Below the pieces are notes generated by a model. That model saw nothing but the letters and a program-made list of their open reading frames with translations. It did not search any database and had not been told where the DNA came from. The translations under genes were made by a program, and so were the position numbers. This document shows, in pieces, positions 1-64,000 of a stretch of DNA of 64,000 bases. The first letter of the stretch is position 1; each line of letters opens with the position of its first letter. The stretch is from an uncultured Candidatus Binatia bacterium (GTDB lineage Bacteria > Desulfobacterota > Binatia > UBA9968 > JAJDTQ01): assembly GCA_965242525.1 (NCBI GenBank), contig OZ251459.1, positions 2,537,037-2,601,036 on the forward strand. The letters are read 5' to 3'.

Positions 1-1
1 G

Positions 2-1144
2 GCCGGTGACGGCGAAGTCGCCTTCGACTCCCTGGTCCGGGAAGAGGAGGGCGTTCCCGCACGGGACGCTTCCGCCCACGAACCCGCGTTCGCGGTCTGC
101 ACCTCCGGCACCACCGGACGGCCCAAGGTCATCGTCCATGCGCATCGGTGGATCGTGGCCCTGGGGGACCTCAACCGCTACCGACTTCCGCCCGAGGACG
201 GCGACGTGGTCATGGCCACGGGCGAGTGGAGCTTCATCAGCGCCCTGGGCCACAACCTGCTCTTTCCGCTCCGCAACGGGGTCACATGCGCGGTTCTGTC
301 CGGGCGCGCCGCGCCCGATAACGTGCTGGCGCAAGCGGCCGCCCTGGGCGTCACCGTGCTGCATTCCGTGGCAACGGTCTATCGCCGGATGCTGGCCGCG
401 GAGGGGATCGAGGACCGGTACGACCTCCGCCGGCTGCGGTGCGCGCACTCCACCGGCGAGCCCCTGCGCGAGGCCGCCTACCGGCAATGGAAGTCCCGTT
501 TCGGTTGCGAGATGTACGAGCACTACGGGGTCTCGGAGTACCAGCTCGTGGTGGGGCAGGGACCCCGGCATCCGGTGAAGCCCGGGTCGGTAGGGGTTCC
601 GGCCCCGGACGTGGGCATTCGCCTCATGGACGACGCCGGCGGCCCGGCGCCGGATGGGGAGGCGGGGCGGGCGGTGGTCTCCGCCGACGACCCCGGGCTC
701 TTCCTCGAATACTACCGGGACCCCGTGCGCACCGAAGCGGCGCGGGGCCGCGGCTTCTACGATACCGGCGACCTGGCCTACCGGGACCCGGACGGCTATT
801 TCTTCATCGTCGGACGGAGCGACGACTGTTTCAAGAGCCGCGGCCTGTTCGTCGCGCCCACGGAAGTGGAGAACGCCCTCCAGCGCCATCCCGCGGTGGC
901 CGAGGCCGTGGTGGCGCCCGTGCCCGACCCGGAGATCGGCAACCGCGTGCTGGCCGTGGTGGTGCCGGCCCCGGGCCATGAGCCTTCCGCGGAACTGGCG
1001 GAGACCCTGCGCCGGAGCCTCGGGGAAGAACTCGCCCACTTCAAGATCCCTTACCGCATCGACTTCACCGGGTCCCTCCCCAAGAGCCCGGTGGGCAAGA
1101 TCCTGCGGAGCGAGGTGGTCCCGGGAAAGTCCCGTTCGGGTTGA
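2..1144 (+). CDS. AMP-dependent synthetase/ligase (acyl-/aryl-CoA ligase family), 5' end outside the window
   Basis: Frame 2 is open from nt 2. The translation contains the AMP-binding signature TSGTTGRPK (nt 101-127), then YGVSE, YDTGDL and a C-terminal PKSPVGKILR typical of the ANL superfamily. Track ORF 155..1144 starts at an internal GTG. Confidence 0.85.
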   Translation, partial: AGDGEVAFDSLVREEEGVPARDASAHEPAFAVCTSGTTGRPKVIVHAHRWIVALGDLNRYRLPPEDGDVVMATGEWSFISALGHNLLFPLRNGVTCAVLSGRAAPDNVLAQAAALGVTVLHSVATVYRRMLAAEGIEDRYDLRRLRCAHSTGEPLREAAYRQWKSRFGCEMYEHYGVSEYQLVVGQGPRHPVKPGSVGVPAPDVGIRLMDDAGGPAPDGEAGRAVVSADDPGLFLEYYRDPVRTEAARGRGFYDTGDLAYRDPDGYFFIVGRSDDCFKSRGLFVAPTEVENALQRHPAVAEAVVAPVPDPEIGNRVLAVVVPAPGHEPSAELAETLRRSLGEELAHFKIPYRIDFTGSLPKSPVGKILRSEVVPGKSRSG

Positions 1145-1183
1145 GGGGTGAGCCGGCGCCGGCAGATCCGTAGCGCGGCGGCG

Positions 1184-1714
1184 CTAAACTGCGATGAAAT
1201 TCCTGAGAAGCTCGGGGAATCGCTCAACGAACCTGGTTGCGTCGGAGTAGAGGTTGTATATCTCTTCCGATGTCTTCTCGAGCGTGAAGTCGCTGAAGTC
1301 GCGGTGGACCAGGCGATTTCTTTCCCGTCCGATCTCCAGAAACGCCTTGATGGAAGAATTCAAGCTATCGTCGTCACGCACCATCTGCTCCATACTCTTC
1401 TTGAATGCGTCTCCAAAGAGGGCAAAAAATGTATTGGCGTTTCCCGATCTCCAAGCGAACCATGTGTAGTATTGGCCGGTGATCGCCTTTATGTTGATTA
1501 GGTAGGCCAAGGGATGCTTATCGCCTATGATCTCTCTGGCAAAGTCGAACACCGCGTCCTGCAGGGAACGTTCGAAGTGACTCGCAACAGCGATCAGCAA
1601 CACTTTCCGAAAGTTTTCATCTGCAATTGTGCGCCACGACACCTCGCCATGGTCTTCCAGGAACTTCAGGATCTCCGAGAATTCGGTATGCAGGCCCTCG
1701 ATTTTCGAGTTCAT
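1184..1714 (-). CDS. HEPN-like protein (Rx4H motif), putative RNase partner of the upstream DUF262 protein
   Basis: 176-aa ORF. It has an RNRLVH (Rx4H) motif near the C-terminal third and an all-helical-looking sequence. Its ATG overlaps the DUF262 stop (ATGA, nt 1711-1714). Composition is AT-richer than the flanks. Confidence 0.6.
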   Translation of the reverse strand: MNSKIEGLHTEFSEILKFLEDHGEVSWRTIADENFRKVLLIAVASHFERSLQDAVFDFAREIIGDKHPLAYLINIKAITGQYYTWFAWRSGNANTFFALFGDAFKKSMEQMVRDDDSLNSSIKAFLEIGRERNRLVHRDFSDFTLEKTSEEIYNLYSDATRFVERFPELLRNFIAV

Positions 1715-2919
1715 CGGGGATGGCTCTCGGTTTCCAGTGAACCGACGATCTTTCGTGCGCTGTCCAGTCTTTTTCGTATGCTGGACGTTTGCGTAGTGCC
1801 TGCGTGGCTCGCTTCGGCGAAGCCCTGATCCTTTTCAAGCTCCCGTATCCGATTGACGTCCAGGGAGCCTTTGACAAAGCTGCGATTCTTGAATGCCTTC
1901 TCACAAGCTGCGGTGAATGCGGCTTCATAGAGAGCTATGTTGAACCGTCCGTTCCTGACGAAAGCTTCCTTTGGCAAGGTCGAGCAGGCGTTCAGGAAAG
2001 ACTTGAAGAGACCGTCGAGATACTGGTTGTTCTCATCGGAGTTGTACAGTTTGCATTTGTTGGAAAACTGGTTGAGGAACTTGACCATGGAAGGCGTGTA
2101 ATTCTCTCCTTCGATGAGCATGGCAAATCCGCGGAGGAGGATTTCTACGTCCTTCCTGTGCAGATCGGGTTCGGGTCGATCCAGGAGCCTTCGCCACTCC
2201 GGAATGCTGTTGATCCGGTACAGCAGCTCATAGAAATTCGAATGGTACATACTACTGCGGATTTCCTGTGGTCCCAGGATAATGCCGCCTGAATTGAGTC
2301 GGTTGAAGATTTCGTATATCGAGGAATCATCGTCGGAAGGCAAATTTTGCTTGACAACGATATTTCGGAGTGGCCGCAGGTCGAACTGTACCTTATGTTC
2401 TCCAAGTGTCGAGTAGTTCAGGTTTTTGAAGCGGTTATGCTGGCTTGGCAGTTTATCGGGCAGTTGAAGGTTAAATGCCTGGAAGTACTTGTCGTCGTGC
2501 AGGATCTCATCGGGAATTTTCCCTTCACGATGAAAAACCTCACGGAGCGCTACTCTTTTGTCTGCTTTGGGGAAACGCATTTTCACAAAGTAGTAGATGG
2601 ACATCAGGCGCTGTTGCCCATCTATCACGAGAAACTGGTTACGTTGCTGCTCGTACAGAAAGAGTTGAGGTATCGGCAGACCGAGGATAAGTGATTCGAT
2701 CAGTCTGGAGGCGCGCCTCAAATCCCATACGAAGTTGCGTTGGAAGCCGGGAATCCGCACTGCGCCTGATTCCACGAAGCTGTACAAGGTCATCACGTTG
2801 AAGTCGTTGGGAGATACCGTGACGTCGTACTCTTCGACTTCTATTCCATCGGCGTCTTGCGCGTAATCCTCAAACCAAGAGGATGCTCCGTTGTCGTCCA
2901 TGTGCTTCTCCTCGTTCAC
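1711..2919 (-). CDS. DUF262 (ParB/Srx-like, GmrSD N-terminal type) domain protein without DUF1524 nuclease domain
   Basis: Motifs IPGFQRNFVW and VIDGQQRL are characteristic of DUF262. A GAGGAG Shine-Dalgarno sits upstream of the ATG at 2919. One sampled 60-nt line gives about 48 % G+C. Confidence 0.85.
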   Translation of the reverse strand: MNEEKHMDDNGASSWFEDYAQDADGIEVEEYDVTVSPNDFNVMTLYSFVESGAVRIPGFQRNFVWDLRRASRLIESLILGLPIPQLFLYEQQRNQFLVIDGQQRLMSIYYFVKMRFPKADKRVALREVFHREGKIPDEILHDDKYFQAFNLQLPDKLPSQHNRFKNLNYSTLGEHKVQFDLRPLRNIVVKQNLPSDDDSSIYEIFNRLNSGGIILGPQEIRSSMYHSNFYELLYRINSIPEWRRLLDRPEPDLHRKDVEILLRGFAMLIEGENYTPSMVKFLNQFSNKCKLYNSDENNQYLDGLFKSFLNACSTLPKEAFVRNGRFNIALYEAAFTAACEKAFKNRSFVKGSLDVNRIRELEKDQGFAEASHAGTTQTSSIRKRLDSARKIVGSLETESHPR

Positions 2920-3013
2920 CCTTGCGCCGCAACAGTGCGACTCGGCCGCCTGAATATATCAAGGGAGTCCGTCCGCGTCAAGTTGGCAACTGCCCCGGGT
3001 CCCTTGCCAAAGG

Positions 3014-6000
3014 TCAGGCTGCCGATTGCAGCGCGTGCCGGATGACCTGTTCCAGGCAATCGGGCTCGTTCAGGAAATAGACGCCGTCCGCCTTCCAGTC
3101 GCGGGCGGGGCGTCCGCGGTCGTCGATGTCCGCGGCCGGTGTGACGGAGAGGACGTAGGCGCCCAGACGAAGGTTCGGGTCCACCCTGCGCACCTGCCTT
3201 TCGATCTCCGCCATGTTCCGGTGCAATTGCACCTTTTCCCGTTCCTTTCGACCGAACCGGCTCAGCCCCTTGGGGTCGAGGAACAGGACGTGTTGCCGCT
3301 CGCCTTCCTTCAGCCAGACGATGAAGTCCGGGTAGTAGCCGAAGTCGTCGAAGAACGACACGCCCCGGCCCCGGGTCAGGTTGCGGATGAGGAACAACTC
3401 CCTGCCCTGCAGGCAGGGGTCGTCCTTCCGGGCCAGCCGTTCCAGCCCCTCCACCACGCGCCTCTCCGTCACGTCCAGGGGAACGGGCTGGACCGTAACC
3501 ACGCGGTCCTTCCTGGCGTAGAGCAGGGGCTGGTAGGCATGGGCGCGGGCGGGTATGACGCCGACCTTCAGGCGTGCGTACCAGTCCTTCAACTCGGCGT
3601 ACCGGCCTTCCCGCAGGTTGGCGGCCAACTCGCTGGCGTCCCGGACCAACTGGTCCTCGGCCGAATCCACGGACAGGTCGTAAGCCCCGGCGTTGTTCGG
3701 GTCGTCCTCGTCCAGGGTGACCACCGTGACCCTGTGGTGCTCCCAGCGCCGGCGTTGCCCGCGCCAGAAGCGCTCTGCGTATTCCGTGACGAGATCGACC
3801 GCGACGTCCTCCAGGCCGCGCGCCTGCCGGAACCCGGCGGAGTGCAGCCGTTCCGGCGGCAGGTAGAGTTCGTACCAGTCGTCGCTTTGCAGCAGTCGTT
3901 CCACGGTCCGCAGCGGGACGGCTAGGTTGCGCCAGTCCCTCTGCCGCTTGCGCCGCAGCAGCCGTTCATGGACCCGGGCCGCGTCGAAGAAGGCGGCATG
4001 GGGCTTGAGGCTGGCCAGGGATCTTTCCGCTTCGCGGCCGGCCGCGCCGCCGGAAGCAACGGACTGGAGCCGGGAGTACAGGTCCAGCGTTACGTTGGGA
4101 CGTCCGTCCTCCTCCGGCCCCGGCAGCGCGGGGCGTTGGTCGGAAAGGTCGTACCGCTCGTCCTCTTCGAGCCGGATGAGCTTCAGGTCCGTCTTCCGGG
4201 AGAAGTTCCAGGTGACCGGCAGCGAGAAGGTCTCCTGTTCGGTGCGCATCCCCTCCTTTGCCAGCAGGTCCCGGAATGCCTGCATGTAGTTGGCGCGCAG
4301 TCCGAAGACGTACAGCTTCTCCAACTCCGCCAGCTCGGCGCTGTCCGCGGGCGCCGCCGCCCCGGTTTCCCGGTGCCGCTTCAGGCTCATGTTCCAGCCC
4401 TTCAGGCGCACCCCGCGCCCGAACATCTGGATGATCTCCGGTCCTTCGCCCACGCCCACGTGCATCAGCCCCATGGTGCTCACGCGCCAGGAGTTCCAGC
4501 CCGCGATGAAGCGGCGCGCCCCGATGACCACGTTCACGGGCGAGCCCGGCCGGTCCACGTTGACGAACAGCCGCTCCGCAAAGCCCATCTCCCGCTCCAC
4601 GTCGAAGTCCGGGTCGGGCTGCTCGGTGAGCAGTTTGTAGAGCGCCGCGGAGTCGCCGACGTTGACCACCCCGAAGGGGTCGTGGTCCGAGGTCCGAAGG
4701 TGCAGCTCGCCCTCGCCCGCGGTGAGATAGGCCACGTGCAACGGCCCCGGGCCGTGGAACAGCGTGTCGCACAGGTCCGCGTAGAGGTCCTCGCCGGCCG
4801 GCAGGTGGGAGAGGCGGTCGGCGAAGACGTCGCGGCCGGCGTCGTCGAGCAGGCCCGATTCCCCGGCCAGCAGGCGCGCGATCATGGAACGCACCGCGTC
4901 TTCGTGGGCCAGCACCCAGCCCAGGAAGCTCAGGATGCGGACCACGTCGGACCGGGTTGCCTTGTCCGCCTTGCTCGATCCGGTCACGGTCTTGCCCAGG
5001 AAGACCCACAGGGGCTTGGCCGGGTTGAACGCCCGCCAACTCGCGCCCTTTTCCCGCCAGAGGCGGCATTGCTGGTAGAAGGTCAGCAGGCAGCCCAGCA
5101 GGTACGTGTCGCTGTTCGCGTCCTGCACCCCGCCCGGCAGGTTCAGGATGGCGTAGTCCTTGCCGTAGCCGTCCTCGTGGAACCGGCGGTAGGAATAGTC
5201 GAACAGCAGGCACTTGCCGTAGGCGTTCAGCAGGTCCTCGTCCTTCTTCCGGCTCACGATCTGGTTGAAGGTGGCCGAGTACTCGAACGTGAAGCCGCCC
5301 CGGGAGAGTTCCTTGCGATGTTCGCGCCAGGCATTGCCGGACGCGCCGAGGTGCCCCTCGTCCACCAGCACCAGGTTGTCGTCGCCGAAGTCCTGCACCG
5401 CCACCCGCTTCACGCCCTTGCGCCTGGCCAGCTTGTTCAAGTCGATGATCTCCACCGGCGCGAACAGGTCCGAACCGGCGCCGCTGGAGAACAGCCGCGC
5501 GTGCAGGCCGCTTTCCCGCAACTCCCGCTCGTGCTGCGCCGACATCTGTTCGTTGGGGGTCACCAGCACGACGTTGTTCAAGCGCCCGCCGGCCCGTCCC
5601 AGGTAGCGCCGGTATTGCAGGATGTGGGCGTGCATGAGCAGGGTCTTGCCGGAGCCGGTGGCGCTCTGGAAGGCCAGGGTGCGCAGGTCGTCCCGCGTGT
5701 AGTCCGGGAGGCCGAAGGTTGGCGGGTAGTGGGATTTCGCCTTGTTCAGGTCTGCGCACAGGGCCTCGGGGTCGTCGAAGTAGCGGCACAGGTAGTGCTC
5801 GGTGAACAGCAGGGCCAGGTACTGGTGCGGCTTCCAGGTCCGCCCGTGCTCCCCGGTCATGCGCAGCCGCCGGCTCAGCGCCCCGATGTGGGCGTCGTAC
5901 TCGGCGAACCGGTCGGGGATCACCTGGACACGCTTGGGGTTCAGGTACAGCGCCCGCGCGTACTCGCTCTCGCCGTCCCCGTCGAGCCCGGCCGGCGCGT

Positions 6001-6121
6001 CCCCCAGCCGTTCGAGCATCGCGCCCAGGTCCTCGTAGCCGAACTCCCGGCAGATGAAGCGGTGGAGGGCGAGGCGGTTTTCGAGGGGTATGCTTCCTAT
6101 CTGACGGCGACGTGACAGCAT
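3014..6121 (-). CDS. res: Type III restriction enzyme Res subunit (SF2 helicase + C-terminal PD-(D/E)xK nuclease)
   Basis: Helicase motifs ATGSGKT (I), VDEGH (II), YSATF (III) and QMFGRGVRLKG (VI). C-terminal YPDF...FLDPKG nuclease-like motif. The track ORF extends to 6160. I prefer ATG 6121 (MLSRRRQ...), which overlaps the upstream stop as TGATG. Confidence 0.85.
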   Translation of the reverse strand: MLSRRRQIGSIPLENRLALHRFICREFGYEDLGAMLERLGDAPAGLDGDGESEYARALYLNPKRVQVIPDRFAEYDAHIGALSRRLRMTGEHGRTWKPHQYLALLFTEHYLCRYFDDPEALCADLNKAKSHYPPTFGLPDYTRDDLRTLAFQSATGSGKTLLMHAHILQYRRYLGRAGGRLNNVVLVTPNEQMSAQHERELRESGLHARLFSSGAGSDLFAPVEIIDLNKLARRKGVKRVAVQDFGDDNLVLVDEGHLGASGNAWREHRKELSRGGFTFEYSATFNQIVSRKKDEDLLNAYGKCLLFDYSYRRFHEDGYGKDYAILNLPGGVQDANSDTYLLGCLLTFYQQCRLWREKGASWRAFNPAKPLWVFLGKTVTGSSKADKATRSDVVRILSFLGWVLAHEDAVRSMIARLLAGESGLLDDAGRDVFADRLSHLPAGEDLYADLCDTLFHGPGPLHVAYLTAGEGELHLRTSDHDPFGVVNVGDSAALYKLLTEQPDPDFDVEREMGFAERLFVNVDRPGSPVNVVIGARRFIAGWNSWRVSTMGLMHVGVGEGPEIIQMFGRGVRLKGWNMSLKRHRETGAAAPADSAELAELEKLYVFGLRANYMQAFRDLLAKEGMRTEQETFSLPVTWNFSRKTDLKLIRLEEDERYDLSDQRPALPGPEEDGRPNVTLDLYSRLQSVASGGAAGREAERSLASLKPHAAFFDAARVHERLLRRKRQRDWRNLAVPLRTVERLLQSDDWYELYLPPERLHSAGFRQARGLEDVAVDLVTEYAERFWRGQRRRWEHHRVTVVTLDEDDPNNAGAYDLSVDSAEDQLVRDASELAANLREGRYAELKDWYARLKVGVIPARAHAYQPLLYARKDRVVTVQPVPLDVTERRVVEGLERLARKDDPCLQGRELFLIRNLTRGRGVSFFDDFGYYPDFIVWLKEGERQHVLFLDPKGLSRFGRKEREKVQLHRNMAEIERQVRRVDPNLRLGAYVLSVTPAADIDDRGRPARDWKADGVYFLNEPDCLEQVIRHALQSAA

Positions 6122-6792
6122 CAGCAAAACAACTTGACTGCAAGCAAAACGATTGCACAAACACCCAAGAGCGCTGGGAAGATCAGTGGAGCGAAGATAT
6201 ACTCCAATGACCCAACAATGCGATAATAATACATGAACAACTGTATATCATACCTTTTTCTATTGGCAGAAATAGATTCATCACTTGGCTGTTTTGGCTC
6301 AGCTATGTCCTTCGATGATTCATCACTTGGCTGTTTTGGCTTAGCTGTGTCCTTCAAGATGTCCTCGCTAATAGACTTACTAAGGGGTTCACTGAAATGA
6401 AGCTCAAAATAGGAAGGTTGAGTGAATTCGCCTTTGCGCGAAGTCCAAAAATGCTTAAGGAGGCGGGTTCCATTCAATTGTCTGTGTAGTTTCCATGTGG
6501 AAAAAATGAATTTAACCATGAAGTAAGTCAATATGATGATTAAAAAAATCAAAAGTTTGCTTTCTGTAATTCCGGTAATTAGAATCCCCCGAACTATCGC
6601 ACCTACTTCCTCTTCATTGCCAGTGTGTGCTACATTCAGACCCAAGTCTCCAAGAACGTAAAAAATGGAGATAAACGACCATAAAATGGTCAATTTACGA
6701 TCGCGACGATTTAGGTCGTCGTCTACATGGACTTTGTATATCTCGATGAGTTCATCCAAGTCTTCAGCTTCCCGCTTCTGATCTTCTGTCAT
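6121..6792 (-). CDS. AT-rich small membrane protein of unknown function, inserted between mod and res
   Basis: 223-aa ORF with about three long hydrophobic segments (LTILWSFISIFYVLGDLGL, LLIFLIIILTYFMVKFIF, IFAPLIFPALLGVCAIVLLAV). Its start overlaps the mod stop (ATGA, 6789-6792) and its stop overlaps the res ATG (TGATG at 6119-6123). Two sampled lines give 35-38 % G+C against 68 % in the adjacent res line. Confidence 0.75.
   Translation of the reverse strand: MTEDQKREAEDLDELIEIYKVHVDDDLNRRDRKLTILWSFISIFYVLGDLGLNVAHTGNEEEVGAIVRGILITGITESKLLIFLIIILTYFMVKFIFSTWKLHRQLNGTRLLKHFWTSRKGEFTQPSYFELHFSEPLSKSISEDILKDTAKPKQPSDESSKDIAEPKQPSDESISANRKRYDIQLFMYYYRIVGSLEYIFAPLIFPALLGVCAIVLLAVKLFC
6275..6358. 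repeat. 2 x 42-bp tandem repeat inside the AT-rich membrane-protein gene
   Basis: gattcatcacttggctgttttggct(c/t)agct(a/g)tgtccttc occurs at 6275 and 6317. It encodes KDTAKPKQPSDESS / KDIAEPKQPSDESI. Confidence 0.8.
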
Positions 6793-9700
6793 GACTCTAT
6801 CTCCTCAAACATCAGTTCCCGGAAAACGGGATCGAGGGTTTCGGCAACCCAGGTTTCGCCGGGATGCTGCATGGCGTTCAGCGTGTGGTCGCCGTTGACG
6901 TAGATTAGGTCCAGGGATGAGACGAATCGGTCGCGGTTGCGGTCGAACCAGGCGTCCAGCGCGGCATAGTCCGTCTCGTGGATGTTGCGCCAGAGGATCA
7001 GGCAACGGCGCCCCTCGGCCTCCATGCCTGTGATGGTGAGTATGTCATCGATCCGGCGGCGGGACTCCACACGCAGGCCGATCAGGTAGTTGAAGGTTTC
7101 GGGCAGATCGACCGGGACTTCGCAGCGCACACCGTCGCGCACGACGGAGACGGTGTAGGCGAAGGGGTCCCGGAGCTCGTTGCCCAGCAAGGCGGGGCTG
7201 CCGGAGGTTTCGACGCCGAGGGCGTAGCGCAGCCGGTAGTCCTCTGCCATCTCCGGATTCTTGGCCAGGAGATCTTTCTGGCCGTCCGACAGTGGCGCTA
7301 CTACGAGGCTGTCCATCGTATCTTCGTAGGATTCGAGGCGAACGTACTCGAACAACTGGCTGACGCCGTTGCGCGAGACCGGCTTCCCGTTCTTCCAGTC
7401 CGGCGAATAGACGACCTTCTTCATGCGCGGCAGGATGATCGTGTCGAAGTGGCGACCGATTTCCACGAGCGTGTACCGCTGCTGCCCGCCGTCCTCCCGG
7501 TTGAGGTTGACCACCGCATGGCCGGTGGCGCCGGAGCCGGCGAAGAAGTCGAGAACCCGCGCACCGGCTTCGTCGCCGCCCGAAGCGCGGATACAGTCCT
7601 CCACCAGAGCGACGGATTTCGGAAAATCGAAGGGGTTGTCTCCGAACAGTTCCTTGAGCACCCTGGCTCCGTGGTTGGAGGATGCATACTTGGCGTCCCC
7701 CCACCATGTCTTGGGCGTGGACTCCACGTCCATACGCTGCATGAAGTGGATGCTGATGCCCTCCGTCCCCGGACCGTTGCCGTTTCTTTGCACACGGTAT
7801 TCGCCGGCTTCTTGAGAGACCCGCTCCCAACCGCGCTCCCAGTTCTTCTCGATCTTCGTCCCGTCCTGCTCCTTTACCGGCCAGACGACGGTTTCGTCCT
7901 TGCGCGGCTGCTCCAGGATTCGGTATTCCGAGCTTTGCTCGTCCCATTCCATTTTCGGAATACGCAACGTGTCGTCGTCACTGACGTAGATCGGGTAGTA
8001 CAACTTCGGCCGGTCGGCCCGCCGGTCGTTCGTTCCCGTCCGAAGCAGGTTGCGCCAGGCGTACCGTCCGCTCTCGTCGGAGAGGGGGTATCTCTGCTTC
8101 TCTTTCTCCGTCTTGAGAAGCGGCCCGGGGACGGCTTTCTCGCTACCGTAGAACAAGGCGTATTCGTGGGTCGGCGACAGCTTTCCCACCGACGTCCGGC
8201 CGATCGGCGTCGAGCGAACCGGAGCGACGCCGATTTCCTTGTCGAACACGTCCTGCAACAATGCGCGTAACCGCCAGACCTCTTCGTCGTCGATGGCGCA
8301 ACAGAGAATGCCGTCCTGAACCAGGAGCGCCTTGGCGAGCGGCAAACGGTTCTCCATCAGCGACAACCACGACGAATCCTTGAGGTCGTTCTTGTACAGT
8401 ATCGACGACGATGCGGTGTTGTACGGCGGATCGATGTACACGCACTGCACCTGCCCCCCATACCGCGCCTGCAGCAGGTTCAGCGCCTGGAAGTTCTCTC
8501 CGTGCACCAGCAGGCCATCCGTCTGCTCGTCCAGCGGTCCGGCGTCGGAGAGGGCGGCCAGCAGCCGGTCTGTGAAGTCCCGGTCGAAGTGCCGTGTGTC
8601 CAGCACCAGGAAGGGGTTGGCCTTGAGGAAATCGACGCTCGGGGGGACGCTCCAGGCCGCGTTGCCGTTGGTCAAATCCCCCGCTATCTCGTCCACCGCG
8701 AACAACTCGACCCACTCCTCGCATTGCGCGGCGTTGGCGGCGACCTCCGGGTGCAGCGCTTCCGGCACCCGGTCCAAGGTGACGCACCAGTTGGTTTCCA
8801 ACACCAACTTCTTCTTGAGCCAGAGCCGCTTCTGGAAGTCCTCCAGTTGCGCTAGGAAGTCGATGATCTTCCCGCCCACGTGGCGCATGGCCCGCACCCG
8901 GGCCAAGGCGCGGTCCAGCCGGGGGGCGTCGCCCTGTTCCAGGTCGTCCAGGTTCAGGACCTCGGTGTTCAGATAGAGGTCCAGTTCCTGGCGCAGGAAG
9001 CCGCTCAGGTCCTTGTGGATGAAGTAGTCGAAGCTGTTCTTCGCTGTGTAACGATCGAGGTGTTTCGCGAGCAGGGTGCGCTCGCCGTTGGCGTTGGTCG
9101 GGGCCGGCGCGGTCAGCGCGGCCTGCCAGTCCGGGTCCACCGCGTTCAGGATCCGTTCGACCGTCGCCTCGTTGATGCAACCCTGTTGCGAGACGCCGTT
9201 GCCCGGCCACCGCTTCTTCTCGCCCTCCGTCAGCGGCCGGTGCTCGAAGCGGACGGCCAGTTCCCCGTCCTCGACCGCGGCGGCGCCCTTGCCGCGCGCA
9301 AGCACGAAGCGGCGCTGCCGGCCGTTGGCTTCCTTGACGTTGTCCTTCTCGTTGTCCGCTGCGGCGATCTCGAAGCGCACGCGCCTCGCCGCATCGCCCG
9401 CGCCCACCGTGAAGGCGTAGCTCGCGTAGTTCTCGGTGGTCTTGACGTAGTACTGGTCCGCGTTGGCCCAGTGGAGCTTCACTTCCTCGCCGTCGTAGGG
9501 AACGAGGTAGGCGGACCGGCCGCCGCTCGAATAGCGGCGTTGCGAGACGAAGTCGCCCTCGGTGTAGTAGCGGGCGAAGAAGTTGGCCAGATGGTTGTAA
9601 ACGTCGGCCTCGGCGTCCGCGTCCTTCTTCATCTCGGCGAGCCGCCGGTTCAGCTTGGCGATCTTGGGTGGGGGTTCGGCATTGGGGCTGAGCCCCAGCT

Positions 9701-9974
9701 CCCATGCCTGCTTGCGGGCGGCCTCCAGTTCCTCTTCCAGCTCGGCCCGTTCTTCGGCGCTGGTGAGCCGCAGCGTGTCCTTGACCTGCGGCAGCAGGTC
9801 CCGGTCCAGGAACGACACGACCTCCGCGGCCTTGAGGTTCATGATCCGGTACAGGCCGAAGTCCAGGTCGCCGCGGTCGAGTTGGAACATCTCGTGCAAC
9901 AGGGTCTTCAGCCGGTCGAGCTTTTCCCCGGAGCCGGGGGCCGGCGCGGTTCGGGAAGGCGTCGAATCGCTCAT
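6789..9974 (-). CDS. mod: Type III R-M Mod subunit, beta-class N6-adenine/N4-cytosine DNA methyltransferase with long N-terminal extension
   Basis: Motif IV (VYIDPPYNT) precedes motif I (DFFAGSGATGHAV), the beta-class order. 1061 aa. Co-directional with res. Confidence 0.85.
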   Translation of the reverse strand: MSDSTPSRTAPAPGSGEKLDRLKTLLHEMFQLDRGDLDFGLYRIMNLKAAEVVSFLDRDLLPQVKDTLRLTSAEERAELEEELEAARKQAWELGLSPNAEPPPKIAKLNRRLAEMKKDADAEADVYNHLANFFARYYTEGDFVSQRRYSSGGRSAYLVPYDGEEVKLHWANADQYYVKTTENYASYAFTVGAGDAARRVRFEIAAADNEKDNVKEANGRQRRFVLARGKGAAAVEDGELAVRFEHRPLTEGEKKRWPGNGVSQQGCINEATVERILNAVDPDWQAALTAPAPTNANGERTLLAKHLDRYTAKNSFDYFIHKDLSGFLRQELDLYLNTEVLNLDDLEQGDAPRLDRALARVRAMRHVGGKIIDFLAQLEDFQKRLWLKKKLVLETNWCVTLDRVPEALHPEVAANAAQCEEWVELFAVDEIAGDLTNGNAAWSVPPSVDFLKANPFLVLDTRHFDRDFTDRLLAALSDAGPLDEQTDGLLVHGENFQALNLLQARYGGQVQCVYIDPPYNTASSSILYKNDLKDSSWLSLMENRLPLAKALLVQDGILCCAIDDEEVWRLRALLQDVFDKEIGVAPVRSTPIGRTSVGKLSPTHEYALFYGSEKAVPGPLLKTEKEKQRYPLSDESGRYAWRNLLRTGTNDRRADRPKLYYPIYVSDDDTLRIPKMEWDEQSSEYRILEQPRKDETVVWPVKEQDGTKIEKNWERGWERVSQEAGEYRVQRNGNGPGTEGISIHFMQRMDVESTPKTWWGDAKYASSNHGARVLKELFGDNPFDFPKSVALVEDCIRASGGDEAGARVLDFFAGSGATGHAVVNLNREDGGQQRYTLVEIGRHFDTIILPRMKKVVYSPDWKNGKPVSRNGVSQLFEYVRLESYEDTMDSLVVAPLSDGQKDLLAKNPEMAEDYRLRYALGVETSGSPALLGNELRDPFAYTVSVVRDGVRCEVPVDLPETFNYLIGLRVESRRRIDDILTITGMEAEGRRCLILWRNIHETDYAALDAWFDRNRDRFVSSLDLIYVNGDHTLNAMQHPGETWVAETLDPVFRELMFEEIES

Positions 9975-10087
9975 GGGGTGTCCGTTCCGTTGGTGGATTC
10001 CAGGCCCCGGGTCGGGCCTTCGATCATGGGTCGTAGTCTATAACCGTTGTCGAGGTCCTTCAAGAACCCGTCGCCGGGCCCGTGTCT

Positions 10088-10116
10088 TTGACAACCAACC
10101 GCCGGTGCCACATACT
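10088..10116 (+). promoter_or_regulatory. sigma70-like promoter candidate for the tctC-like gene
   Basis: TTGACA (10088-10093), a 17-nt spacer, then CATACT (10111-10116). A GAGGAGG Shine-Dalgarno lies just before ATG 10147. Confidence 0.35.
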
Positions 10117-10146
10117 GCGGTCCGACTACGAGACCGAGGAGGGACC

Positions 10147-11214
10147 ATGCTGCGAATCACCCTGTCTGCACTGCTGCTCGCCGCGTCCTTGGACGCGGGG
10201 TTGCCGGCCCTTGCCCGGGGCGAGGGCAAGGCCGTCGAGCCCGATTTCGAGGGCAAGACCATCACCATGATCCTGGGCACCCGGCCCGGCGGTCGGCGGG
10301 ACCGCATCGCCCGCACCATCGCGAGGCACCTGGCCGCGAACCTACCGGGCCAACCGACGATCCTGGTGCAGAACATACCGGGCGGCAAGGGGATACCCGC
10401 CCAGCTCAAGTTCTCCCGGTCCAGGCCGGACGGCAGCGTGGCGGGTCTCGTGGTCTCGTCGGACATGGAAGCCCCCTATTTCGGCGCTCCCGGGGCCACC
10501 TACAAGCCCCGTGAATACAGGTGGGTCGGCTCGGTGAGGACCGGCAAGCAGCGCAACGTGCTGTTCACCACCCGGAAGTCCGGCTTCGGCAGCATCGACG
10601 ACCTGCGCGGCCGCGAGGTCGCGCTGGGCGCCCAGAGCGTGGGCCATCGGAGCTACCTCTACGGGCGGCTCATTGCGGAAGTCCTGGGCCTGAAGGTCCG
10701 GTGGGTCCTGGGATACTCCACCCCGGAGATGTACCTGGCCATGGAAAAGGGCGAGATCGACGGCCGCGTGAACGATGCGGCGTCGTTCAAGCGGGACCGG
10801 CCGGACTGGGTCGAGAAGCGGCAGGTGGTGGCCCACGTGGCCATGACGCTGCCCGGGAACCTTCCGCCCATACCGGGACCGCTGTTCGCCGACACCCCGG
10901 CGTTGATCACGTTCACGGACGAGGAGATCCACCGCAACCTCATCCGGAAGATGAACGCCACCAGCCGGCTCGGCGGCAGCGTGGCGCTGCCCCCGGGGAC
11001 GCCGGAGCCCGTCCGCGCGGCCTACGAGAAGGCGCTGGTCACGGCCGGCAGGGACCCGAAGTTCCAGAAGGACTGGGAGAAGTTCGTGGGCATCCGGCCC
11101 TATGCGGGCGTGTCCGACAGCGCCGAGTTGTGGGAAGCGGTCCAGATCTACACGGACTGGAAGCCCGAGATCATGAACGAGTTCAAGCGCCTGGGCCACA
11201 CGCCGCCGAAGTAG
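10147..11214 (+). CDS. tctC: Tripartite tricarboxylate transporter substrate-binding protein (TctC/Bug-like)
   Basis: Signal peptide MLRITLSALLLAASLDAGLPALARG, then ...LGTRPGGRRDRIAR...NIPGGKG... typical of the Bug/TctC family. It lies next to tctA. The track ORF start at 9655 is an upstream artefact. Confidence 0.8.
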   Translation: MLRITLSALLLAASLDAGLPALARGEGKAVEPDFEGKTITMILGTRPGGRRDRIARTIARHLAANLPGQPTILVQNIPGGKGIPAQLKFSRSRPDGSVAGLVVSSDMEAPYFGAPGATYKPREYRWVGSVRTGKQRNVLFTTRKSGFGSIDDLRGREVALGAQSVGHRSYLYGRLIAEVLGLKVRWVLGYSTPEMYLAMEKGEIDGRVNDAASFKRDRPDWVEKRQVVAHVAMTLPGNLPPIPGPLFADTPALITFTDEEIHRNLIRKMNATSRLGGSVALPPGTPEPVRAAYEKALVTAGRDPKFQKDWEKFVGIRPYAGVSDSAELWEAVQIYTDWKPEIMNEFKRLGHTPPK

Positions 11215-11320
11215 GCCGCGGAGTCCGCAGGCCGCGGCGCCCGGCGCGCGGGGCATGGGGCCCCGGGACGCCCACGCCGCCGCCCGGCCCGGGCGAAGCC
11301 ATGATCGTGCACCCGTTTCC

Positions 11321-13312
11321 ATGATCGAAGCCGCCCTCCAGGGTCTGCAAAACCTCCTTTCGCTGAACGTCCTGGCGGGGATGCTCGCCGGGGTCGGGGT
11401 GGGCACCTTCACGGCCGTCACGCCCCAGGGCCTGGGCACCCCGCTCATGTACGCGCTGTTCCTGTCGGTGGTGACCCAGTGGGACCCGCTGGTGGCCATC
11501 GCCTTCCTGGTCGGCATGGACGCGGTGAGCAGCACGTGCAGCGCCTACCTGCCGGTGCTCTTCGGCATCCCCGGCGGCGCCGGCTCCCAGGCCACCGTGC
11601 TGGACGGCTATCCCATGGGCCGGAACGGCCAAGCCCGGCGCGCCCTGGGGGCGGCCTTCACCGCGGGCGTCCTCGGAAGCCTGGTGGGCACCTTGACCCT
11701 GGCGGCCGCCATCCCGGCGGCCCAGGCCATCATCCTGTTCCTGGGCTCTCCCGAGCTCTTCGTGGTGTCCCTCTGGGGCCTCAGCATGGTCTCCGTGCTG
11801 GCCGGGCCGCGTCCGGTGAAGGGGTTGATGGCCGGGGCCGCGGGACTGGTGGTCTCCGTGGTCGGGGTCCAGCCCCAGTCCGGGGTCATGCGCTTCGTGT
11901 TCGACCAGCCCTACCTGCTGGAGGGAGTGCCCTTGGCGGTGGCCGCGCTGGCGCTCTTCGGCGTACCCTCCGCCCTCGACTTGGCGCTCGCGAAGGTGGG
12001 GGTCGAGCGCGCGCCCGCGCCCCTGGCGGGGCGGCTCCTGGACGGCGTCCGGGACGCCTTCCGCAACCTGTGGCTGGTGGTCCGGTGCAGCTTCCTGGGC
12101 GTCTGGGTGGGCATCGTCCCGGGCCTTGGCGCCCAGGTGGTGGACTGGCTCAGCTACGGCCATGCCGCCCAGACCTGCAAGGGCGCCAAGGAGACCTTCG
12201 GCAAGGGCGACGTGCGCGGGGTCATCGCGCCCGAGGCCTCCAACGACGCCAAGGACGGCGGCACCCTGATCCCCATGCTCACGCTGGGCGTGCCGGGGAG
12301 CCTGGTTTCGGCGCTCTTCCTGTTCGCCCTGACGGCCATGGGGTACGCCCCGGGTCCCTTCATGCTGGAGCGCAACGCGGACGTGGTCTATAGCATCGTG
12401 TGGGTGCTGGGCATCGCCAGCGTCATCGGCGGAATCCTGGGTCTCGTCTTCTCGAACCAACTGGCCAGGCTCGCGGAGCTGCGCTACTCCATCATCGTGC
12501 CGTCGATACTGGGTTTCGTGCTGATCGGGGCGCTGAACGCCAACCAGAGCCCGCTGGACCTGGTGATGGTGGTGTCGTTCGGCCTCGTCGGTTACTTCCT
12601 GAAGCTCTTCGGCTATCCCAGGCCGCCCCTGATCCTGGGCATGATCCTCGGCATCATCATGGAGAAGTACCTCTACATCTCCACCGCGCGCTACGGTTTC
12701 GACTGGTTGGCGCGCCCGTCGGTGCTGGCGCTCCTGGCTCTCGTGGCGGCGACCCTGGGCTACACCCTGTGGAGCCGGAGGGACAGGGGAGCCGCGTCCG
12801 GCCGAGGACGGGAGGCGGCGAGCCCCGGCCCGGGCTTCCGCGTCAACGGGGAAGCCCTGCTGGTCATGGGCTTCCTGGCGTTCTTCGTGCTGGTCATGCG
12901 GACCGGCGCCGAATGGCCCCTCGTGGCCAAGCTCATGCCGGTCTATATCGCCGCGGTTCCCGGGGCCGCGCTGGCCCTGTGGCAACTCTTCCGCGTGGCC
13001 ACCGGCCGGGAGCGGGCCGCGTCCCGCGGCGTCGAGATGGACGAAGGTTTCCGGCAGGAACTCGATACGCGGGTGGCGCGCCGGCGCACCGCGGTCTTCT
13101 TCGCCTGGTTCACGGGCGCCGCCCTCGCCGTGTGGCTCCTGGGGATCACCTTGGCCGTCCCCCTCTTCGTCTTCCTCTATTGCCTCGTCGAAGGACGGGA
13201 AAAGCTCCGGGTCGCCCTGCTCATGGCCGCGGTCGCCTTCCTCCTGCTCTGGGGGTTGTTCGAGGGCGTGTTCCAGGTGCTGTGGGCCGACGGCGTGCTG
13301 TTCGGCGGCTGA
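11321..13312 (+). CDS. tctA: TctA-family large permease with C-terminal TctB-like extension (fusion)
   Basis: Polytopic membrane protein with conserved TctA blocks (GIPGGAGSQATVLDGYPM, GDVRGVIAPEASNDAKDGG). About 150 extra C-terminal residues contain four hydrophobic helices resembling the separate TctB-like ORF at 19364. Confidence 0.85.
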   Translation: MIEAALQGLQNLLSLNVLAGMLAGVGVGTFTAVTPQGLGTPLMYALFLSVVTQWDPLVAIAFLVGMDAVSSTCSAYLPVLFGIPGGAGSQATVLDGYPMGRNGQARRALGAAFTAGVLGSLVGTLTLAAAIPAAQAIILFLGSPELFVVSLWGLSMVSVLAGPRPVKGLMAGAAGLVVSVVGVQPQSGVMRFVFDQPYLLEGVPLAVAALALFGVPSALDLALAKVGVERAPAPLAGRLLDGVRDAFRNLWLVVRCSFLGVWVGIVPGLGAQVVDWLSYGHAAQTCKGAKETFGKGDVRGVIAPEASNDAKDGGTLIPMLTLGVPGSLVSALFLFALTAMGYAPGPFMLERNADVVYSIVWVLGIASVIGGILGLVFSNQLARLAELRYSIIVPSILGFVLIGALNANQSPLDLVMVVSFGLVGYFLKLFGYPRPPLILGMILGIIMEKYLYISTARYGFDWLARPSVLALLALVAATLGYTLWSRRDRGAASGRGREAASPGPGFRVNGEALLVMGFLAFFVLVMRTGAEWPLVAKLMPVYIAAVPGAALALWQLFRVATGRERAASRGVEMDEGFRQELDTRVARRRTAVFFAWFTGAALAVWLLGITLAVPLFVFLYCLVEGREKLRVALLMAAVAFLLLWGLFEGVFQVLWADGVLFGG

Positions 13313-13359
13313 GGCGCGGCCCGGTTCCTGTTGCGGCAGATATGCAGTAAGCTGAGGAT

Positions 13360-14568
13360 ATGCCGCCAAAGTGGATCGACAGGACGTTCCAGCCGGTGTT
13401 GACCGGTCCCGCGGAGCATCTGCGGCTCTTTCCTGTGTGGCTGTTGCTGGGACCGCGGCAGGTGGGCAAGAGTTCCCTGCTCGACAGGTGCGCGGACGGC
13501 CACGCTTACGTCAGCCTCGACGACCTCGACACCCGGGAACGCGCCAACCGGGACCCGGTGCTGTTCGTGCGGGAGCTCCGGCCGCCGTTCGTCATCGACG
13601 AGATCCAGTATGCGCCCCGGCTGTTGAGCCCCATCAAGCGCCTGGTGGACGCGGGCGGCCTCGCGCCCGGGGCGGTCCGGCTCACCGGGTCCCAGAACTT
13701 CCGGATGATGGCGGGGGTCACCGAGACCCTGGCCGGTCGGGTGGCGGTGCTCAACCTGCTGGGGCTTTCGGACGAGGAAAAAGGGCTCCCCCCGCTCCTT
13801 CCCCCCGACGAGTACTTCCGACGGTTGATCGAGACCGGGTTCCCCCGGCTCCGCGGGGTCGAGGACCGGGCCGCCCGGGACCTCTACCTTTCGTCCTACG
13901 TGCAGACCTACATCGAACGCGACATCCGCGAGCTGCTGCGCATCGAGAAGCGCCGGGAGTTCGAGACCTTCGTCAAGCTGTGCGCGCTGCGCACCGGACA
14001 GGTGGTCAACTACCAGGACCTCGCGCGCGACGCCAACGTCTCCCCCGCCACCGTCAAGGAGTGGCTCAGCCTGCTGGAGGACGGTTTCCTCGTCAAGCTG
14101 CTGTCTCCGTGTTTCTCCAACCGGACCAGGAGGATGACCAAGAGTCCCAAGTTGTACTTCCTGGACGCGGGGCTGGCGGCGTGGCTCGGCGGCTGGCGGA
14201 GCGCGTCCGAGGCGCGCCTGGGGCCCATGGGCGGCGCCCTGTTCGAGACCCACGTCCTCGCCGAGATCCTCAAGCGGTTCCGCCATCGGGCGCGGGAAGT
14301 GCAGGTCCACTTCTGGCGCACCCGGGACGGCCGGGAGATCGACTTCCTCGTGGAGACCGACGGCAGGACCTATCCCGTGGAGGTCAAGCTCGGTTCGCCC
14401 CGGTACGACCGCCTGGCGCCGTTGGAGAAGGTCGCCGGCCCGGGCTGGCGGGAAGGACAGGTGGTGTCGCTGGCGGCTTCGGAAAGCCCGGTTCGGCTGC
14501 GGGACGACTGGACCCTGTGTGCGCCCGGCTCGCTGGACGTGGGCATGGCCGGGACCGGCCGCGGATGA
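13360..14568 (+). CDS. AAA-family ATPase with DUF4143-type C-terminal region
   Basis: Walker A LLGPRQVGKSSL, Walker B-like FVIDEIQ. The length and layout are typical of the AAA_14/DUF4143 family. GAGGA Shine-Dalgarno before the ATG. Confidence 0.8.
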   Translation: MPPKWIDRTFQPVLTGPAEHLRLFPVWLLLGPRQVGKSSLLDRCADGHAYVSLDDLDTRERANRDPVLFVRELRPPFVIDEIQYAPRLLSPIKRLVDAGGLAPGAVRLTGSQNFRMMAGVTETLAGRVAVLNLLGLSDEEKGLPPLLPPDEYFRRLIETGFPRLRGVEDRAARDLYLSSYVQTYIERDIRELLRIEKRREFETFVKLCALRTGQVVNYQDLARDANVSPATVKEWLSLLEDGFLVKLLSPCFSNRTRRMTKSPKLYFLDAGLAAWLGGWRSASEARLGPMGGALFETHVLAEILKRFRHRAREVQVHFWRTRDGREIDFLVETDGRTYPVEVKLGSPRYDRLAPLEKVAGPGWREGQVVSLAASESPVRLRDDWTLCAPGSLDVGMAGTGRG

Positions 14569-14608
14569 GACCCGCGGGTTGCACGACACCGGACGGAGGA
14601 CGCGCCTC

Positions 14609-16297
14609 ATGGGCCAGGGCTTCCTGAGCAAGGACCGCATCGTGGCGCCGCCGGGGTTCAACCGGTGGCGGATACCTCCCGCGTCGGTCGCCATGCACCT
14701 GTGCATCGGCTCCATCTACTCCTGGAGCATCTTCAACCCGGTGCTGACCAGGGAGTTGGGCGTGGTGGCCAGCGCCGCGGCGGACTGGAGCATCGGCTCG
14801 GTGGTGTGGATCTTCTCGGTGGCCATCGTGTTCGTGGGTCTTGCCGCGGCCGTGGCCGGCGGATGGATCGACCGGGTGGGGCCCCGCGCCGCGGGCGTTG
14901 CCGCGGCGTGCCTCTGGGGCAGCGGCTTCATGGTCGGCAGCGCGGGCATCCACTGGCACCAGTTGTGGCTGGTCTATGCGGGTTACGGCGTGTTGGGCGG
15001 ATGCGGCCTGGGTCTGGCCTACCTCGCGCCGGTGCCGATCCTGATCCGCTGGTTTCCCGACCGGCGCGGGATGGCCACGGGCATGGCCATCATGGGGTTC
15101 GGCGGCGGCGCCATGATCGCCGCGCCGCTGAAGGAGTTCCTGCTGCAAACGTTCCGGGAGGCGCCCCGCTACCTGGGTCCCGCGGACGCGACGCCGCTGG
15201 TGACCGAAGGCGGGCGGCGGTTCGCCGAGGTGGCCGGCCAGCGGGTGGAGGTGGTGACCGCGGGCCCCGCGGCCGCGGAAGGCGTCTATGTGGTGGGCAG
15301 CGGCGGCACGGGCGCCGCGGAGACCTTCCTGGTCATGGGGGTCGTTTACATGGCGGTGATGCTGGCCGCGGCTTTCGCCTACCGGGTCCCGGCCAGGGAC
15401 TGGAGGCCCGCGGGGTGGGACCCCGAGGGCGCGGGCGCGCCGAAACGCATGGTCACCACCGAGAACGTGCACGTGAGCCAGGCGCACCGGACGCCGCAGT
15501 TCTACCTGCTCTGGGTGATGCTCTGCTTCAACGTCACCGCGGGCATCGGCGTCATCGGCGTCGCCAAGACCATGATGACCGACATCTTCGGCTCCACCCT
15601 GCCCGCGGTGGCGACCCCGGCCTTCGCCTCGACCTACGTGCTGATGATCAGCGTGTTCAACATGGGCGGCCGGTTCCTCTGGGCGTCGGTGTCCGACTAC
15701 ATCGGCAGGAGGGCCACCTGTTCGCTGTTCTTCGTGGCCGGGGCGCTGCTGTACCTGTCCATCCCCTTGGCGGCCAACGGCGTGGCCGCGGACCCCGGGG
15801 TCGCGTGGCTGGTGCTGTTCTACGCCGCCACCATGCTGGCCTTCACCTTCTACGGCGGCGGCTTCGCCACCATCCCGGCCTACGTGGCGGACGTGTTCGG
15901 CGCCATGCACGTGGGCGGCATCCACGGACGCATCCTCACGGCCTGGAGCGTCGCCGGGGTGCTGGGGCCGTTCCTCATCACCCGCATCCGCGACCTGTCC
16001 ATCCGGGGGTCCATCCGCGACTTGGCCGCCAAGGTCGATCCCGCGGACTTCGAGGCCCGCTTCGGCGCGCCCCTCGCCAGCCTGGAGGAGTTGGCGGCCG
16101 CCAGGACCGTGACCATCGGCAACCTGATGGAGCTCGCCCCGCCCGGAACCCCGGACCCCACGCCGGGCCTCTACAACCCCACCATGTTCGCCATGGCGGC
16201 GTTCCTGGCGGTCGCCTTCGTCGCCAACGGGATGATGCGTCCGGTGGACGCCAAGCGCCACGTCCGCAACACCCACCCGGACTTGGCCGATACGTAA
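14609..16297 (+). CDS. MFS transporter, oxalate/formate antiporter (OFA)-like
   Basis: N-terminus ...RWRIPPASVAMHLCIGSIYSWSIFN... is typical of the OFA family. About 12 hydrophobic segments. GGAGGA Shine-Dalgarno before ATG 14609. Confidence 0.8.
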   Translation: MGQGFLSKDRIVAPPGFNRWRIPPASVAMHLCIGSIYSWSIFNPVLTRELGVVASAAADWSIGSVVWIFSVAIVFVGLAAAVAGGWIDRVGPRAAGVAAACLWGSGFMVGSAGIHWHQLWLVYAGYGVLGGCGLGLAYLAPVPILIRWFPDRRGMATGMAIMGFGGGAMIAAPLKEFLLQTFREAPRYLGPADATPLVTEGGRRFAEVAGQRVEVVTAGPAAAEGVYVVGSGGTGAAETFLVMGVVYMAVMLAAAFAYRVPARDWRPAGWDPEGAGAPKRMVTTENVHVSQAHRTPQFYLLWVMLCFNVTAGIGVIGVAKTMMTDIFGSTLPAVATPAFASTYVLMISVFNMGGRFLWASVSDYIGRRATCSLFFVAGALLYLSIPLAANGVAADPGVAWLVLFYAATMLAFTFYGGGFATIPAYVADVFGAMHVGGIHGRILTAWSVAGVLGPFLITRIRDLSIRGSIRDLAAKVDPADFEARFGAPLASLEELAAARTVTIGNLMELAPPGTPDPTPGLYNPTMFAMAAFLAVAFVANGMMRPVDAKRHVRNTHPDLADT

Positions 16298-16304
16298 CCC
16301 GGGG

Positions 16305-16414
16305 GGCTCTTCCGGCTTTCGAGTGGGCAAGGCAGGCGGGAAAGGGGAGCGACAGGGTTCAGGCCGTCATCTCCGCAGACGCCCACCTCGTCATTCCCGC
16401 GAAAGCGGGAATCC
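16305..16414 (+). repeat. Composite ~110-bp intergenic repeat ending in a 27-bp palindromic REP unit (GTCATTCCCGCGAAAGCGGGAATCC)
   Basis: Near-duplicate of 23917-24053 (ggctcttc.ggctttcg.gtggg.aaggcagg.gggaaagg...). The REP unit is at 16388-16414. Confidence 0.75.
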
Positions 16415-16590
16415 AGTCACATAACCCGCACGCATTCTTGAAGCGCCTCCAAGGGAGGGCCGCCCTCGACAGCGCCTTCCCCAGCATCTCGAAATCCACC
16501 TTGACACCGGACGGGCTTGTTCGATATAGCACCGGGTTCTTATCGTAACACTCGAATGGTTGAGGAGACTCGGAACGGTCCCGGAGGAAG

Positions 16591-16725
16591 GGCGCGTCCT
16601 TCGACTTCGCTTCGCTACGCTCAGGACGAACGGAGGTCCCCGCTTCGCTACCATCGGGACGAACGGGGACGGGAAGGCGCGTGAGGGAATAACCCTCATC
16701 CACGGCTCGATCGTTCAGGGTTTCC
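16591..16725 (-). repeat. MITE-like element, inverted and partly degenerate copy of the family at 56818
   Basis: Contains the reverse complement of the gtcctgagcgtagcgaagcg...tcgaaggacgcgc core plus a TIR-like ggctcgatcgttcagggtttcc end (16704-16725). Confidence 0.55.
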
Positions 16726-16739
16726 TCGAGGAGGTTTCC

Positions 16740-17759
16740 ATGAAGCCAGCAGTTGCGGGAATGGTTGCTCTGTGCGCCGCCGCGGCCGGGTCGCCGGCCG
16801 CCCACGCGGTGGATTTCTCCGGCAAGACGTTCGTGGTGATGGTGGCGTCGAACCCGGGCGGCGGCACCGACACCACGGCCCGCCTGGTCGCGCGCTACTG
16901 GAGCCGCTACCTGCCCGGAAAACCCGAGGTGGTCATCCGCAACAAGCCGCTCCAGACCGCGGCCGCCAACTTCTTCCAGCGCAAGACCCGCCCCGACGGC
17001 CTCACCACCGCGGTGTTCGCGGGCGGGGGCAGCCTCTCGCCGGTGGCGCGCAAGGCGTCGTCGGTCCGTTACGACCCCCTGAGTTGGGAGTACGTCGGCT
17101 CCATCGAGCGCGGGCCGTCCGTGCAGTTCATTCGCAAGAGCGCCTTGGCGAGGCTCGGGGACCCCGGCGCCCCGCCCGTGGCGGTGGGCTCGGCCGGGCC
17201 GGGCTACCGCCCCTCCGACGCCATGGCGGTCTATGGCGCGGAATACGGCGGCTGGAACATCAAGGTCGTGCACGGCTACCCGAGCTCCCGGGACGTGTAC
17301 CTTGCCTATGAGCGGGGCGAGGTGGACATGTTCGGCTCCGGCACTTCCAGGATCATCCGGCGCTTTCTCGAGGGCGATGCGGTGGCCTTGGCGGTCCACG
17401 AGAAGCGGGCGGACTTCCCCAAGGTGCCCACCCTGGAGGAGCTCCTTGGCGACAAGCTGCCCCAGGGCATGGCCCGCAAGGCCTACCGCATCTGGTCGGG
17501 TCCCAGCTCGGTGGACAAGTACTTCGTGCTCCCGGCCAGGACCCCCGCAGCCGTGGTCAACGCCTTGAGGTCCTCGTTCGCCAAGGTGCTGGCCGACCCC
17601 GGCTTCCAGAAGGACGCCAGGAAGATCCTCGGCAAGGGCTACCGCCCGCTCACCGGGCCCGAGACGCAGCAGTTGGTCAGGGACTCGCTGGTGGTCCCCG
17701 ACGAGGTCCTGGGCTTCAACCGCAAGCTGCGCGAGAAACACGGCCTGCCGGTCCAGTAA
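16740..17759 (+). CDS. tctC: TctC/Bug-family substrate-binding protein
   Basis: Signal peptide MKPAVAGMVALCAAAAGSPAAHA, then ...SNPGGGTDTTARLVARY.... GAGGAGG Shine-Dalgarno. Upstream of a tctA/tctB pair. Confidence 0.8.
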   Translation: MKPAVAGMVALCAAAAGSPAAHAVDFSGKTFVVMVASNPGGGTDTTARLVARYWSRYLPGKPEVVIRNKPLQTAAANFFQRKTRPDGLTTAVFAGGGSLSPVARKASSVRYDPLSWEYVGSIERGPSVQFIRKSALARLGDPGAPPVAVGSAGPGYRPSDAMAVYGAEYGGWNIKVVHGYPSSRDVYLAYERGEVDMFGSGTSRIIRRFLEGDAVALAVHEKRADFPKVPTLEELLGDKLPQGMARKAYRIWSGPSSVDKYFVLPARTPAAVVNALRSSFAKVLADPGFQKDARKILGKGYRPLTGPETQQLVRDSLVVPDEVLGFNRKLREKHGLPVQ

Positions 17760-17879
17760 TAGCCGCCCGGGCGGTTCGAGGCCCGCGGGGCGGGCGGTCC
17801 CCGACCCCCGGTCCCCGGAGCCTGGTCCTCCGGGGAGGCCGGGAAACCGAGGCGGCGCTTCCGCCTGCCGCGTGAAACC

Positions 17880-19352
17880 ATGCTTGACGCCGCTTGGCAG
17901 GGCCTTTCGGGCATACTCGCGCCCGAGCCCATGCTGCTGCTCCTCTTCGGGGTCCTCCTGGGCGTCTGGGGCGGCGCCCTGCCCGGGGTGGGCGGGCCGT
18001 CGCAGCTCGCGGTCCTCCTGCCCTTCGCGATGGTCATGGAGCCCTTCAACGCCATCGCCTTCCTCATCGGCGTCACCACCGTAGGCAACACCGGCAACAC
18101 CTTCACCTCCGTGCTGGTGGCGGTGCCCGGCGGGTCCGGGGCCCAGGCCACGGTGCTGGACGGCTACCCCATGGCCCGCAACGGCGAAGCCGCCCGGGCC
18201 CTGAGCGCCGCCTTCACCGTGTCCATGCTCGGAGGGATCTTCGGCGCCCTGGTGCTCTTCGCTTCCCTGCCGGTGCTGCGCGAGGTCGTTCGCAGCTTCG
18301 GCTCCCCCGAGCTCTTCCTGTTCACCGTCTGGGGCCTCAGCATGCTGGGCGTCATCAGTTCCGGCGCGCCCCTCAAGGGACTCACCGCGGGCATCCTGGG
18401 CGTCCTCCTGTCAACCGTCGGCCAGGACGACAAGTCCGGGGTGATCCGCTTCGATGTGGGGCTGCCCTACCTGTGGGACGGCGTGAGCGTGGTGCTCATC
18501 TCCCTCAGCATCTTCGCCGTCCCGGAGATGATCGCCCTGGCCGGCCGCAAGGGCCGGGTGGCCGAGGTCCAGAAGCTCGGCAGCGGCCTGCTGGAAGGGA
18601 TCCGGGACGCCTTCCGCCACTGGTGGCTCCTGGTCCGGTGCTCGGCCATCGGCGTGTGGGTGGGCGTGTTGCCGGGTCTCGGCAGCGACGTGGCGGACTG
18701 GTTCGCCTACGCCCATGCCCGGCAGACCGAAAGGAACGGCGAGGGCTTCGGCCGGGGCGACGTGCGCGGCGTCATCGCGCCGGAATCGTCCAACAACGCC
18801 AAGGAAGGCGGGGCGCTCATCACTACCCTGGCCTTCGGCATCCCCGGCAGCACCTCCATGGCCTTGCTGCTCATCGCCTTCGTGGCCGTGGGCCTGACCC
18901 CGGGCCCCGAAATGCTCACCGACCAGTTGGGCTTCGTCTTCAGCATCATCTGGGCCCTGGTGTTCTCCCAGATCCTGGCCTCCGGGGTCTGCTGGCTCCT
19001 GGTGAAGCCCGCGGCGCGCATCTGCGTCCTGCCCTTCTACGTGCTCGTGCCGTTCATCGTCGCCCTGGCGTTCCTCAGCGCCTTCGCCGCCAACTTCGAC
19101 ATCGGCGACTTGGTGGCGCTGCTGACCCTCTCGCTGCTGGGCTACCTGCTGAAGGTCTTCGGTTGGCCCCGGGCCCCGGTGGTGCTCGGGTTCGTCCTGG
19201 GCCGCAAGATGGAGCTCTACCTGTGGCTGGCCGTGGCCCGCTACGGCATGGAGTGGGTCTTCCGCCCCGGCGTCGTGGTCCTGTCCCTGCTGGTGCTGGG
19301 GACGCTGCTGTTCCCGCTGGTCAAGGCCCGGCGGGCGGCGCCCGCCCCGTGA
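17880..19352 (+). CDS. tctA: TctA-family large permease
   Basis: 490 aa with the same conserved blocks as 11321..13312 (AVPGGSGAQATVLDGYPM, GDVRGVIAPESSNNAKEGG). Confidence 0.9.
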   Translation: MLDAAWQGLSGILAPEPMLLLLFGVLLGVWGGALPGVGGPSQLAVLLPFAMVMEPFNAIAFLIGVTTVGNTGNTFTSVLVAVPGGSGAQATVLDGYPMARNGEAARALSAAFTVSMLGGIFGALVLFASLPVLREVVRSFGSPELFLFTVWGLSMLGVISSGAPLKGLTAGILGVLLSTVGQDDKSGVIRFDVGLPYLWDGVSVVLISLSIFAVPEMIALAGRKGRVAEVQKLGSGLLEGIRDAFRHWWLLVRCSAIGVWVGVLPGLGSDVADWFAYAHARQTERNGEGFGRGDVRGVIAPESSNNAKEGGALITTLAFGIPGSTSMALLLIAFVAVGLTPGPEMLTDQLGFVFSIIWALVFSQILASGVCWLLVKPAARICVLPFYVLVPFIVALAFLSAFAANFDIGDLVALLTLSLLGYLLKVFGWPRAPVVLGFVLGRKMELYLWLAVARYGMEWVFRPGVVVLSLLVLGTLLFPLVKARRAAPAP

Positions 19353-19363
19353 AGGATGCGTCC

Positions 19364-19846
19364 ATGAGGTTCCGGCCCACGGACATCTTCACCCTCTTCA
19401 TCGGGCTGGCCATCCTGGCGGCCATGATCGCCGCCTGGGACTGGCCCTTGCGGGCGTCCATCATCGTGCTGGTGCTGGGCAGCGCCGGGCTGGTGATGGT
19501 GGCGGCGCAGTTGATCCTGGACCTGGGCCGGAACCGCCGCAAGCCGGCCCCGGAGCCCAGGCTGGCTTTCGAGATCCCCTCGTTCGAAGAGGGCGGTCCC
19601 GAAGCCTTTCCCCGCGGCGCGCTGGAGGTCTGGTGCTGGTTGATCGGCCTGCTGCTGGCCGTATTCGTGGTGGGCCTGCCCGCGGCCCTGGTGCTGTTCG
19701 TCTTCCTCTACATGAAATGCTACGGAGCGGGCTGGCTCCTGTCCCTGGGCATGGCCGCGGCCATCACCGGGTTCGAGTACGGCGTGTACGACCGGATCAT
19801 GCACGTGTACTGGCCGGAAGCGCTCATCTGGCGCCTGTTCGAGTAA
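19364..19846 (+). CDS. TctB-like small membrane subunit
   Basis: 160-aa ORF starting 12 nt after the tctA stop. Four hydrophobic helices. Resembles the C-terminal extension of the fused TctA at 11321. Confidence 0.6.
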   Translation: MRFRPTDIFTLFIGLAILAAMIAAWDWPLRASIIVLVLGSAGLVMVAAQLILDLGRNRRKPAPEPRLAFEIPSFEEGGPEAFPRGALEVWCWLIGLLLAVFVVGLPAALVLFVFLYMKCYGAGWLLSLGMAAAITGFEYGVYDRIMHVYWPEALIWRLFE

Positions 19847-19847
19847 A

Positions 19848-20015
19848 GGAACCCCTGGACCATCGAGACATCCCGGACGGCTTCCCTCACCCCGACCATC
19901 CCGTTCCCGTTCGTCCTGAGCGTAGCGAAGCGGAGTCCCCCCATTCATCCTGAGCGTAGCGAAGCGGAGTCGAAGGACGCTCTCATGCTCTCTGTCCCGA
20001 TTGTTCAGAGGTTCC
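19848..20015 (+). repeat. MITE-like element (168 bp) with terminal inverted repeats
   Basis: Left end ggaacccctggaccatcgagaca (19848-19870), right end tgtcccgattgttcagaggttcc (19993-20015). The interior carries two tandem gtcctgagcgtagcgaagcggag units. Same family as 56818-56991. Confidence 0.75.
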
Positions 20016-20053
20016 CTTAGTTGCGTGTGGGAGTTTTCCTGCCCGCGGGGCGC

Positions 20054-23000
20054 CTACCAGCGCCAGCGGGTGTAGAGCGTGAGGCTGTTGGTCCTGCCGC
20101 CGCCGGCCCGTGTCTCGTGTTGGCCTTCCAGGTCCATGGCCATGGCCTTCCCCAACTTCATCCGGCTGCCCAGACGGTAGCCTCGGCGCCCCGGTCCGCT
20201 GATGGACACGCCGCCGTAGGGGGTCAGCAGGCCCGCGCCTTGGTGGGTCACCACTCCATAGCCCACGTCCAGGTCCAGGCGTTGCGCCGATAGCCCCCGC
20301 GCCGCGTCCTCGGGGTCCACGCCGGCCCGCAACCCCGACGCGCCGCGCCACATCTCCTCCAGTCGGCTCCCCTGCGCGCCCCACACCGGCGCCATGGTGA
20401 ACCACAGCCCTCCGCCGAACTCTCCCGGGTCCAGCCGCAGGGTCACGCTCGCGCCCCATTCGTCGAAGGACGACTCCTCGTGGAGCAGCAGGTACCGGCC
20501 CCGGGCCTCGACACTCAAGCCCAACTCCGTGTCCGCGAACTCCAGGCCGCCACCCAACTCCGCGCCCAGGCCCGTCTCCGCATCGCCGCGGTCCCACCGC
20601 CCACCGATCTCCAGGAACGGCGTCACCTGCGAGACCTCCGAGACCGGCCACTCGGTCCGTCCTTCCAGCATCAGCCGCATCCGTTGGGCATCGCCCGAGG
20701 CCTTCGGCAGCCCCTGTGCGGCGCCGACCTCCAGTCCGGTCAGGAAGGCGTCGGCCTTCATCGCCAGGTCGATCTTCCGCCAGGTGAACAACTCCTGCCG
20801 GGCGCCCACCGAGGCCAACAGCATCTCCAGGTCGGAATCCGCCTTCCCGGCCTCGTCCTCCAGGTCGGTATCGCCCCAGCCCGCGCCCAGCAGACCCCAC
20901 ACGCCCAAGCCGGAACGCGGGGTCCAGTGCACGTAGGGCAGCACGCTGGTCAGGCCCACGTCCACCTTGCCCCTGGTCACTCCGGTGGTCTCGTAGTCCA
21001 CGTCGCCCCAGCTTTGGGCCAGCGCCATGCCCAGCAACACGTCCCGGCGCATGCGGTAGTCGAGGCCCACGTAGCCGGTGAACACGTCGCCGTCCATGGT
21101 GAAGCCGTCCACCGGCCGACCGCCGAACCCGTTGGCCGTGCCCCGGCCCCACAACGTCCAGCCCGTGGTCCGGCCGCCCCGGGACTCCCGGTCGCTCAAC
21201 GGCAGCTCGAACCGGCTCCCGGCCAGTATCCCCGCCGCGGACACCTGCCGCCGGCGCCACGTCCGTCCGTCCGTCCCGGCCCACGGGCCGGCCGCGGCAT
21301 CGAAGTCGCGCCAGACCGCGGAAACTCGCATGGCCGCAGGGTCGTCCCACGCGCCGTTGCCTGCCGCGGACGAGTGGACCTCCACGCCCAGGACCCGCGC
21401 CATGCCGAAGACCATGTCCGCGGCGCCGTCGCGCCCCCCGGGGTCCAGCCGCAGCCGCTGCCCGCCCACGACCGCCTGCGCTTCCGAAGGCGCACCCGTG
21501 AACCGCCCGCCGATGACGTCCACCGCGTCCGTCGCCAGCGTGCGGCCCACTCCCGCCAGCACCATGTGCAGCGCCCGATGGCGCGCGCCCTCCGTGTCGT
21601 CGTCCGTGATCGTCACCGTTCCCGAAGCCGCCTGCGGGTCCGGCTCGGCGTTGGTGGCCTCCGTCAGCCGCACCCGGAACGTCTCCGGGGGCTCCACCCG
21701 CAGGTCGTCCAGGGTCTCCACCCGCAACGTCTTCTCCCGGTCGCCCGGCCGGAACGTCAGGCGCCCGTCCGCAGCGCGGTAGTCCTCCCCCGCCTCGGCC
21801 GTACCGTCCTCCGTGGCCCACCTCACCGTCACCAGGACTTCGGAGGGCTCGTCCAGCACCACCCGCAGCTCCGCAACTTCGCCTTCCACCGCGGTAGCGG
21901 CCCCTGCGGCCCCTATGGTCGAGGCCCTCGTGACCGACGCGATGGCCTTGCGGTAGGGCGTGCCGGTAACCTCGGCGTATTCGTCGCCGTGGCCGTTGGC
22001 GAACATGGGGGTGACGCGCACGGTGTACATGACGCCGGGGTCGAGGTCCTCGATGGTGTAGGTGACCCGGTTGGCGTCGGCGTAGGGGGTAGCCCGGACC
22101 GAGGAGATGGAACGCAGGGCGCTGGCGCGGTCGTCTTCGACGGAGATGCAGGTCCGCCCTTCGGGGACGCATCTGTCTTCCCGGTTCGGGTCGCCGCCGT
22201 ACTCCTGTGCGTCGGACCTCCACTCTACGCGGTAACCGGTCGCGTCGGGGACCCTCAGCCACGATACGTCCAGGCTCCCCGCTCCCGGCGTCACGGACGC
22301 GGTGATCTGGTCCAGCGGCGCGCCGGTGGCCTCGGCAGAGGGGGCGCCTTCGTAGAAGATCCCGAAGTCCGGCTTGACCCGCACGGTGTACGCGACGCCG
22401 GGGGTGAGGCCGGGGATCGTGTAGCTCCTCGTGTTCACGCCGCTCACCACGCGGTGCCGGTCCATGCCGGGGACATCGGAGTAGTCCGACGCAGCCCTGT
22501 AGGTCACGGTGTCGCTCCAGTGTTGCGCGCCGGACCTCCACTGCACCTTGTAGCCCTGGGGTTTGGTGCGCGTCTTCGGGTTCTCGGCGTCCGGCAGGGG
22601 GTCCCAGGCGACCGTCAGTTGTCCCGGCCCGGGCGTTACCCTCACGTTCTGCACCTGCCATTGCCGCGCCTGCTCCACGTCTCCTCCCCACACCGTGACG
22701 CCCCTTCCTCGAAGGGTCGCGATATGGCCGGCGGCGTCGGCGTTCAGGGCCGTAAGGTCGTCCAGCGAGACGTAGTCCCCGGAACCCAATCCCGAGTTGA
22801 GGACCAGCGGCGAGATGTCTTCGACGCCGGTCGCGTCGAGATCGAAATAGTAGATGCTGGTCAGGCCGCTCAACGGCGAGATGTCGCGGAGTCCATGGTT
22901 TTCCTGGAGTGTCAGGCGGGTCAGGGACGTCATCCCCCGGAGCGGCTCGATGTTCGTGATCCGGTTGACGTCGAGGGTTAGCCGATCCAGGCCGGTGAGG

Positions 23001-23536
23001 CCGGCGAGGGGGGTAAGGTCCGAGATCCGGTTGTCGTTGAGGTACAGCCGGGTCAGGCCGGTGAGGCCGGCAAGGGGGCTGAGGTCCGAGATCCGGTTCA
23101 CGGTGAGGCGCAGCAGCCTCAGGCTGGTGAGACCGGCGAGGGGGGTGAGGTCCGAGATCCGATAGCTCGCGTGGAGCGCCAGGGTTTGCAGGTTGGTGAG
23201 ACCGGCGATCGGCGCGAGGTTCTGGATGTCGCCATTTTCGATGGTCAGACTCCTCAGGCCTGTGAGGCCGGCGAGGGGGGTGAGGTCCGAGATGGGGTGA
23301 AACTGGATTATCACGCGGGTCAGCCCGGTGGCGTGCTCCAGTCCCGTCAGATCGTGGATGTGGCCGGCCACGTTGAACCGGTCCGAGAAGGGGCGCTCGA
23401 GATACAGGCAGCTAGTGGGGTTCGCAAAGGTGCAGGTCCTCAGCCCCGCCATGTCCGCATGGGTGATGGTCGCTCCGCTGGCCTTGTTCAGCGCCGCCTC
23501 CACCTTCGCCCGCAAGTTGGCGTCGGGGATGTGCAC
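20054..23536 (-). CDS. LRR / 2x FN3 / Calx-beta passenger fused to an autotransporter beta-barrel; true 5' end unresolved (see poly-C tract)
   Basis: About nine 22-residue LRRs (L.GLT.L..L.L..N.ISDL.PLAGL), two FN3-like modules, a Calx-beta module (EGEVAELRVVL...DYRAADGRLTF...TVTITDDD) and a beta-domain ending ...LYTRWRW. The frame stays open upstream of GTG 23536 and encodes a signal peptide (SLRVLLALWAVAAAVSFAAPAHEA) with no in-frame start codon. Confidence 0.8.
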   Translation of the reverse strand: MHIPDANLRAKVEAALNKASGATITHADMAGLRTCTFANPTSCLYLERPFSDRFNVAGHIHDLTGLEHATGLTRVIIQFHPISDLTPLAGLTGLRSLTIENGDIQNLAPIAGLTNLQTLALHASYRISDLTPLAGLTSLRLLRLTVNRISDLSPLAGLTGLTRLYLNDNRISDLTPLAGLTGLDRLTLDVNRITNIEPLRGMTSLTRLTLQENHGLRDISPLSGLTSIYYFDLDATGVEDISPLVLNSGLGSGDYVSLDDLTALNADAAGHIATLRGRGVTVWGGDVEQARQWQVQNVRVTPGPGQLTVAWDPLPDAENPKTRTKPQGYKVQWRSGAQHWSDTVTYRAASDYSDVPGMDRHRVVSGVNTRSYTIPGLTPGVAYTVRVKPDFGIFYEGAPSAEATGAPLDQITASVTPGAGSLDVSWLRVPDATGYRVEWRSDAQEYGGDPNREDRCVPEGRTCISVEDDRASALRSISSVRATPYADANRVTYTIEDLDPGVMYTVRVTPMFANGHGDEYAEVTGTPYRKAIASVTRASTIGAAGAATAVEGEVAELRVVLDEPSEVLVTVRWATEDGTAEAGEDYRAADGRLTFRPGDREKTLRVETLDDLRVEPPETFRVRLTEATNAEPDPQAASGTVTITDDDTEGARHRALHMVLAGVGRTLATDAVDVIGGRFTGAPSEAQAVVGGQRLRLDPGGRDGAADMVFGMARVLGVEVHSSAAGNGAWDDPAAMRVSAVWRDFDAAAGPWAGTDGRTWRRRQVSAAGILAGSRFELPLSDRESRGGRTTGWTLWGRGTANGFGGRPVDGFTMDGDVFTGYVGLDYRMRRDVLLGMALAQSWGDVDYETTGVTRGKVDVGLTSVLPYVHWTPRSGLGVWGLLGAGWGDTDLEDEAGKADSDLEMLLASVGARQELFTWRKIDLAMKADAFLTGLEVGAAQGLPKASGDAQRMRLMLEGRTEWPVSEVSQVTPFLEIGGRWDRGDAETGLGAELGGGLEFADTELGLSVEARGRYLLLHEESSFDEWGASVTLRLDPGEFGGGLWFTMAPVWGAQGSRLEEMWRGASGLRAGVDPEDAARGLSAQRLDLDVGYGVVTHQGAGLLTPYGGVSISGPGRRGYRLGSRMKLGKAMAMDLEGQHETRAGGGRTNSLTLYTRWRW

Positions 23537-23579
23537 CGGGTCGGTGGGCTGGGCCCCCGCGCCGGTATGCGCCGCGGCC

Positions 23580-23738
23580 TCATGCGCGGGCGCCGCGAAC
23601 GAGACCGCGGCCGCAACGGCCCACAGCGCGAGCAGGACGCGAAGGGAGCACCCTGAGTTTCGACCCGCGGCGGCGCAACCCCTTATCGGGGGGGGGGGGG
23701 GGGGCAGTGCATTCGGAAATCCCTTGCATGGTCGTCAT
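23580..23738 (-). other. ATG-initiated leader reading through the poly-C tract, out of frame with the autotransporter body
   Basis: ATG 23738 is preceded by CGAGGAC. It reads MTTMQGISECTAPPPPPDK... and stops at 23580. Removing one C would join it to the signal peptide frame. Confidence 0.5.
23688..23704. repeat. G17 homopolymer (C17 on the coding strand of the autotransporter gene)
   Basis: Direct count: 3 + 10 + 4 G across nt 23688-23704. Confidence 0.95.
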
Positions 23739-23916
23739 GGCGTCCTCGGCTTGCCGGAGGTTGGTATCCATCGGGTTTGCCCCTCTCCGGTCCGCCTTGG
23801 CCTTCGTCCACCCCGGAACCGGCCGCGAGTCGATGACGGAAAGGGAGACGGAACATAAGGACAACCGTTCACCTTGTCAAGGCCGAAACGCCGCCGCGCC
23901 GCCCGGACCCTATAGT

Positions 23917-24053
23917 GGCTCTTCGGGCTTTCGTGTGGGTAAGGCAGGAGGGAAAGGGAAGCGACAGGGACCACGCCGTCACTGCTCCGCAGCCACCTGC
24001 CCCGTCATTCCCGCAGCCGCCCACTCACGTCATTCCCGCGAAAGCGGGAATCC
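23917..24053 (+). repeat. Second copy of the composite repeat ending in the 27-bp REP unit
   Basis: Aligns with 16305-16414. REP unit at 24027-24053, plus a half unit cgtcattcccgc at 24002-24013. Confidence 0.75.
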
Positions 24054-24159
24054 ATCCGGTTTCCTCGCTCTCGTTGCACAAACCGCTCATACATGGCGCC
24101 CACGGGGTTTGCCCGCAGGATCTGGATTCCCGCCCCCGCTTCCGCGAGGACATGCTTTC

Positions 24160-24252
24160 GGAAACTCTGCACAATTCCGGTTTGAACCCTCTCTCCTGTG
24201 GGAAAACGCGTCCTGAGCGTAGCGAAGCGGAGTCGAAGGACGCGCTCATGCT
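24160..24252 (+). repeat. Truncated MITE-family copy (left TIR-like end plus core)
   Basis: ggaaactctgcacaattccgg ... cgtcctgagcgtagcgaagcggagtcgaaggacgcgctcatgct. No right TIR is present. It overlaps the stop codon of the 24246..25187 CDS. Confidence 0.6.
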
Positions 24253-25187
24253 CCCCCGGAAGATCCCCACAGCTCGTCGATGTAGCCGCTGTCGTCGATC
24301 TCTCGCAGGTGGTGCAGGTCCCACATGGCCAGGGGATTGAAGCCGGCCACCTGCGGGTGGCGCTTGACCGCCAGGGCGAAGACGTTCCGTATGGCGTCGA
24401 GGGTGGGGTAGGGCCGGGGCTCCAGGGAAGCGGCCTGGTCTTCGTAGAAGGCGGCAAGCTCTTCGTCCGACTCGTACTTGTCCCCGCAGTGGGTCCTTAT
24501 GATGTCCAGGGTCTCGTCCCGGCGGGTCTTGAAGAAGTGGACGCCGTCGATGAGCGCGCGGATCAGGGAGCGGACCTCCTCGGGGTGGCCGCGGACGTAG
24601 GTGGTGGTGGTGGTGAGGGTCACGCCCTCGATCATGTCCATGGTCGGGAGATCCAGGAGCCTTGCGTCCATGGCCCGTGCCCGCAGCCGGTCCACCGCGC
24701 GCACGAACGTGGCGTCGTATCGTCCCGACAGGACGCCGCGCACCCGCTCCACCGCGTTCTTGGGGCCGGTCACCAACTCCACGTCCCGCCCTTCCTCGAT
24801 CCCGTGGAGCCTCAGGAACAGCCACACGTTGAGTCCGGTGTGGCCGTCGAAGTCGTCCATGGCCACCCGCTTGCCCTTGAGGTCCTGGAGGCCGTGGATG
24901 CCGTCTCCGGCCACCAGGCAGTTCTCGCGCCACCGGTTGTTGGACTGGGCCACGTGGACGAAGGGCTCCCCGTGCAGGGCCCGGCGCACGTAGAGGTTGT
25001 GGTGGTTCCCGGAGACGACGTCGATGTCGCCGGCCCGCAGCCCCTGCATGGCTTTCCCGCGCATGCCCTCCATGGAACCGAAGTCCATGCGGATCCCGTG
25101 CCGCTCCAGGAACCCTCCCTGCTCCATGACCTTCCACAGGGGCACGTGGCTCGACGCCCGGTAGTAGATGCGCATCCTGCTTGCCAT
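24246..25187 (-). CDS. NMT1/THI5-like (NitT/TauT-type) periplasmic-binding-fold protein without obvious signal peptide
   Basis: 313 aa with alternating beta-alpha pattern and blocks (GDIDVVSGNHHN, KGKRVAMDDFDGHTG) resembling NMT1/SsuA-like binding proteins. Lies 24 nt downstream of the bicupin gene. Confidence 0.6.
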   Translation of the reverse strand: MASRMRIYYRASSHVPLWKVMEQGGFLERHGIRMDFGSMEGMRGKAMQGLRAGDIDVVSGNHHNLYVRRALHGEPFVHVAQSNNRWRENCLVAGDGIHGLQDLKGKRVAMDDFDGHTGLNVWLFLRLHGIEEGRDVELVTGPKNAVERVRGVLSGRYDATFVRAVDRLRARAMDARLLDLPTMDMIEGVTLTTTTTYVRGHPEEVRSLIRALIDGVHFFKTRRDETLDIIRTHCGDKYESDEELAAFYEDQAASLEPRPYPTLDAIRNVFALAVKRHPQVAGFNPLAMWDLHHLREIDDSGYIDELWGSSGGA

Positions 25188-25211
25188 GACGTGGCCTTTC
25201 GCCGGCTCCGG

Positions 25212-26285
25212 TCAGCCCGTGACCGCGGCCATCCTGGACTGCAACCCTTCACGGGCGAGCTCCCGCTCGAAGATCTCGCGGATCCTGGGGTCCTCGTCCT
25301 CGTACTCGATCTGGTCGCCGCCGTCCTTCACGCTCTTGTCCGTGCCGAAGCCCTTCTCCCTCATGGGGAACTTGCGGCTGTTCCAGCGCAGCGCCAGGTA
25401 CCGGGCGGGGACGGCGCCCGAGTTGAAGTGCTGGTGGAACCACATCTCCGGCGGCACGATCACGCTTCGCTCGCCCCAGTCGAACTTCCGGATGTCCGAC
25501 CCGCTTGGCCACATCAGGGAGAACCCCTTGCCGCCGAGGATCACCACGTGGGCCCCGGGCCCGTGGCGGTGCGCCTTCTTGTAGGTGCCCACCGGGAACT
25601 CGGCGATGTGCGCGGTCATGGAGTTCTCGGACAGCTCGACGCCCAGGAACCGGCCGCCCGCGCCCCGGTTCTCGCGCACGTGGAGGTCGATGGACCTTGC
25701 GTCCGCGATGAAGTTCGTATCCCACACCTTGATGGCGCGGAAGTCGTACTGCTCGCCCTTGCCGGAGAAATAGTCCTCGGGGCCGTGGAACCGGTCGTGG
25801 AAGGCGAAGGGGTTGTCGAAGACGAAGTCCGCGTTGTGGAACAGGTTGACGACCAGCGGCGCGGAGGTCACGGCGAAGAAACGCGCGGGCTCCGAGCCGC
25901 TGCCGTTGAAGTGCTGGCGCCAGGTGTTGAGGGGAGGGGAGAACACGCTTCCGGCGCCCCACTCGAAAGTGCTCTTGCGGCCTTCGTCGTTCCACACGGA
26001 GGTGGCCCCGCGTCCGCTCACCACGTAGATCATCTCCTCGAACAGGTAGCGCTGCGCATGGAGGCTCTTGCCCGGAGGGATCTCGCAGACGTAGGAGTCG
26101 TTGCTCTCCCCCGTGCCGATGAGGTTGAGGTACGCCCCCAGCCCGCCCTTCCACTCCCACGGCGCCAGCTCCACCGCGCCGAGGTCCTCCACGTAGAACT
26201 CCCTGAGGACCGGTATGCCCTGGGACGCGACCCACTTCTGGTACGGGGTGCGGCCGCCCAGCTCCGCTCTCTGGCCCTTCAGCAC
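25212..26285 (-). CDS. Bicupin protein (gentisate 1,2-dioxygenase-like fold)
   Basis: 357 aa with two cupin-like halves (...EIPPGKSLHAQRYLFEEMIYVVSGRG... and ...FPVGTYKKAHRHGPGAHVVILGGKG...). Confidence 0.65.
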   Translation of the reverse strand: MLKGQRAELGGRTPYQKWVASQGIPVLREFYVEDLGAVELAPWEWKGGLGAYLNLIGTGESNDSYVCEIPPGKSLHAQRYLFEEMIYVVSGRGATSVWNDEGRKSTFEWGAGSVFSPPLNTWRQHFNGSGSEPARFFAVTSAPLVVNLFHNADFVFDNPFAFHDRFHGPEDYFSGKGEQYDFRAIKVWDTNFIADARSIDLHVRENRGAGGRFLGVELSENSMTAHIAEFPVGTYKKAHRHGPGAHVVILGGKGFSLMWPSGSDIRKFDWGERSVIVPPEMWFHQHFNSGAVPARYLALRWNSRKFPMREKGFGTDKSVKDGGDQIEYEDEDPRIREIFERELAREGLQSRMAAVTG

Positions 26286-26476
26286 GTGGCGCTCCTTTCC
26301 GTCCCGGCAGCACGGCCCATCAGGCCACGGGAACGTCTTGACAACCCCCTATACCTTTGCGGAGTCCAATAAGCAACGCGGGCCGCTTGACTCTGCGTGC
26401 GGGTCTCAATAAGTCAATAAGAGGACAGGCTGGAGAGCGTCCCTCATCGCTCCATGACCCGACGGAGGTTACCCAC

Positions 26477-26890
26477 ATGGCTGACTTGCCCCACAAGGCG
26501 ATACACGAATCCGTTGCGGAACTGCTCGACGAGCTGGCCAACGAGACCGGGCGGCCGGTGTCCTTCGCGGTCCTCGACGCGCACCGGGAACTGCTGCACT
26601 ACACCCGCATGGACGGCGCGCCCTACCGGTCGAGCATACTCTCCCACAACAAGGGCTATTCCGCGCTGTGGTTCGGACGGGACTCGGTGGAGATCGAGAA
26701 GATGGTGGGTGACCGCGGCATCGCCGCCTACGGCGACGCCAACCTCACGTCCATCGGCGGCGGAGTCCTCATCCGGGACCGGGACGGGGCGGTGGCGGGC
26801 GCGGTGGGCGTGAGCGGCCGCACCATGCAGGAGGACATCGACGTGGCCGTCCGGCTGGTGGACAAGATCAAGGCCAGGGCCGGCCTCTGA
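26477..26890 (+). CDS. GlcG/HbpS-like (DUF336) haem-binding family protein
   Basis: 137 aa. ...VLDAHRELLHYTRMDGAP..S...S..KGYSALWF... and GGGVLIRDRDGAVAGAVGVSG are typical of DUF336. GGAGG Shine-Dalgarno before ATG 26477. Confidence 0.75.
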   Translation: MADLPHKAIHESVAELLDELANETGRPVSFAVLDAHRELLHYTRMDGAPYRSSILSHNKGYSALWFGRDSVEIEKMVGDRGIAAYGDANLTSIGGGVLIRDRDGAVAGAVGVSGRTMQEDIDVAVRLVDKIKARAGL

Positions 26891-26986
26891 TGGCGCGGTT
26901 CCGTTTTCGGCGGGTGCGGCGGCCACCGGAGCGGGAACGGGACTCTGACGTTGTGATTCCAGCCGAGGGAGGAGGGAAAAGGCGCT

Positions 26987-27469
26987 ATGACGGAATTCGA
27001 ACTGGCCACCATCAGTTACCAGAACGAGATGCTGGGGCTTCGCTATCTGGGAAACTGGATTGCTGCAGCGGTCGGGTTCGGGCAGATCGTCTCGATCTGG
27101 ATCGGGTTCTGGCTCATGTGGCGGACCACCGACCAGCGCCGAGCCGCAGACGGTCAACGCCACGCCGAAGCGATGGATCTCGCCGGTCAACGCCACGCCG
27201 AAGTGATGGATCTCGCCGATAAGCGCCACGCGGAAGCAATGGAAGTCGCGGGCAAGCGCCATGATGAAGCCATGGAAATCGCCGACAAGCGCCATGATGA
27301 AGCGATGGAAGTCGCGGGCAAGCGCCACGAGGAGGCGATGGCCAGCGCCGACCAGCGTCACGCGGAATCCATGGCCGCTATCCGTGAGCAGGGCGAGGCG
27401 CTGCGGACCTTGATCCGGGGCATGGAGGCCGTCCTCGAACGCACTGCGCCAAGGGGGGACAGCCGATGA
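26987..27469 (+). CDS. Small membrane-anchored protein with seven 11-residue repeats
   Basis: Strong Shine-Dalgarno (GAGGGAGGAGGG). One N-terminal hydrophobic segment (WIAAAVGFGQIVSIWIGFWLMW), then 7 x (G/D)(Q/K)RH(A/D/E)E(A/V/S)M(D/E/A)(L/V/I/S/A)A. Confidence 0.6.
   Translation: MTEFELATISYQNEMLGLRYLGNWIAAAVGFGQIVSIWIGFWLMWRTTDQRRAADGQRHAEAMDLAGQRHAEVMDLADKRHAEAMEVAGKRHDEAMEIADKRHDEAMEVAGKRHEEAMASADQRHAESMAAIREQGEALRTLIRGMEAVLERTAPRGDSR
27152..27382 (+). repeat. 7 x 33-bp in-frame tandem repeat
   Basis: Units start at 27152, 27185, 27218, 27251, 27284, 27317 and 27350 (ggtcaacgccacgccgaagcgatggatctcgcc and variants). Confidence 0.9.
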
Positions 27470-27644
27470 AGACCCTGTGCTCCACCCTCGTCGATGCGGC
27501 CCCTCCCGAAATCCTCGCCGAGTACGGGAAGGCGGTGACGGCGCAGTGGCCTCCCTCCGCGGGGCGGAGGGGGATGGGACCGGATGAGCCGGGGAGACCT
27601 TGGCCAATCCCGGACGCGCCGAAGCGGCGTTGGAAGCCGGCGGG

Positions 27645-28685
27645 CTACCGCCCGGCCAGACCGCGCTCCATGATGTAGGCCGCGGCGGCGCAGAGGCTCT
27701 CCCTGGCCGGAACGAAGTCCATGTCCAGCAGGCTCCGGGCCCGGGCGCTGTCCATTTCGTAGCGCCGTCCGAGAAGGGGCGTGAAGGACCGGGCCTGCCG
27801 GTTGAAGATCCCCCCCAGGCGGACCACGAAGTCGGGCGCGACCCTCACGGGGATCCTGCGTTGGGGGTAGGCAGCCTTCAGGGTCTCGGCCATTTCCGCG
27901 ATCCACAGGAACTCGGCCGCGGCGATGATGCGCTTGCCCGCGGCGCCCGGCGTCACAATGGCGCGGACGTGCATGCGGGCCACGTCCGTCACGTCCACCA
28001 GGGATATGCCCAGGTTGGGCACCATGGGGTCCCGGCCCCGGAGCAGCCGTTCCACCAGGCGCAGCGAGGCGCCGTAGAGGTCGTCGAGCGGACGGCCGAG
28101 GACGAGGCAGGGGTTGATGGCGGTGAGCTCCATCTCCGGCGCCGTGTTCTCCACGAAGTCCCACGCCGCCCGTTCCGCCAGCGTCTTGGATTTGGCGTAG
28201 GGCCTGATCCTGGGCCACGAGGGGTCGCTCCAGTCCGTCTCGTCGAACCGGCTCGTCCCCGGGCCCCGGGGCGAGTCGGTGACCGCGGAGGAGGATGAGG
28301 TCAACACCACGCGGCGGATGCCGGCGGCATGGGCGGCGCCCAGCGCCCGCAGCGTTCCTCCCACCGCGGGGCGGATGAGTTCGTCCTCGTCCCGCGGCTG
28401 GGTCACGGGCACGGGCGACGCCGTGTGCACCAGCACGTCCACGCCCGACATGGCGTCGCTCCAACCCTCGTCGCGGTTGAGGTCCAGCAGCACGAAGCGC
28501 AGACGCCGGTCGAGGTCCTCGTGGGTGGCGAGATGCGGCCGGACCGCGTCCCGGACTTCGTTCCGGCGCGAGTCCGACCGCACCGATCCCACCACGTCGT
28601 AACCCGCGTTCAGCAAATCGAGCACCACGCGCTTGGCGATGAAGCCGCTCGCGCCCGTGACCAGTACGGTTTTCGGTTCCGTCAT
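27645..28685 (-). CDS. NAD(P)-dependent epimerase/dehydratase (extended SDR, aldehyde/flavonol-reductase-like)
   Basis: N-terminal Rossmann motif VLVTGASGFIA. 346 aa. Confidence 0.85.
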   Translation of the reverse strand: MTEPKTVLVTGASGFIAKRVVLDLLNAGYDVVGSVRSDSRRNEVRDAVRPHLATHEDLDRRLRFVLLDLNRDEGWSDAMSGVDVLVHTASPVPVTQPRDEDELIRPAVGGTLRALGAAHAAGIRRVVLTSSSSAVTDSPRGPGTSRFDETDWSDPSWPRIRPYAKSKTLAERAAWDFVENTAPEMELTAINPCLVLGRPLDDLYGASLRLVERLLRGRDPMVPNLGISLVDVTDVARMHVRAIVTPGAAGKRIIAAAEFLWIAEMAETLKAAYPQRRIPVRVAPDFVVRLGGIFNRQARSFTPLLGRRYEMDSARARSLLDMDFVPARESLCAAAAYIMERGLAGR

Positions 28686-28748
28686 TGGGGTTCCCGCGGC
28701 AGGGGAGGACGAAGCCCGGACATCGTTTGCGCTTTCCTCCGCTTGCGT

Positions 28749-30848
<2,100 letters not shown>

Positions 30849-30884
30849 TACGACATACCCTCCGGCGCAAGGGATGGCCGACCG

Positions 30885-32162
30885 CTACTCGGCGTCGTCC
30901 CGGGATTCCCGTTCCAGGTCGGCGTTCACCTCATAGGCGTGGTGGAACTCGTCTCCTTCGATCTCCGGTCGGGAGCCGGGGTAGAACCTGAGCAGGTCCC
31001 ATTCGTTGATGGAGGCGCGGACCTTGTACCGCATGCGGTTCTGGAACCCGGCGCCTCCCGTATCCCCTTGCAGCGCCGGCGCGTTCCAGCCGTAGGCGGT
31101 GCTGTAGATTTCCCGCAGCTTCTCCACGGTTTCCCGGACGTCGGTCCCGGTGGGCGAAGCCAGCGGCAGGCATTCGCGTTCCAGCAGGCGCATCCCGGTC
31201 TCCGCCCGGGCGGCGATGCCCTTGTACCTGCTGCCCTGCATCTTCGCGCCGACGTAGTCGCGGTCCCTCTTGGACCCGGACCCGTCGGGGCTGATGACCG
31301 CGAGTGCGAAGTCGTCGGTCACGGTTCCGACGGCCACCAGTCCCGGACAGGGTTCGTTGCGGGTCTTCCCCTGCCAGCGGGCCAACTCCGCATAGGACCT
31401 GCCCCGTTGCAGGAGCGTGTAGGAGCCGATCAACTCGATCTCGTCCAGCAGCACCACCCAGCCCTCGAAGCCGGCGCCCCGGATGAGCTCGTTGGCGAAC
31501 CGCAGGCGCTGCGGAGGCAGGTCGGCCGCCTTGGGCGCGCGAAACGGGTAGTTCTGCAATTGTCCGATCTTCCTGAGGCCGTCCTTGACGGTGGATACCC
31601 TGATCCGGTCGCCCGCCCAGAACGCTTCGATCTGGCCGTTGCGCTCCGGGTCTCCCGACCTTTCGTGGACCATCAGGCTCGCCGGAAAGATCGGACTGAG
31701 AAGGCCGTCGCGGGCGGCCTTGTCGGCCCACCGGAAGAAAGCGGCGTAGGCCGGGGAGTCCGGCCGGAGGGCTTGCGCCAGTTCTTCCATCAGCCGCCCG
31801 GTGTGCCCCGGCGCGCGCCCGTTCTCCACCGCCGATTGGAACACCTTGCCCAGGTCGTAGAGAGGCGTCTCCTTGCTGACGGCCACCTTGCTGCAAACGA
31901 ACCCCTGCGACAGGGCCCGGTGTTCCAGGTGGGTCAGCAGGTGGGACTTGCCCGACCCGAAATCGCCGGAGACCAGCATTCCCAGGGCGCCGTCGGGGGG
32001 TTCGTCCGCATCCGCGGCCCTGGCCAGCAGGGCCGTGAAATCGCCTACCGCCCGGGGCTGGTTGCAGCCCAGGATCTCCACCGCGTCCCCGTTGGGAACG
32101 CCGTTGCGGAGCGCTTCGAGGGCGCGTCTGCAGGACAGGACAGGGTATTGATCCGCAGGCAT
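30885..32162 (-). CDS. P-loop ATPase resembling BrxD / DUF2791-type proteins (gene C)
   Basis: Walker A VSGDFGSGKSH and Walker B WVVLLDEIE. I prefer ATG 32162 (MPADQYP...), 14 nt after the upstream stop. The 573-aa track ORF to 32606 overlaps gene B in another frame. Confidence 0.7.
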   Translation of the reverse strand: MPADQYPVLSCRRALEALRNGVPNGDAVEILGCNQPRAVGDFTALLARAADADEPPDGALGMLVSGDFGSGKSHLLTHLEHRALSQGFVCSKVAVSKETPLYDLGKVFQSAVENGRAPGHTGRLMEELAQALRPDSPAYAAFFRWADKAARDGLLSPIFPASLMVHERSGDPERNGQIEAFWAGDRIRVSTVKDGLRKIGQLQNYPFRAPKAADLPPQRLRFANELIRGAGFEGWVVLLDEIELIGSYTLLQRGRSYAELARWQGKTRNEPCPGLVAVGTVTDDFALAVISPDGSGSKRDRDYVGAKMQGSRYKGIAARAETGMRLLERECLPLASPTGTDVRETVEKLREIYSTAYGWNAPALQGDTGGAGFQNRMRYKVRASINEWDLLRFYPGSRPEIEGDEFHHAYEVNADLERESRDDAE

Positions 32163-32176
32163 GACGAGGGATCCTT

Positions 32177-33136
32177 TCAGGACAGTCGCACGAGGGAGGC
32201 GACGGGGTTGACCAGGCTCCTGTCTCGAACGTCGTCCATCACCCTGGTGCGCAGGGCCTGGTAGATGCCATAGCCTCTGGACCCGGGACTTTCGTCCACG
32301 AACTCGGAGTTGGCGGCCACCAACAGGAGGGTTCCCGACAGCCGGTCGATGTCGTCGATGAACTCGCGCAGCAGCTCGTAGTGGTCCATGGCCATGGCCC
32401 GGGTGTAGTACCGCTTGCCGTCCCTGGGGTTGCGGGCCAGGGTGACGCGGGAGTTGTCCAGCATGACGACGGTCCCGGCAAATCCAGCCAGGCGGACCCA
32501 GTGGAGGGCGGATTCGATGAAGTACCGGGCGGTGGTGCGGTTGATGCCGGTGTAGATGGAAAAGGGACGCACGCTGCTGACTCGCGTGTTGGCGCCGGTC
32601 AGCCAATCCAGTACGGGCTGGCCGTCGTACTCGCCGCGGTCACGAGTGTTTTCCATGAGGCAGAGTTGACTCATGGCCGCTCGGAAGTCCTTGGCCATCC
32701 GAGGGTTCTTGGAGACGCGCTCCTGTATTTCCGGGAGGATTGCCTGGAAGAAGAACCGCAAGTCGATGCCGTTGCGGTCGGCCACCGCGGCAAAGACGTT
32801 GCCGGACGCTCCGGGGTCCACGCCTTCGACCGCGTAACCCTTGTCGCCCGCCAGCCGCCGGATCAGCCGTCGGGCCAGTAGCCGCCAGTCCATGCGGCGA
32901 GCCAGCCCGAAGAAGAGGTCCTGCGGCATGTGCGCCCGCATGTCCGCGGCGTCCAGCGCCGCGAAGACGTAGTCCAGCTTCCGGCAGCGCTCGGCTACGG
33001 CTTCACGCAAGGCCGGTTTCAATTCGTCCTCGGTGACGGCGAACTTGACGGAGGCGCCGCCGTCCCTGACGAAAGCGGACAGGTACTCGCGGTCGATGTG
33101 CTGCAACCAGTCTCGCAGGGGGATGCGGTTCGCCAT
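32177..33136 (-). CDS. Hypothetical protein, apparent P-loop-less paralogue of the adjacent ATPase (gene B)
   Basis: 319 aa. AGFAGTVVMLDN aligns with AGFEGWVVLLDE of gene C. The position equivalent to Walker A reads VKFAVTEDELKP. Its ATG overlaps the gene A stop (TGATG at 33136). Confidence 0.6.
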   Translation of the reverse strand: MANRIPLRDWLQHIDREYLSAFVRDGGASVKFAVTEDELKPALREAVAERCRKLDYVFAALDAADMRAHMPQDLFFGLARRMDWRLLARRLIRRLAGDKGYAVEGVDPGASGNVFAAVADRNGIDLRFFFQAILPEIQERVSKNPRMAKDFRAAMSQLCLMENTRDRGEYDGQPVLDWLTGANTRVSSVRPFSIYTGINRTTARYFIESALHWVRLAGFAGTVVMLDNSRVTLARNPRDGKRYYTRAMAMDHYELLREFIDDIDRLSGTLLLVAANSEFVDESPGSRGYGIYQALRTRVMDDVRDRSLVNPVASLVRLS

Positions 33137-33933
33137 CAGTCGCCCTCGGTAAACCGGAGTCCGTAGTACTGGACGTCGCGGCCGTCCGGTCCGACGAAGG
33201 AGAACACGCCCTTGGAGCGCCGTGTGCCGGTGGACGACGGGAAGGAGACGGCCGCGCCCTGTTTCGTGCGTTCAGGGCCTTTCGTGTCCAGGATATACAG
33301 GTCTCTGGCGAAGTCCGTGCGGTCGTATTCCCGGCTGCTGCCCGGCAAGGAGGTGAACAGCCGGTAGATCCTTTCCAGGGGCACGACCCGCCCTGCGGTC
33401 CTCACCAGGCGGTCCGGGTTCTCTTCCCTGACGATGTCCGAGTACACGGCGTAGAGGGACTCGAGGAAAGCGCCTGACTGGTAGCGGCCGGGCTTCTCCT
33501 GGTTCTTCAACAGGACGTCCGCCAAATAGGACGGTCTGATGGAGGAGACCTTCTTCCTGTCGATCCTGACCGCGCGTTCGCCGGGCAGGATGCGCACCAC
33601 GGAGGGATGGGAGATCAGCCGGTCGTCCCGCTCGTGCACGTCCAGGTTTCGCTCCGAGGCGATGCGGCGCAACTCGGCCGAGTATCCGTCCCTCAGGTAC
33701 TGCTCTTCCTCGCCGTCCTGGAACGGCCAGGCCCGGACGGCGTTGGCCACGGTCTCCTCCAGGGAGCCCATCGCGCCGTCGAGCCTCCCCTGGGTCCTCT
33801 TCATGGCGGCAAGGTTCCCTTCCCTGGACGCCTTCTGCAACTGCTTGGCCAGCCGGATCAGTTCCCCGGCCGAATCCAGTGTCGATTTCGCAGCCCTCTC
33901 GGTATCGCTGAAGGCTTGTTCGAAGCTGTCCAT
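33136..33933 (-). CDS. Hypothetical protein, helical N-terminus, no recognised domain (gene A)
   Basis: 265-aa ORF, first gene of the co-directional tightly packed set A-B-C-D. Codon usage is host-like (G+C-rich third positions). Confidence 0.6.
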   Translation of the reverse strand: MDSFEQAFSDTERAAKSTLDSAGELIRLAKQLQKASREGNLAAMKRTQGRLDGAMGSLEETVANAVRAWPFQDGEEEQYLRDGYSAELRRIASERNLDVHERDDRLISHPSVVRILPGERAVRIDRKKVSSIRPSYLADVLLKNQEKPGRYQSGAFLESLYAVYSDIVREENPDRLVRTAGRVVPLERIYRLFTSLPGSSREYDRTDFARDLYILDTKGPERTKQGAAVSFPSSTGTRRSKGVFSFVGPDGRDVQYYGLRFTEGD

Positions 33934-34015
33934 TCCATGCTCCCGGAGGTTCCGCGTCGGTTTCGGCTCGTGGTTGGCCTTTCTGCCTGTCCCGCCTGTC
34001 GTGCAGGCCGGTTTC

Positions 34016-34074
34016 GGAAACCCTGAAAGATCGTCCCCGTTCGTTCCGAGCGCAGCGAAGTCGAAGGACGCGCT
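34016..34074 (+). repeat. Short fragment of the MITE family
   Basis: ggaaaccctgaaagatcg...cgttcgttccgagcgcagcgaagtcgaaggacgcgct resembles the left TIR plus core of 56818-56991. Confidence 0.45.
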
Positions 34075-34395
34075 TTCCCACGGGGAGAGACGCCTCGAGC
34101 CGGGAGGGGCCGGGATTGCCCAGAGCTTCCTTTCTTGAATAACACGGGATAGCCGTCAATGCATCACCGCGTCAAGGGATCGGCCCTCGACCCGGCAGCC
34201 GCGGCTTCCGGTTCGATGCGCCGACCCCGGCGCGCGACGCCCCGAGGGGTTGAACGAGGCGGCGAAGCAAGGCTAAATGGAGACCATGCAGTCCGGATTC
34301 CGTCAGCGGGCGTGGGTCCGTCCGGGTCGCTGACGGTCGAGGGGGGCCGAAAACGGGACCGCAATTCGCGGGCGTCCACGAAGAAAGGGCGGCAC

Positions 34396-34827
34396 ATGGC
34401 GCGTCTGAGACACATCGCAATCGCAACCAGGGACCCGGAGAAGACCGCGGCCTTCTACCAGAAGGTCTTCGGTCTCAAGTTCGTCAAGCGGGTGCCCGCG
34501 TCGCCCCGCGGGAGCGGCGTGTTCCTCTCGGACGGACACGTCAACTTCGCCTTCCTGGACTATCCTTCCGACGAGGCCGCGGACATGGCGGGCGGGGCCG
34601 CGTACGAAGGGCTCCACCACATGGGTTTCCACGTGGACAGCCTCGAAGAGGCCAACGCCCGGTTGGGCGAGACCGAGGCGGAGGTGCTGGGCGACGAGGT
34701 GGGACCGCACGACAGCTTCTACTTCGAGCAGAAGGTGCGGGGACCCAACGGGGTCATCATGGACATCTCCACCAGGGGATGGGACATGGAGCCGCCGGGA
34801 CCCGATCCTGCGGCCAAGAAGGGTTGA
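34396..34827 (+). CDS. VOC-family (glyoxalase/bleomycin-resistance/dioxygenase) protein
   Basis: MARLRHIAIATRDPEKTAAFYQKVFGL... and ...GLHHMGFHVDSLEEA... are typical single-domain VOC signatures. The track ORF start 34159 is an upstream artefact. Confidence 0.75.
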   Translation: MARLRHIAIATRDPEKTAAFYQKVFGLKFVKRVPASPRGSGVFLSDGHVNFAFLDYPSDEAADMAGGAAYEGLHHMGFHVDSLEEANARLGETEAEVLGDEVGPHDSFYFEQKVRGPNGVIMDISTRGWDMEPPGPDPAAKKG

Positions 34828-34893
34828 TCTTGTTCTGTCCCTTGCACATGGAGTGCAGCTTCGGATCGTCCTCGTACCTGAAGGCGAGGACCG

Positions 34894-35562
34894 TCATGCC
34901 CAGATATCGTCCCTGGACTCCCAACGTTCCCTTACTGTGTGGAACCGGTCGATCCTCCCCTGGATCTTGAGGACCTCCCTTGGATAGAACTCGATCATCG
35001 TCTTGCACAACTGCAACATCCATTTCTTCCGTGAATACCCGTCGATCACGCGAATATCGTTGGAATTCGCGATCTGGATCTGGCCCCAGCCGAGTGCGCC
35101 GATGGTAAGGCAATCCCAGTCCAGGAATTCGATCGGAAAGAACAGAACTTCCGAGGCAGAGGCCCTTGTGCCTTCCATCGAGTACCTGATAATGAGCAAC
35201 GAGAAGACATTGGCGTCGGATTCATAGAATCGCGCCAGCCGTTCTACCGATGTGAGATTGGGCATATTGAATCGGGTGTCTTCCCTGTGCGTCTTGACGT
35301 CTACGATGGAGTAGATGCCCTGCCTGTCGGTGAACGCCAAATCCACCATGGCGCGGCGAGCGAAGTCCTTCGAGTACTCGCTGCACCAGTCTCCAAGAAG
35401 TTCATCGAACCGCTCTGCTACGAGTAATTCCAGCGCGTCGCCAACCGCTCTTGGGCTTCCTGCCGTTTGCGGTGAAAGGAAACCCTGTGACGAATTGATG
35501 TACTCCTTGACGGTCGAGGCCACCTTTCGATGGTGACCCTCGTAGTAGAAGCCTGACCTCAT
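34894..35562 (-). CDS. Putative Type II restriction endonuclease (PD-(D/E)xK-like)
   Basis: 222 aa. Its ATG overlaps the methylase stop (ATGA, 35559-35562). It has a D...VDVK motif (FTDRQGIYSIVDVKTH). G+C is lower than the backbone. The track ORF to 35970 is an overlap artefact. Confidence 0.55.
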   Translation of the reverse strand: MRSGFYYEGHHRKVASTVKEYINSSQGFLSPQTAGSPRAVGDALELLVAERFDELLGDWCSEYSKDFARRAMVDLAFTDRQGIYSIVDVKTHREDTRFNMPNLTSVERLARFYESDANVFSLLIIRYSMEGTRASASEVLFFPIEFLDWDCLTIGALGWGQIQIANSNDIRVIDGYSRKKWMLQLCKTMIEFYPREVLKIQGRIDRFHTVRERWESRDDIWA

Positions 35563-36533
35563 GAAAACAGATCGCCTTGCCGGGTGGCCGAATGGGTCCT
35601 GTCGGGTTGGGCAGTGGGGGTATTCCTTTCCCGGAACGTACCGCCGGCATATCCCTGGATGGCCGGGTTTTTCCTGGCGGCAGCGATGCGTTTCAGCGTC
35701 CAGCACAGGTACTCGTCGTTGATGTCCACTCCACACCAACGTCTTGACAACTTTTCCGCCACGACCGCGGTGGTTCCACTCCCAAGAAAAGGATCGAACA
35801 CGAAACCCCCCTTCTTCGAGCTCGCCAGTATCAATTTCGCCATCAGCTTCTCGGGTTTCTGTGTGGGATGGTCCGTATTTTCCGGCATCGACCAGAAGGG
35901 AATCGTCAGGTCGGTCCAGATGTTCGACGGATGGGTCAGGCGATAATCGCCGTCCTCTTCCCGTCGCCAATCCTTCGGTTCTCCTTCGAACGTGTAAGGA
36001 GCGAGGACCTTGCGTTTCACTTTCACCGCCTCAACGTCAAAATAATAGCGGTTCGACTTCGTGCAGAACCAGATGTCCTCCGTGTTGTTCTTCCAGTTCA
36101 TCCTTGCTCCACGCCCTTTCTCCCGCTCCCAGGTAATGCGGTTCCGCACATGGAACCTCGACTCCAGGACCGGGAATATCAACGTGGATGTCTTCCAGTC
36201 CGAGCACACGTAGATCGTGGCGTCAGGCTTCATGGTCGGCGCCAGCAAATCGACGAGATCCTGGAACCAGGAACGATACCCGGTTCCGTCTTTCGTTCGG
36301 AAGCGGGTTCCGTTGAAGTTCTTCGACAGGTTGTATGGCGGGTCCAGGATCAGAAGATCGACGAATTCCGGGGGAAGGAATTTCGAGACGTCGAAGATGT
36401 CCCCTGCGACCAGCCGGCCTTCGATATCCTGGGGGATGACCGCCGTTCCGACTCGCATGACGTCCCGAGACAGTCGGGCGGTCTCCTCATCCGTACATGA
36501 AAGCGTCCGGTTCCTGGGAGCGCGTTTCCGCAT
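35559..36533 (-). CDS. Beta-class DNA methyltransferase (N6-adenine or N4-cytosine)
   Basis: Motif IV LILDPPYNL precedes motif I VFDPFLGSGTTAVVA. 324 aa. Confidence 0.85.
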   Translation of the reverse strand: MRKRAPRNRTLSCTDEETARLSRDVMRVGTAVIPQDIEGRLVAGDIFDVSKFLPPEFVDLLILDPPYNLSKNFNGTRFRTKDGTGYRSWFQDLVDLLAPTMKPDATIYVCSDWKTSTLIFPVLESRFHVRNRITWEREKGRGARMNWKNNTEDIWFCTKSNRYYFDVEAVKVKRKVLAPYTFEGEPKDWRREEDGDYRLTHPSNIWTDLTIPFWSMPENTDHPTQKPEKLMAKLILASSKKGGFVFDPFLGSGTTAVVAEKLSRRWCGVDINDEYLCWTLKRIAAARKNPAIQGYAGGTFRERNTPTAQPDRTHSATRQGDLFS

Positions 36534-36586
36534 GTGAACCGCCTCGTCGGGACGCTGCTCGATCGGACGAAAGGGAGCAGCAGAAA

Positions 36587-36633
36587 GGCAAGGGGGGCCT
36601 GCCGCCGCTGCCGCGGAAGCACGCCCCCCTTGC
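36587..36633 (-). terminator. Possible terminator hairpin downstream of the binding-protein gene
   Basis: GCAAGGGGGGC (36588-36598) pairs with GCCCCCCTTGC (36623-36633), an 11-bp stem with a 24-nt loop. On the minus strand it is followed by CTTTCTGCTGC. The loop is long, so support is weak. Confidence 0.3.
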
Positions 36634-36658
36634 TACGTGTGAGCCAAGACGCCCTCTA

Positions 36659-38188
36659 CTACTTGACGCTGATGTCCATGCCGTAGATGCGGGCGTCGGC
36701 CGGGGGTTGATAGTCGATGTTGCTGGCCATGCCCCACAGCAACTGGTGCCGCCACATGAAGCAGGCGGGGGCCATGTCCGTAATGAGCTCCATGGCCGTG
36801 GTGAGGTGCCGGTTCCGTTCTTCGGGGTCGAAGCTCTGCTGCTCCGCGTCCAGGGCCGCGTCCAGGGTCGGGTCGGAGAAGCCGATGCGCGGGGAGCCGC
36901 CCTTACGGAAGTACTGGTGGAACGCCGAGCTCGGGTCGAGCACGCCGCCCCGGCCCATGTAGAAGAACGGCACCCTGCCCTTCTGCACGTTGGCCCAGAG
37001 CGTGGGCCACTCCGGCGTCAGCAGCTTGGCCTTGAAGCCCGCGGCGTTGAGCATGGGGATCATGGCCTCGGTCACCTGCTTGTCCAGAGTGTAGCGGTTG
37101 ACCGGGGTTTGCAGCTCCACCGACACCCCGTCGGGGTAGCCGGCCTTGGCCAGCAGCTCCCGCGACTTCTTGGGGTCATAGGTGTAGCGGGTCTTCAGGT
37201 CCGGGTTGTACCCCAACTGCCCCGGACCCAGGGGGCCGTCGAGACGGTTGGCCTGGCCCTGGAGCAGGGTCTTGATGATCTTGTCCCGGTCGATGGCATG
37301 GCACACCGCCTGGCGGGCTTCCTTCTTGTCGAAGGGCGGCTTGGGCTGCATGGCCAGGAACATGATCTCGATGGAGTCGGTGGGGACGATCTTGTGGTTC
37401 GGGGAGCCGTCCACCGTCTTGTACAGGTGCGGCGGGATGAACTGGGCGATCTGCACCTCGTTGTTCATGAGGGCCGCGACGCGCTGCTCGGGCTCGCGCA
37501 TGACCCGGAACACGATCTCGTCGGGCGCGTTGGGGTTCAGCTTGGCGGCCGGGTGGTCGGGCCGTTTCTCGATGACCATCCGCTGTCCCGGCACCAGCTC
37601 GGCCAGGGCGTAGGGTCCGCCGCCCATCATGCGGTTCTTGTCGGCTTCCTTGGCCCCGTGCTTGTCATAGGTGGCCTTGCTGGTGATGATGAGGCCGTCG
37701 CAGAGGAAGTCCAGCAGCGGCGCGGTGGGTTTCTTGGTGGTGATCCGCACCGTGAACTCGTCCACCGCGGTGGCCTCCTTGACGGGCCGGGCCACCGATG
37801 CCTTCTGCTTGCTCTGGGGGTCGTTGAGTACGCGCCAGAGCGAGTGCACCACGTCTTCCGCGGTCACCGGGCTGCCGTCGTTGAACTTGTACTCCTGGTC
37901 CAGCACGAACACCCAGTTGTTGGGGTCTTCGACCTTCCAGCTCTTCGCCAGCCCCGGCTCCCACCGGGCCTTCTTCCAGTTATACTTGCACAGGGGGCCG
38001 GTGATCTCGGTCCAGATGCCGTAGAGCAGCGCGACGCTGTCCCCGTACGGGTTGGCGGTCTCCATGGTCTCGGTGACGCCGATGCTGACCCGGGTCTTCT
38101 CCTGCGCCAGCGACACCGTGGCCGTCAGGCCCAGGGCGAGGCCTGCGGCGACCAGTGTCAGGATCGTGGTTCGTATGCGATTCGTCAT
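36659..38188 (-). CDS. ABC transporter substrate-binding protein, family 5 (peptide/nickel/opine type)
   Basis: Signal peptide MTNRIRTTILTLVAAGLALGLTATVSLAQE. 509 aa with typical SBP_bac_5 length. GGGAG Shine-Dalgarno before ATG 38188. Confidence 0.8.
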   Translation of the reverse strand: MTNRIRTTILTLVAAGLALGLTATVSLAQEKTRVSIGVTETMETANPYGDSVALLYGIWTEITGPLCKYNWKKARWEPGLAKSWKVEDPNNWVFVLDQEYKFNDGSPVTAEDVVHSLWRVLNDPQSKQKASVARPVKEATAVDEFTVRITTKKPTAPLLDFLCDGLIITSKATYDKHGAKEADKNRMMGGGPYALAELVPGQRMVIEKRPDHPAAKLNPNAPDEIVFRVMREPEQRVAALMNNEVQIAQFIPPHLYKTVDGSPNHKIVPTDSIEIMFLAMQPKPPFDKKEARQAVCHAIDRDKIIKTLLQGQANRLDGPLGPGQLGYNPDLKTRYTYDPKKSRELLAKAGYPDGVSVELQTPVNRYTLDKQVTEAMIPMLNAAGFKAKLLTPEWPTLWANVQKGRVPFFYMGRGGVLDPSSAFHQYFRKGGSPRIGFSDPTLDAALDAEQQSFDPEERNRHLTTAMELITDMAPACFMWRHQLLWGMASNIDYQPPADARIYGMDISVK

Positions 38189-38414
38189 TTCGTCTCCCTT
38201 CCGAATGGCGTTGCGGCGGCGCCTGCTGTGATGCCGGTAGATGATCCGCGCTTCTATCAACGCCGCGGGGCCTTGTCAACCGCGTTGCGGGGTCGGGGCG
38301 CGGCCGTGCGGGAGGGCTTCGGCTCCCGCCTTCGGCGCGTCCGCGGTCCTGGGACGGCCGCGGCGGCGCGGGTGAGGCGCAGGGCAGGACGAGGAACGGC
38401 GCAGGCCGGCGATG

Positions 38415-38442
38415 TTGACAGCCGAGGCTTTTATCCAATAGT
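38415..38442 (+). promoter_or_regulatory. sigma70-like promoter candidate for the amidohydrolase gene
   Basis: TTGACA (38415-38420), a 16-nt spacer, then AATAGT (38437-38442). Confidence 0.3.
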
Positions 38443-38525
38443 CTGTCGTTTCGACCGGGCCGCGAACCGGGACCGCCCCGGGCCTTCCGGGCGCGGATAA
38501 CCACAGGATCACAGGAGGAGTTCCA

Positions 38526-39632
38526 ATGAGCAAGATCGACGTCGTGGATGCGGACTCCCACGTCATGGAAGTGCCGGAGACCTGGGATTACCTGGAGGAC
38601 GAGTTCCGGCACAGAAGGCCGGTGGTGGTGCAGGGGGAGGGACTGGCCACCAACTCCCACATCGACGCGTGGTGGCTCATCGACGGCCAGATCCATCCCC
38701 GGTTGTGGGGACCCGGCACCACCTTCAGCGGCACGCCGCTGGAGATGAAGTTCGCCCGGGACAAGATATTCAACGTCGGCAGCCAGAGCATGACCGACAT
38801 CGACGCCCGCATCAAGGACCTGGACGCCTTCGGCATCGACATCCAGGTGGTCTTCTCCTCCATCCTGTTCCATCGCCTGACCGAGGACCCCAGGTTCGAG
38901 GCCGCGTTGATGCGGAGCTACAACACCTGGGTCTCCCAGCGTTGCAGCGAGCGGCCCGAGCGCCTGAAGTGGTCCGCGGTGATCCCCATGCGGGACCGCG
39001 AAGCCTGCGTGGCCGAGGTCCACCGGGCCCGGGAACTCGGCGCCGTGGGTCTGATGATCGGCGGCACCGCGGGCCAGACCCTGCTGCACCATCCGGACCT
39101 TTCGCCGTTCTTTGCCGCGGCCTGCGAAGTCGATCTGCCGGTGTGCGTGCACACGGGCTGGAGCGCGCCGGGCCTGACCCAGACCTGCGAGGACCCCTAC
39201 TCGGCGTTGCTCCTGAGCTTCACACTGCCCGTGCTCATGGGGTTCTTCAGCGTCCTGGCCGGCGGCGTCCTCGACCGCTTCCCGAAGCTCCGGGTCGCCT
39301 TCCTGGAGGCGGGCTCCGAATGGATCCCCTACATGGTCGGACGGATGGACCACTACCATCCGGTGGTGGAGATGCTGGGGAACCGCTCCCGGAAGCTGCC
39401 CAGCGAGTACCTGAAGGAAGGCCGGGTTTACGTCACCTGCGAAGCGGAGGAGCCGCTCCTGCCCCACGTCATCGACCTTGTGGGGGAGGACCAGATCCTG
39501 ATCGAGGGCGACATCCCCCATTCCGAGGCGCGTGAGACGGGCATCCAGGAGATCCGGGACCGCACCGACCTCTCGGACGCGGTCAAGCAGAAGATCCTGC
39601 GCGAGAACGGCCTCGCGTTCTACAACCTGTGA
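38526..39632 (+). CDS. Amidohydrolase-2 family protein (ACMSD/metal-dependent decarboxylase-hydrolase type, COG2159-like)
   Basis: N-terminal VVDADSHVME metal-binding motif and TIM-barrel length. Paralogous to 45832..46953. Confidence 0.8.
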   Translation: MSKIDVVDADSHVMEVPETWDYLEDEFRHRRPVVVQGEGLATNSHIDAWWLIDGQIHPRLWGPGTTFSGTPLEMKFARDKIFNVGSQSMTDIDARIKDLDAFGIDIQVVFSSILFHRLTEDPRFEAALMRSYNTWVSQRCSERPERLKWSAVIPMRDREACVAEVHRARELGAVGLMIGGTAGQTLLHHPDLSPFFAAACEVDLPVCVHTGWSAPGLTQTCEDPYSALLLSFTLPVLMGFFSVLAGGVLDRFPKLRVAFLEAGSEWIPYMVGRMDHYHPVVEMLGNRSRKLPSEYLKEGRVYVTCEAEEPLLPHVIDLVGEDQILIEGDIPHSEARETGIQEIRDRTDLSDAVKQKILRENGLAFYNL

Positions 39633-39707
39633 CGCGCGCCAGAGGCCGCAGAACCGCTTCGGGTCGTCCGCCGGTATCTTCTCGATGACCCGGGACGGGA
39701 CGCTGCC

Positions 39708-40688
39708 CTACGGTTTCAGGGCCTCCCGTATCGCGTCCGCCTCCCGGTCCACCAGGGTCATGAGACCCTCGTAGGCGGCGCGCGCGACTGCCGCAGGGCC
39801 GGGGTTGACGGCCGTGCCGCTGTTCCTGGCCCAGTTCCGGTAGTCCGCGTCGTCCATGGCCTTGACCACGATCTCTTCCAGCTTCGCGGCCCGGTCACGG
39901 GGAACGCCCGGAGGGATGGCCACGAGCCGCAGGATCTCGTTCACGAAGTCGATGCCGAGCTCCCGGGCGGTGGGCGTGTCCGGGCATGCCCACGAGCGCT
40001 TCACGCCCAGGTGGACGATGCAACGGATGTCGCCGTCCCGGGCCAGCGGCCCCACGGTGGAGTGCTCGCTGGGGTTGAGCCAGGTGATGAAGTCGCCGCG
40101 CATCAACGCGGGCACGCTGTCCCCGGTGCCTCGATAACCCGTTACCAGGTCGAACCGGAGCCCCAGGGTCCTCGCCGACAGGAAGCTGGGCAGCCACCGC
40201 CCGGTCCCGACCCCTTCGGAGCCCCAAGTGAGCCGGGAGAGTCCCTTGAGGTCGTCCAGGGTCTCGTGGGGCGACTTGCCGCTCACGAACAGGGTGTAGG
40301 GCTCGTTGCCCATCCGGGCGATGTACTCGAACTGGTTCAGGTCGTAGATGGTCTTCCCGGTCCCGGACAGGACCTGGGGAGTCACCAGCCCCAGCATGTC
40401 CAGCACCCCCACCGTGTGCCCGTCCGGCTTGGCCCGGTACAGGCTCACCGCCCCGCGCCTGCCGCCGGCGCCGGTGACGTTCTTGACGATGACCCGGATG
40501 CCCTCGGGCAGTTGCTTGTCGATGCTGCGGGCCAGGGCGCGGCTCATGGCGTCGTAGCCGCCGCCCGGCGGGAACTGCACGATCCACGTCAGGTCCCTGC
40601 TCGGAAAGTCGGCTCGGGCCGGCCCGGCCGCGGCGCCGAGAACCAGCAAGGCCAGGAACGTCGTTGTCGTCCGCAGGATGGTCTTCAT
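39708..40688 (-). CDS. tctC: TctC/Bug-family substrate-binding protein
   Basis: Signal peptide MKTILRTTTTFLALLVLGAAAGPARA, then ...QFPPGGGYDAMSRALARS.... Confidence 0.8.
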   Translation of the reverse strand: MKTILRTTTTFLALLVLGAAAGPARADFPSRDLTWIVQFPPGGGYDAMSRALARSIDKQLPEGIRVIVKNVTGAGGRRGAVSLYRAKPDGHTVGVLDMLGLVTPQVLSGTGKTIYDLNQFEYIARMGNEPYTLFVSGKSPHETLDDLKGLSRLTWGSEGVGTGRWLPSFLSARTLGLRFDLVTGYRGTGDSVPALMRGDFITWLNPSEHSTVGPLARDGDIRCIVHLGVKRSWACPDTPTARELGIDFVNEILRLVAIPPGVPRDRAAKLEEIVVKAMDDADYRNWARNSGTAVNPGPAAVARAAYEGLMTLVDREADAIREALKP

Positions 40689-40716
40689 GGGCTCCTCCGT
40701 TCTGCCGGTCCCGTCG

Positions 40717-41604
40717 TCAGGCCTCCGCCTCGACGCGCAACTCCATCACGCCGATCTTCTCGATCTCTCCCCGGAGCCGGTCGCCGTCCCGAAGCGTGTG
40801 CACCCCGGCCGGCGTCCCGGTGGTGATGAGGTCGCCCGGCCGGAGGGTCGCCACGCTCGACAGGAACCGGATGTGGTCCCGGACTCCGCAGATCATGTCG
40901 CCGGTATGCGCGGTCATCACCTGCTCGCCGTTGTGCCACGCGGTGAGCGAGAGGTCCTGCGGCTCGGGGATCTCGTCCCTGGTGACGATCCAGGGTCCCA
41001 GGGGACTGAAGGTGTCGAAGCCCTTGCGGACGTTGCGGGTGTTGTGCTTGCCGCGCCCCCAGGGGTCCCGCTGGCTGATGTCCCAGCAGATGGTGTAGCC
41101 GAAGACGTGGTCCAGCGCCTGCTCCTCGGTCACCTTGCGGGTCACCTTGCCGATGACCACGCAGAGCTCGCACTCGAAGTCCACGTCGTGGGACACCTTG
41201 GGGATGACAACGGCGCCGCCGGGTCCGATGATGGACGAGACCGGCTTCAGGAAGTCCTGCGACATGTGGTCGTCCTTGTCCGGCAACTCCTGGGCGCCGC
41301 TCCCCATCCGGGTCTCCATCTCCTTGCGGTGATCCATGTAGTTGGCGGCCGCGGCCCAGAGGGACGTGGGGTTGTCGATGGGCGCTCGAAGCGTCACCCG
41401 GTCCAGTGGCGTGGCGTCCCCGGACCGGATGCACTCCTCGGCGCAGGGCCGGGCCGCGGGGTTTCCCGCCAGCGCCTCGATGACCTGGACCATGGTGTAA
41501 TCGGCCTTGAGCAGGCCCGCGGCGACCATCGCCGCTCCGATGGGATAGACTTGGTCGTCCACCACCGCCCCGGCCTGCTTCGCGTCGTAAGTGCAAACCT
41601 TCAT
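40717..41604 (-). CDS. Fumarylacetoacetate hydrolase (FAH) family protein
   Basis: Blocks DFECELCVVIGK, GYTICWDISQRD and PGDLITTGTPAGV. ATG 41604 is preceded by GGAGGGAGG. Confidence 0.85.
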   Translation of the reverse strand: MKVCTYDAKQAGAVVDDQVYPIGAAMVAAGLLKADYTMVQVIEALAGNPAARPCAEECIRSGDATPLDRVTLRAPIDNPTSLWAAAANYMDHRKEMETRMGSGAQELPDKDDHMSQDFLKPVSSIIGPGGAVVIPKVSHDVDFECELCVVIGKVTRKVTEEQALDHVFGYTICWDISQRDPWGRGKHNTRNVRKGFDTFSPLGPWIVTRDEIPEPQDLSLTAWHNGEQVMTAHTGDMICGVRDHIRFLSSVATLRPGDLITTGTPAGVHTLRDGDRLRGEIEKIGVMELRVEAEA

Positions 41605-41787
41605 GCTTCGCCTCCCTCCGCCTTGGCGTCCCCGAGCCTCGGGACGCTCCATGGTGCCTTATACCACAACGGACCCGGACTGGCATCTTCCTTGCCCGAA
41701 TCTTCCTGCTTGACAGCGGCGCGGAAATGTCGGATTTCCTGGTAAGCCGCGGCGAGCCGCGGCAGCCGACCCCGCGGAGGTGGAGCC

Positions 41788-42603
41788 ATGCCAACGCGCA
41801 TCCGACACGTGGCCCTCTACACGGAGAACTGGGACCGGATGGCCCGTTTCTACCGGACGGTCTTCGGGATGAAGAAGATCACCACCGGGATGACCGACGA
41901 GAAGGGGAACTACAACCCGAACCGGGGCCACGTCAGCGATGGGGTCGTCGGCTTCGCCATGCTGCAGAAGCATCCGGGGAACCAGTCCGGGCTGGACCAC
42001 TTCGGTTTCGAGGTGGAGGAAATACCGGTGGTGCTGGAGCGGATGCGCCGCGGCTACCCGGACCTGCTGGTGGCCAGGAGCCTGCCCCACGTGCCGTTCT
42101 CGGTTTCCCGCGGCACCGATCCCTGCGGCGCGCAGTTCGACGTCTCCCGGAAGGGCGCCGCCAAGGTCCGGGAGGGGTACCTGGAGGAGGGCTGGATCCA
42201 GCCGCGCCGGCTAGGCCACGTCTCCATCCGCTCCAGGACCCCGGAACGGGTGGCCGAGTTCTACCACCGCGTGTTCGACCTCGACGTGGGCGAAGCGCCG
42301 GCGCCGGACGGCAGCTTCCGGGTCACCGACGGCACGGTGGACCTGCTGGTGCGCCCCTGCGACAACGCGCTGTACCGCGGCATGCGCGAAGGGCTCGACC
42401 ACATCGGCTTCCTGGTCGAGGACCTGGAGCGGACCCGGAAGGACATCGAGGCCCTGGGCGAAGCCGCTCCGGAAGCCGCCCCCGCCAACCTGGACGCGGG
42501 CCGTTTCGGCCCCATGACCCGGGCCGACCTGGAAGGCTGCATCATCGGCCAGTACGCCATGGCCGACCCCGACGGCATCCTGCTCGACCTCTCCGAGCCG
42601 TGA
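41788..42603 (+). CDS. Two-domain VOC-family protein (extradiol dioxygenase/glyoxalase-like)
   Basis: Two repeats of the VOC module (IRHVALYTENWDRMARFY...LDHFGFEVEE and LGHVSIRSRTPERVAEFY...LDHIGFLVED). Confidence 0.75.
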   Translation: MPTRIRHVALYTENWDRMARFYRTVFGMKKITTGMTDEKGNYNPNRGHVSDGVVGFAMLQKHPGNQSGLDHFGFEVEEIPVVLERMRRGYPDLLVARSLPHVPFSVSRGTDPCGAQFDVSRKGAAKVREGYLEEGWIQPRRLGHVSIRSRTPERVAEFYHRVFDLDVGEAPAPDGSFRVTDGTVDLLVRPCDNALYRGMREGLDHIGFLVEDLERTRKDIEALGEAAPEAAPANLDAGRFGPMTRADLEGCIIGQYAMADPDGILLDLSEP

Positions 42604-42661
42604 GCAAGGAGGCCGCGTCGCGGCGGCAGAGGCCCCTTCCTCCGGGGCGCCGCCCCGGTGA

Positions 42662-44173
42662 CTAGTCTTCGCTCTTCAGGAACTCCGCCAGCCGCTCGCC
42701 GATCACATATACGGTGGCGTTGGTGTTGGCGTGCACCACCGTGGGCATGACGGAGGCGTCCGCCACCCACAGGTTGTCCAGTCCATGGACCCGCAGTCGT
42801 TGGTCCACCACCGCGGCGGGGTCTTCCGACGGCCCCATCTTGCAGGTGCCGGAACCGTGGAGACCGCTGCTGTGGGTGGAGCGGGCGAAGGTTGCCCAGT
42901 CCTCGTCCGGACCCGGGGCCGCCAACGAGCCGTAGAATTCCTTCATGGGCGAGGTCCGGGCCAGCTCCCGGACGAACCCCATGGCCGACACCATCTTTTC
43001 CCGGTCAAGGGGGTCTTCCAGCAGCGCCGGTTCCACCACGGGGTCGTCTTTGGGGTCGGAGCTCTCGAGGCGGATCCGTCCCCGGGCCGTCTGCTCCAGC
43101 AGATTGATGCTCAGGGACAGCAGGGAGTCCATGTCCGGGAACTTCATGGGAGGGCGCAGGAGCACGTAGAAGTCGGCGTGGTCGAGGCTCGGCGAGGTTC
43201 GCGCCATGAGGCGGACCTGCAGCCCGGTCCAGGGCGCGCCGAATTCCCCGAGGGCCTTGAACGTCATGTGGACCATCGCGTGGTCCTGGAAGTTCTCACC
43301 GACGCCCTCCAGCGGGTGGGTTACCTCGACGCCGAGTCGTTCGAGGGCCGCGGGCGGGCCGATACCCGACAACAGCAGGACTTGCGGGCTGCGATAGACT
43401 CCCGCGGCCAGCACCACGTGTTGGGCGGCGGCGGTGTGGACCACGCCGTCCCTTTCGTAGCGCACGCCGTCCACCCGAGTGCCGGAGACCGTCAAGGCGA
43501 GCACCGAAGCCTCCGCCCGGACGGTGAGGTTCGGACGCCCGCAGGCGGGGGCGAGATGGCTCACCACCGCAGACTGGCGCCTGCCGTCCCTGACGTTGCG
43601 CACGCTCGGGCCGACGCCCGAGGGATCGGCGATGTTCGTGTCCGGGAGGCTTGGCAGCCCCATCTCCATGGCGCCGTCGATACAGGCCCGGGTCACCGGA
43701 GACAGGTCCGACGCCAGGAGGAAGGGTCGCTTGACGTACACGGGTCCGGCGTTGCCGTGGTTCGGGTCGTCGGGGAAGTCCTGATCCGTTTCGATGCGCT
43801 TCAACACCGCGTGGACCGCCTCCCAGGACCAGTCCGGGTTCCCTTCCGCAACCCACGTTTCCATGTCGTGCCGCGTGGGCCAGACGTAGCCCATGGCGTT
43901 GACCGACGAGCCGCCGCCCATGATCCTTCCGACTGTGAGGGGGAACGAGCTGCCGTCGATGGGTCGCCGGGTCGTCAACATCTCCACGAAGGGAGTCTCC
44001 GACCACACCCGGTACCAACTGGCGGCGTCCCGGATCACGTCCGGAATCGGCTGGGGATGGGGCGCGGCTTCCAGCAAAAGCACCCTCCGGCGCGGGTCCT
44101 CGCTGAGTCGGCCCGCGGCGACGCAGCCCCCGGAGCCGCCGCCGATGACGACGACGTCATAGTGTTCCGACAT
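42662..44173 (-). CDS. GMC-family FAD oxidoreductase (choline/alcohol dehydrogenase-like)
   Basis: N-terminal YDVVVIGGGSGGCVAAGRLSED. C-terminal GLHGSGTCKMG and LWVADASVMP motifs. Confidence 0.9.
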   Translation of the reverse strand: MSEHYDVVVIGGGSGGCVAAGRLSEDPRRRVLLLEAAPHPQPIPDVIRDAASWYRVWSETPFVEMLTTRRPIDGSSFPLTVGRIMGGGSSVNAMGYVWPTRHDMETWVAEGNPDWSWEAVHAVLKRIETDQDFPDDPNHGNAGPVYVKRPFLLASDLSPVTRACIDGAMEMGLPSLPDTNIADPSGVGPSVRNVRDGRRQSAVVSHLAPACGRPNLTVRAEASVLALTVSGTRVDGVRYERDGVVHTAAAQHVVLAAGVYRSPQVLLLSGIGPPAALERLGVEVTHPLEGVGENFQDHAMVHMTFKALGEFGAPWTGLQVRLMARTSPSLDHADFYVLLRPPMKFPDMDSLLSLSINLLEQTARGRIRLESSDPKDDPVVEPALLEDPLDREKMVSAMGFVRELARTSPMKEFYGSLAAPGPDEDWATFARSTHSSGLHGSGTCKMGPSEDPAAVVDQRLRVHGLDNLWVADASVMPTVVHANTNATVYVIGERLAEFLKSED

Positions 44174-44242
44174 GTTCGTCCTCCTCCGAGCCGGCGTCGA
44201 ACCTTCGGTTTTCCCTGGAGCGAGGGCCGCGGCCCCACTTCG

Positions 44243-45643
44243 TCACTGTCGGGGGAGGGGGCAGACCGCCTGTCTCCCGGGCGTGGCGATACTCGCGAGC
44301 ACGCTTGCGTCCTCCAACTGCGCCGCGTTGCGGCAGGCTTCGATCATCTCCCGGGTCGATGCAGCGCCCAGCAGGGGGTCGGCGAGGGCGTGCACCTTGT
44401 CTTCCATGTCCTGGTCCGACAGCGGACGCTCCAGGCTTCCCGAAGCATGCTCGACCGCGGCTTCCACGGAACGGCCGCCCTGCAACCGTATCCGCACCAC
44501 CGCGGCGGACTCGCTCACGGCGCCGTCCGCCGCGGCCGAGACCCGGTCGCGCAGGGCCATGATCTCGGGGTGGTTGACGGTTTCGTCCGAGAACTCGGCT
44601 ACGCCGACCCGTCCGAGCGCGAGCGCGGCCGCGGCCGCGTGATATACGCTGAACTTGCCTTCGAGCCCGGTCCGCGGCGTCCGGTTCCCGGTGAGCTCCA
44701 GCACGAGCGGGTGGACTCGCAACTCCACGGCTTCGACGTCGCCGGCGGTGATCCCGTGTTCCCGTTTGAGCCGGATGCAGCCGTCGAGGCTCGGGTGGAT
44801 CACCACGCCGCAAGGGTAGGGCTTGTAGGTGTTGCGCGCGATCTCGTAGCCGTCGCCGAGTCCTTCGCAGATGGCCGCGTAGTCCTGCTTGGCGGAGAGC
44901 ACCGGGGCGAACCCCCTGGGCGCTTCGATGGCCCGCTCGGAGCTGGTGAACCCGCGGGCGGCGAGCAAGGCCGCGGACAGGCCGTTCTGGGCGGCCCGTC
45001 CGACGTGGAAAGGCTTGCACATGGTCCCGAACATCTCCCGCAGCCCTGCGGCCTGGGTGGCGGCCGCGCCCAGGGCCCAGCACATGCGCCGGCGGTCCAG
45101 TCCGAGCGCGCGGCCGGCAGCGGCAGCGGCCCCGAAGACCCCCGCGGTGGCGGTGATGTGCCAGCCCGCGTCGTAATGGTCGGGGTAAACTGCGTTGCCG
45201 ATGCGGCACTCCACCTCCACCCCGAGGATCAGCGCATGGAGGAACTCCCCGCCGGAGACAGGCCGGTGCTCGGCCAGGGCCAGCAGCGCCGCGGCCACCG
45301 GCCCGGCGGGATGGATGATGGTGCGCAGGTGCGTGTCGTCGAAGTCGAACACGTGGGAGCTCAGGCCGTTGAGCAGCGCCGCATGGAGCGCATCCACCCG
45401 CTCCGTGCGGCCCAGCACCGACGCCTGGGGCTTCCCCATGAAGGGTCCCAGGGCCCGCAGCGCGATGTCCACCGATTCGTGGCGCGAGCCGCCCACCGCG
45501 CAGCCCATCCAGTTGAGCAGCGTGCGCGCGGCTTCGCCGCGCACGGCGTCGGGGACGGAGCGGAACTCCGACTCGCAGACCCACCGGGCCAAGCGTCCGG
45601 TCACTTCCAGGTTCGAGGCGCTCACGGGGGACTTTGGATCCAT
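44243..45643 (-). CDS. MmgE/PrpD-family protein (2-methylcitrate dehydratase-like)
   Basis: 466 aa from ATG 45643. The N-terminal LARWV...F..VP..V...A...LLNWMGCAVGG pattern is typical of the family. Confidence 0.8.
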   Translation of the reverse strand: MDPKSPVSASNLEVTGRLARWVCESEFRSVPDAVRGEAARTLLNWMGCAVGGSRHESVDIALRALGPFMGKPQASVLGRTERVDALHAALLNGLSSHVFDFDDTHLRTIIHPAGPVAAALLALAEHRPVSGGEFLHALILGVEVECRIGNAVYPDHYDAGWHITATAGVFGAAAAAGRALGLDRRRMCWALGAAATQAAGLREMFGTMCKPFHVGRAAQNGLSAALLAARGFTSSERAIEAPRGFAPVLSAKQDYAAICEGLGDGYEIARNTYKPYPCGVVIHPSLDGCIRLKREHGITAGDVEAVELRVHPLVLELTGNRTPRTGLEGKFSVYHAAAAALALGRVGVAEFSDETVNHPEIMALRDRVSAAADGAVSESAAVVRIRLQGGRSVEAAVEHASGSLERPLSDQDMEDKVHALADPLLGAASTREMIEACRNAAQLEDASVLASIATPGRQAVCPLPRQ

Positions 45644-45831
45644 TCGGGAAAACGGCGCCGGACGGCGTCTCCGCTCGAAAGCCGGAGAGCGGTGTGGCGC
45701 TGCGGGACGGAGCGGAGCGGCCGCCGCGCCGTGGACCCACCCGCGCATGGGGCCGCCCCGCTCCTTGACAACGCGCCTTGGCGCCTTCAATGTTGATTCG
45801 GTAATATACCCCAAATCGACGGAGGTGTGAA

Positions 45832-46953
45832 ATGAACGTTGTTGACGCTGACGGCCACGTGGAAGAGTGCCTGGCGACCTTCGACGACGAATACCTCGAC
45901 CCCGGGTTCCGGGGCCAGCGGCCTCGCGTGGTGGGCGTGGACGGCATGGCCTACTGGATGATCGACGAGCAACTGTTCCCCCGCCGGGTGGGCCGGGGCT
46001 GCAACAACCTGGGCACGCCGGTCACCATCGACGGCAAGCCCGCGAAACACTCCGAAGGCAAGCCGGAAAGCGTCGGGAGCATGGAACTCACCAACATCCC
46101 CGAGCGGCTGGAGATCATGGACGAGGAAGACATCGCCGTGCAGGTGGTCTATCCGACCCTCTTCCTCGCCTATCCGCTCACCAGCAACACGGCGTTGGCC
46201 ACCGCCCTGTGCGACTCCTACAACCGTTGGCTGGGAGACCGGTTGGGCGGCCACGACCGGATCAAGTGGGCCGCGGTGGTGAACCTGGACGACGTGGACG
46301 GCGCGGTGCGGTCGGTGCGCGAGGCCAGCGGGATGGGAGCGGTTTCGGTCATGGTGCTGGGCACCGCGGGCGACCGGCTCCTGGACGAGGACGACCTGCT
46401 GCCGTTCTACGAGGCGGTGGAGGGAGAGAACCTCGCCCTGGGCGTCCACGTGGGCTGGTCCTGCCCGTCGGTGAACAACCTCTACTCGCACATCTATCCC
46501 TCCGGCGTCATCGCGTTCCACATGCCCGTCCTCATGGCGTGCACTTCCCTGATGGCCGGCGGCGTCCTCGACCGGTTCCCGGACATGCGGGTGGTGTTCC
46601 TGGAGGCGGGATGCATGTGGGTGCCCTTCATGCTCGACCGTCTGAAGCATCGCTACGAGAACCAGGGGGAGCTGCTGCTCAAGTTCATCCCCGAGACCGT
46701 CCCCAGGCAGGCGCTCCCGGCCATGGAGTACGTCAGGAAGGGCAACCTCTACTTCAGCGCGGAGATCGAGGACTCCCTGCTGCCGCAGGTGATGGACCTG
46801 GTGGGGCAGGGACAGATCGTCACCGGAACGGACATGCCCCACGGCGACCGGGAACGCTATGCCGCGCGCATGCTGTGCGAGCGGACCGACATCTCCGACG
46901 CCGCCAAGGACGCCATCCTGGACTCCAACCCCAGGCGGCTCTACGGGCTGTGA
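45832..46953 (+). CDS. Amidohydrolase-2 family protein (second paralogue)
   Basis: MNVVDADGHVEE... metal-binding motif. GGAGG Shine-Dalgarno. Collinear similarity to 38526..39632. Confidence 0.8.
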   Translation: MNVVDADGHVEECLATFDDEYLDPGFRGQRPRVVGVDGMAYWMIDEQLFPRRVGRGCNNLGTPVTIDGKPAKHSEGKPESVGSMELTNIPERLEIMDEEDIAVQVVYPTLFLAYPLTSNTALATALCDSYNRWLGDRLGGHDRIKWAAVVNLDDVDGAVRSVREASGMGAVSVMVLGTAGDRLLDEDDLLPFYEAVEGENLALGVHVGWSCPSVNNLYSHIYPSGVIAFHMPVLMACTSLMAGGVLDRFPDMRVVFLEAGCMWVPFMLDRLKHRYENQGELLLKFIPETVPRQALPAMEYVRKGNLYFSAEIEDSLLPQVMDLVGQGQIVTGTDMPHGDRERYAARMLCERTDISDAAKDAILDSNPRRLYGL

Positions 46954-47028
46954 GGCGGGGATGGCGCTGAAGGCTTCCCTCGGGGCCGGCTACGGCCGCC
47001 TGTTCGAGCACGAGTACGAACGGGACCC

Positions 47029-49672
47029 GTCCCCGGCGTGAAGTTGCAATGGCATCCATGACCGGCATGTTCGAAGAGCGGTTGCAGTCATGTAGCTCCC
47101 CGATTCGGGGCTTGGCGGGCTGGATAGCTCTCGCCTCGTTCGTGGCGATGCTTTCCTCGTGCGGGGGAGGCGGCGGGACGTCGCCCCTTTCGGGACCGTC
47201 CCGGTCGGGGCCCTCGCCCGTGCCGGTGCCGCCCGCGCTGCCGCCCGCAGCACCGCCATCACAGCCATCACAGCCGGAGCCGACACAGCCGACACAGCCA
47301 CAGCCGACACCGGCGCCGCCATCACAGCCGGCGCCATCTCCACCGCAGACGGCGGGCACTACGGTGCGCGCGTTTGCTTCGGAGGTTCGCTACACCTCCC
47401 CTGCGGGCCACCCCAGGCCGGCGACCACCATCTACAGGGCCGAAACCCTGGAGCCTGCGACGAACCCCCGGACCGCCAGTTCCTGGGAGACCAGCGAGTA
47501 CAACGCCCAGGCCGGCCTGGGGTTGATCCGCGCAAGCACGGGATACGCGGCGCGCACCACCGGGCGGCCGGGCGGCGGCGGCAAGACCATCGCCATCGTT
47601 GACCAACTGATCCCCGTTGACGACCACGAGTCCGTCGGCCATCCCGATTTGCAGGGCGCGAGGGCGGTGACCATCTCGGGACGGGGAATTACCGGCACCC
47701 ACGGAGCGCGCGTCGCCGGAGTCGCCGCCGCCCGGCGCAACGGATTCGGGATGCACGGGGTCGCCTACAACGCGAACATCGTCAACATCCCTTCCTCCGA
47801 CAGCCGGAGGAGGGACTTCGAGGCGATCATGGCGTCCATCGCCGGCCTGACCGGGCGTTACGTGGAATGGGACTCCAGGCCCGGGGCGAGCGCCCATGTC
47901 GCGAACTTCAGCCTCGTCGTGAGGATAGGGGGCGGGCGCGACATCGAGCCCGTCAGGAGGGGGATGCGGCTCATGGCCCGGGAGGGCCGCGTGATCACCG
48001 CTTCCGCGGGGAACCTGGGGGCGCGTGACCCGACGTCCTATCCTTCCCTCGGAGTGGCGGACGAGGGGGTCGCGGGGTGGGCCATCGCGGTGGGCTCGCT
48101 GGACGCGACGGGCGAGGCCGCGTCGTCGTCGAGCAACCGGTGCGGCAGGGTCAAGAGGTGGTGCCTGTTCGCGCCGGGGGACGGAATCAACTCCACCAGC
48201 GGCGAGTACTTCGGTACGCTCCGGAACTATCAGGTCAGTTCGGGCACGTCCTTCGCCGCGCCGCACGTGGCCGGGGCCGTGGCCGCGGTCTGGGGCGCGT
48301 TTCCGAACAAGACCGGCACGCAGATCGTCGATCGCATCCTGAGCACCGCCCGGCAAGTGGACTCCGCAAACGGCGCTTACGACGCCGACGGCCTTTCCGC
48401 CATCTACGGCCATGGCGCCCTCGACCTCGGCGCGGCGATGAACCCGGTGGGCTTCACCAGCCTGGCGGTGGGCGGCTCCGGGACGGTCCCGGTGCGGCGG
48501 AGTTTCGTCTCCCTGCCGCCGGGATTCCGGCATCGCCCCACCGCGGCGCTGCGGGACGCCATCGTCTATGACACCCAGATGTTCCCGTTCCTGCACGACC
48601 TGAACGGCGCGGTTCGAGCGCACCGCTGGCGTTCGGCCGCGAGCGCGGTGGACGATTTCCTGTCCCTGCGGCGCTACGTCCGGTGGGCGTCGCGTCCGGG
48701 CCGCCGGACCCGGTTGGAGTTGGCGGGGCCGCAACGGGACCGCACCGGCCGGGACCCGTCGGATGAGGTGCGCGGCCCCCAGTTTCTCGTGTCGGCAACG
48801 TCGGCCCTGTCGTTCCGGTTCGGTCCGAGCTTCGGAGTCCGGGGGGTTTCGAACGACTTCGTGGCCCGGCGCCTGGGGCGGGGCTTGTTCGGGGAGGGGT
48901 TCGTGGTGGGGCCGTTCACGGAGTTGGTGGGGAAAGGCGCGGCGCTGGGGGTGGACTGGCGTGGGGACGAGCGCACGCGGCTGGACTTGGTGGGGAAGGC
49001 GGGGTCGGGTTATTTCGGCGATGGACGGGCGTGGCTGGCTTCGTTCGGGGTGACCCGGGGGTTGGGGTCCGGCCTGAGTCTGGGGGCGCGCTACGGAGCG
49101 TTGCGGGAGCGGGGTTCGCTGCTGGGCATCCGGGGGAGCGGCGCGTTCCGGGGGGCTTCGGGTGGACACACGGACTTCGTGGACCTGGGGGTGGAGTGGC
49201 AGGCCGCATCCGGCCCGGTGTTTTTCGGCAGCGTCGGTCGTGGGTTGACGAAGGGCGAAGCGGGCGGCCCCGGGTCGCTGATAACGGGGTGGAGGGGAGG
49301 CCGTGGGGAGTCGTTCGCGCTGGGAGGCGAGTGGACGGACGTGTGGCGTGATGCGGACCGTCTGACCCTGTCGGCGTCTTCGCCGTTGCGTCCGCGGGGA
49401 GCGGGGATGTACGTGGACGTGCCGGACCGGGAGTTGGGGGACGGAGTGGTGGGGTACACGCGGCATTGGGTGGACCTGTCGCCTCGGGGTCGGGAATTGC
49501 GGTTGCAACTGGTGTACGAGACGGACATGGCCCCGGGAGCGGCGTTGACCCTGGGCAGTTTCCTGCGGCTGCAACCGGACCACGACCCGAGGGCGGCGTC
49601 GGAATACGGGGCGGCCGCAAGACTGCGGGTGGATTTCTGACGGGAGCGTTCTCGCGCCGGACGCCTGACAAC
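47029..49672 (+). repeat. Segmental repeat unit 1 (leader + S8 autotransporter gene + ~32 nt 3' flank)
   Basis: Shares both ends (gtccccggc.tgaagttgcaatggc... and ...tgacgggagcgttc.cgcgccggacgcctgac.acc) with unit 2. Confidence 0.85.
47049..49640 (+). CDS. Subtilisin-like (S8) serine protease lipoprotein autotransporter, NalP/SphB1-like, paralogue 1
   Basis: Lipobox AMLSSC|GGGG and a Pro/Ser/Gln linker. Catalytic D (IAIVDQ), H (GTHGARVAG) and S (SGTSFAAPHVAG). ~300-aa beta-rich C-terminus ending RLRVDF. The start is uncertain (ATG 47049, ATG 47067 or the in-frame TTG just before GWIALASF). Confidence 0.85.
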   Translation: MASMTGMFEERLQSCSSPIRGLAGWIALASFVAMLSSCGGGGGTSPLSGPSRSGPSPVPVPPALPPAAPPSQPSQPEPTQPTQPQPTPAPPSQPAPSPPQTAGTTVRAFASEVRYTSPAGHPRPATTIYRAETLEPATNPRTASSWETSEYNAQAGLGLIRASTGYAARTTGRPGGGGKTIAIVDQLIPVDDHESVGHPDLQGARAVTISGRGITGTHGARVAGVAAARRNGFGMHGVAYNANIVNIPSSDSRRRDFEAIMASIAGLTGRYVEWDSRPGASAHVANFSLVVRIGGGRDIEPVRRGMRLMAREGRVITASAGNLGARDPTSYPSLGVADEGVAGWAIAVGSLDATGEAASSSSNRCGRVKRWCLFAPGDGINSTSGEYFGTLRNYQVSSGTSFAAPHVAGAVAAVWGAFPNKTGTQIVDRILSTARQVDSANGAYDADGLSAIYGHGALDLGAAMNPVGFTSLAVGGSGTVPVRRSFVSLPPGFRHRPTAALRDAIVYDTQMFPFLHDLNGAVRAHRWRSAASAVDDFLSLRRYVRWASRPGRRTRLELAGPQRDRTGRDPSDEVRGPQFLVSATSALSFRFGPSFGVRGVSNDFVARRLGRGLFGEGFVVGPFTELVGKGAALGVDWRGDERTRLDLVGKAGSGYFGDGRAWLASFGVTRGLGSGLSLGARYGALRERGSLLGIRGSGAFRGASGGHTDFVDLGVEWQAASGPVFFGSVGRGLTKGEAGGPGSLITGWRGGRGESFALGGEWTDVWRDADRLTLSASSPLRPRGAGMYVDVPDRELGDGVVGYTRHWVDLSPRGRELRLQLVYETDMAPGAALTLGSFLRLQPDHDPRAASEYGAAARLRVDF

Positions 49673-49786
49673 CTCCCGGGGAAGGCGACGAGTCCGGGGC
49701 CGCATGGCCTTCGGAAGATGTTGACACGGGGCCGTCCTCGACCCGCACTCGAGGAAGCAAGCCAGACCTGACAGGGGGAACGATCG

Positions 49787-50197
49787 GTGACCCGGAAGCA
49801 TCTCTTGCAGGAAACGGCGGCGTGCGGCAAGTACGCCCCGCTCCACCGCCATCTTCTCGCTCTCCACACGGCGCCGGAATGGCGTGCCTCGTTCGGCGAG
49901 GTCGAGGCGATCCTGGGCTTTCGCCTGCCGGACTCCGCACGACTGCACCGCCCCTGGTGGTCGAACCGGAAAAGCGACCGCGGCCACAGCCATGCGCTCG
50001 CCTGGCAGGCGGCAGGATGGCGGACCCGCGCTGTCGATCTCGAAGCGGAGAGGCTGACCTTCGAGCGCACGGACGACGCACCCTCCCGGCGCGGTGCGTT
50101 CTCGGTCTCGGAGATCCTGCCCCCTCACGACCCCGGTCCGTGGCCCCGGGGCTTTACCGCGAGCCGCGAGCAGATCTACGGCGACGACGTCCGCTGA
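49787..50197 (+). CDS. Hypothetical protein with antitoxin-like C-terminal tail, upstream of a PIN remnant
   Basis: 136-aa GTG-initiated ORF with a GGGGGAA Shine-Dalgarno. The tail ...FTASREQIYGDDVR resembles VapB-type antitoxin ends. It stops 6 nt before the PIN fragment. Confidence 0.45.
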   Translation: MTRKHLLQETAACGKYAPLHRHLLALHTAPEWRASFGEVEAILGFRLPDSARLHRPWWSNRKSDRGHSHALAWQAAGWRTRAVDLEAERLTFERTDDAPSRRGAFSVSEILPPHDPGPWPRGFTASREQIYGDDVR

Positions 50198-50203
50198 CCG
50201 GCC

Positions 50204-50362
50204 GTGTTCATCGACACCAACGTTCTCGTCGCGGTCCGGTTCGTGACCGCGCCCCATCATGCGAGGGCCCGTGCGAGCGTCGATCGCGCTGGCGGCGGTG
50301 CGGAACCCCTGCGCATCAGCCGTCAAGTCTTGCGCGAGTCAAGGCCCAAGTCCCCGGCATGA
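50204..50362 (+). pseudogene. 5' remnant of a PIN-domain (VapC-like) toxin gene, truncated at the boundary of repeat unit 2
   Basis: GTG-initiated VFIDTNVLVAVRF...RISRQVLRE is the canonical PIN N-terminus (first acidic residue in IDTN). The frame ends after 52 codons, where the duplicated leader begins (50350). Confidence 0.45.
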
Positions 50363-53029
50363 AGTTGCAATGGCCTCCATGACCGGCGTGTTCGAAGAAC
50401 GGTTGCAGTCATGCGGCTCCCCGATTCGGGGCATGTCGGGCTGGATAGCTCTCGCCTCGTTCGTGGCAATGCTTTCCGCGTGCGGGGGAGGCGGCGGGAC
50501 GTCGTCCGTTTCGGCGCCGTCCCGGTCGGGGCCCTCGCCCGCGCCGATACCCGCGCCGCCGCCCGCAGCACCGCCGACACAGCCATCACAGCCATCACAG
50601 CCATCACAGCCGGCGCCGACACCGGCGCCGCCATCACAGCCGGCGCCATCTCCACCGCCCCCGCCGTCCCCGGCGCCCGCACCACCGTCGCCACCCCCAC
50701 CACCGGCGCAGGCGGCGGGCACTACGGTGCGCGCGTTTGCTTCGGAGGTCCGCTACACCTCTCCGGCGGGCCATCCCAGGCAGGCGACCACCACCTACAG
50801 GGCCGAAACCCTGGAGCCTGCGACGAACCCCCGGACCGCCAGTTCCTGGGAGACCAGCGAGTACAACGCCCAAGCCGGCCTGGGGCTGATCCGCGCCAGC
50901 ACGGGATACGCGGCGCGCACCACCGGGCGGCCGGGCGGCGGCGGCAGGACCATCGCCATCGTTGACCAGCTAATCCCCGTTGACGATGCCGAGTCCGTCG
51001 GCCATCCCGATTTGCAGGGCGTGGAGACGGTGACCGTCTCGGGACGGGGAAGCAGCGGCTCCCACGGAACGCGCATCGCCGGAGTCGCCGCCGCCCGGCG
51101 CAACGGATTCGGGATGCACGGGGTCGCCTACAACGCGAACATCGTCAACATCCCCTACGCCGACGACGGCCGGAGGGACTTCGAGGCGATCATGGCGTCC
51201 ATCGCCGGCCTGACCGGGCGTTACGTGGAATGGGACTCCAGGCCCGAGGCGAGCGCCCATGTCGGGAGCTTCAGCATCGGCGTGAGGGGGCCGCGCGACA
51301 TCGAGCCCGCCAGGAGGGGGATGCGGCTCATGGCCCGGGAGGGCCGCGTGATCACCGCTTCCGCGGGGAACGAGGGTGGCGCGGACCCGGCGCACTATCC
51401 TTCCCTCGGAGTGGCGGACGAGGGCGTCGCGGGGTGGGGCATCGTGGTGGGCGCGCTGGACGCGACGGGCGAGGCCGCGGCGTCGTGGAGCAACCGGTGC
51501 GGCAGGGTCAAGAGGTGGTGCCTGTTCGCGCCGGGGACGGACATCAACTCCACCAGCGGCGTTTACTTCGGTACGAGCCGGAATTATCAGGCCAGTTCGG
51601 GCACGTCCTTCGCCGCGCCGCACGTGGCCGGGGCCGTGGCCGCGGTATGGGGCGCGTTTCCGAACAAGACCGGCACGCAGATCGTCGATCGCATCCTGAG
51701 CACCGCCCGGCAGGTGGACACCGCGAACGGCGCTTACGACGCCGACGGCCTTTCCGCCATCTACGGCCACGGCGCCCTCGACCTCGGCGCGGCGATGAAC
51801 CCGGTGGGCTTCACCAGCCTGGCGGTGGGCGGTTCCGGGACGGTCCCGGTGCGGCGGAGCTTCGTCTCCCTGCCGCCGGGCTTCCGGCATCGCCCCACCG
51901 CGGCGCTGCGGGACGCCATCGTCTATGACACGCAGATGTTCCCGTTCCTGCACGACCTGAACGGCGCGGTTCGAGCGCACCGCTGGCGTTCGGCCGCGAG
52001 CGCGGTGGATGATTTCCTGTCCCTGCGGCGCTACGTCCGGTGGGCGTCGCGTCCGGGGCGCCGGACCCGGTTGGAGTCGGCAGGGTCGCAACGGGACCGC
52101 ACCGCCCGGGACCCGTCGGACGAGGTACGCGGCCCCCAGTTTCTCGTGTCGGCAACGCCGGCCCTGTCGTTCCGGTTCGGTCCGAGCTTCGGAGTCCGGG
52201 GGGTTTCGAACGACTTCGTGGCCCGGCGCCTGGGGCGGGGCTTGTTCGGGGAGGGGTTCGTGGTGGGGCCGTTCACGGAGTTGGTGGGGAAAGGCGCGGC
52301 GCTGGGGGTGGACTGGCGTGGGGACGAGCGCACGCGGCTGGACTTGGTGGGGAAGACGGGGTCGGGTTATTTCGGGGACGGTCGGGCGTGGCTGGCTTCG
52401 TTCGGGGTGACCCGGGGGTTGGGGTCCGGCCTGAGTCTGGGGGCGCGCTACGGGGCGTTGCGGGAGCGGGGTTCGCTGCTGGGCATCCGGGGGAGCGGTG
52501 CGTTCGGTGGGGCTTCGGGTGGGCGCACGGACTTCGTGGACCTGGGGGTGGAGTGGCAGGTCGCATCCGGCCCGGTGTTCTTCGGCAGCGTCGGTCGGGG
52601 TTCGACGAAGGGCGAAGCGGGCGGTTCCGGGTCGCTGATAACGGGTTGGCGGGGAGGCCGTGGCGAGTCGTTCGCGTTGGGAGGCGAGTGGTCGGACGTG
52701 TGGCGTGATGCGGACCGTCTGACCCTGTCGGCGTCTTCGCCGTTGCGTACGCGGGGGGCGGGGATGTACGTGGACGTGCCGGACCGGGAGTTGGGGGACG
52801 GAGTGGTGGGGTACACGCGGCATTGGGTGGACCTGTCGCCTCGGGGTCGGGAAGTGCGGTTGCAACTGGTGTACGAGACGGACATGGCGCCGGGTGCGGC
52901 GTTGACCCTGGGCAGCTTCCTGCGGCTGCACCCGGACCACGACCCGGGGGCGGCGTCGGAATACGGCGCGGCCGCAAGACTGCGGGTGGATTTCTGACGG
53001 GAGCGTTCCCGCGCCGGACGCCTGACGAC
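50350..53029 (+). repeat. Segmental repeat unit 2
   Basis: See unit 1. Confidence 0.85.
50370..52997 (+). CDS. S8 serine protease lipoprotein autotransporter, paralogue 2
   Basis: Same architecture (AMLSAC|GGGG, IAIVDQ, GSHGTRIAG, SGTSFAAPHVAG, ...RLRVDF). It has the longest Pro-rich linker of the three. Track start 50259 lies in unrelated upstream sequence. Confidence 0.85.
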   Translation: MASMTGVFEERLQSCGSPIRGMSGWIALASFVAMLSACGGGGGTSSVSAPSRSGPSPAPIPAPPPAAPPTQPSQPSQPSQPAPTPAPPSQPAPSPPPPPSPAPAPPSPPPPPAQAAGTTVRAFASEVRYTSPAGHPRQATTTYRAETLEPATNPRTASSWETSEYNAQAGLGLIRASTGYAARTTGRPGGGGRTIAIVDQLIPVDDAESVGHPDLQGVETVTVSGRGSSGSHGTRIAGVAAARRNGFGMHGVAYNANIVNIPYADDGRRDFEAIMASIAGLTGRYVEWDSRPEASAHVGSFSIGVRGPRDIEPARRGMRLMAREGRVITASAGNEGGADPAHYPSLGVADEGVAGWGIVVGALDATGEAAASWSNRCGRVKRWCLFAPGTDINSTSGVYFGTSRNYQASSGTSFAAPHVAGAVAAVWGAFPNKTGTQIVDRILSTARQVDTANGAYDADGLSAIYGHGALDLGAAMNPVGFTSLAVGGSGTVPVRRSFVSLPPGFRHRPTAALRDAIVYDTQMFPFLHDLNGAVRAHRWRSAASAVDDFLSLRRYVRWASRPGRRTRLESAGSQRDRTARDPSDEVRGPQFLVSATPALSFRFGPSFGVRGVSNDFVARRLGRGLFGEGFVVGPFTELVGKGAALGVDWRGDERTRLDLVGKTGSGYFGDGRAWLASFGVTRGLGSGLSLGARYGALRERGSLLGIRGSGAFGGASGGRTDFVDLGVEWQVASGPVFFGSVGRGSTKGEAGGSGSLITGWRGGRGESFALGGEWSDVWRDADRLTLSASSPLRTRGAGMYVDVPDRELGDGVVGYTRHWVDLSPRGREVRLQLVYETDMAPGAALTLGSFLRLHPDHDPGAASEYGAAARLRVDF

Positions 53030-53065
53030 CGTATCCTGCGCATTCGTGAAGGAACGGTGAAGTCC

Positions 53066-54283
53066 ATGAAGAAGAAAGCGGCTGAAGCCGCCGCGCCCAA
53101 CGGCGCATACCGGTCCTTGGTGGGCGGCATCAGCGGCGTCGTTGAGGACGCCAGACGCACCGCGGTCCGCTCTGTGAACGCGGCCATGACGGCCGCGTAC
53201 TGGTTGATCGGGCGGCACATCGTGGAGTTCGAGCAGGGCGGGAGAGACCGCGGTGAGTACGGCGGCAAAGTGGTGGAGCGGCTTGCGACGGACCTTTCCG
53301 CCCGCTACGGGCGAGGGTTCTCGGTCCGCAACCTCTGGCAGATGCGAGCGTTCTATGCAGGTTGGCCGGTCCTCCGGCCAGAACCGGCCGAGTCCGCGGC
53401 GGCGGAAAAACCGCAGACACCGTTTGCAGAATCACGGTCAAGGGAAAAACCGCAGACGGCGCCTGCAGAATCGGAGCCAACGCAAAAACTGCTGGAGGCG
53501 TCCGGAGATTCTCTGCTGGCCGGAATAGCCAGGCGCTTCCCTCTGCCATGGTCCGCCTATGTGCGCCTTCTGGCCGTCAAGAACCCAAACGCCCGTTCGT
53601 TCTACGAGGCGGAGGCCTTGCGCGCCGGCTGGTCCGTCCGTCAGCTTGACCGTCAGATCAACTCCCGGTTCTACGAGCGCACCGCCCTGTCCAGGGACAA
53701 GGCGAATATGCTCAGGAAGGGCGAGCAAGCGCAACTCGCGGATGCCGTGATACCGGAGGAAGCCATCAAGGACCCATTTGTCCTGGAGTTCCTGGACCTC
53801 AAGGACGAGTATTCCGAGAGCGACTTGGAGGACGCCCTGATCCAGCGCTTGGAGAGCTTCCTGATGGAACTCGGCGGCGACTTCTGCTTCATTGGCAGGC
53901 AACGACGCCTGCGCATCGACGACGAGTGGTACCGCGTGGACCTGATGTTCTTCCACCGAGTGCTGCGCTGCCTCGTCCTCATCGACTTGAAGGTAGGCAA
54001 GTTCACCCACGCCGATGCCGGCCAAATGCACCTCTACCTCAACTACGCCCGTGAACACTGGGTCCACGCGCACGAAAACCCGCCCGTCGGCCTGATCCTC
54101 TGCGCCCAAAAGGGAGAATCCCTCGCTCGTTACGCACTCGAAGGCTTGCCGAACAAGGTAATGGCCGCCGAATACCGCACCGCCTTGCCGGACGAAGCGT
54201 TGCTGGTGGCCGAAATCGAGCGGGCGAGAGACGAACTTGACCCGAAGAACGATCATCTCTCAGACCGGCGGGAAGGAGCATAG
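53066..54283 (+). CDS. YhcG-family PDDEXK nuclease (DUF1016)
   Basis: Blocks AYWLIGRHIVEFEQGG, YGRGFSVRNLWQMRAFY, LPWSAYVRLL, ...FYE.EA...GWSVRQLDRQI and a nuclease core YRVDLMFFH...LVLIDLKVGK. Confidence 0.85.
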   Translation: MKKKAAEAAAPNGAYRSLVGGISGVVEDARRTAVRSVNAAMTAAYWLIGRHIVEFEQGGRDRGEYGGKVVERLATDLSARYGRGFSVRNLWQMRAFYAGWPVLRPEPAESAAAEKPQTPFAESRSREKPQTAPAESEPTQKLLEASGDSLLAGIARRFPLPWSAYVRLLAVKNPNARSFYEAEALRAGWSVRQLDRQINSRFYERTALSRDKANMLRKGEQAQLADAVIPEEAIKDPFVLEFLDLKDEYSESDLEDALIQRLESFLMELGGDFCFIGRQRRLRIDDEWYRVDLMFFHRVLRCLVLIDLKVGKFTHADAGQMHLYLNYAREHWVHAHENPPVGLILCAQKGESLARYALEGLPNKVMAAEYRTALPDEALLVAEIERARDELDPKNDHLSDRREGA

Positions 54284-54315
54284 ACTTTGGCCCGATCACT
54301 TCTGCTGTCCGGAAT

Positions 54316-56812
54316 CGGCGTGTTCGAAGAACGGTTGCAGTCATGCGGCTCCCCGATTCGGGGCATGGCGGGCTGGATAGCTCTCGCCTCGTTCGTGGCA
54401 ATGCTTTCCGCGTGCGGCGGCGGGACGTCGCCCGTTTCGACGCCGTCCTCGCCACAACCGCCATCGTCGGAGCCGACACCGGCGCCCCCGCGCGCGCCCA
54501 CGTCGGCCCGGGCGGCGGACGCCACGGTGCGCGCGTTCGCTTCGGAGGTCCGCTATACCTCCCCTGCGGGCCATCCCCGGCCGGCGACCACCATCTACAG
54601 GGCCGAAACCCTGGAGCCTGCGACGAACCCCCGGACCGCCGGTTCCTGGGAGACCGGCGAATACAAGGCATCCACCGGGCTGCCGCTGATCCGCGCCAGC
54701 ACGGGATACGCGGCGCGCACCACCGGGCAGCCGGGCGGCGGAGGCAGGACCATAGCCATCGTCGATACGAAGATCCCCGTGGACGACGGCGAGTCCGTCG
54801 GCCATCCCGATTTGCAGGGCGTGAAGTCGGTGGACGTCTCGGGGCAGGTAGTCAACATCGACCACGGAACACGCGTCGCCGGAATCGCCGCGGCTCGGCG
54901 CAACGGGTGGGGGGTGCACGGAGTCGCCTACAACGCGAACATCGTCGGCCTGAGCTCCGGGGACGAAACGAGGAGGGACTTCGAGGCGATCATGGCGTCC
55001 ATCGCCGGCCTGACCGGGAGTTACGGCGCCGGCGACCGGAAATGGGACTCCAGGCCGGAGGCGAGCGCCCACGTCGGGAACTTCAGCCTCGGCCTGAGGC
55101 GTCCCGAGCACGACCTCGATCCGGTCAGGAGGGGGATGCGGCTCATGGCCCGGGAGGGCCGCGTGATGGTCGCGGCCGCGGGGAACGACGGCGAGGTCGA
55201 TCCGTCCACCTATCCCGCCATCGGAGTGGCGGACGAGGGCGTCGCAGGGTGGGCCATGGCGGTGGGCGCGCTGGACGCGACGGGCGAGGCCGCGGCGTCG
55301 TGGAGCAACCGGTGCGGCAGGGTCAAGAGGTGGTGCCTGTTCGCGCCGGGGACGGACATCAACTCTACCCAAGGCGCCTACCATGACACGTCCCGGGATC
55401 ATGGCCCCAGCGAGGGCACGTCCTTGGCCGCGCCGCACGTGGCCGGGGCCGTGGCCGCGGTCTGGGGCGCGTTTCCGAACAAGACCGGCACGCAGATCGT
55501 CGATCGCATCCTGAGCACCGCCCGGCAGGTGGACACCGCGAACGGCGCTTACGACGCCGACGGCCTTTCCGCCATCTACGGCCACGGCGCCCTCGACCTC
55601 GGCGCGGCGATGAACCCGGTGGGCTTCACCAGCCTGGCGGTGGGCGGCTCCGGGACGGTCCCGGTGCGGCGGAGCTTCGTCTCCCTGCCGCCGGGCTTCC
55701 GGCACCGCCCCACCGCGGCGCTGCGGGACGCCATCGTCTATGACACCCAGATGTTCCCGTTCCTGCACGACCTGAACGGCGCGGTTCGAGCGCACCGGCA
55801 GCGTTCGGCCGCGAGCGCGGTGGACGATTTCCTGTCCCTGCGGCGCTACGTCCGGTGGGCGTCGCGTCCGGGCCGCCGGACCCGGTTGGAGTTGGCAGGG
55901 CCGCAACGGGACCGCACCGGCCGGGAGCCGTGGGACGAGGTACGCGGCCCGCAGTTTCGCGTGGCGGCAACGCCGGCCCTGTCGTTCCGGTTCGGTCCGA
56001 GCTTCGGAGTCCGGGGGGTATCGAACGACTTCGTGGCCCGGCGCCTGGGGCGGGGCTTGTTCGGGGAGGGGTTCGTGGTGGGGCCGTTCACGGAGTTGGT
56101 GGGGAAAGGCGCGGCGCTGGGGGTGGACTGGCGTGGGGACGAGCGCACGCGGCTGGACTTGGTGGGGAAGACGGGGTCGGGTTATTTCGGGGACGGTCGG
56201 GCGTGGCTGGCTTCGTTCGGGGTGACCCGGGGGTTGGGGTCCGGCCTGAGTCTGGGGGCGCGCTACGGGGCGTTGCGGGAGCGGGGTTCGCTGCTGGGCA
56301 TCCGGGGGAGCGGTGCGTTCGGTGGGGCTTCGGGTGGGCGCACGGACTTCGTGGACCTGGGGGTGGAGTGGCAGGTCGCATCCGGCCCGGTGTTTTTCGG
56401 CAGCGTCGGTCGTGGGTTGACGAAGGGCGAAGCGGGCGGCCCCGGGTCGCTGATAACGGGGTGGAGGGGAGGCCGTGGGGAGTCGTTCGCGCTGGGAGGC
56501 GAGTGGACGGACGTGTGGCGTGATGCGGACCGTCTGACCCTGTCGGCGTCTTCGCCGTTGCGCCCGCGGGGAGCGGGGATGTACGTGGAGGTGCCGGACC
56601 GGGAGTTGGGGGACGGAGTGGTGGGATACACGCGGCATTGGGTGGACCTGTCGCCTCGGGGTCGGGAATTGCGGTTGCAACTGGTGTACGAGACGGACAT
56701 GGCCCCGGGTGCGGCGTTGACCCTGGGGAGCTTCCTGCGGCTGCACCCGGACCACGACCCGATGGCGGCGTCGGAATACGGCGCGGCCGCCAGACTGCGG
56801 GTGGATTTCTGA
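54316..56812 (+). repeat. Segmental repeat unit 3 (shorter 5' homology; 3' homology ends at the stop codon)
   Basis: Homology to units 1 and 2 starts at cggcgtgttcgaagaacggttgcag. Confidence 0.8.
54365..56812 (+). CDS. S8 serine protease lipoprotein autotransporter, paralogue 3
   Basis: MAGWIALASFVAMLSAC|GGG, IAIVDT, IDHGTRVAG, EGTSLAAPHVAG, ...RLRVDF. The track's TTG 54287 start lies outside the duplicated block. An in-frame GTG at 54320 is an alternative start. Confidence 0.8.
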   Translation: MAGWIALASFVAMLSACGGGTSPVSTPSSPQPPSSEPTPAPPRAPTSARAADATVRAFASEVRYTSPAGHPRPATTIYRAETLEPATNPRTAGSWETGEYKASTGLPLIRASTGYAARTTGQPGGGGRTIAIVDTKIPVDDGESVGHPDLQGVKSVDVSGQVVNIDHGTRVAGIAAARRNGWGVHGVAYNANIVGLSSGDETRRDFEAIMASIAGLTGSYGAGDRKWDSRPEASAHVGNFSLGLRRPEHDLDPVRRGMRLMAREGRVMVAAAGNDGEVDPSTYPAIGVADEGVAGWAMAVGALDATGEAAASWSNRCGRVKRWCLFAPGTDINSTQGAYHDTSRDHGPSEGTSLAAPHVAGAVAAVWGAFPNKTGTQIVDRILSTARQVDTANGAYDADGLSAIYGHGALDLGAAMNPVGFTSLAVGGSGTVPVRRSFVSLPPGFRHRPTAALRDAIVYDTQMFPFLHDLNGAVRAHRQRSAASAVDDFLSLRRYVRWASRPGRRTRLELAGPQRDRTGREPWDEVRGPQFRVAATPALSFRFGPSFGVRGVSNDFVARRLGRGLFGEGFVVGPFTELVGKGAALGVDWRGDERTRLDLVGKTGSGYFGDGRAWLASFGVTRGLGSGLSLGARYGALRERGSLLGIRGSGAFGGASGGRTDFVDLGVEWQVASGPVFFGSVGRGLTKGEAGGPGSLITGWRGGRGESFALGGEWTDVWRDADRLTLSASSPLRPRGAGMYVEVPDRELGDGVVGYTRHWVDLSPRGRELRLQLVYETDMAPGAALTLGSFLRLHPDHDPMAASEYGAAARLRVDF

Positions 56813-56817
56813 GAGCC

Positions 56818-56991
56818 GGAACCTCTGAACAATCGGGACATCCGGGATGGCTTCCCGATGCCCTCCCCCTGACGCCCCTATCCCCGTTCGTCCTGAGCGT
56901 AGCGAAGCGGAGACCTCCGTTCATCCTGAGCGTAGCGAAGCGAAGTCGAAGGACGCGCTCATGCCCCCTGTCCCGATTGTTCAGAGGTTCC
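56818..56991 (+). repeat. MITE-like element (174 bp) with perfect 23-bp terminal inverted repeats
   Basis: GGAACCTCTGAACAATCGGGACA (56818-56840) and TGTCCCGATTGTTCAGAGGTTCC (56969-56991). The interior has two tandem gtcctgagcgtagcgaagcg units. It begins 6 nt after the paralogue-3 stop. Confidence 0.85.
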
Positions 56992-57149
56992 AGCCGTGTG
57001 TCGGGAGGTCCCGAAGTGACCTGCCCGGTGGTAGATGGTATGGTATAGCCATGCCTTCAGCCCTGCGACCCCTGCGGCTCTTCGCCCGATCCCTTCAGCG
57101 ACGGATCCCGTGAGGGTACGGTCGTGGCGCGCGGACAGGAGATGCAATC

Positions 57150-60100
57150 GTGCGGACCGTAAAGCAGGCTTGCAGACCCCGGCCAAGCGTCTTCGATCCC
57201 ACGCGCCGCGACACGGTGCTCGACCTGACGGACCTGGTGGACGGCCGCATCGACCCGGCCGGATTCTTTGCCGAGAACCACGTCACGGAGGGTATGAGGA
57301 CCCTGCTCACCGAGGGGTTCCGGCGTCTGGAAGGGAAGTCGGCGCAAGGGGTTTTCAAGCTGACCCAGGCCATGGGCGGCGGCAAGACCCACAACCTCCT
57401 GGCGCTTGGGCTCCTGGCAGGGCATCCCGACTTCCGGGCCGAGGTCATGGGCGGTTTCTACACCCCGGACCCTGAACTCGGGCCGGTGCGCGTGGTGGCC
57501 TTTTCCGGGCGCGAGAGCGACGCGCCGCTCGGCATCTGGGGCGCCATCGCGGAGCAGCTCGGCAGGAAGGAGCAGTTCGCCGACTACTACGCGCCTCTGG
57601 CCGCCCCGGGCCAGACCGCCTGGGTGAAGCTGCTCGAGGGCGAGCCGCTCGTCATCATGCTGGACGAGTTGCCGCCCTATTTCCTCAACGCGGCATCCAG
57701 GAGCATCGGCAACTCGGACCTGTCCGCGGTCACCACCACCGCGCTGTCGAACCTCCTGGTCGCGGTCGGACGGGACGAACTGCGCAACGTCTGCCTGGTG
57801 ATCTCCGACCTCAAGGCGACGTACGGCGCGGGGGCCGCGCAGATCGTCGCGGCGCTGGAAGACCTGGAGGCCGAGACCGGCCGCACCGCCATGAACCTGG
57901 AGCCCGTCCGCATGAACACGGACGAGTTCTACCACATCCTCCGCAAGCGCATCTTCGAGGCGCTGCCGGACGAGGCGGAGGTCCATGAGGTGGCGCAGGG
58001 CTACGCCAAGGCGGTGCGCGAAGCGAAGCAGATGGACGTGACGAACGCCTCGCCCGAGCGGTTCGCCGCGCAGGTCGCCGAGTCGTACCCCTTCCATCCG
58101 GCCATCCGCGACCTCTATGGCCGCTTTCGGGAGAACCAGGGTTTCCAGCAGACCCGCGGGCTGATTCGCCTGATGCGGATCGTCGTGTCGCGGATCTGGG
58201 ATACCGGCCATGACCCCCACCTCGTCGCCGCCCACGACGTGGACCTGGAGAGCCGCGAGACCCTCACCGAGATCAACCAGATCAACCCGACCCTCGAGAA
58301 CGCCATCGCCCACGACATCGCGTCGGGCGGCGCCGCCGTGGCCGAGACCATCGACGCCAACCTGGGAGGCGGCGAGGACGCCCGGGACGTCATGCGGCTG
58401 CTCCTGGTCGCTTCGCTGGCGAACGTCCCGAACGCCGTCAAGGGGCTCGCCGTCCCCGAGATCGTCGCCAACCTGTGCGCGCCCGGGCGAGACCTCTCCA
58501 AGCTCCAGAACGAGGTGGTCGCGCGCCTCGCGACCGCGGCCTGGTACCTGCACACGACCAACGACGGGCGTCTGCACCTGCGCAACGTGCAGAACCTCAT
58601 CGCCCGCGTGACCACCACCGCGGGCGCCTACCTCCGCGACCAGGCCACGAAGGAGCTCAAGGAACGGCTGACGGAGATCTTCGATCCGGTCGAGGCCTCC
58701 TGCTACCAGCGCCTGCAACCGCTCCCGGCCGTGGACGAGATCGACGTCCAGCCCGACCGGGTGACGCTGGTGGTGACCGAGCCGCATCCGGCGGGCCTGC
58801 ACCCGGACCTTGCCATCCTGTACGATCAACTCACCTACCGGAACCGCATCTGTTTCCTGACCGGGCAGCGGGCCTTCGGCTCACTGCTGGAACGCGCGCG
58901 GGAGTTGAAGGCCATCAACCAGATCATCGGCGAGATGCAGGAGGAAGGCGTGGCCGATGGCGACCCGCAGATGCAACAAGCTCGGGACCAGCTTATGCCG
59001 CGCTTCCTCGCCCAGTTCCACAGCGCCGTCCGGGAAACTTTCACCACGCTATACTACCCCACCAAGGACCGGCTGGCGAAGGTGGACTTTCTCATGGAGT
59101 TCAAGGAGAACCGCTACGATGGCGAAGAACAGGTGAGGGAGGCGCTCGCGGACCGGCAGAAGTACACCACGGACGTCGCGAGCGAGAACTTTCGCAAGAA
59201 GCTGGAAGCCCGGCTGTTCACCCAGAAGTCCATGTTGTGGACGGAGGTCGTGCGCCGGGCCGCGGCCAACCCCGTGTGGCAGTGGCACCATCCCGACGCC
59301 CTCGACCGGATGAAGCAGGACTGCCTGCACAAGGACCTCTGGCGGGAGGAGGGGAGCTACGTCGACAAGGGACCCTTCCCAAAGCCCACGACCAGCGTGC
59401 GCATCCGGGAGCTGTCCCGCGACGAGGACACCGGAGCGGTGAAGCTGCGGCTCGCTCCCGCCAACGCCGACCGGCTCCATGCAGAGTTCGGCGGCGCGGC
59501 GACCCGGGCTTCGATGGCGGTGGAGGGAGCGGATTTCGAGACCGCGGAGCTTCGCGTTTCCTTCCTCGCAGTGGACTCCGGGGGCGAGCATGACACCGGG
59601 GAGCCAGTGGAGTGGTCGAACCGTATCACATTGAAGTCGCGCGAGTACCCGGACGGCGACCGACGTATGGTCGAGCTCCGCTCGGCTCCGGAAGCGCCCA
59701 TCCGCTACACCACGGACGGCTCCGACCCGAAGGTCAACGGCGGCGCCTATGAAGGGCCGTTCGCGGCGCCGGAGGGCGTCCGCCTGGTGCTCGCGGTCGC
59801 AGAAAAGGATGGAATCGCTTCCGAGGTCCACCGGCGCGACATAGCCGACAGACAGGAGGCCAAGCCCATCGACAAGAGCCGTCCCGCGGTGTGGCGTCCG
59901 TCCGGAGGGTTCTCGTTCCAGGCCACCCGCAGCGCCTACGGCTTCATCAACCGGTTGAAGAAGCACGAAGCCTCCGCGGGCGGACTGCGCTTCGCGGCCC
60001 AGGCCGGCGGGACTTGGGGCGAGGTCATCCTCTCCGACGACGTGGAGTTGGGCGGCGACCGGGTAGAGCAGACGGTCGAGCAACTCAGGGGGCTCGTGCC

Positions 60101-60215
60101 CGACGGCGAAGTCTCCGTCGAGGCGAAGCTCGTGCGCTACGACACGGGCCAGCGTTTCCTGGACTGGGTGGCGGAGACCCGGGCGGAATACGACCGCGAC
60201 GACGTGGAGCCTTGA
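57150..60215 (+). CDS. DUF499-type (BrxC/PglY-like) ATPase, anti-phage-associated
   Basis: 1021 aa. N-terminal ...FFAENHVTEGMRTLL...FKLTQAMGGGKTHNLLALGLL (Walker A) and LVIMLDELPPY (Walker B). GTG start 8 nt after AGGAG. Confidence 0.8.
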   Translation: MRTVKQACRPRPSVFDPTRRDTVLDLTDLVDGRIDPAGFFAENHVTEGMRTLLTEGFRRLEGKSAQGVFKLTQAMGGGKTHNLLALGLLAGHPDFRAEVMGGFYTPDPELGPVRVVAFSGRESDAPLGIWGAIAEQLGRKEQFADYYAPLAAPGQTAWVKLLEGEPLVIMLDELPPYFLNAASRSIGNSDLSAVTTTALSNLLVAVGRDELRNVCLVISDLKATYGAGAAQIVAALEDLEAETGRTAMNLEPVRMNTDEFYHILRKRIFEALPDEAEVHEVAQGYAKAVREAKQMDVTNASPERFAAQVAESYPFHPAIRDLYGRFRENQGFQQTRGLIRLMRIVVSRIWDTGHDPHLVAAHDVDLESRETLTEINQINPTLENAIAHDIASGGAAVAETIDANLGGGEDARDVMRLLLVASLANVPNAVKGLAVPEIVANLCAPGRDLSKLQNEVVARLATAAWYLHTTNDGRLHLRNVQNLIARVTTTAGAYLRDQATKELKERLTEIFDPVEASCYQRLQPLPAVDEIDVQPDRVTLVVTEPHPAGLHPDLAILYDQLTYRNRICFLTGQRAFGSLLERARELKAINQIIGEMQEEGVADGDPQMQQARDQLMPRFLAQFHSAVRETFTTLYYPTKDRLAKVDFLMEFKENRYDGEEQVREALADRQKYTTDVASENFRKKLEARLFTQKSMLWTEVVRRAAANPVWQWHHPDALDRMKQDCLHKDLWREEGSYVDKGPFPKPTTSVRIRELSRDEDTGAVKLRLAPANADRLHAEFGGAATRASMAVEGADFETAELRVSFLAVDSGGEHDTGEPVEWSNRITLKSREYPDGDRRMVELRSAPEAPIRYTTDGSDPKVNGGAYEGPFAAPEGVRLVLAVAEKDGIASEVHRRDIADRQEAKPIDKSRPAVWRPSGGFSFQATRSAYGFINRLKKHEASAGGLRFAAQAGGTWGEVILSDDVELGGDRVEQTVEQLRGLVPDGEVSVEAKLVRYDTGQRFLDWVAETRAEYDRDDVEP

Positions 60216-60217
60216 GC

Positions 60218-60883
60218 GTGGAAACCCGTTCCAAGCCGCTGGGGTTCGGTTTCCGGCCCGAAGAGTCGGAGCACCACTTCGTGGTGACCGTGCCTTCGAG
60301 GAGCCGTGAAGACGTCCTCGTCGCCGAGTACCTGCGCTTCGACCCGGCGACGGGCTACGGGCCTCCCTCGCTCGGAGTCGGCCCCCATGATTCCAGGCTA
60401 CGGGCCGCGCTGCCGCGCGCCAAGTGGGACGCCATCGCCGACGAGGCGCGCGTCGAGTTCAACCGCCGGCTCAAGAAGCAGGGCCTGCCGCCGGGACGCT
60501 GGAAGCGGGGCGACACCCCGGTCGCCCGCCTGCTGGGCAAGGAGCTGACGCTCCTCGCCTGGGCGGTGGAAGACGCCGACCCGGCGCTCATCCCCCCCGC
60601 GCTCAAGAACTGGCTGGGGCTCGCGCCCGAAGAACGGTGGTGGCTGTTCACCATGACCAACGCCGCCACCGGCCACGCCCTGCACGGCAGGAACAAGGGC
60701 TGGCGCAAGGCGGTGCGTTTCGCCCTCACCGAGAACCCGGTGACCGGCGACCGCCAGGAGCGCCAGAGCGACATCTTCCGGCTGGTGGCCGCGGAGGAGC
60801 GTTCGGACCCCCCGCGCCGGGACCGGAGCCGGGAGGACGCCGCGCCGCGCAGGGCGGTTGCGGCGGGCCGCGGCGGGGCGTGA
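60218..60883 (+). CDS. DUF3780-like protein (assignment by context and recollection)
   Basis: GTG start 2 nt after the DUF499 stop. 221 aa beginning ...KPLGFGFRPEESEHHFVVTVP.... The position immediately after a DUF499 gene and before DUF1156 matches the known three-gene association. Confidence 0.5.
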   Translation: METRSKPLGFGFRPEESEHHFVVTVPSRSREDVLVAEYLRFDPATGYGPPSLGVGPHDSRLRAALPRAKWDAIADEARVEFNRRLKKQGLPPGRWKRGDTPVARLLGKELTLLAWAVEDADPALIPPALKNWLGLAPEERWWLFTMTNAATGHALHGRNKGWRKAVRFALTENPVTGDRQERQSDIFRLVAAEERSDPPRRDRSREDAAPRRAVAAGRGGA

Positions 60884-60929
60884 GGCGCCCGATGCCAAGC
60901 AGCGCGGAGATGCGTTCCTTCGAGGCAGC

Positions 60930-60958
60930 TTGAAGCATTGCCGTCAATCTGCAATCAT
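60930..60958 (+). promoter_or_regulatory. Possible internal promoter for the embedded toxin-antitoxin pair
   Basis: TTGAAG (60930-60935), a 17-nt spacer, then AATCAT (60953-60958). CAGGAG Shine-Dalgarno before ATG 60988. Confidence 0.25.
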
Positions 60959-60987
60959 AACGCTCTCCATTCGCAGGAGTTCAGGCC

Positions 60988-61224
60988 ATGGCCAACGTAA
61001 CCGTACGCAACATCGACGACGACGTGATCGCCTCCCTCAAGGCGCAAGCAAAGGCGCACCACCGGTCCCTGGAGGGCGAGATCCGTCATCTCCTGGCAAC
61101 GCACGTTTCGCGGCGAACGCGGATGGCAGGCTTCCGCGACCGCACGGCGCACCTCAGCGCCCAAACCGAAGACCGCCCTCAAACCGATAGCGTCGTTCTC
61201 CTGCGCGAGGACCGGGATCGTTGA
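60988..61224 (+). CDS. Ribbon-helix-helix antitoxin (FitA/VapB-like)
   Basis: MANVTVRNIDDDVIASLKAQAKAHHRSLEGEIRHLL is the typical Arc/FitA-type RHH N-terminus. Its stop overlaps the TTG start of the PIN gene (TTGA). Confidence 0.8.
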   Translation: MANVTVRNIDDDVIASLKAQAKAHHRSLEGEIRHLLATHVSRRTRMAGFRDRTAHLSAQTEDRPQTDSVVLLREDRDR

Positions 61225-62048
61225 AGCTGATCGTTGACGCCAGCATCGCGGTCAAGTGGTTCTTCACGGAATCCCATACGGCCGAGGCCCGACGGCTTCT
61301 GGCGCACCGCATCGTCTTGCATGCCCCCAGCCTCATACTCACGGAGGCGGCCAACGTGATATGGAAGAAGGCGCGGCGCAAGGAAATACCGGACGCGCAG
61401 CCCTACCTTGCCGAGCTTGTCGCTCTTTCGGACGTGGTGACACTGCGTCCGTCCGCGGACCTCATCGTGCCGGCAATGACCATTGCCCTGGCGCTCGACC
61501 ACCCCATCTACGACTGTCTCTATCTCGCGTGCGCCGAAGCCGAAGGCGTGCCGCTCGTTACCGCGGACAAGAAGCTGCGAGAGGCTGCCGCACGCAACTC
61601 CGTGGATGTCTGGTACATCGGTGACGAAGACGCCAACCAGCGCATTGACGCCGCGGCCAACGGCTTGGTCATTCCGGAAGACAAACTCCGAGAGCTGATC
61701 GCAGCCTACGCAAACTTCCGTGACACCGCGGATTCCGTGATAGAAACCGTTCCCCTCCGTGGCCGACGGGTCAGGATATTGAGCAAGGAAGACCGGGACC
61801 GCTACCTCGACACTCCCGCTTATCGCCGCCTGGTCAATCTCCTCACGGAACTCTCTTACGACGAACGCATCGACCTGATGGCCCTCGGGTGGCTGGGTCG
61901 GGGGTCCGGTTCCTGGGCTTCGTTGCTTGAACATGCCTACAAATCGGGAATAAACGATACATACACGAAGCATGTCCACTACGAAGCGGGTCTCGGCTTC
62001 TACTGGCAGAAGGGGATCGACCGGCTACGCAAGGCGCAACCAGCGTGA
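61221..62048 (+). CDS. PIN-domain (VapC-like) toxin fused to a C-terminal DUF3775-like domain
   Basis: The N-terminus LIVDASIAVKWF......YDCLYLACAEAEGVPLVTADKKL has the PIN acidic residues. The C-terminus ...LSYDERIDLMALGWLGRGSGSW...HYEAGLGFYWQKGIDRL resembles the DUF3775 consensus (...LVALMWLGRGD...YLEEGL). Confidence 0.7.
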   Translation: MKLIVDASIAVKWFFTESHTAEARRLLAHRIVLHAPSLILTEAANVIWKKARRKEIPDAQPYLAELVALSDVVTLRPSADLIVPAMTIALALDHPIYDCLYLACAEAEGVPLVTADKKLREAAARNSVDVWYIGDEDANQRIDAAANGLVIPEDKLRELIAAYANFRDTADSVIETVPLRGRRVRILSKEDRDRYLDTPAYRRLVNLLTELSYDERIDLMALGWLGRGSGSWASLLEHAYKSGINDTYTKHVHYEAGLGFYWQKGIDRLRKAQPA

Positions 62049-64000
62049 ACACCTCTCCAACCTTCATCGAAACGCAGTTTCCCGTTTCGCGGCTGTCGAA
62101 GGAAAGCTACAAGGAGCGCAAGGCGAACTACAGCCAGACCCTGACCGGGCTCGGCAAGTGGTGGGGCCGCAAGCCGCTGGTGATGGTGCGGGCGATCATC
62201 CTCGGGCTGCTGATGCCCGCCTCGGACGATCCCCGGAAGGACCGGGACGTGTTCCTTGCGCTCCTGACGATGGACGAGGAAGGGCTGTGGCGGCGGAAGA
62301 ACGGCAACATTCCGCTCAAGGAAGTGTATGGGCGGCTGTCGCCGGAGGAGCGGGCCGAGTGGTTTACCCATGACGCCGAACCTGACCGTCCCCGGCTCCG
62401 GAAGGGCACGAAAGCCGCGGATCGAGCGCGCCTGCAACGCATGGTCTTCGAGCGCATGGGCTATGACGAGAAGCTCAAGTTGTGCGACCGGCCCGAGCAC
62501 CTGGAAGGACCGTCCCCAGACGCCTGGAACGCCATCAACCGGCATCTGGGTACGGAGGCAGCCAGCCTGCCCGAGCTGGTGCGGGAGTTGGGCAAGCGCC
62601 GTTTCGGGCGCGTGCCGCGGGTGGGGGATGCGTTTTGCGGGGGCGGCAGCGTGCCTTTCGAGGCGGCCCGGCTCGGTTGCGAAGCCTATGGCTCCGACCT
62701 GAACCCGGTGGCCGCCCTGCTCACCTGGGGCGCGCTGAACATCGTCGGCGGCGGGGAGGATGTCGCCGAACGGATCCGGGCGGCGCAAACCGAGGTATTC
62801 GAAGCGGTGGACCGCCAAGTCACGGAATGGCGCATCGAGCACGACGAGGCCGGCTGGCGGGCCGACGCCTTCCTCTACTGCACGGAGACCGCCTGCCCCG
62901 AATGCGGCTGGCGCGTGCCGCTCGCGCCGAGCTGGGTCATCGGCGAGAAGACGCGAGCCGTTGCGCGGCTGACGCCCGAGCCCGCGGAAAGGCGCTTCGC
63001 CATCGACGTCCGTTCGGGTGTTGGCCGGGAAGCGCTTGCCGCCGCCCGCAACGCCGGTACCGTGCGGCAGTCGCGGCTGGAATGTCCCAACCCCGCTTGC
63101 AACGCATCCACGCCCATGACCGCCATCCGCGGCGACCGGCGCGGGGACGGCGGACGCGGCCACGGGCTGCGGCAATGGGAGAACGACGACCTCGTGCCTC
63201 GGCCGGACGACGTGTTCCAGGAACGGCTGTACTGCGTGCGCTGGCGCCTCCCGTCCCTCGCCGCGCTGCTGTGGATGGAGCAGCGGTTGCGGGCGGCTGG
63301 CCGGCTTGAAGATGGGGCGGGCGGGAGGCCCGTGCCCCGGACGGGCACGCCGGTCCCGGGACACTTGGATTCCCGCTTGCGCGGGAATGACGGAGGGGGC
63401 GGGATGTCCGTGTTCGACCAGGACATGCCGGGCCCAGAGGGGTTGCGACGGGAGGCTCCGGCGGGCGGGGTGACTGCCGTGCTGGAAGGCGCCCGGCGGA
63501 ACTTTCATGCGGGCGAGACGCCCGCGTTCCCAGGAAGCGACCCTTCGCCAGCCGGCGGGATGCCCGCATTCCCAGGAAGCGAACCTTCGCTAGCCGGCGG
63601 GATCCCCGCGTTCCCAGAGGCGCCTCTCAGCCGTCATTCCCGCGAAAGCGGGAATCCAGAGACGCCCGTGCCCCGGGGGAGCACGCCGATCCCAGGAGCG
63701 TCCGGGATGCCGGATGTTGCACGGCGGGACGCTCATACAGGCGAGATGCCCGCGCTCCGAAGGAGCGCGCCAGTCCCAGGAGGGTTGCGCCGGGATGTTC
63801 GTGCGGAAGGGATGCTCGCGTTTCCGGACGCTTCACCGCCGCCCGTGCCGGAGTGGGTGGACCTCGAATGCGCGATTGCGGCCCTGGTCGAACGACTCGA
63901 AGCCGACGAGCAACGCGAAGTCGCGAAGCTGCGCAAGCGCGACTGGCCGGCCGAAGACCGCGCAGTCGAGGAGGCGCAACGCGAGTTCGAGGCCAAGAAG
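62045..64000 (+). CDS. DUF1156 domain DNA-methylase-like protein, anti-phage-associated; 3' end outside the window
   Basis: This ORF is absent from the track because it has no stop inside the window. Hand translation of frame 2 from GTG 62045 (overlapping the PIN stop as GTGA) gives TFIETQFPVSRLSKESYKERKA...GKWWGRKPLVMVRA... and the SAM motif VGDAFCGGGSVPFEAARLGCEAYGSDLNPVA. The frame stays open to nt 64000. Confidence 0.8.
   Translation, partial: MNTSPTFIETQFPVSRLSKESYKERKANYSQTLTGLGKWWGRKPLVMVRAIILGLLMPASDDPRKDRDVFLALLTMDEEGLWRRKNGNIPLKEVYGRLSPEERAEWFTHDAEPDRPRLRKGTKAADRARLQRMVFERMGYDEKLKLCDRPEHLEGPSPDAWNAINRHLGTEAASLPELVRELGKRRFGRVPRVGDAFCGGGSVPFEAARLGCEAYGSDLNPVAALLTWGALNIVGGGEDVAERIRAAQTEVFEAVDRQVTEWRIEHDEAGWRADAFLYCTETACPECGWRVPLAPSWVIGEKTRAVARLTPEPAERRFAIDVRSGVGREALAAARNAGTVRQSRLECPNPACNASTPMTAIRGDRRGDGGRGHGLRQWENDDLVPRPDDVFQERLYCVRWRLPSLAALLWMEQRLRAAGRLEDGAGGRPVPRTGTPVPGHLDSRLRGNDGGGGMSVFDQDMPGPEGLRREAPAGGVTAVLEGARRNFHAGETPAFPGSDPSPAGGMPAFPGSEPSLAGGIPAFPEAPLSRHSRESGNPETPVPRGSTPIPGASGMPDVARRDAHTGEMPALRRSAPVPGGLRRDVRAEGMLAFPDASPPPVPEWVDLECAIAALVERLEADEQREVAKLRKRDWPAEDRAVEEAQREFEAKK
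63290..63850 (+). repeat. Cluster of REP-like palindromic units and tandem repeats lying in-frame inside the DUF1156 CDS (boundaries approximate)
   Basis: An inverted 27-bp REP unit lies at 63367-63393 and a direct unit at 63631-63657. There are 2.4 x 42-bp tandem repeats at 63521-63619. Several short palindromes occur (gcgggcgagacgcccgc, gcgggatgcccgc, gcggggatccccgc is present as gcgggatccccgc). Confidence 0.7.

Follow-up and report, generated by a model that had tools for sequence, protein, structure and literature searches.

The specificity gene of EcoR124I/II, hsdS, carries a 12-bp in-frame repeat whose copy number changes the recognised sequence. In Rickettsia, the RPEs first described by Ogata et al. 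are reportedly selfish palindromic repeats that lie in frame in protein-coding genes and are translated, leaving the fold undisturbed. One of them, RPE-6, corresponds to the CGTC-1 type of REP, whose parts are an unpaired 5' CGTC tag, a stem of 8 bp with A-T in its first two positions, a loop of 4 nt, and a short unpaired 3' tail of consensus CCA (PMC3733652). REPs of this type are present in many copies, chiefly between genes and frequently as dimers, and have no transposase of their own beside them (PMC3733652). REPs, dimers, and clusters lying wholly inside the ORFs of known proteins, and translated, were documented by Di Nocera, De Gregorio and Rocco (2013, BMC Genomics 14:522; PMC3733652), the largest REP-encoded stretches being 43–82 aa. 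The same authors argued that REPs within genes sit in flexible parts of the protein, either linkers or loops, and that those which inactivated a gene have been purged (PMC3733652). Among defence systems, the Type 2 DUF499-centred BREX-related (Hma-like) systems combine a DUF499 protein with FnIII-like domains, a standalone DUF3780 protein, which marks the "Type-2 BR" subtype, and an N6-MTase with an N-terminal DUF1156 (PMC12839542). The literature describes a nested TRD in such methylases, flanked by motif I (FxGxG) and the catalytic motif IV (DPPY); the TRD carries a four-Cys zinc finger, and an HTH triad lies at the C-terminus of the protein.

Here, we analysed a 64-kb stretch of DNA, referred to throughout as the window, which ends within a gene of this kind. 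All three Type 2 genes are present (Table 1), and the operon is a DUF499-centred BREX-related system of Type 2, also called Hma-like. No HKD-helicase effector was found upstream, where 50–57 kb holds subtilases and a YhcG nuclease. Residues 11–70 of the methylase match Pfam DUF1156 (3.3e-21), residues 3–401 match the PADLOC DUF1156_MTase model (4e-124), and more than 6,500 homologues were found. Motif I (DAFCGGGS, with the core FCGGGS) and a four-Cys zinc finger (CPECGW...CPNPAC) both fall within the window. A PDB sequence search with a full-length methylase homologue returned no match. The gene is interrupted, with its frame maintained, by an array of repeats. We consider it probable that this array is a mosaic, BIME-like REP cluster, carried as a tolerated passenger in a length-variable, disordered loop of the BREX-related N6-adenine methyltransferase. 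Judging by the sequence motifs, the loop comes after motif I and the four-Cys zinc finger of the nested target-recognition insert, and before motif IV.

Table 1. Genes, repeats, and hairpins in the window, in order of position.
Feature	Position	Strand	Detail
Intergenic CGTC-1 REP, 91 nt past the stop of an MFS transporter gene	16388..16415	+	
Intergenic CGTC-1 REP, upstream of a minus-strand LRR/fn3/Calx-beta gene	24027..24054	+	
DUF499 AAA+ ATPase with Fn3-like domains; methylase partner	57150..60215	+	PADLOC DUF499, 1.2e-212
DUF3780 protein	60218..60883	+	1.7e-50
DUF1156-type N6-adenine DNA methyltransferase gene	62045..64000	+	GTG start 62045; 5' 651 codons, window end cuts gene
In-frame insert as read, Gly/Pro/Ala/Arg-rich, no predicted secondary structure	63314..63862, residues 424-606	+	AF2, site length, composition
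Example stretch in the insert-encoded peptide			GSTPIPGASGMPDVAR
Short imperfect hairpin unit CGGGAGGCCCGTGCCC / GGGCACGCCGGTCCCG, encoding PVPRTGTPVPG; related to units 63659-63701 and 63743-63785	63322..63358	.	family of 3 copies, 43 nt
CGTC-1 type REP, inverted, read as HLDSRLRGNDG	63366..63393	-	1 mismatch
Hairpin GGGGGCGGGATGTCC / GGACATGCCGGGCCC	63395..63435	.	
Three tandem 42-nt units, each opening with RAYT-type REP GCGGGCGAGACGCCCGCGTTCCCAGG (63509, 63551, 63593)	63509..63618	+	
CGTC-1 type REP, direct, read as SRHSRESGNP	63631..63658	+	0 mismatches
Hairpin unit GAGACGCCCGTGCCCCGGGGGAGCACGCCGATCCCAGGAG, read as TPVPRGSTPIPGA; reference copy of the 43-nt family	63659..63701	.	
Degenerate RAYT-type REP copies (63737-63761, 76%; 63803-63827, 72%) and 43-nt unit (63743-63785)	63737..63828	+	
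Hairpin CGCGCTCC/GGAGCGCG	63751-63769		

Relative to insert-free homologues, the window gene contains 528 nt of extra DNA, about 176 codons, at ~63,310–63,840 with exact edges that are ambiguous. The anchors YCVRWR and P[ED]WV[DE]L are separated by 18–24 residues in insert-free homologues versus 200 in the window, or by 72 nt in L007 and L008 versus 600 nt, so the sequence is an insertion against the family baseline, as the first-pass annotation had suspected. Among 120 homologues, the site ranges from 18 to 362 aa. That annotation had also asked whether homologues carry equivalent sequence here; a sub-clade of close relatives inherits the same array, and the family as a whole does not. From the GTG start, the gene frame contains zero stops through 63998, in agreement with the earlier hand translation, whereas each of the other five frames contains one to three stops over 63290–63850. 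The extra length is a multiple of three, and the array is read through as ~176 predicted additional residues rich in Gly, Pro, Ala, and Arg. The ordinary-looking sequence that had been seen to resume after the repeats (PVPEWVDLECAIAALVERLEADEQ...) is homologous to DUF1156 methylases and retains invariant columns P602, W604, L607, A610, and I611; the window ends 150 nt past the insert, with 49 downstream codons visible. A 39-mer from the window end had no exact match among metagenome contigs, and the window's antitoxin and P0001 had none in exact-protein look-ups.

The repeats are of an intergenic type and present at high copy number. A 27-bp REP unit known from between two pairs of genes had been reported to recur twice within the methylase gene, and both intragenic copies were recovered, as were both intergenic ones (Table 1). 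The four window copies of CCGTCATTCCCGCGAAAGCGGGAATCCA, all at ≤1 mismatch, compare with zero expected from 100 dinucleotide shuffles. Their layout is CGTC-ATTCCCGC-GAAA-GCGGGAAT-CCA, in which the CGTC tag directly precedes the 8-bp stem ATTCCCGC / GCGGGAAT in all four copies, the loop is GAAA (TTGC on the plus strand in the inverted copy), and the 3' end reads GGGAAT-CCA, with CCA as the tail, in every copy. As this layout matches the published definition, we identified the unit as CGTC-1. The two intragenic copies form a head-to-head inverted pair, 237 nt apart and 96% complementary, and an inverted doublet of CGTC-1 REPs also lies between genes in L004. No other module of the insert was found elsewhere in the window, where the CGTC-1 REP alone recurs.

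The second type of repeat, type B (RAYT-type), opens each of the 42-nt units, which read as ETPAFPGSDPSPAG, GMPAFPGSEPSLAG, and GIPAFPEAP. The 42-bp tandem repeats noted at first reading were confirmed by a tandem-repeat call at 63512–63617 (2.5 copies of 42 nt, 89% matches, zero indels). Strict 42-nt periodicity across the whole insert was ruled out by autocorrelation, regular tandem repetition being confined to 63509–63618. On the hairpin-first strand, the type-B unit opens CCTGGGAGC/CCTGGGAAC; since a GTAG tag is absent, we filed it as a RAYT-associated untagged REP, outside the GTAG families. Its association with RAYT, a Y1 / IS200-like gene (PF01797), comes from L140, a contig unrelated to the window, in which CCTGGGAGCGCGGGCGTCTCGCCCGC at 68–96 and 762–789 flanks a RAYT homologue at 708–208. 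No RAYT homologue was found by tblastn within the 64-kb window. Exact matches to the type-B 26-mer were recovered from no fewer than 120 metagenome contigs.

High copy number also bears on whether the array is real, as dispersed repeats can be mis-joined into a gene during assembly. In four runs, contig depth at the CGTC-1 REP was 20–200x the gene's own, and the sequences flanking it were many and varied; type B, at 60–90x the gene's depth, falls within the same 20–200x range, and the sponge-associated metagenomes that hold the window offer many alternative joints at both repeats. Because the repeats are dispersed, we did not interpret these joints in reads as alleles of this gene. An independent Logan contig, however, matches 63367–63503 exactly, and L173 and P0001, from other assemblies, have the same unit order at 89–92% identity. 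Moreover, the inverted REP is orthologous to the first REP of three complete MAG chromosomes (L001, L002, and L004), at the same position and with 86–87% identity over 140 nt. An assembly artefact is, on this evidence, extremely improbable.

We then considered whether the insertion is inactivating, the second of the two outcomes proposed at first reading, in which case the window gene would be a pseudogene whose frame stays open by chance in GC-rich DNA. The window taken alone leaves room for such chance. A first-order Markov model built on the insert gives a probability of 0.11 for zero stops in one frame over 561 nt (with an extra 1/3 for the multiple-of-3 length), CGTC-1 REPs are stop-free in five of six frames as read off the sequence, and the distal two fifths of the gene lie outside the window. 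The comparative data remove this doubt. Site lengths in DNA are 72, 72, 132, 207, 324, 414, 432, 600, and 747 nt, those of close relatives with related arrays spanning 132–747 nt, and all are multiples of three. The frame is kept over the full length of the gene at all eight related loci, with DPPY and the C-terminus present in each (those of the window gene would fall past 64000); the ORFs of L001–L006 are intact, run to 1,082–1,292 aa, and still encode FCGGGS, DPPY, and the family's conserved C-terminal end. The frame has survived no fewer than seven independent changes in length, for which neutrality gives a probability of ~(1/3)^7 = 5e-4.

Substitution patterns on both sides of the insert point the same way. 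Omega is 0.11–0.27 for the N-terminal part and 0.16–0.36 for the C-terminal part, or roughly 0.1–0.3 for the flanks, and ~0.1 on the window's own branch, as estimated from pairwise distances. In the 49 window codons after the insert, pN/pS is 0.19–0.30 and changes are mostly at third positions. By these measures, the flanks, including those 49 codons, are under purifying selection, and the relatives with related arrays prove to be intact genes under the same constraint; these relatives, from a scan of genome contigs, reach at most 91% amino acid identity.

Truncated relatives do exist, nine protein-database relatives with large inserts being C-terminally truncated, but insert-free homologues are truncated equally often. 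Truncation was rejected as evidence of pseudogenisation, as the records that were traced (L052 and L173) derive from 11x and 3x long-read contigs broken at many places. We attribute the truncation of large-insert relatives to low-coverage long-read contigs of this kind, though some lineages may show real decay, and L052 is visibly degraded. Taken together, these data make inactivation of the window gene very unlikely.

Comparison between relatives also shows how the array changes. L173 has four 42-nt units versus three in the window, L002 and L004 differ by one 18-nt gap, and autocorrelation reveals periods of 96, 180, and 198 nt in relatives' arrays. Among same-strand module matches, 32 of 33 share a frame, the exception being a gapped alignment. 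As read from these alignments, the array changes by whole in-frame units, namely 42-nt copy number, 18-nt indels, and segmental duplications of 96, 180, and 198 nt. The array was also considered as a recombination junction between a conserved N-terminal and a mosaic C-terminal half; this was rejected, similarity remaining high for ~190 residues past the insert.

The same loop has been colonised by REPs repeatedly, as homologues from different lineages indicate. REP-A is read in three ways, depending on orientation and frame, in different homologues (LDSRLRGND, RHSRESGNP, and SFPRKRES). In P0030, P0048, P0031, P0039, and P0061, the site holds REPs of a second family, either alone or together with a RAYT. 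In one case, L052, the site contains a RAYT bordered by REPs, such that a whole RAYT transposase gene is in frame.

The peptide encoded by the insert is predicted to be disordered. Its composition is 17% G, 17% P, 11% A, and 10% R, and W, C, Y, and K are absent. In the AF2 model, residues 426–594 are coil with pLDDT 32–43, between a helix at 405–423 (pLDDT 81–87) and helices at 607–650 (89–95); a model of P0011 likewise places its 45-aa insert, disordered, between confident helices. Because global confidence is low in both models (pTM 0.39–0.43), placement in a surface loop relies on local pLDDT together with length variability. An intein or self-splicing intron was rejected, the peptide being a low-complexity G/P/A/R sequence, free of Cys and Trp and without a match in Pfam, and a scan of the whole window at Rfam gathering thresholds finding no family. 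The several short hairpins noted at first reading were found, and the 561-nt insert RNA folds more stably than its shuffles (z = −4.24), versus z = +2.0 for the adjacent 561 nt of coding DNA.

An alternative is that the array is a co-opted module, either a length-tunable flexible linker in the target-recognition region, affecting specificity or assembly, or an RNA/DNA hairpin cluster modulating how the distal half of the gene is transcribed or translated or how stable its mRNA is. In its favour are the unusually stable RNA fold, the position inside the motif I–motif IV region, unit copy numbers that differ between close relatives, and retention of the array across several lineages and phyla in intact genes. 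Against this, insert-free and short-insert homologues form the majority and are equally conserved, unrelated repeat families fill the site in other lineages, and some homologues lack the site and the following helices altogether. A promoter and terminator scan of 62000–64000 found no such sites. The insert also lacks codon-position constraint. Its GC1/2/3 values are 0.77/0.66/0.73, versus 0.70/0.51/0.855 for the gene, and its substitutions fall about equally on all three codon positions, pN/pS being 0.63–0.93 from only 84 aligned nt per pair. We therefore consider co-option unlikely. The "domesticated disordered insertion" of the first-pass annotation thus stands insofar as the insert is tolerated, read in frame, and predicted to be fully disordered; the missing GC3 bias and even substitutions give no sign of a gained function. 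We infer that the array is a tolerated passenger rather than a functional domain.

A passenger array of this size could arise as follows. The loop would act as a neutral, "intergenic-like" landing zone in which, after a first REP, more REPs and duplications would pile up, much as they do in BIME clusters between genes. Unequal exchange between units that lie in phase would conserve the frame automatically, and selection for a working, self-protecting methylase would purge out-of-frame or stop-bearing variants. A more speculative proposal, which we regard as quite improbable, is that the loop is an evolvable module: REPs would be recruited as copy-number-variable in-frame spacers, array length would tune or switch target recognition or assembly, and the gene, moving between phyla, would seed REP families, even a RAYT, into new genomes.

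With the array read as a tolerated passenger, so-called extragenic palindromes can build a 0.5–0.75-kb array in an essential part of a defence operon, leaving it unbroken. What permits this may be the combination of a disordered, length-variable loop, in-phase unit duplication, and strong selection on a self-protecting methylase. For annotation, peptides such as LDSRLRGNDG, RHSRESGNP, and GETPALPG within a large protein are signs of a translated REP and not of a genuine domain. The relatives also provide a natural series of insert lengths, from 0 to 225 residues in near-identical methylases, which could be used to study linker tolerance of the nested TRD. Finally, with a RAYT in frame at this site and a gene that has spread through different phyla, one testable idea is that REP families travel between genomes aboard defence islands.

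Compared with known systems, the array shares in-frame units in the recognition part of a methylase-associated protein, with copy number differing between relatives, with EcoR124I/II HsdS, but its units derive from mobile elements and any functional effect of their copy number is hypothetical. Like BIME and REPIN clusters, it combines REPs of either orientation, joined by short motifs, into a mosaic; those clusters are extragenic by definition, whereas this array is intragenic. It resembles a REPtron in that a RAYT in L140 has type-B units on both sides and that L052 has a REP-bordered RAYT at this site, and differs from one in that the 64-kb window is without a RAYT and the type-B REP is without a GTAG tag. 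Rickettsia RPEs are likewise in-frame, translated palindromes at fold-sparing positions, although they are usually single insertions of 100–150 bp over many genes of one genus; here, a multi-unit array occupies one hot spot and travels with the gene between phyla. The intragenic REPs of Di Nocera et al. have the same CGTC-1 structure as the window REP. The stretch here is longer (~176 aa, reaching 225 aa in L001) and combines two kinds of REP, one CGTC-tagged and one RAYT-associated; a single loop has been recolonised in different lineages, in one case by an entire RAYT gene, and the host is a defence methylase rather than a DNA-repair gene. Intragenic in-frame REPs are thus already known from the Rickettsia RPEs and from Di Nocera et al. 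(2013), and what is new is a large example in a BREX-related defence gene.

The repeats lie in a methylase gene at the window's end, whose frame is unbroken to the last full codon. Over its first 400 residues the protein matches Pfam DUF1156 (3.3e-21) and PADLOC DUF1156_MTase (4e-124, residues 3-401), and it carries motif I as DAFCGGGS and a four-cysteine motif, CPECGW...CPNPAC. Together with the DUF499 and DUF3780 genes upstream, a DUF1156-MTase defines the RM-like "Type-2 BREX-related" system, formerly Hma, in whose methylase the Rossmann fold is interrupted by a nested target-recognition insert bearing a 4-Cys zinc finger (PMC12839542). The helicase-nuclease expected for this system was absent upstream of the locus and would fall past the window end. 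The operon also holds a toxin-antitoxin pair.

Features of the window considered in this part
Feature	Position	Strand	Remarks
28-nt REP-A unit	16388	+	intergenic
28-nt REP-A unit	24027	+	intergenic
28-nt REP-A unit	63366-63393	-	inside methylase gene
28-nt REP-A unit	63631-63658	+	inside methylase gene
42-nt tandem repeat	63512-63617		2.5 copies, 89% matches, no indels
Degenerate copies of 42-nt repeat	63737; 63803
65-nt element	16305-16369; 23917-23981		copies 88% identical
Third dispersed repeat family, TCCTGAGCGTAGCGAAGCGGAGTCGAAGGACGC	16583-16670	-	intergenic
Third dispersed repeat family	19907-19990; 24209-24254		intergenic
LRR / fn3 / Calx-beta / autotransporter-like gene	20054-23536	-	large; eukaryote-like repeat protein
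66-nt-spaced tandem repeats	22897-23295		132-nt family, 4 copies; inside gene 20054-23536
DUF499 ATPase gene, Fn3-like domains	57150-60215		upstream of methylase
DUF3780 gene	60218-60883		upstream of methylase
FitA-like ribbon-helix-helix antitoxin (78 aa) and PIN-DUF3775 fusion toxin (275 aa)	60988-62048		between DUF3780 gene and methylase; genes overlap by 4 nt
DUF1156 methylase gene	62045 (start)	+	GTG start

The first-pass annotation had described intergenic-type palindromic repeats in frame inside this gene, and our analysis bears that out. A 28-nt unit, CCGTCATTCCCGCGAAAGCGGGAATCCA, occurs four times with ≤1 mismatch (0 expected by chance), and two of these copies fall outside the gene in intergenic DNA, the first 91 nt past an MFS transporter gene and the second upstream of the LRR/fn3/Calx-beta gene. 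The tandem repeat was likewise recovered, as was a 43-nt family with three copies, and short hairpins are frequent: folding of the 561 nt at 63290-63850 beat 100 of 100 shuffles (z = -4.24), against z = +2.0 for the adjacent 561 nt of ordinary coding sequence. Over the same interval the gene frame contains no stop, and 1-3 stops occur in every one of the five remaining frames.

The unit has the structure CGTC-ATTCCCGC-GAAA-GCGGGAAT-CCA. CGTC-tagged REPs combine an unpaired CGTC tag and a CCA tail with a stem of 8-9 bp, which almost always begins with A-T pairs, and a loop of 4-5 nt. Family CGTC-1, with an 8-bp stem and 4-nt loop, has been equated with Neisseria dRS3 and Rickettsia RPE-6; CGTC REPs lack a dedicated transposase (Di Nocera et al. 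2013, PMC3733652). All four features of this definition are present in our unit (REP-A), which in the related locus L004 also forms an inverted doublet between genes. A second unit, GCGGGCGAGACGCCCGCGTTCCCAGG (type-B), starts each 42-nt tandem copy. Its exact 26-mer, with Y allowed at one position, was found in at least 120 metagenome contigs, some with close inverted pairs, and in contig L140 a RAYT (Y1 transposase) gene has a copy of it on either side. A RAYT flanked on both sides by its REP is the classical REPtron arrangement; the 64-kb window itself contains no RAYT gene. In four sponge/marine runs, contig depth over bins holding the two repeat types was 20-200x that of the rest of the gene, and loose contig ends at the repeat edges had many different continuations. 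Both units are therefore high-copy dispersed elements, and the repeats of the insert are intergenic-type REPs of two classes. A 65-nt element with no Rfam family match stands ahead of both intergenic CGTC-1 REPs, so each belongs to a larger composite repeat. The third dispersed family has tandem and inverted copies.

Alignment with homologues showed the repeats to be an insertion at a hypervariable point. The stretch bounded by two conserved motifs, YCVRWR and P[ED]W[VA][DE]L, is 200 residues long in the window and 18-24 in the shortest homologues (range 18-362 among 120). We compared site length in DNA across nine sequences, the window and eight related loci from species-representative genomes (L001-L008). 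The site measures 600 nt in the window and 747, 432, 324, 414, 207, 132, 72, and 72 nt in the loci, all multiples of 3. All eight loci encode full-length ORFs (1292, 1187, 1149, 1181, 1111, 1082, 1062, and 1067 aa) that retain FCGGGS, DPPY and the family C-terminal ...AGAVENDHV, with ORF length following site length exactly. The loci were taken from soil MAGs labelled Gammaproteobacteria, Binatia, and Vicinamibacterales. Their methylases are 75-91% identical to that of the window, and the gene therefore moves horizontally. The window sequence itself is present in sponge and marine metagenomes, and these sequence relationships imply recent horizontal transfer across phyla and habitats.

An inactivating insertion that stays open by chance had been raised as one reading. 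Considered by itself, the window would show an open, in-phase insert by chance with a probability of ~0.11 x 1/3, which is not negligible. Nine protein-database relatives with large inserts are C-terminally truncated. The truncated records that we traced come from long-read contigs at 11x and 3x coverage with many breaks, and truncation is equally frequent among insert-free homologues; we therefore did not count these relatives as evidence of decay, which may be real in some lineages. If frame were irrelevant, the probability of seven or more different in-phase lengths in intact genes would be ~(1/3)^7 = 5e-4. Pairwise dN/dS (omega), including pairs among insert-bearing genes, was 0.11-0.27 in the 400 codons that precede the site and 0.16-0.36 downstream of it, and arithmetic on the pairwise distances gave the window's own branch a dN of ~0.015-0.017, a dS of ~0.16 and an omega of ~0.1. 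In the 49 codons after the insert in the window, pN/pS was 0.19-0.30 and differences fell mostly at third positions (e.g., 3/3/14), so the downstream part is still read in the same frame. On these grounds we reject inactivation: the related arrays sit in intact genes under selection. Misassembly is also unlikely, as an independent Logan contig matches 63367-63503 exactly and the unit order is common to other assemblies.

The inserted peptide behaves differently. GC1/GC2/GC3 is 0.77/0.66/0.73 in the insert, compared with 0.70/0.51/0.855 in the gene and 0.70/0.44/0.90 in DUF499, and in a small sample of orthologous insert DNA (84 nt) differences are spread evenly over codon positions (5/3/5, 5/4/3, and 4/4/4; pN/pS 0.63-0.93). 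The peptide is therefore essentially unconstrained except for frame and stops. Domestication, the other reading proposed, is supported only in the weak sense that the array is tolerated and, judging from sequence, translated. The C-terminal half of the methylases is mosaic (alignment columns ~780-900; L001-L006 after the insert), dS for the same gene pairs is ~0.24 before the site and ~0.54 after it, and alternative cassettes begin past the motif RGWTHWHHLF, ~190 residues downstream of the insert, which suggests that cassettes have been exchanged in the recognition region or the core.

The arrays are in part inherited. The window site's first 146 nt, first REP included, are matched at the equivalent position in L001, L002, and L004 (86-87% identity), so this REP is older than their divergence. 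Same-strand module matches between different arrays were ungapped in 32 of 33 cases, all in the same reading frame, the one exception being a gapped alignment. A single 18-nt gap separates L002 from L004; internal periods are 198 nt in L002, 180 nt in L004 and 96 nt in L003; and a close relative with the window's unit order (contig L173, 89-92% DNA identity) has four 42-nt units to the window's three. Type-B units are in + orientation without exception. The arrays thus change by in-phase units. Unequal recombination between such units would add or remove multiples of 3 nt; with the first units in phase, the frame would then be kept automatically. Contig depth over 63407-63473 was below that of the rest of the gene in all four runs, with far higher depth over the flanking repeats, suggesting that this stretch of the array varies among co-occurring gene copies or strains.

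The loop has been colonised several times. Inverted REP-A, read as LDSRLRGND, occupies the site in the window, L001-L004 and the homologues P0001, P0003, and P0007; direct REP-A, read as RHSRESGNP, does so in the window, P0001, P0002, and L173; and P0004 has a doublet, SFPRKRES beside MDSRFRGNDG, making three orientation/frame combinations in total. An unrelated repeat, translated as GARASSPR...AGWKPALPGKA, is found in another sub-lineage (P0026, P0031, P0039, and P0061); in P0030 and P0048 it flanks a whole RAYT gene lying in frame at the same site. On L052, the contig encoding P0048, the complete RAYT and flanking REPs, GGGAGCGCGGGCTTCCAGCCCGC, with a doublet at right, are fused in frame into the DUF1156 loop (7255-8175); this locus is visibly decayed, its DUF499 being only 327 aa. 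Tandem 24-residue duplications take in native flank in P0014 and P0015, and some homologues have lost the site itself along with 40-100 residues of the next helices. The site is thus a permissive zone rather than one element's specific target. Some family members (P0052, P0074, P0076, P0081, P0083, P0088, P0098, P0100, P0102, P0107, P0112, and P0119) lack 40-100 residues of the helical region after the site, which is therefore also dispensable or variable.

The 651 methylase residues in the window were modelled with AlphaFold2 from an alignment of 87 homologues. The model is weak globally (pLDDT 61, pTM 0.39) but clear locally: residues 426-594 are without any secondary structure (pLDDT 32-43), between a helix at 405-423 (pLDDT 81-87) and helices at 607-650 (pLDDT 89-95). 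The 45-residue insert of a full-length homologue, P0011, is likewise modelled as unstructured, bounded by a helix on one side and an extended helical region on the other. The insert peptide is rich in Gly (17%), Pro (17%), Ala (11%), and Arg (10%) and lacks Trp, Cys, Tyr, and Lys. The REPs lie in frame within a length-variable loop predicted to be disordered, past the 4-Cys finger and ahead of motif IV; on the published architecture, this position would fall within the nested recognition insert or at its border.

We infer that the gene tolerates the array as a passenger, which would be translated into a floppy linker. After a first insertion, more REPs and duplications would have piled up, as in extragenic BIMEs, and selection for a working methylase, the self-protecting component of an RM-like system, would remove out-of-frame variants. 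A limited literature search found no paper linking REPs with DUF1156 methylases. Rickettsia RPEs are the classic case of intragenic translated repeats. Intragenic, translated REPs have already been described and have been argued to occupy linkers or loops (Di Nocera et al. 2013, PMC3733652); the present case is another, larger example of this known phenomenon. It differs in that the insert is unusually large (~176 residues here and 225 in L001), the array mixes two REP classes, the site is a recurrent hot spot with an entire RAYT as one occupant, and the host, a BREX-related methylase, belongs to a defence system that moves between phyla.
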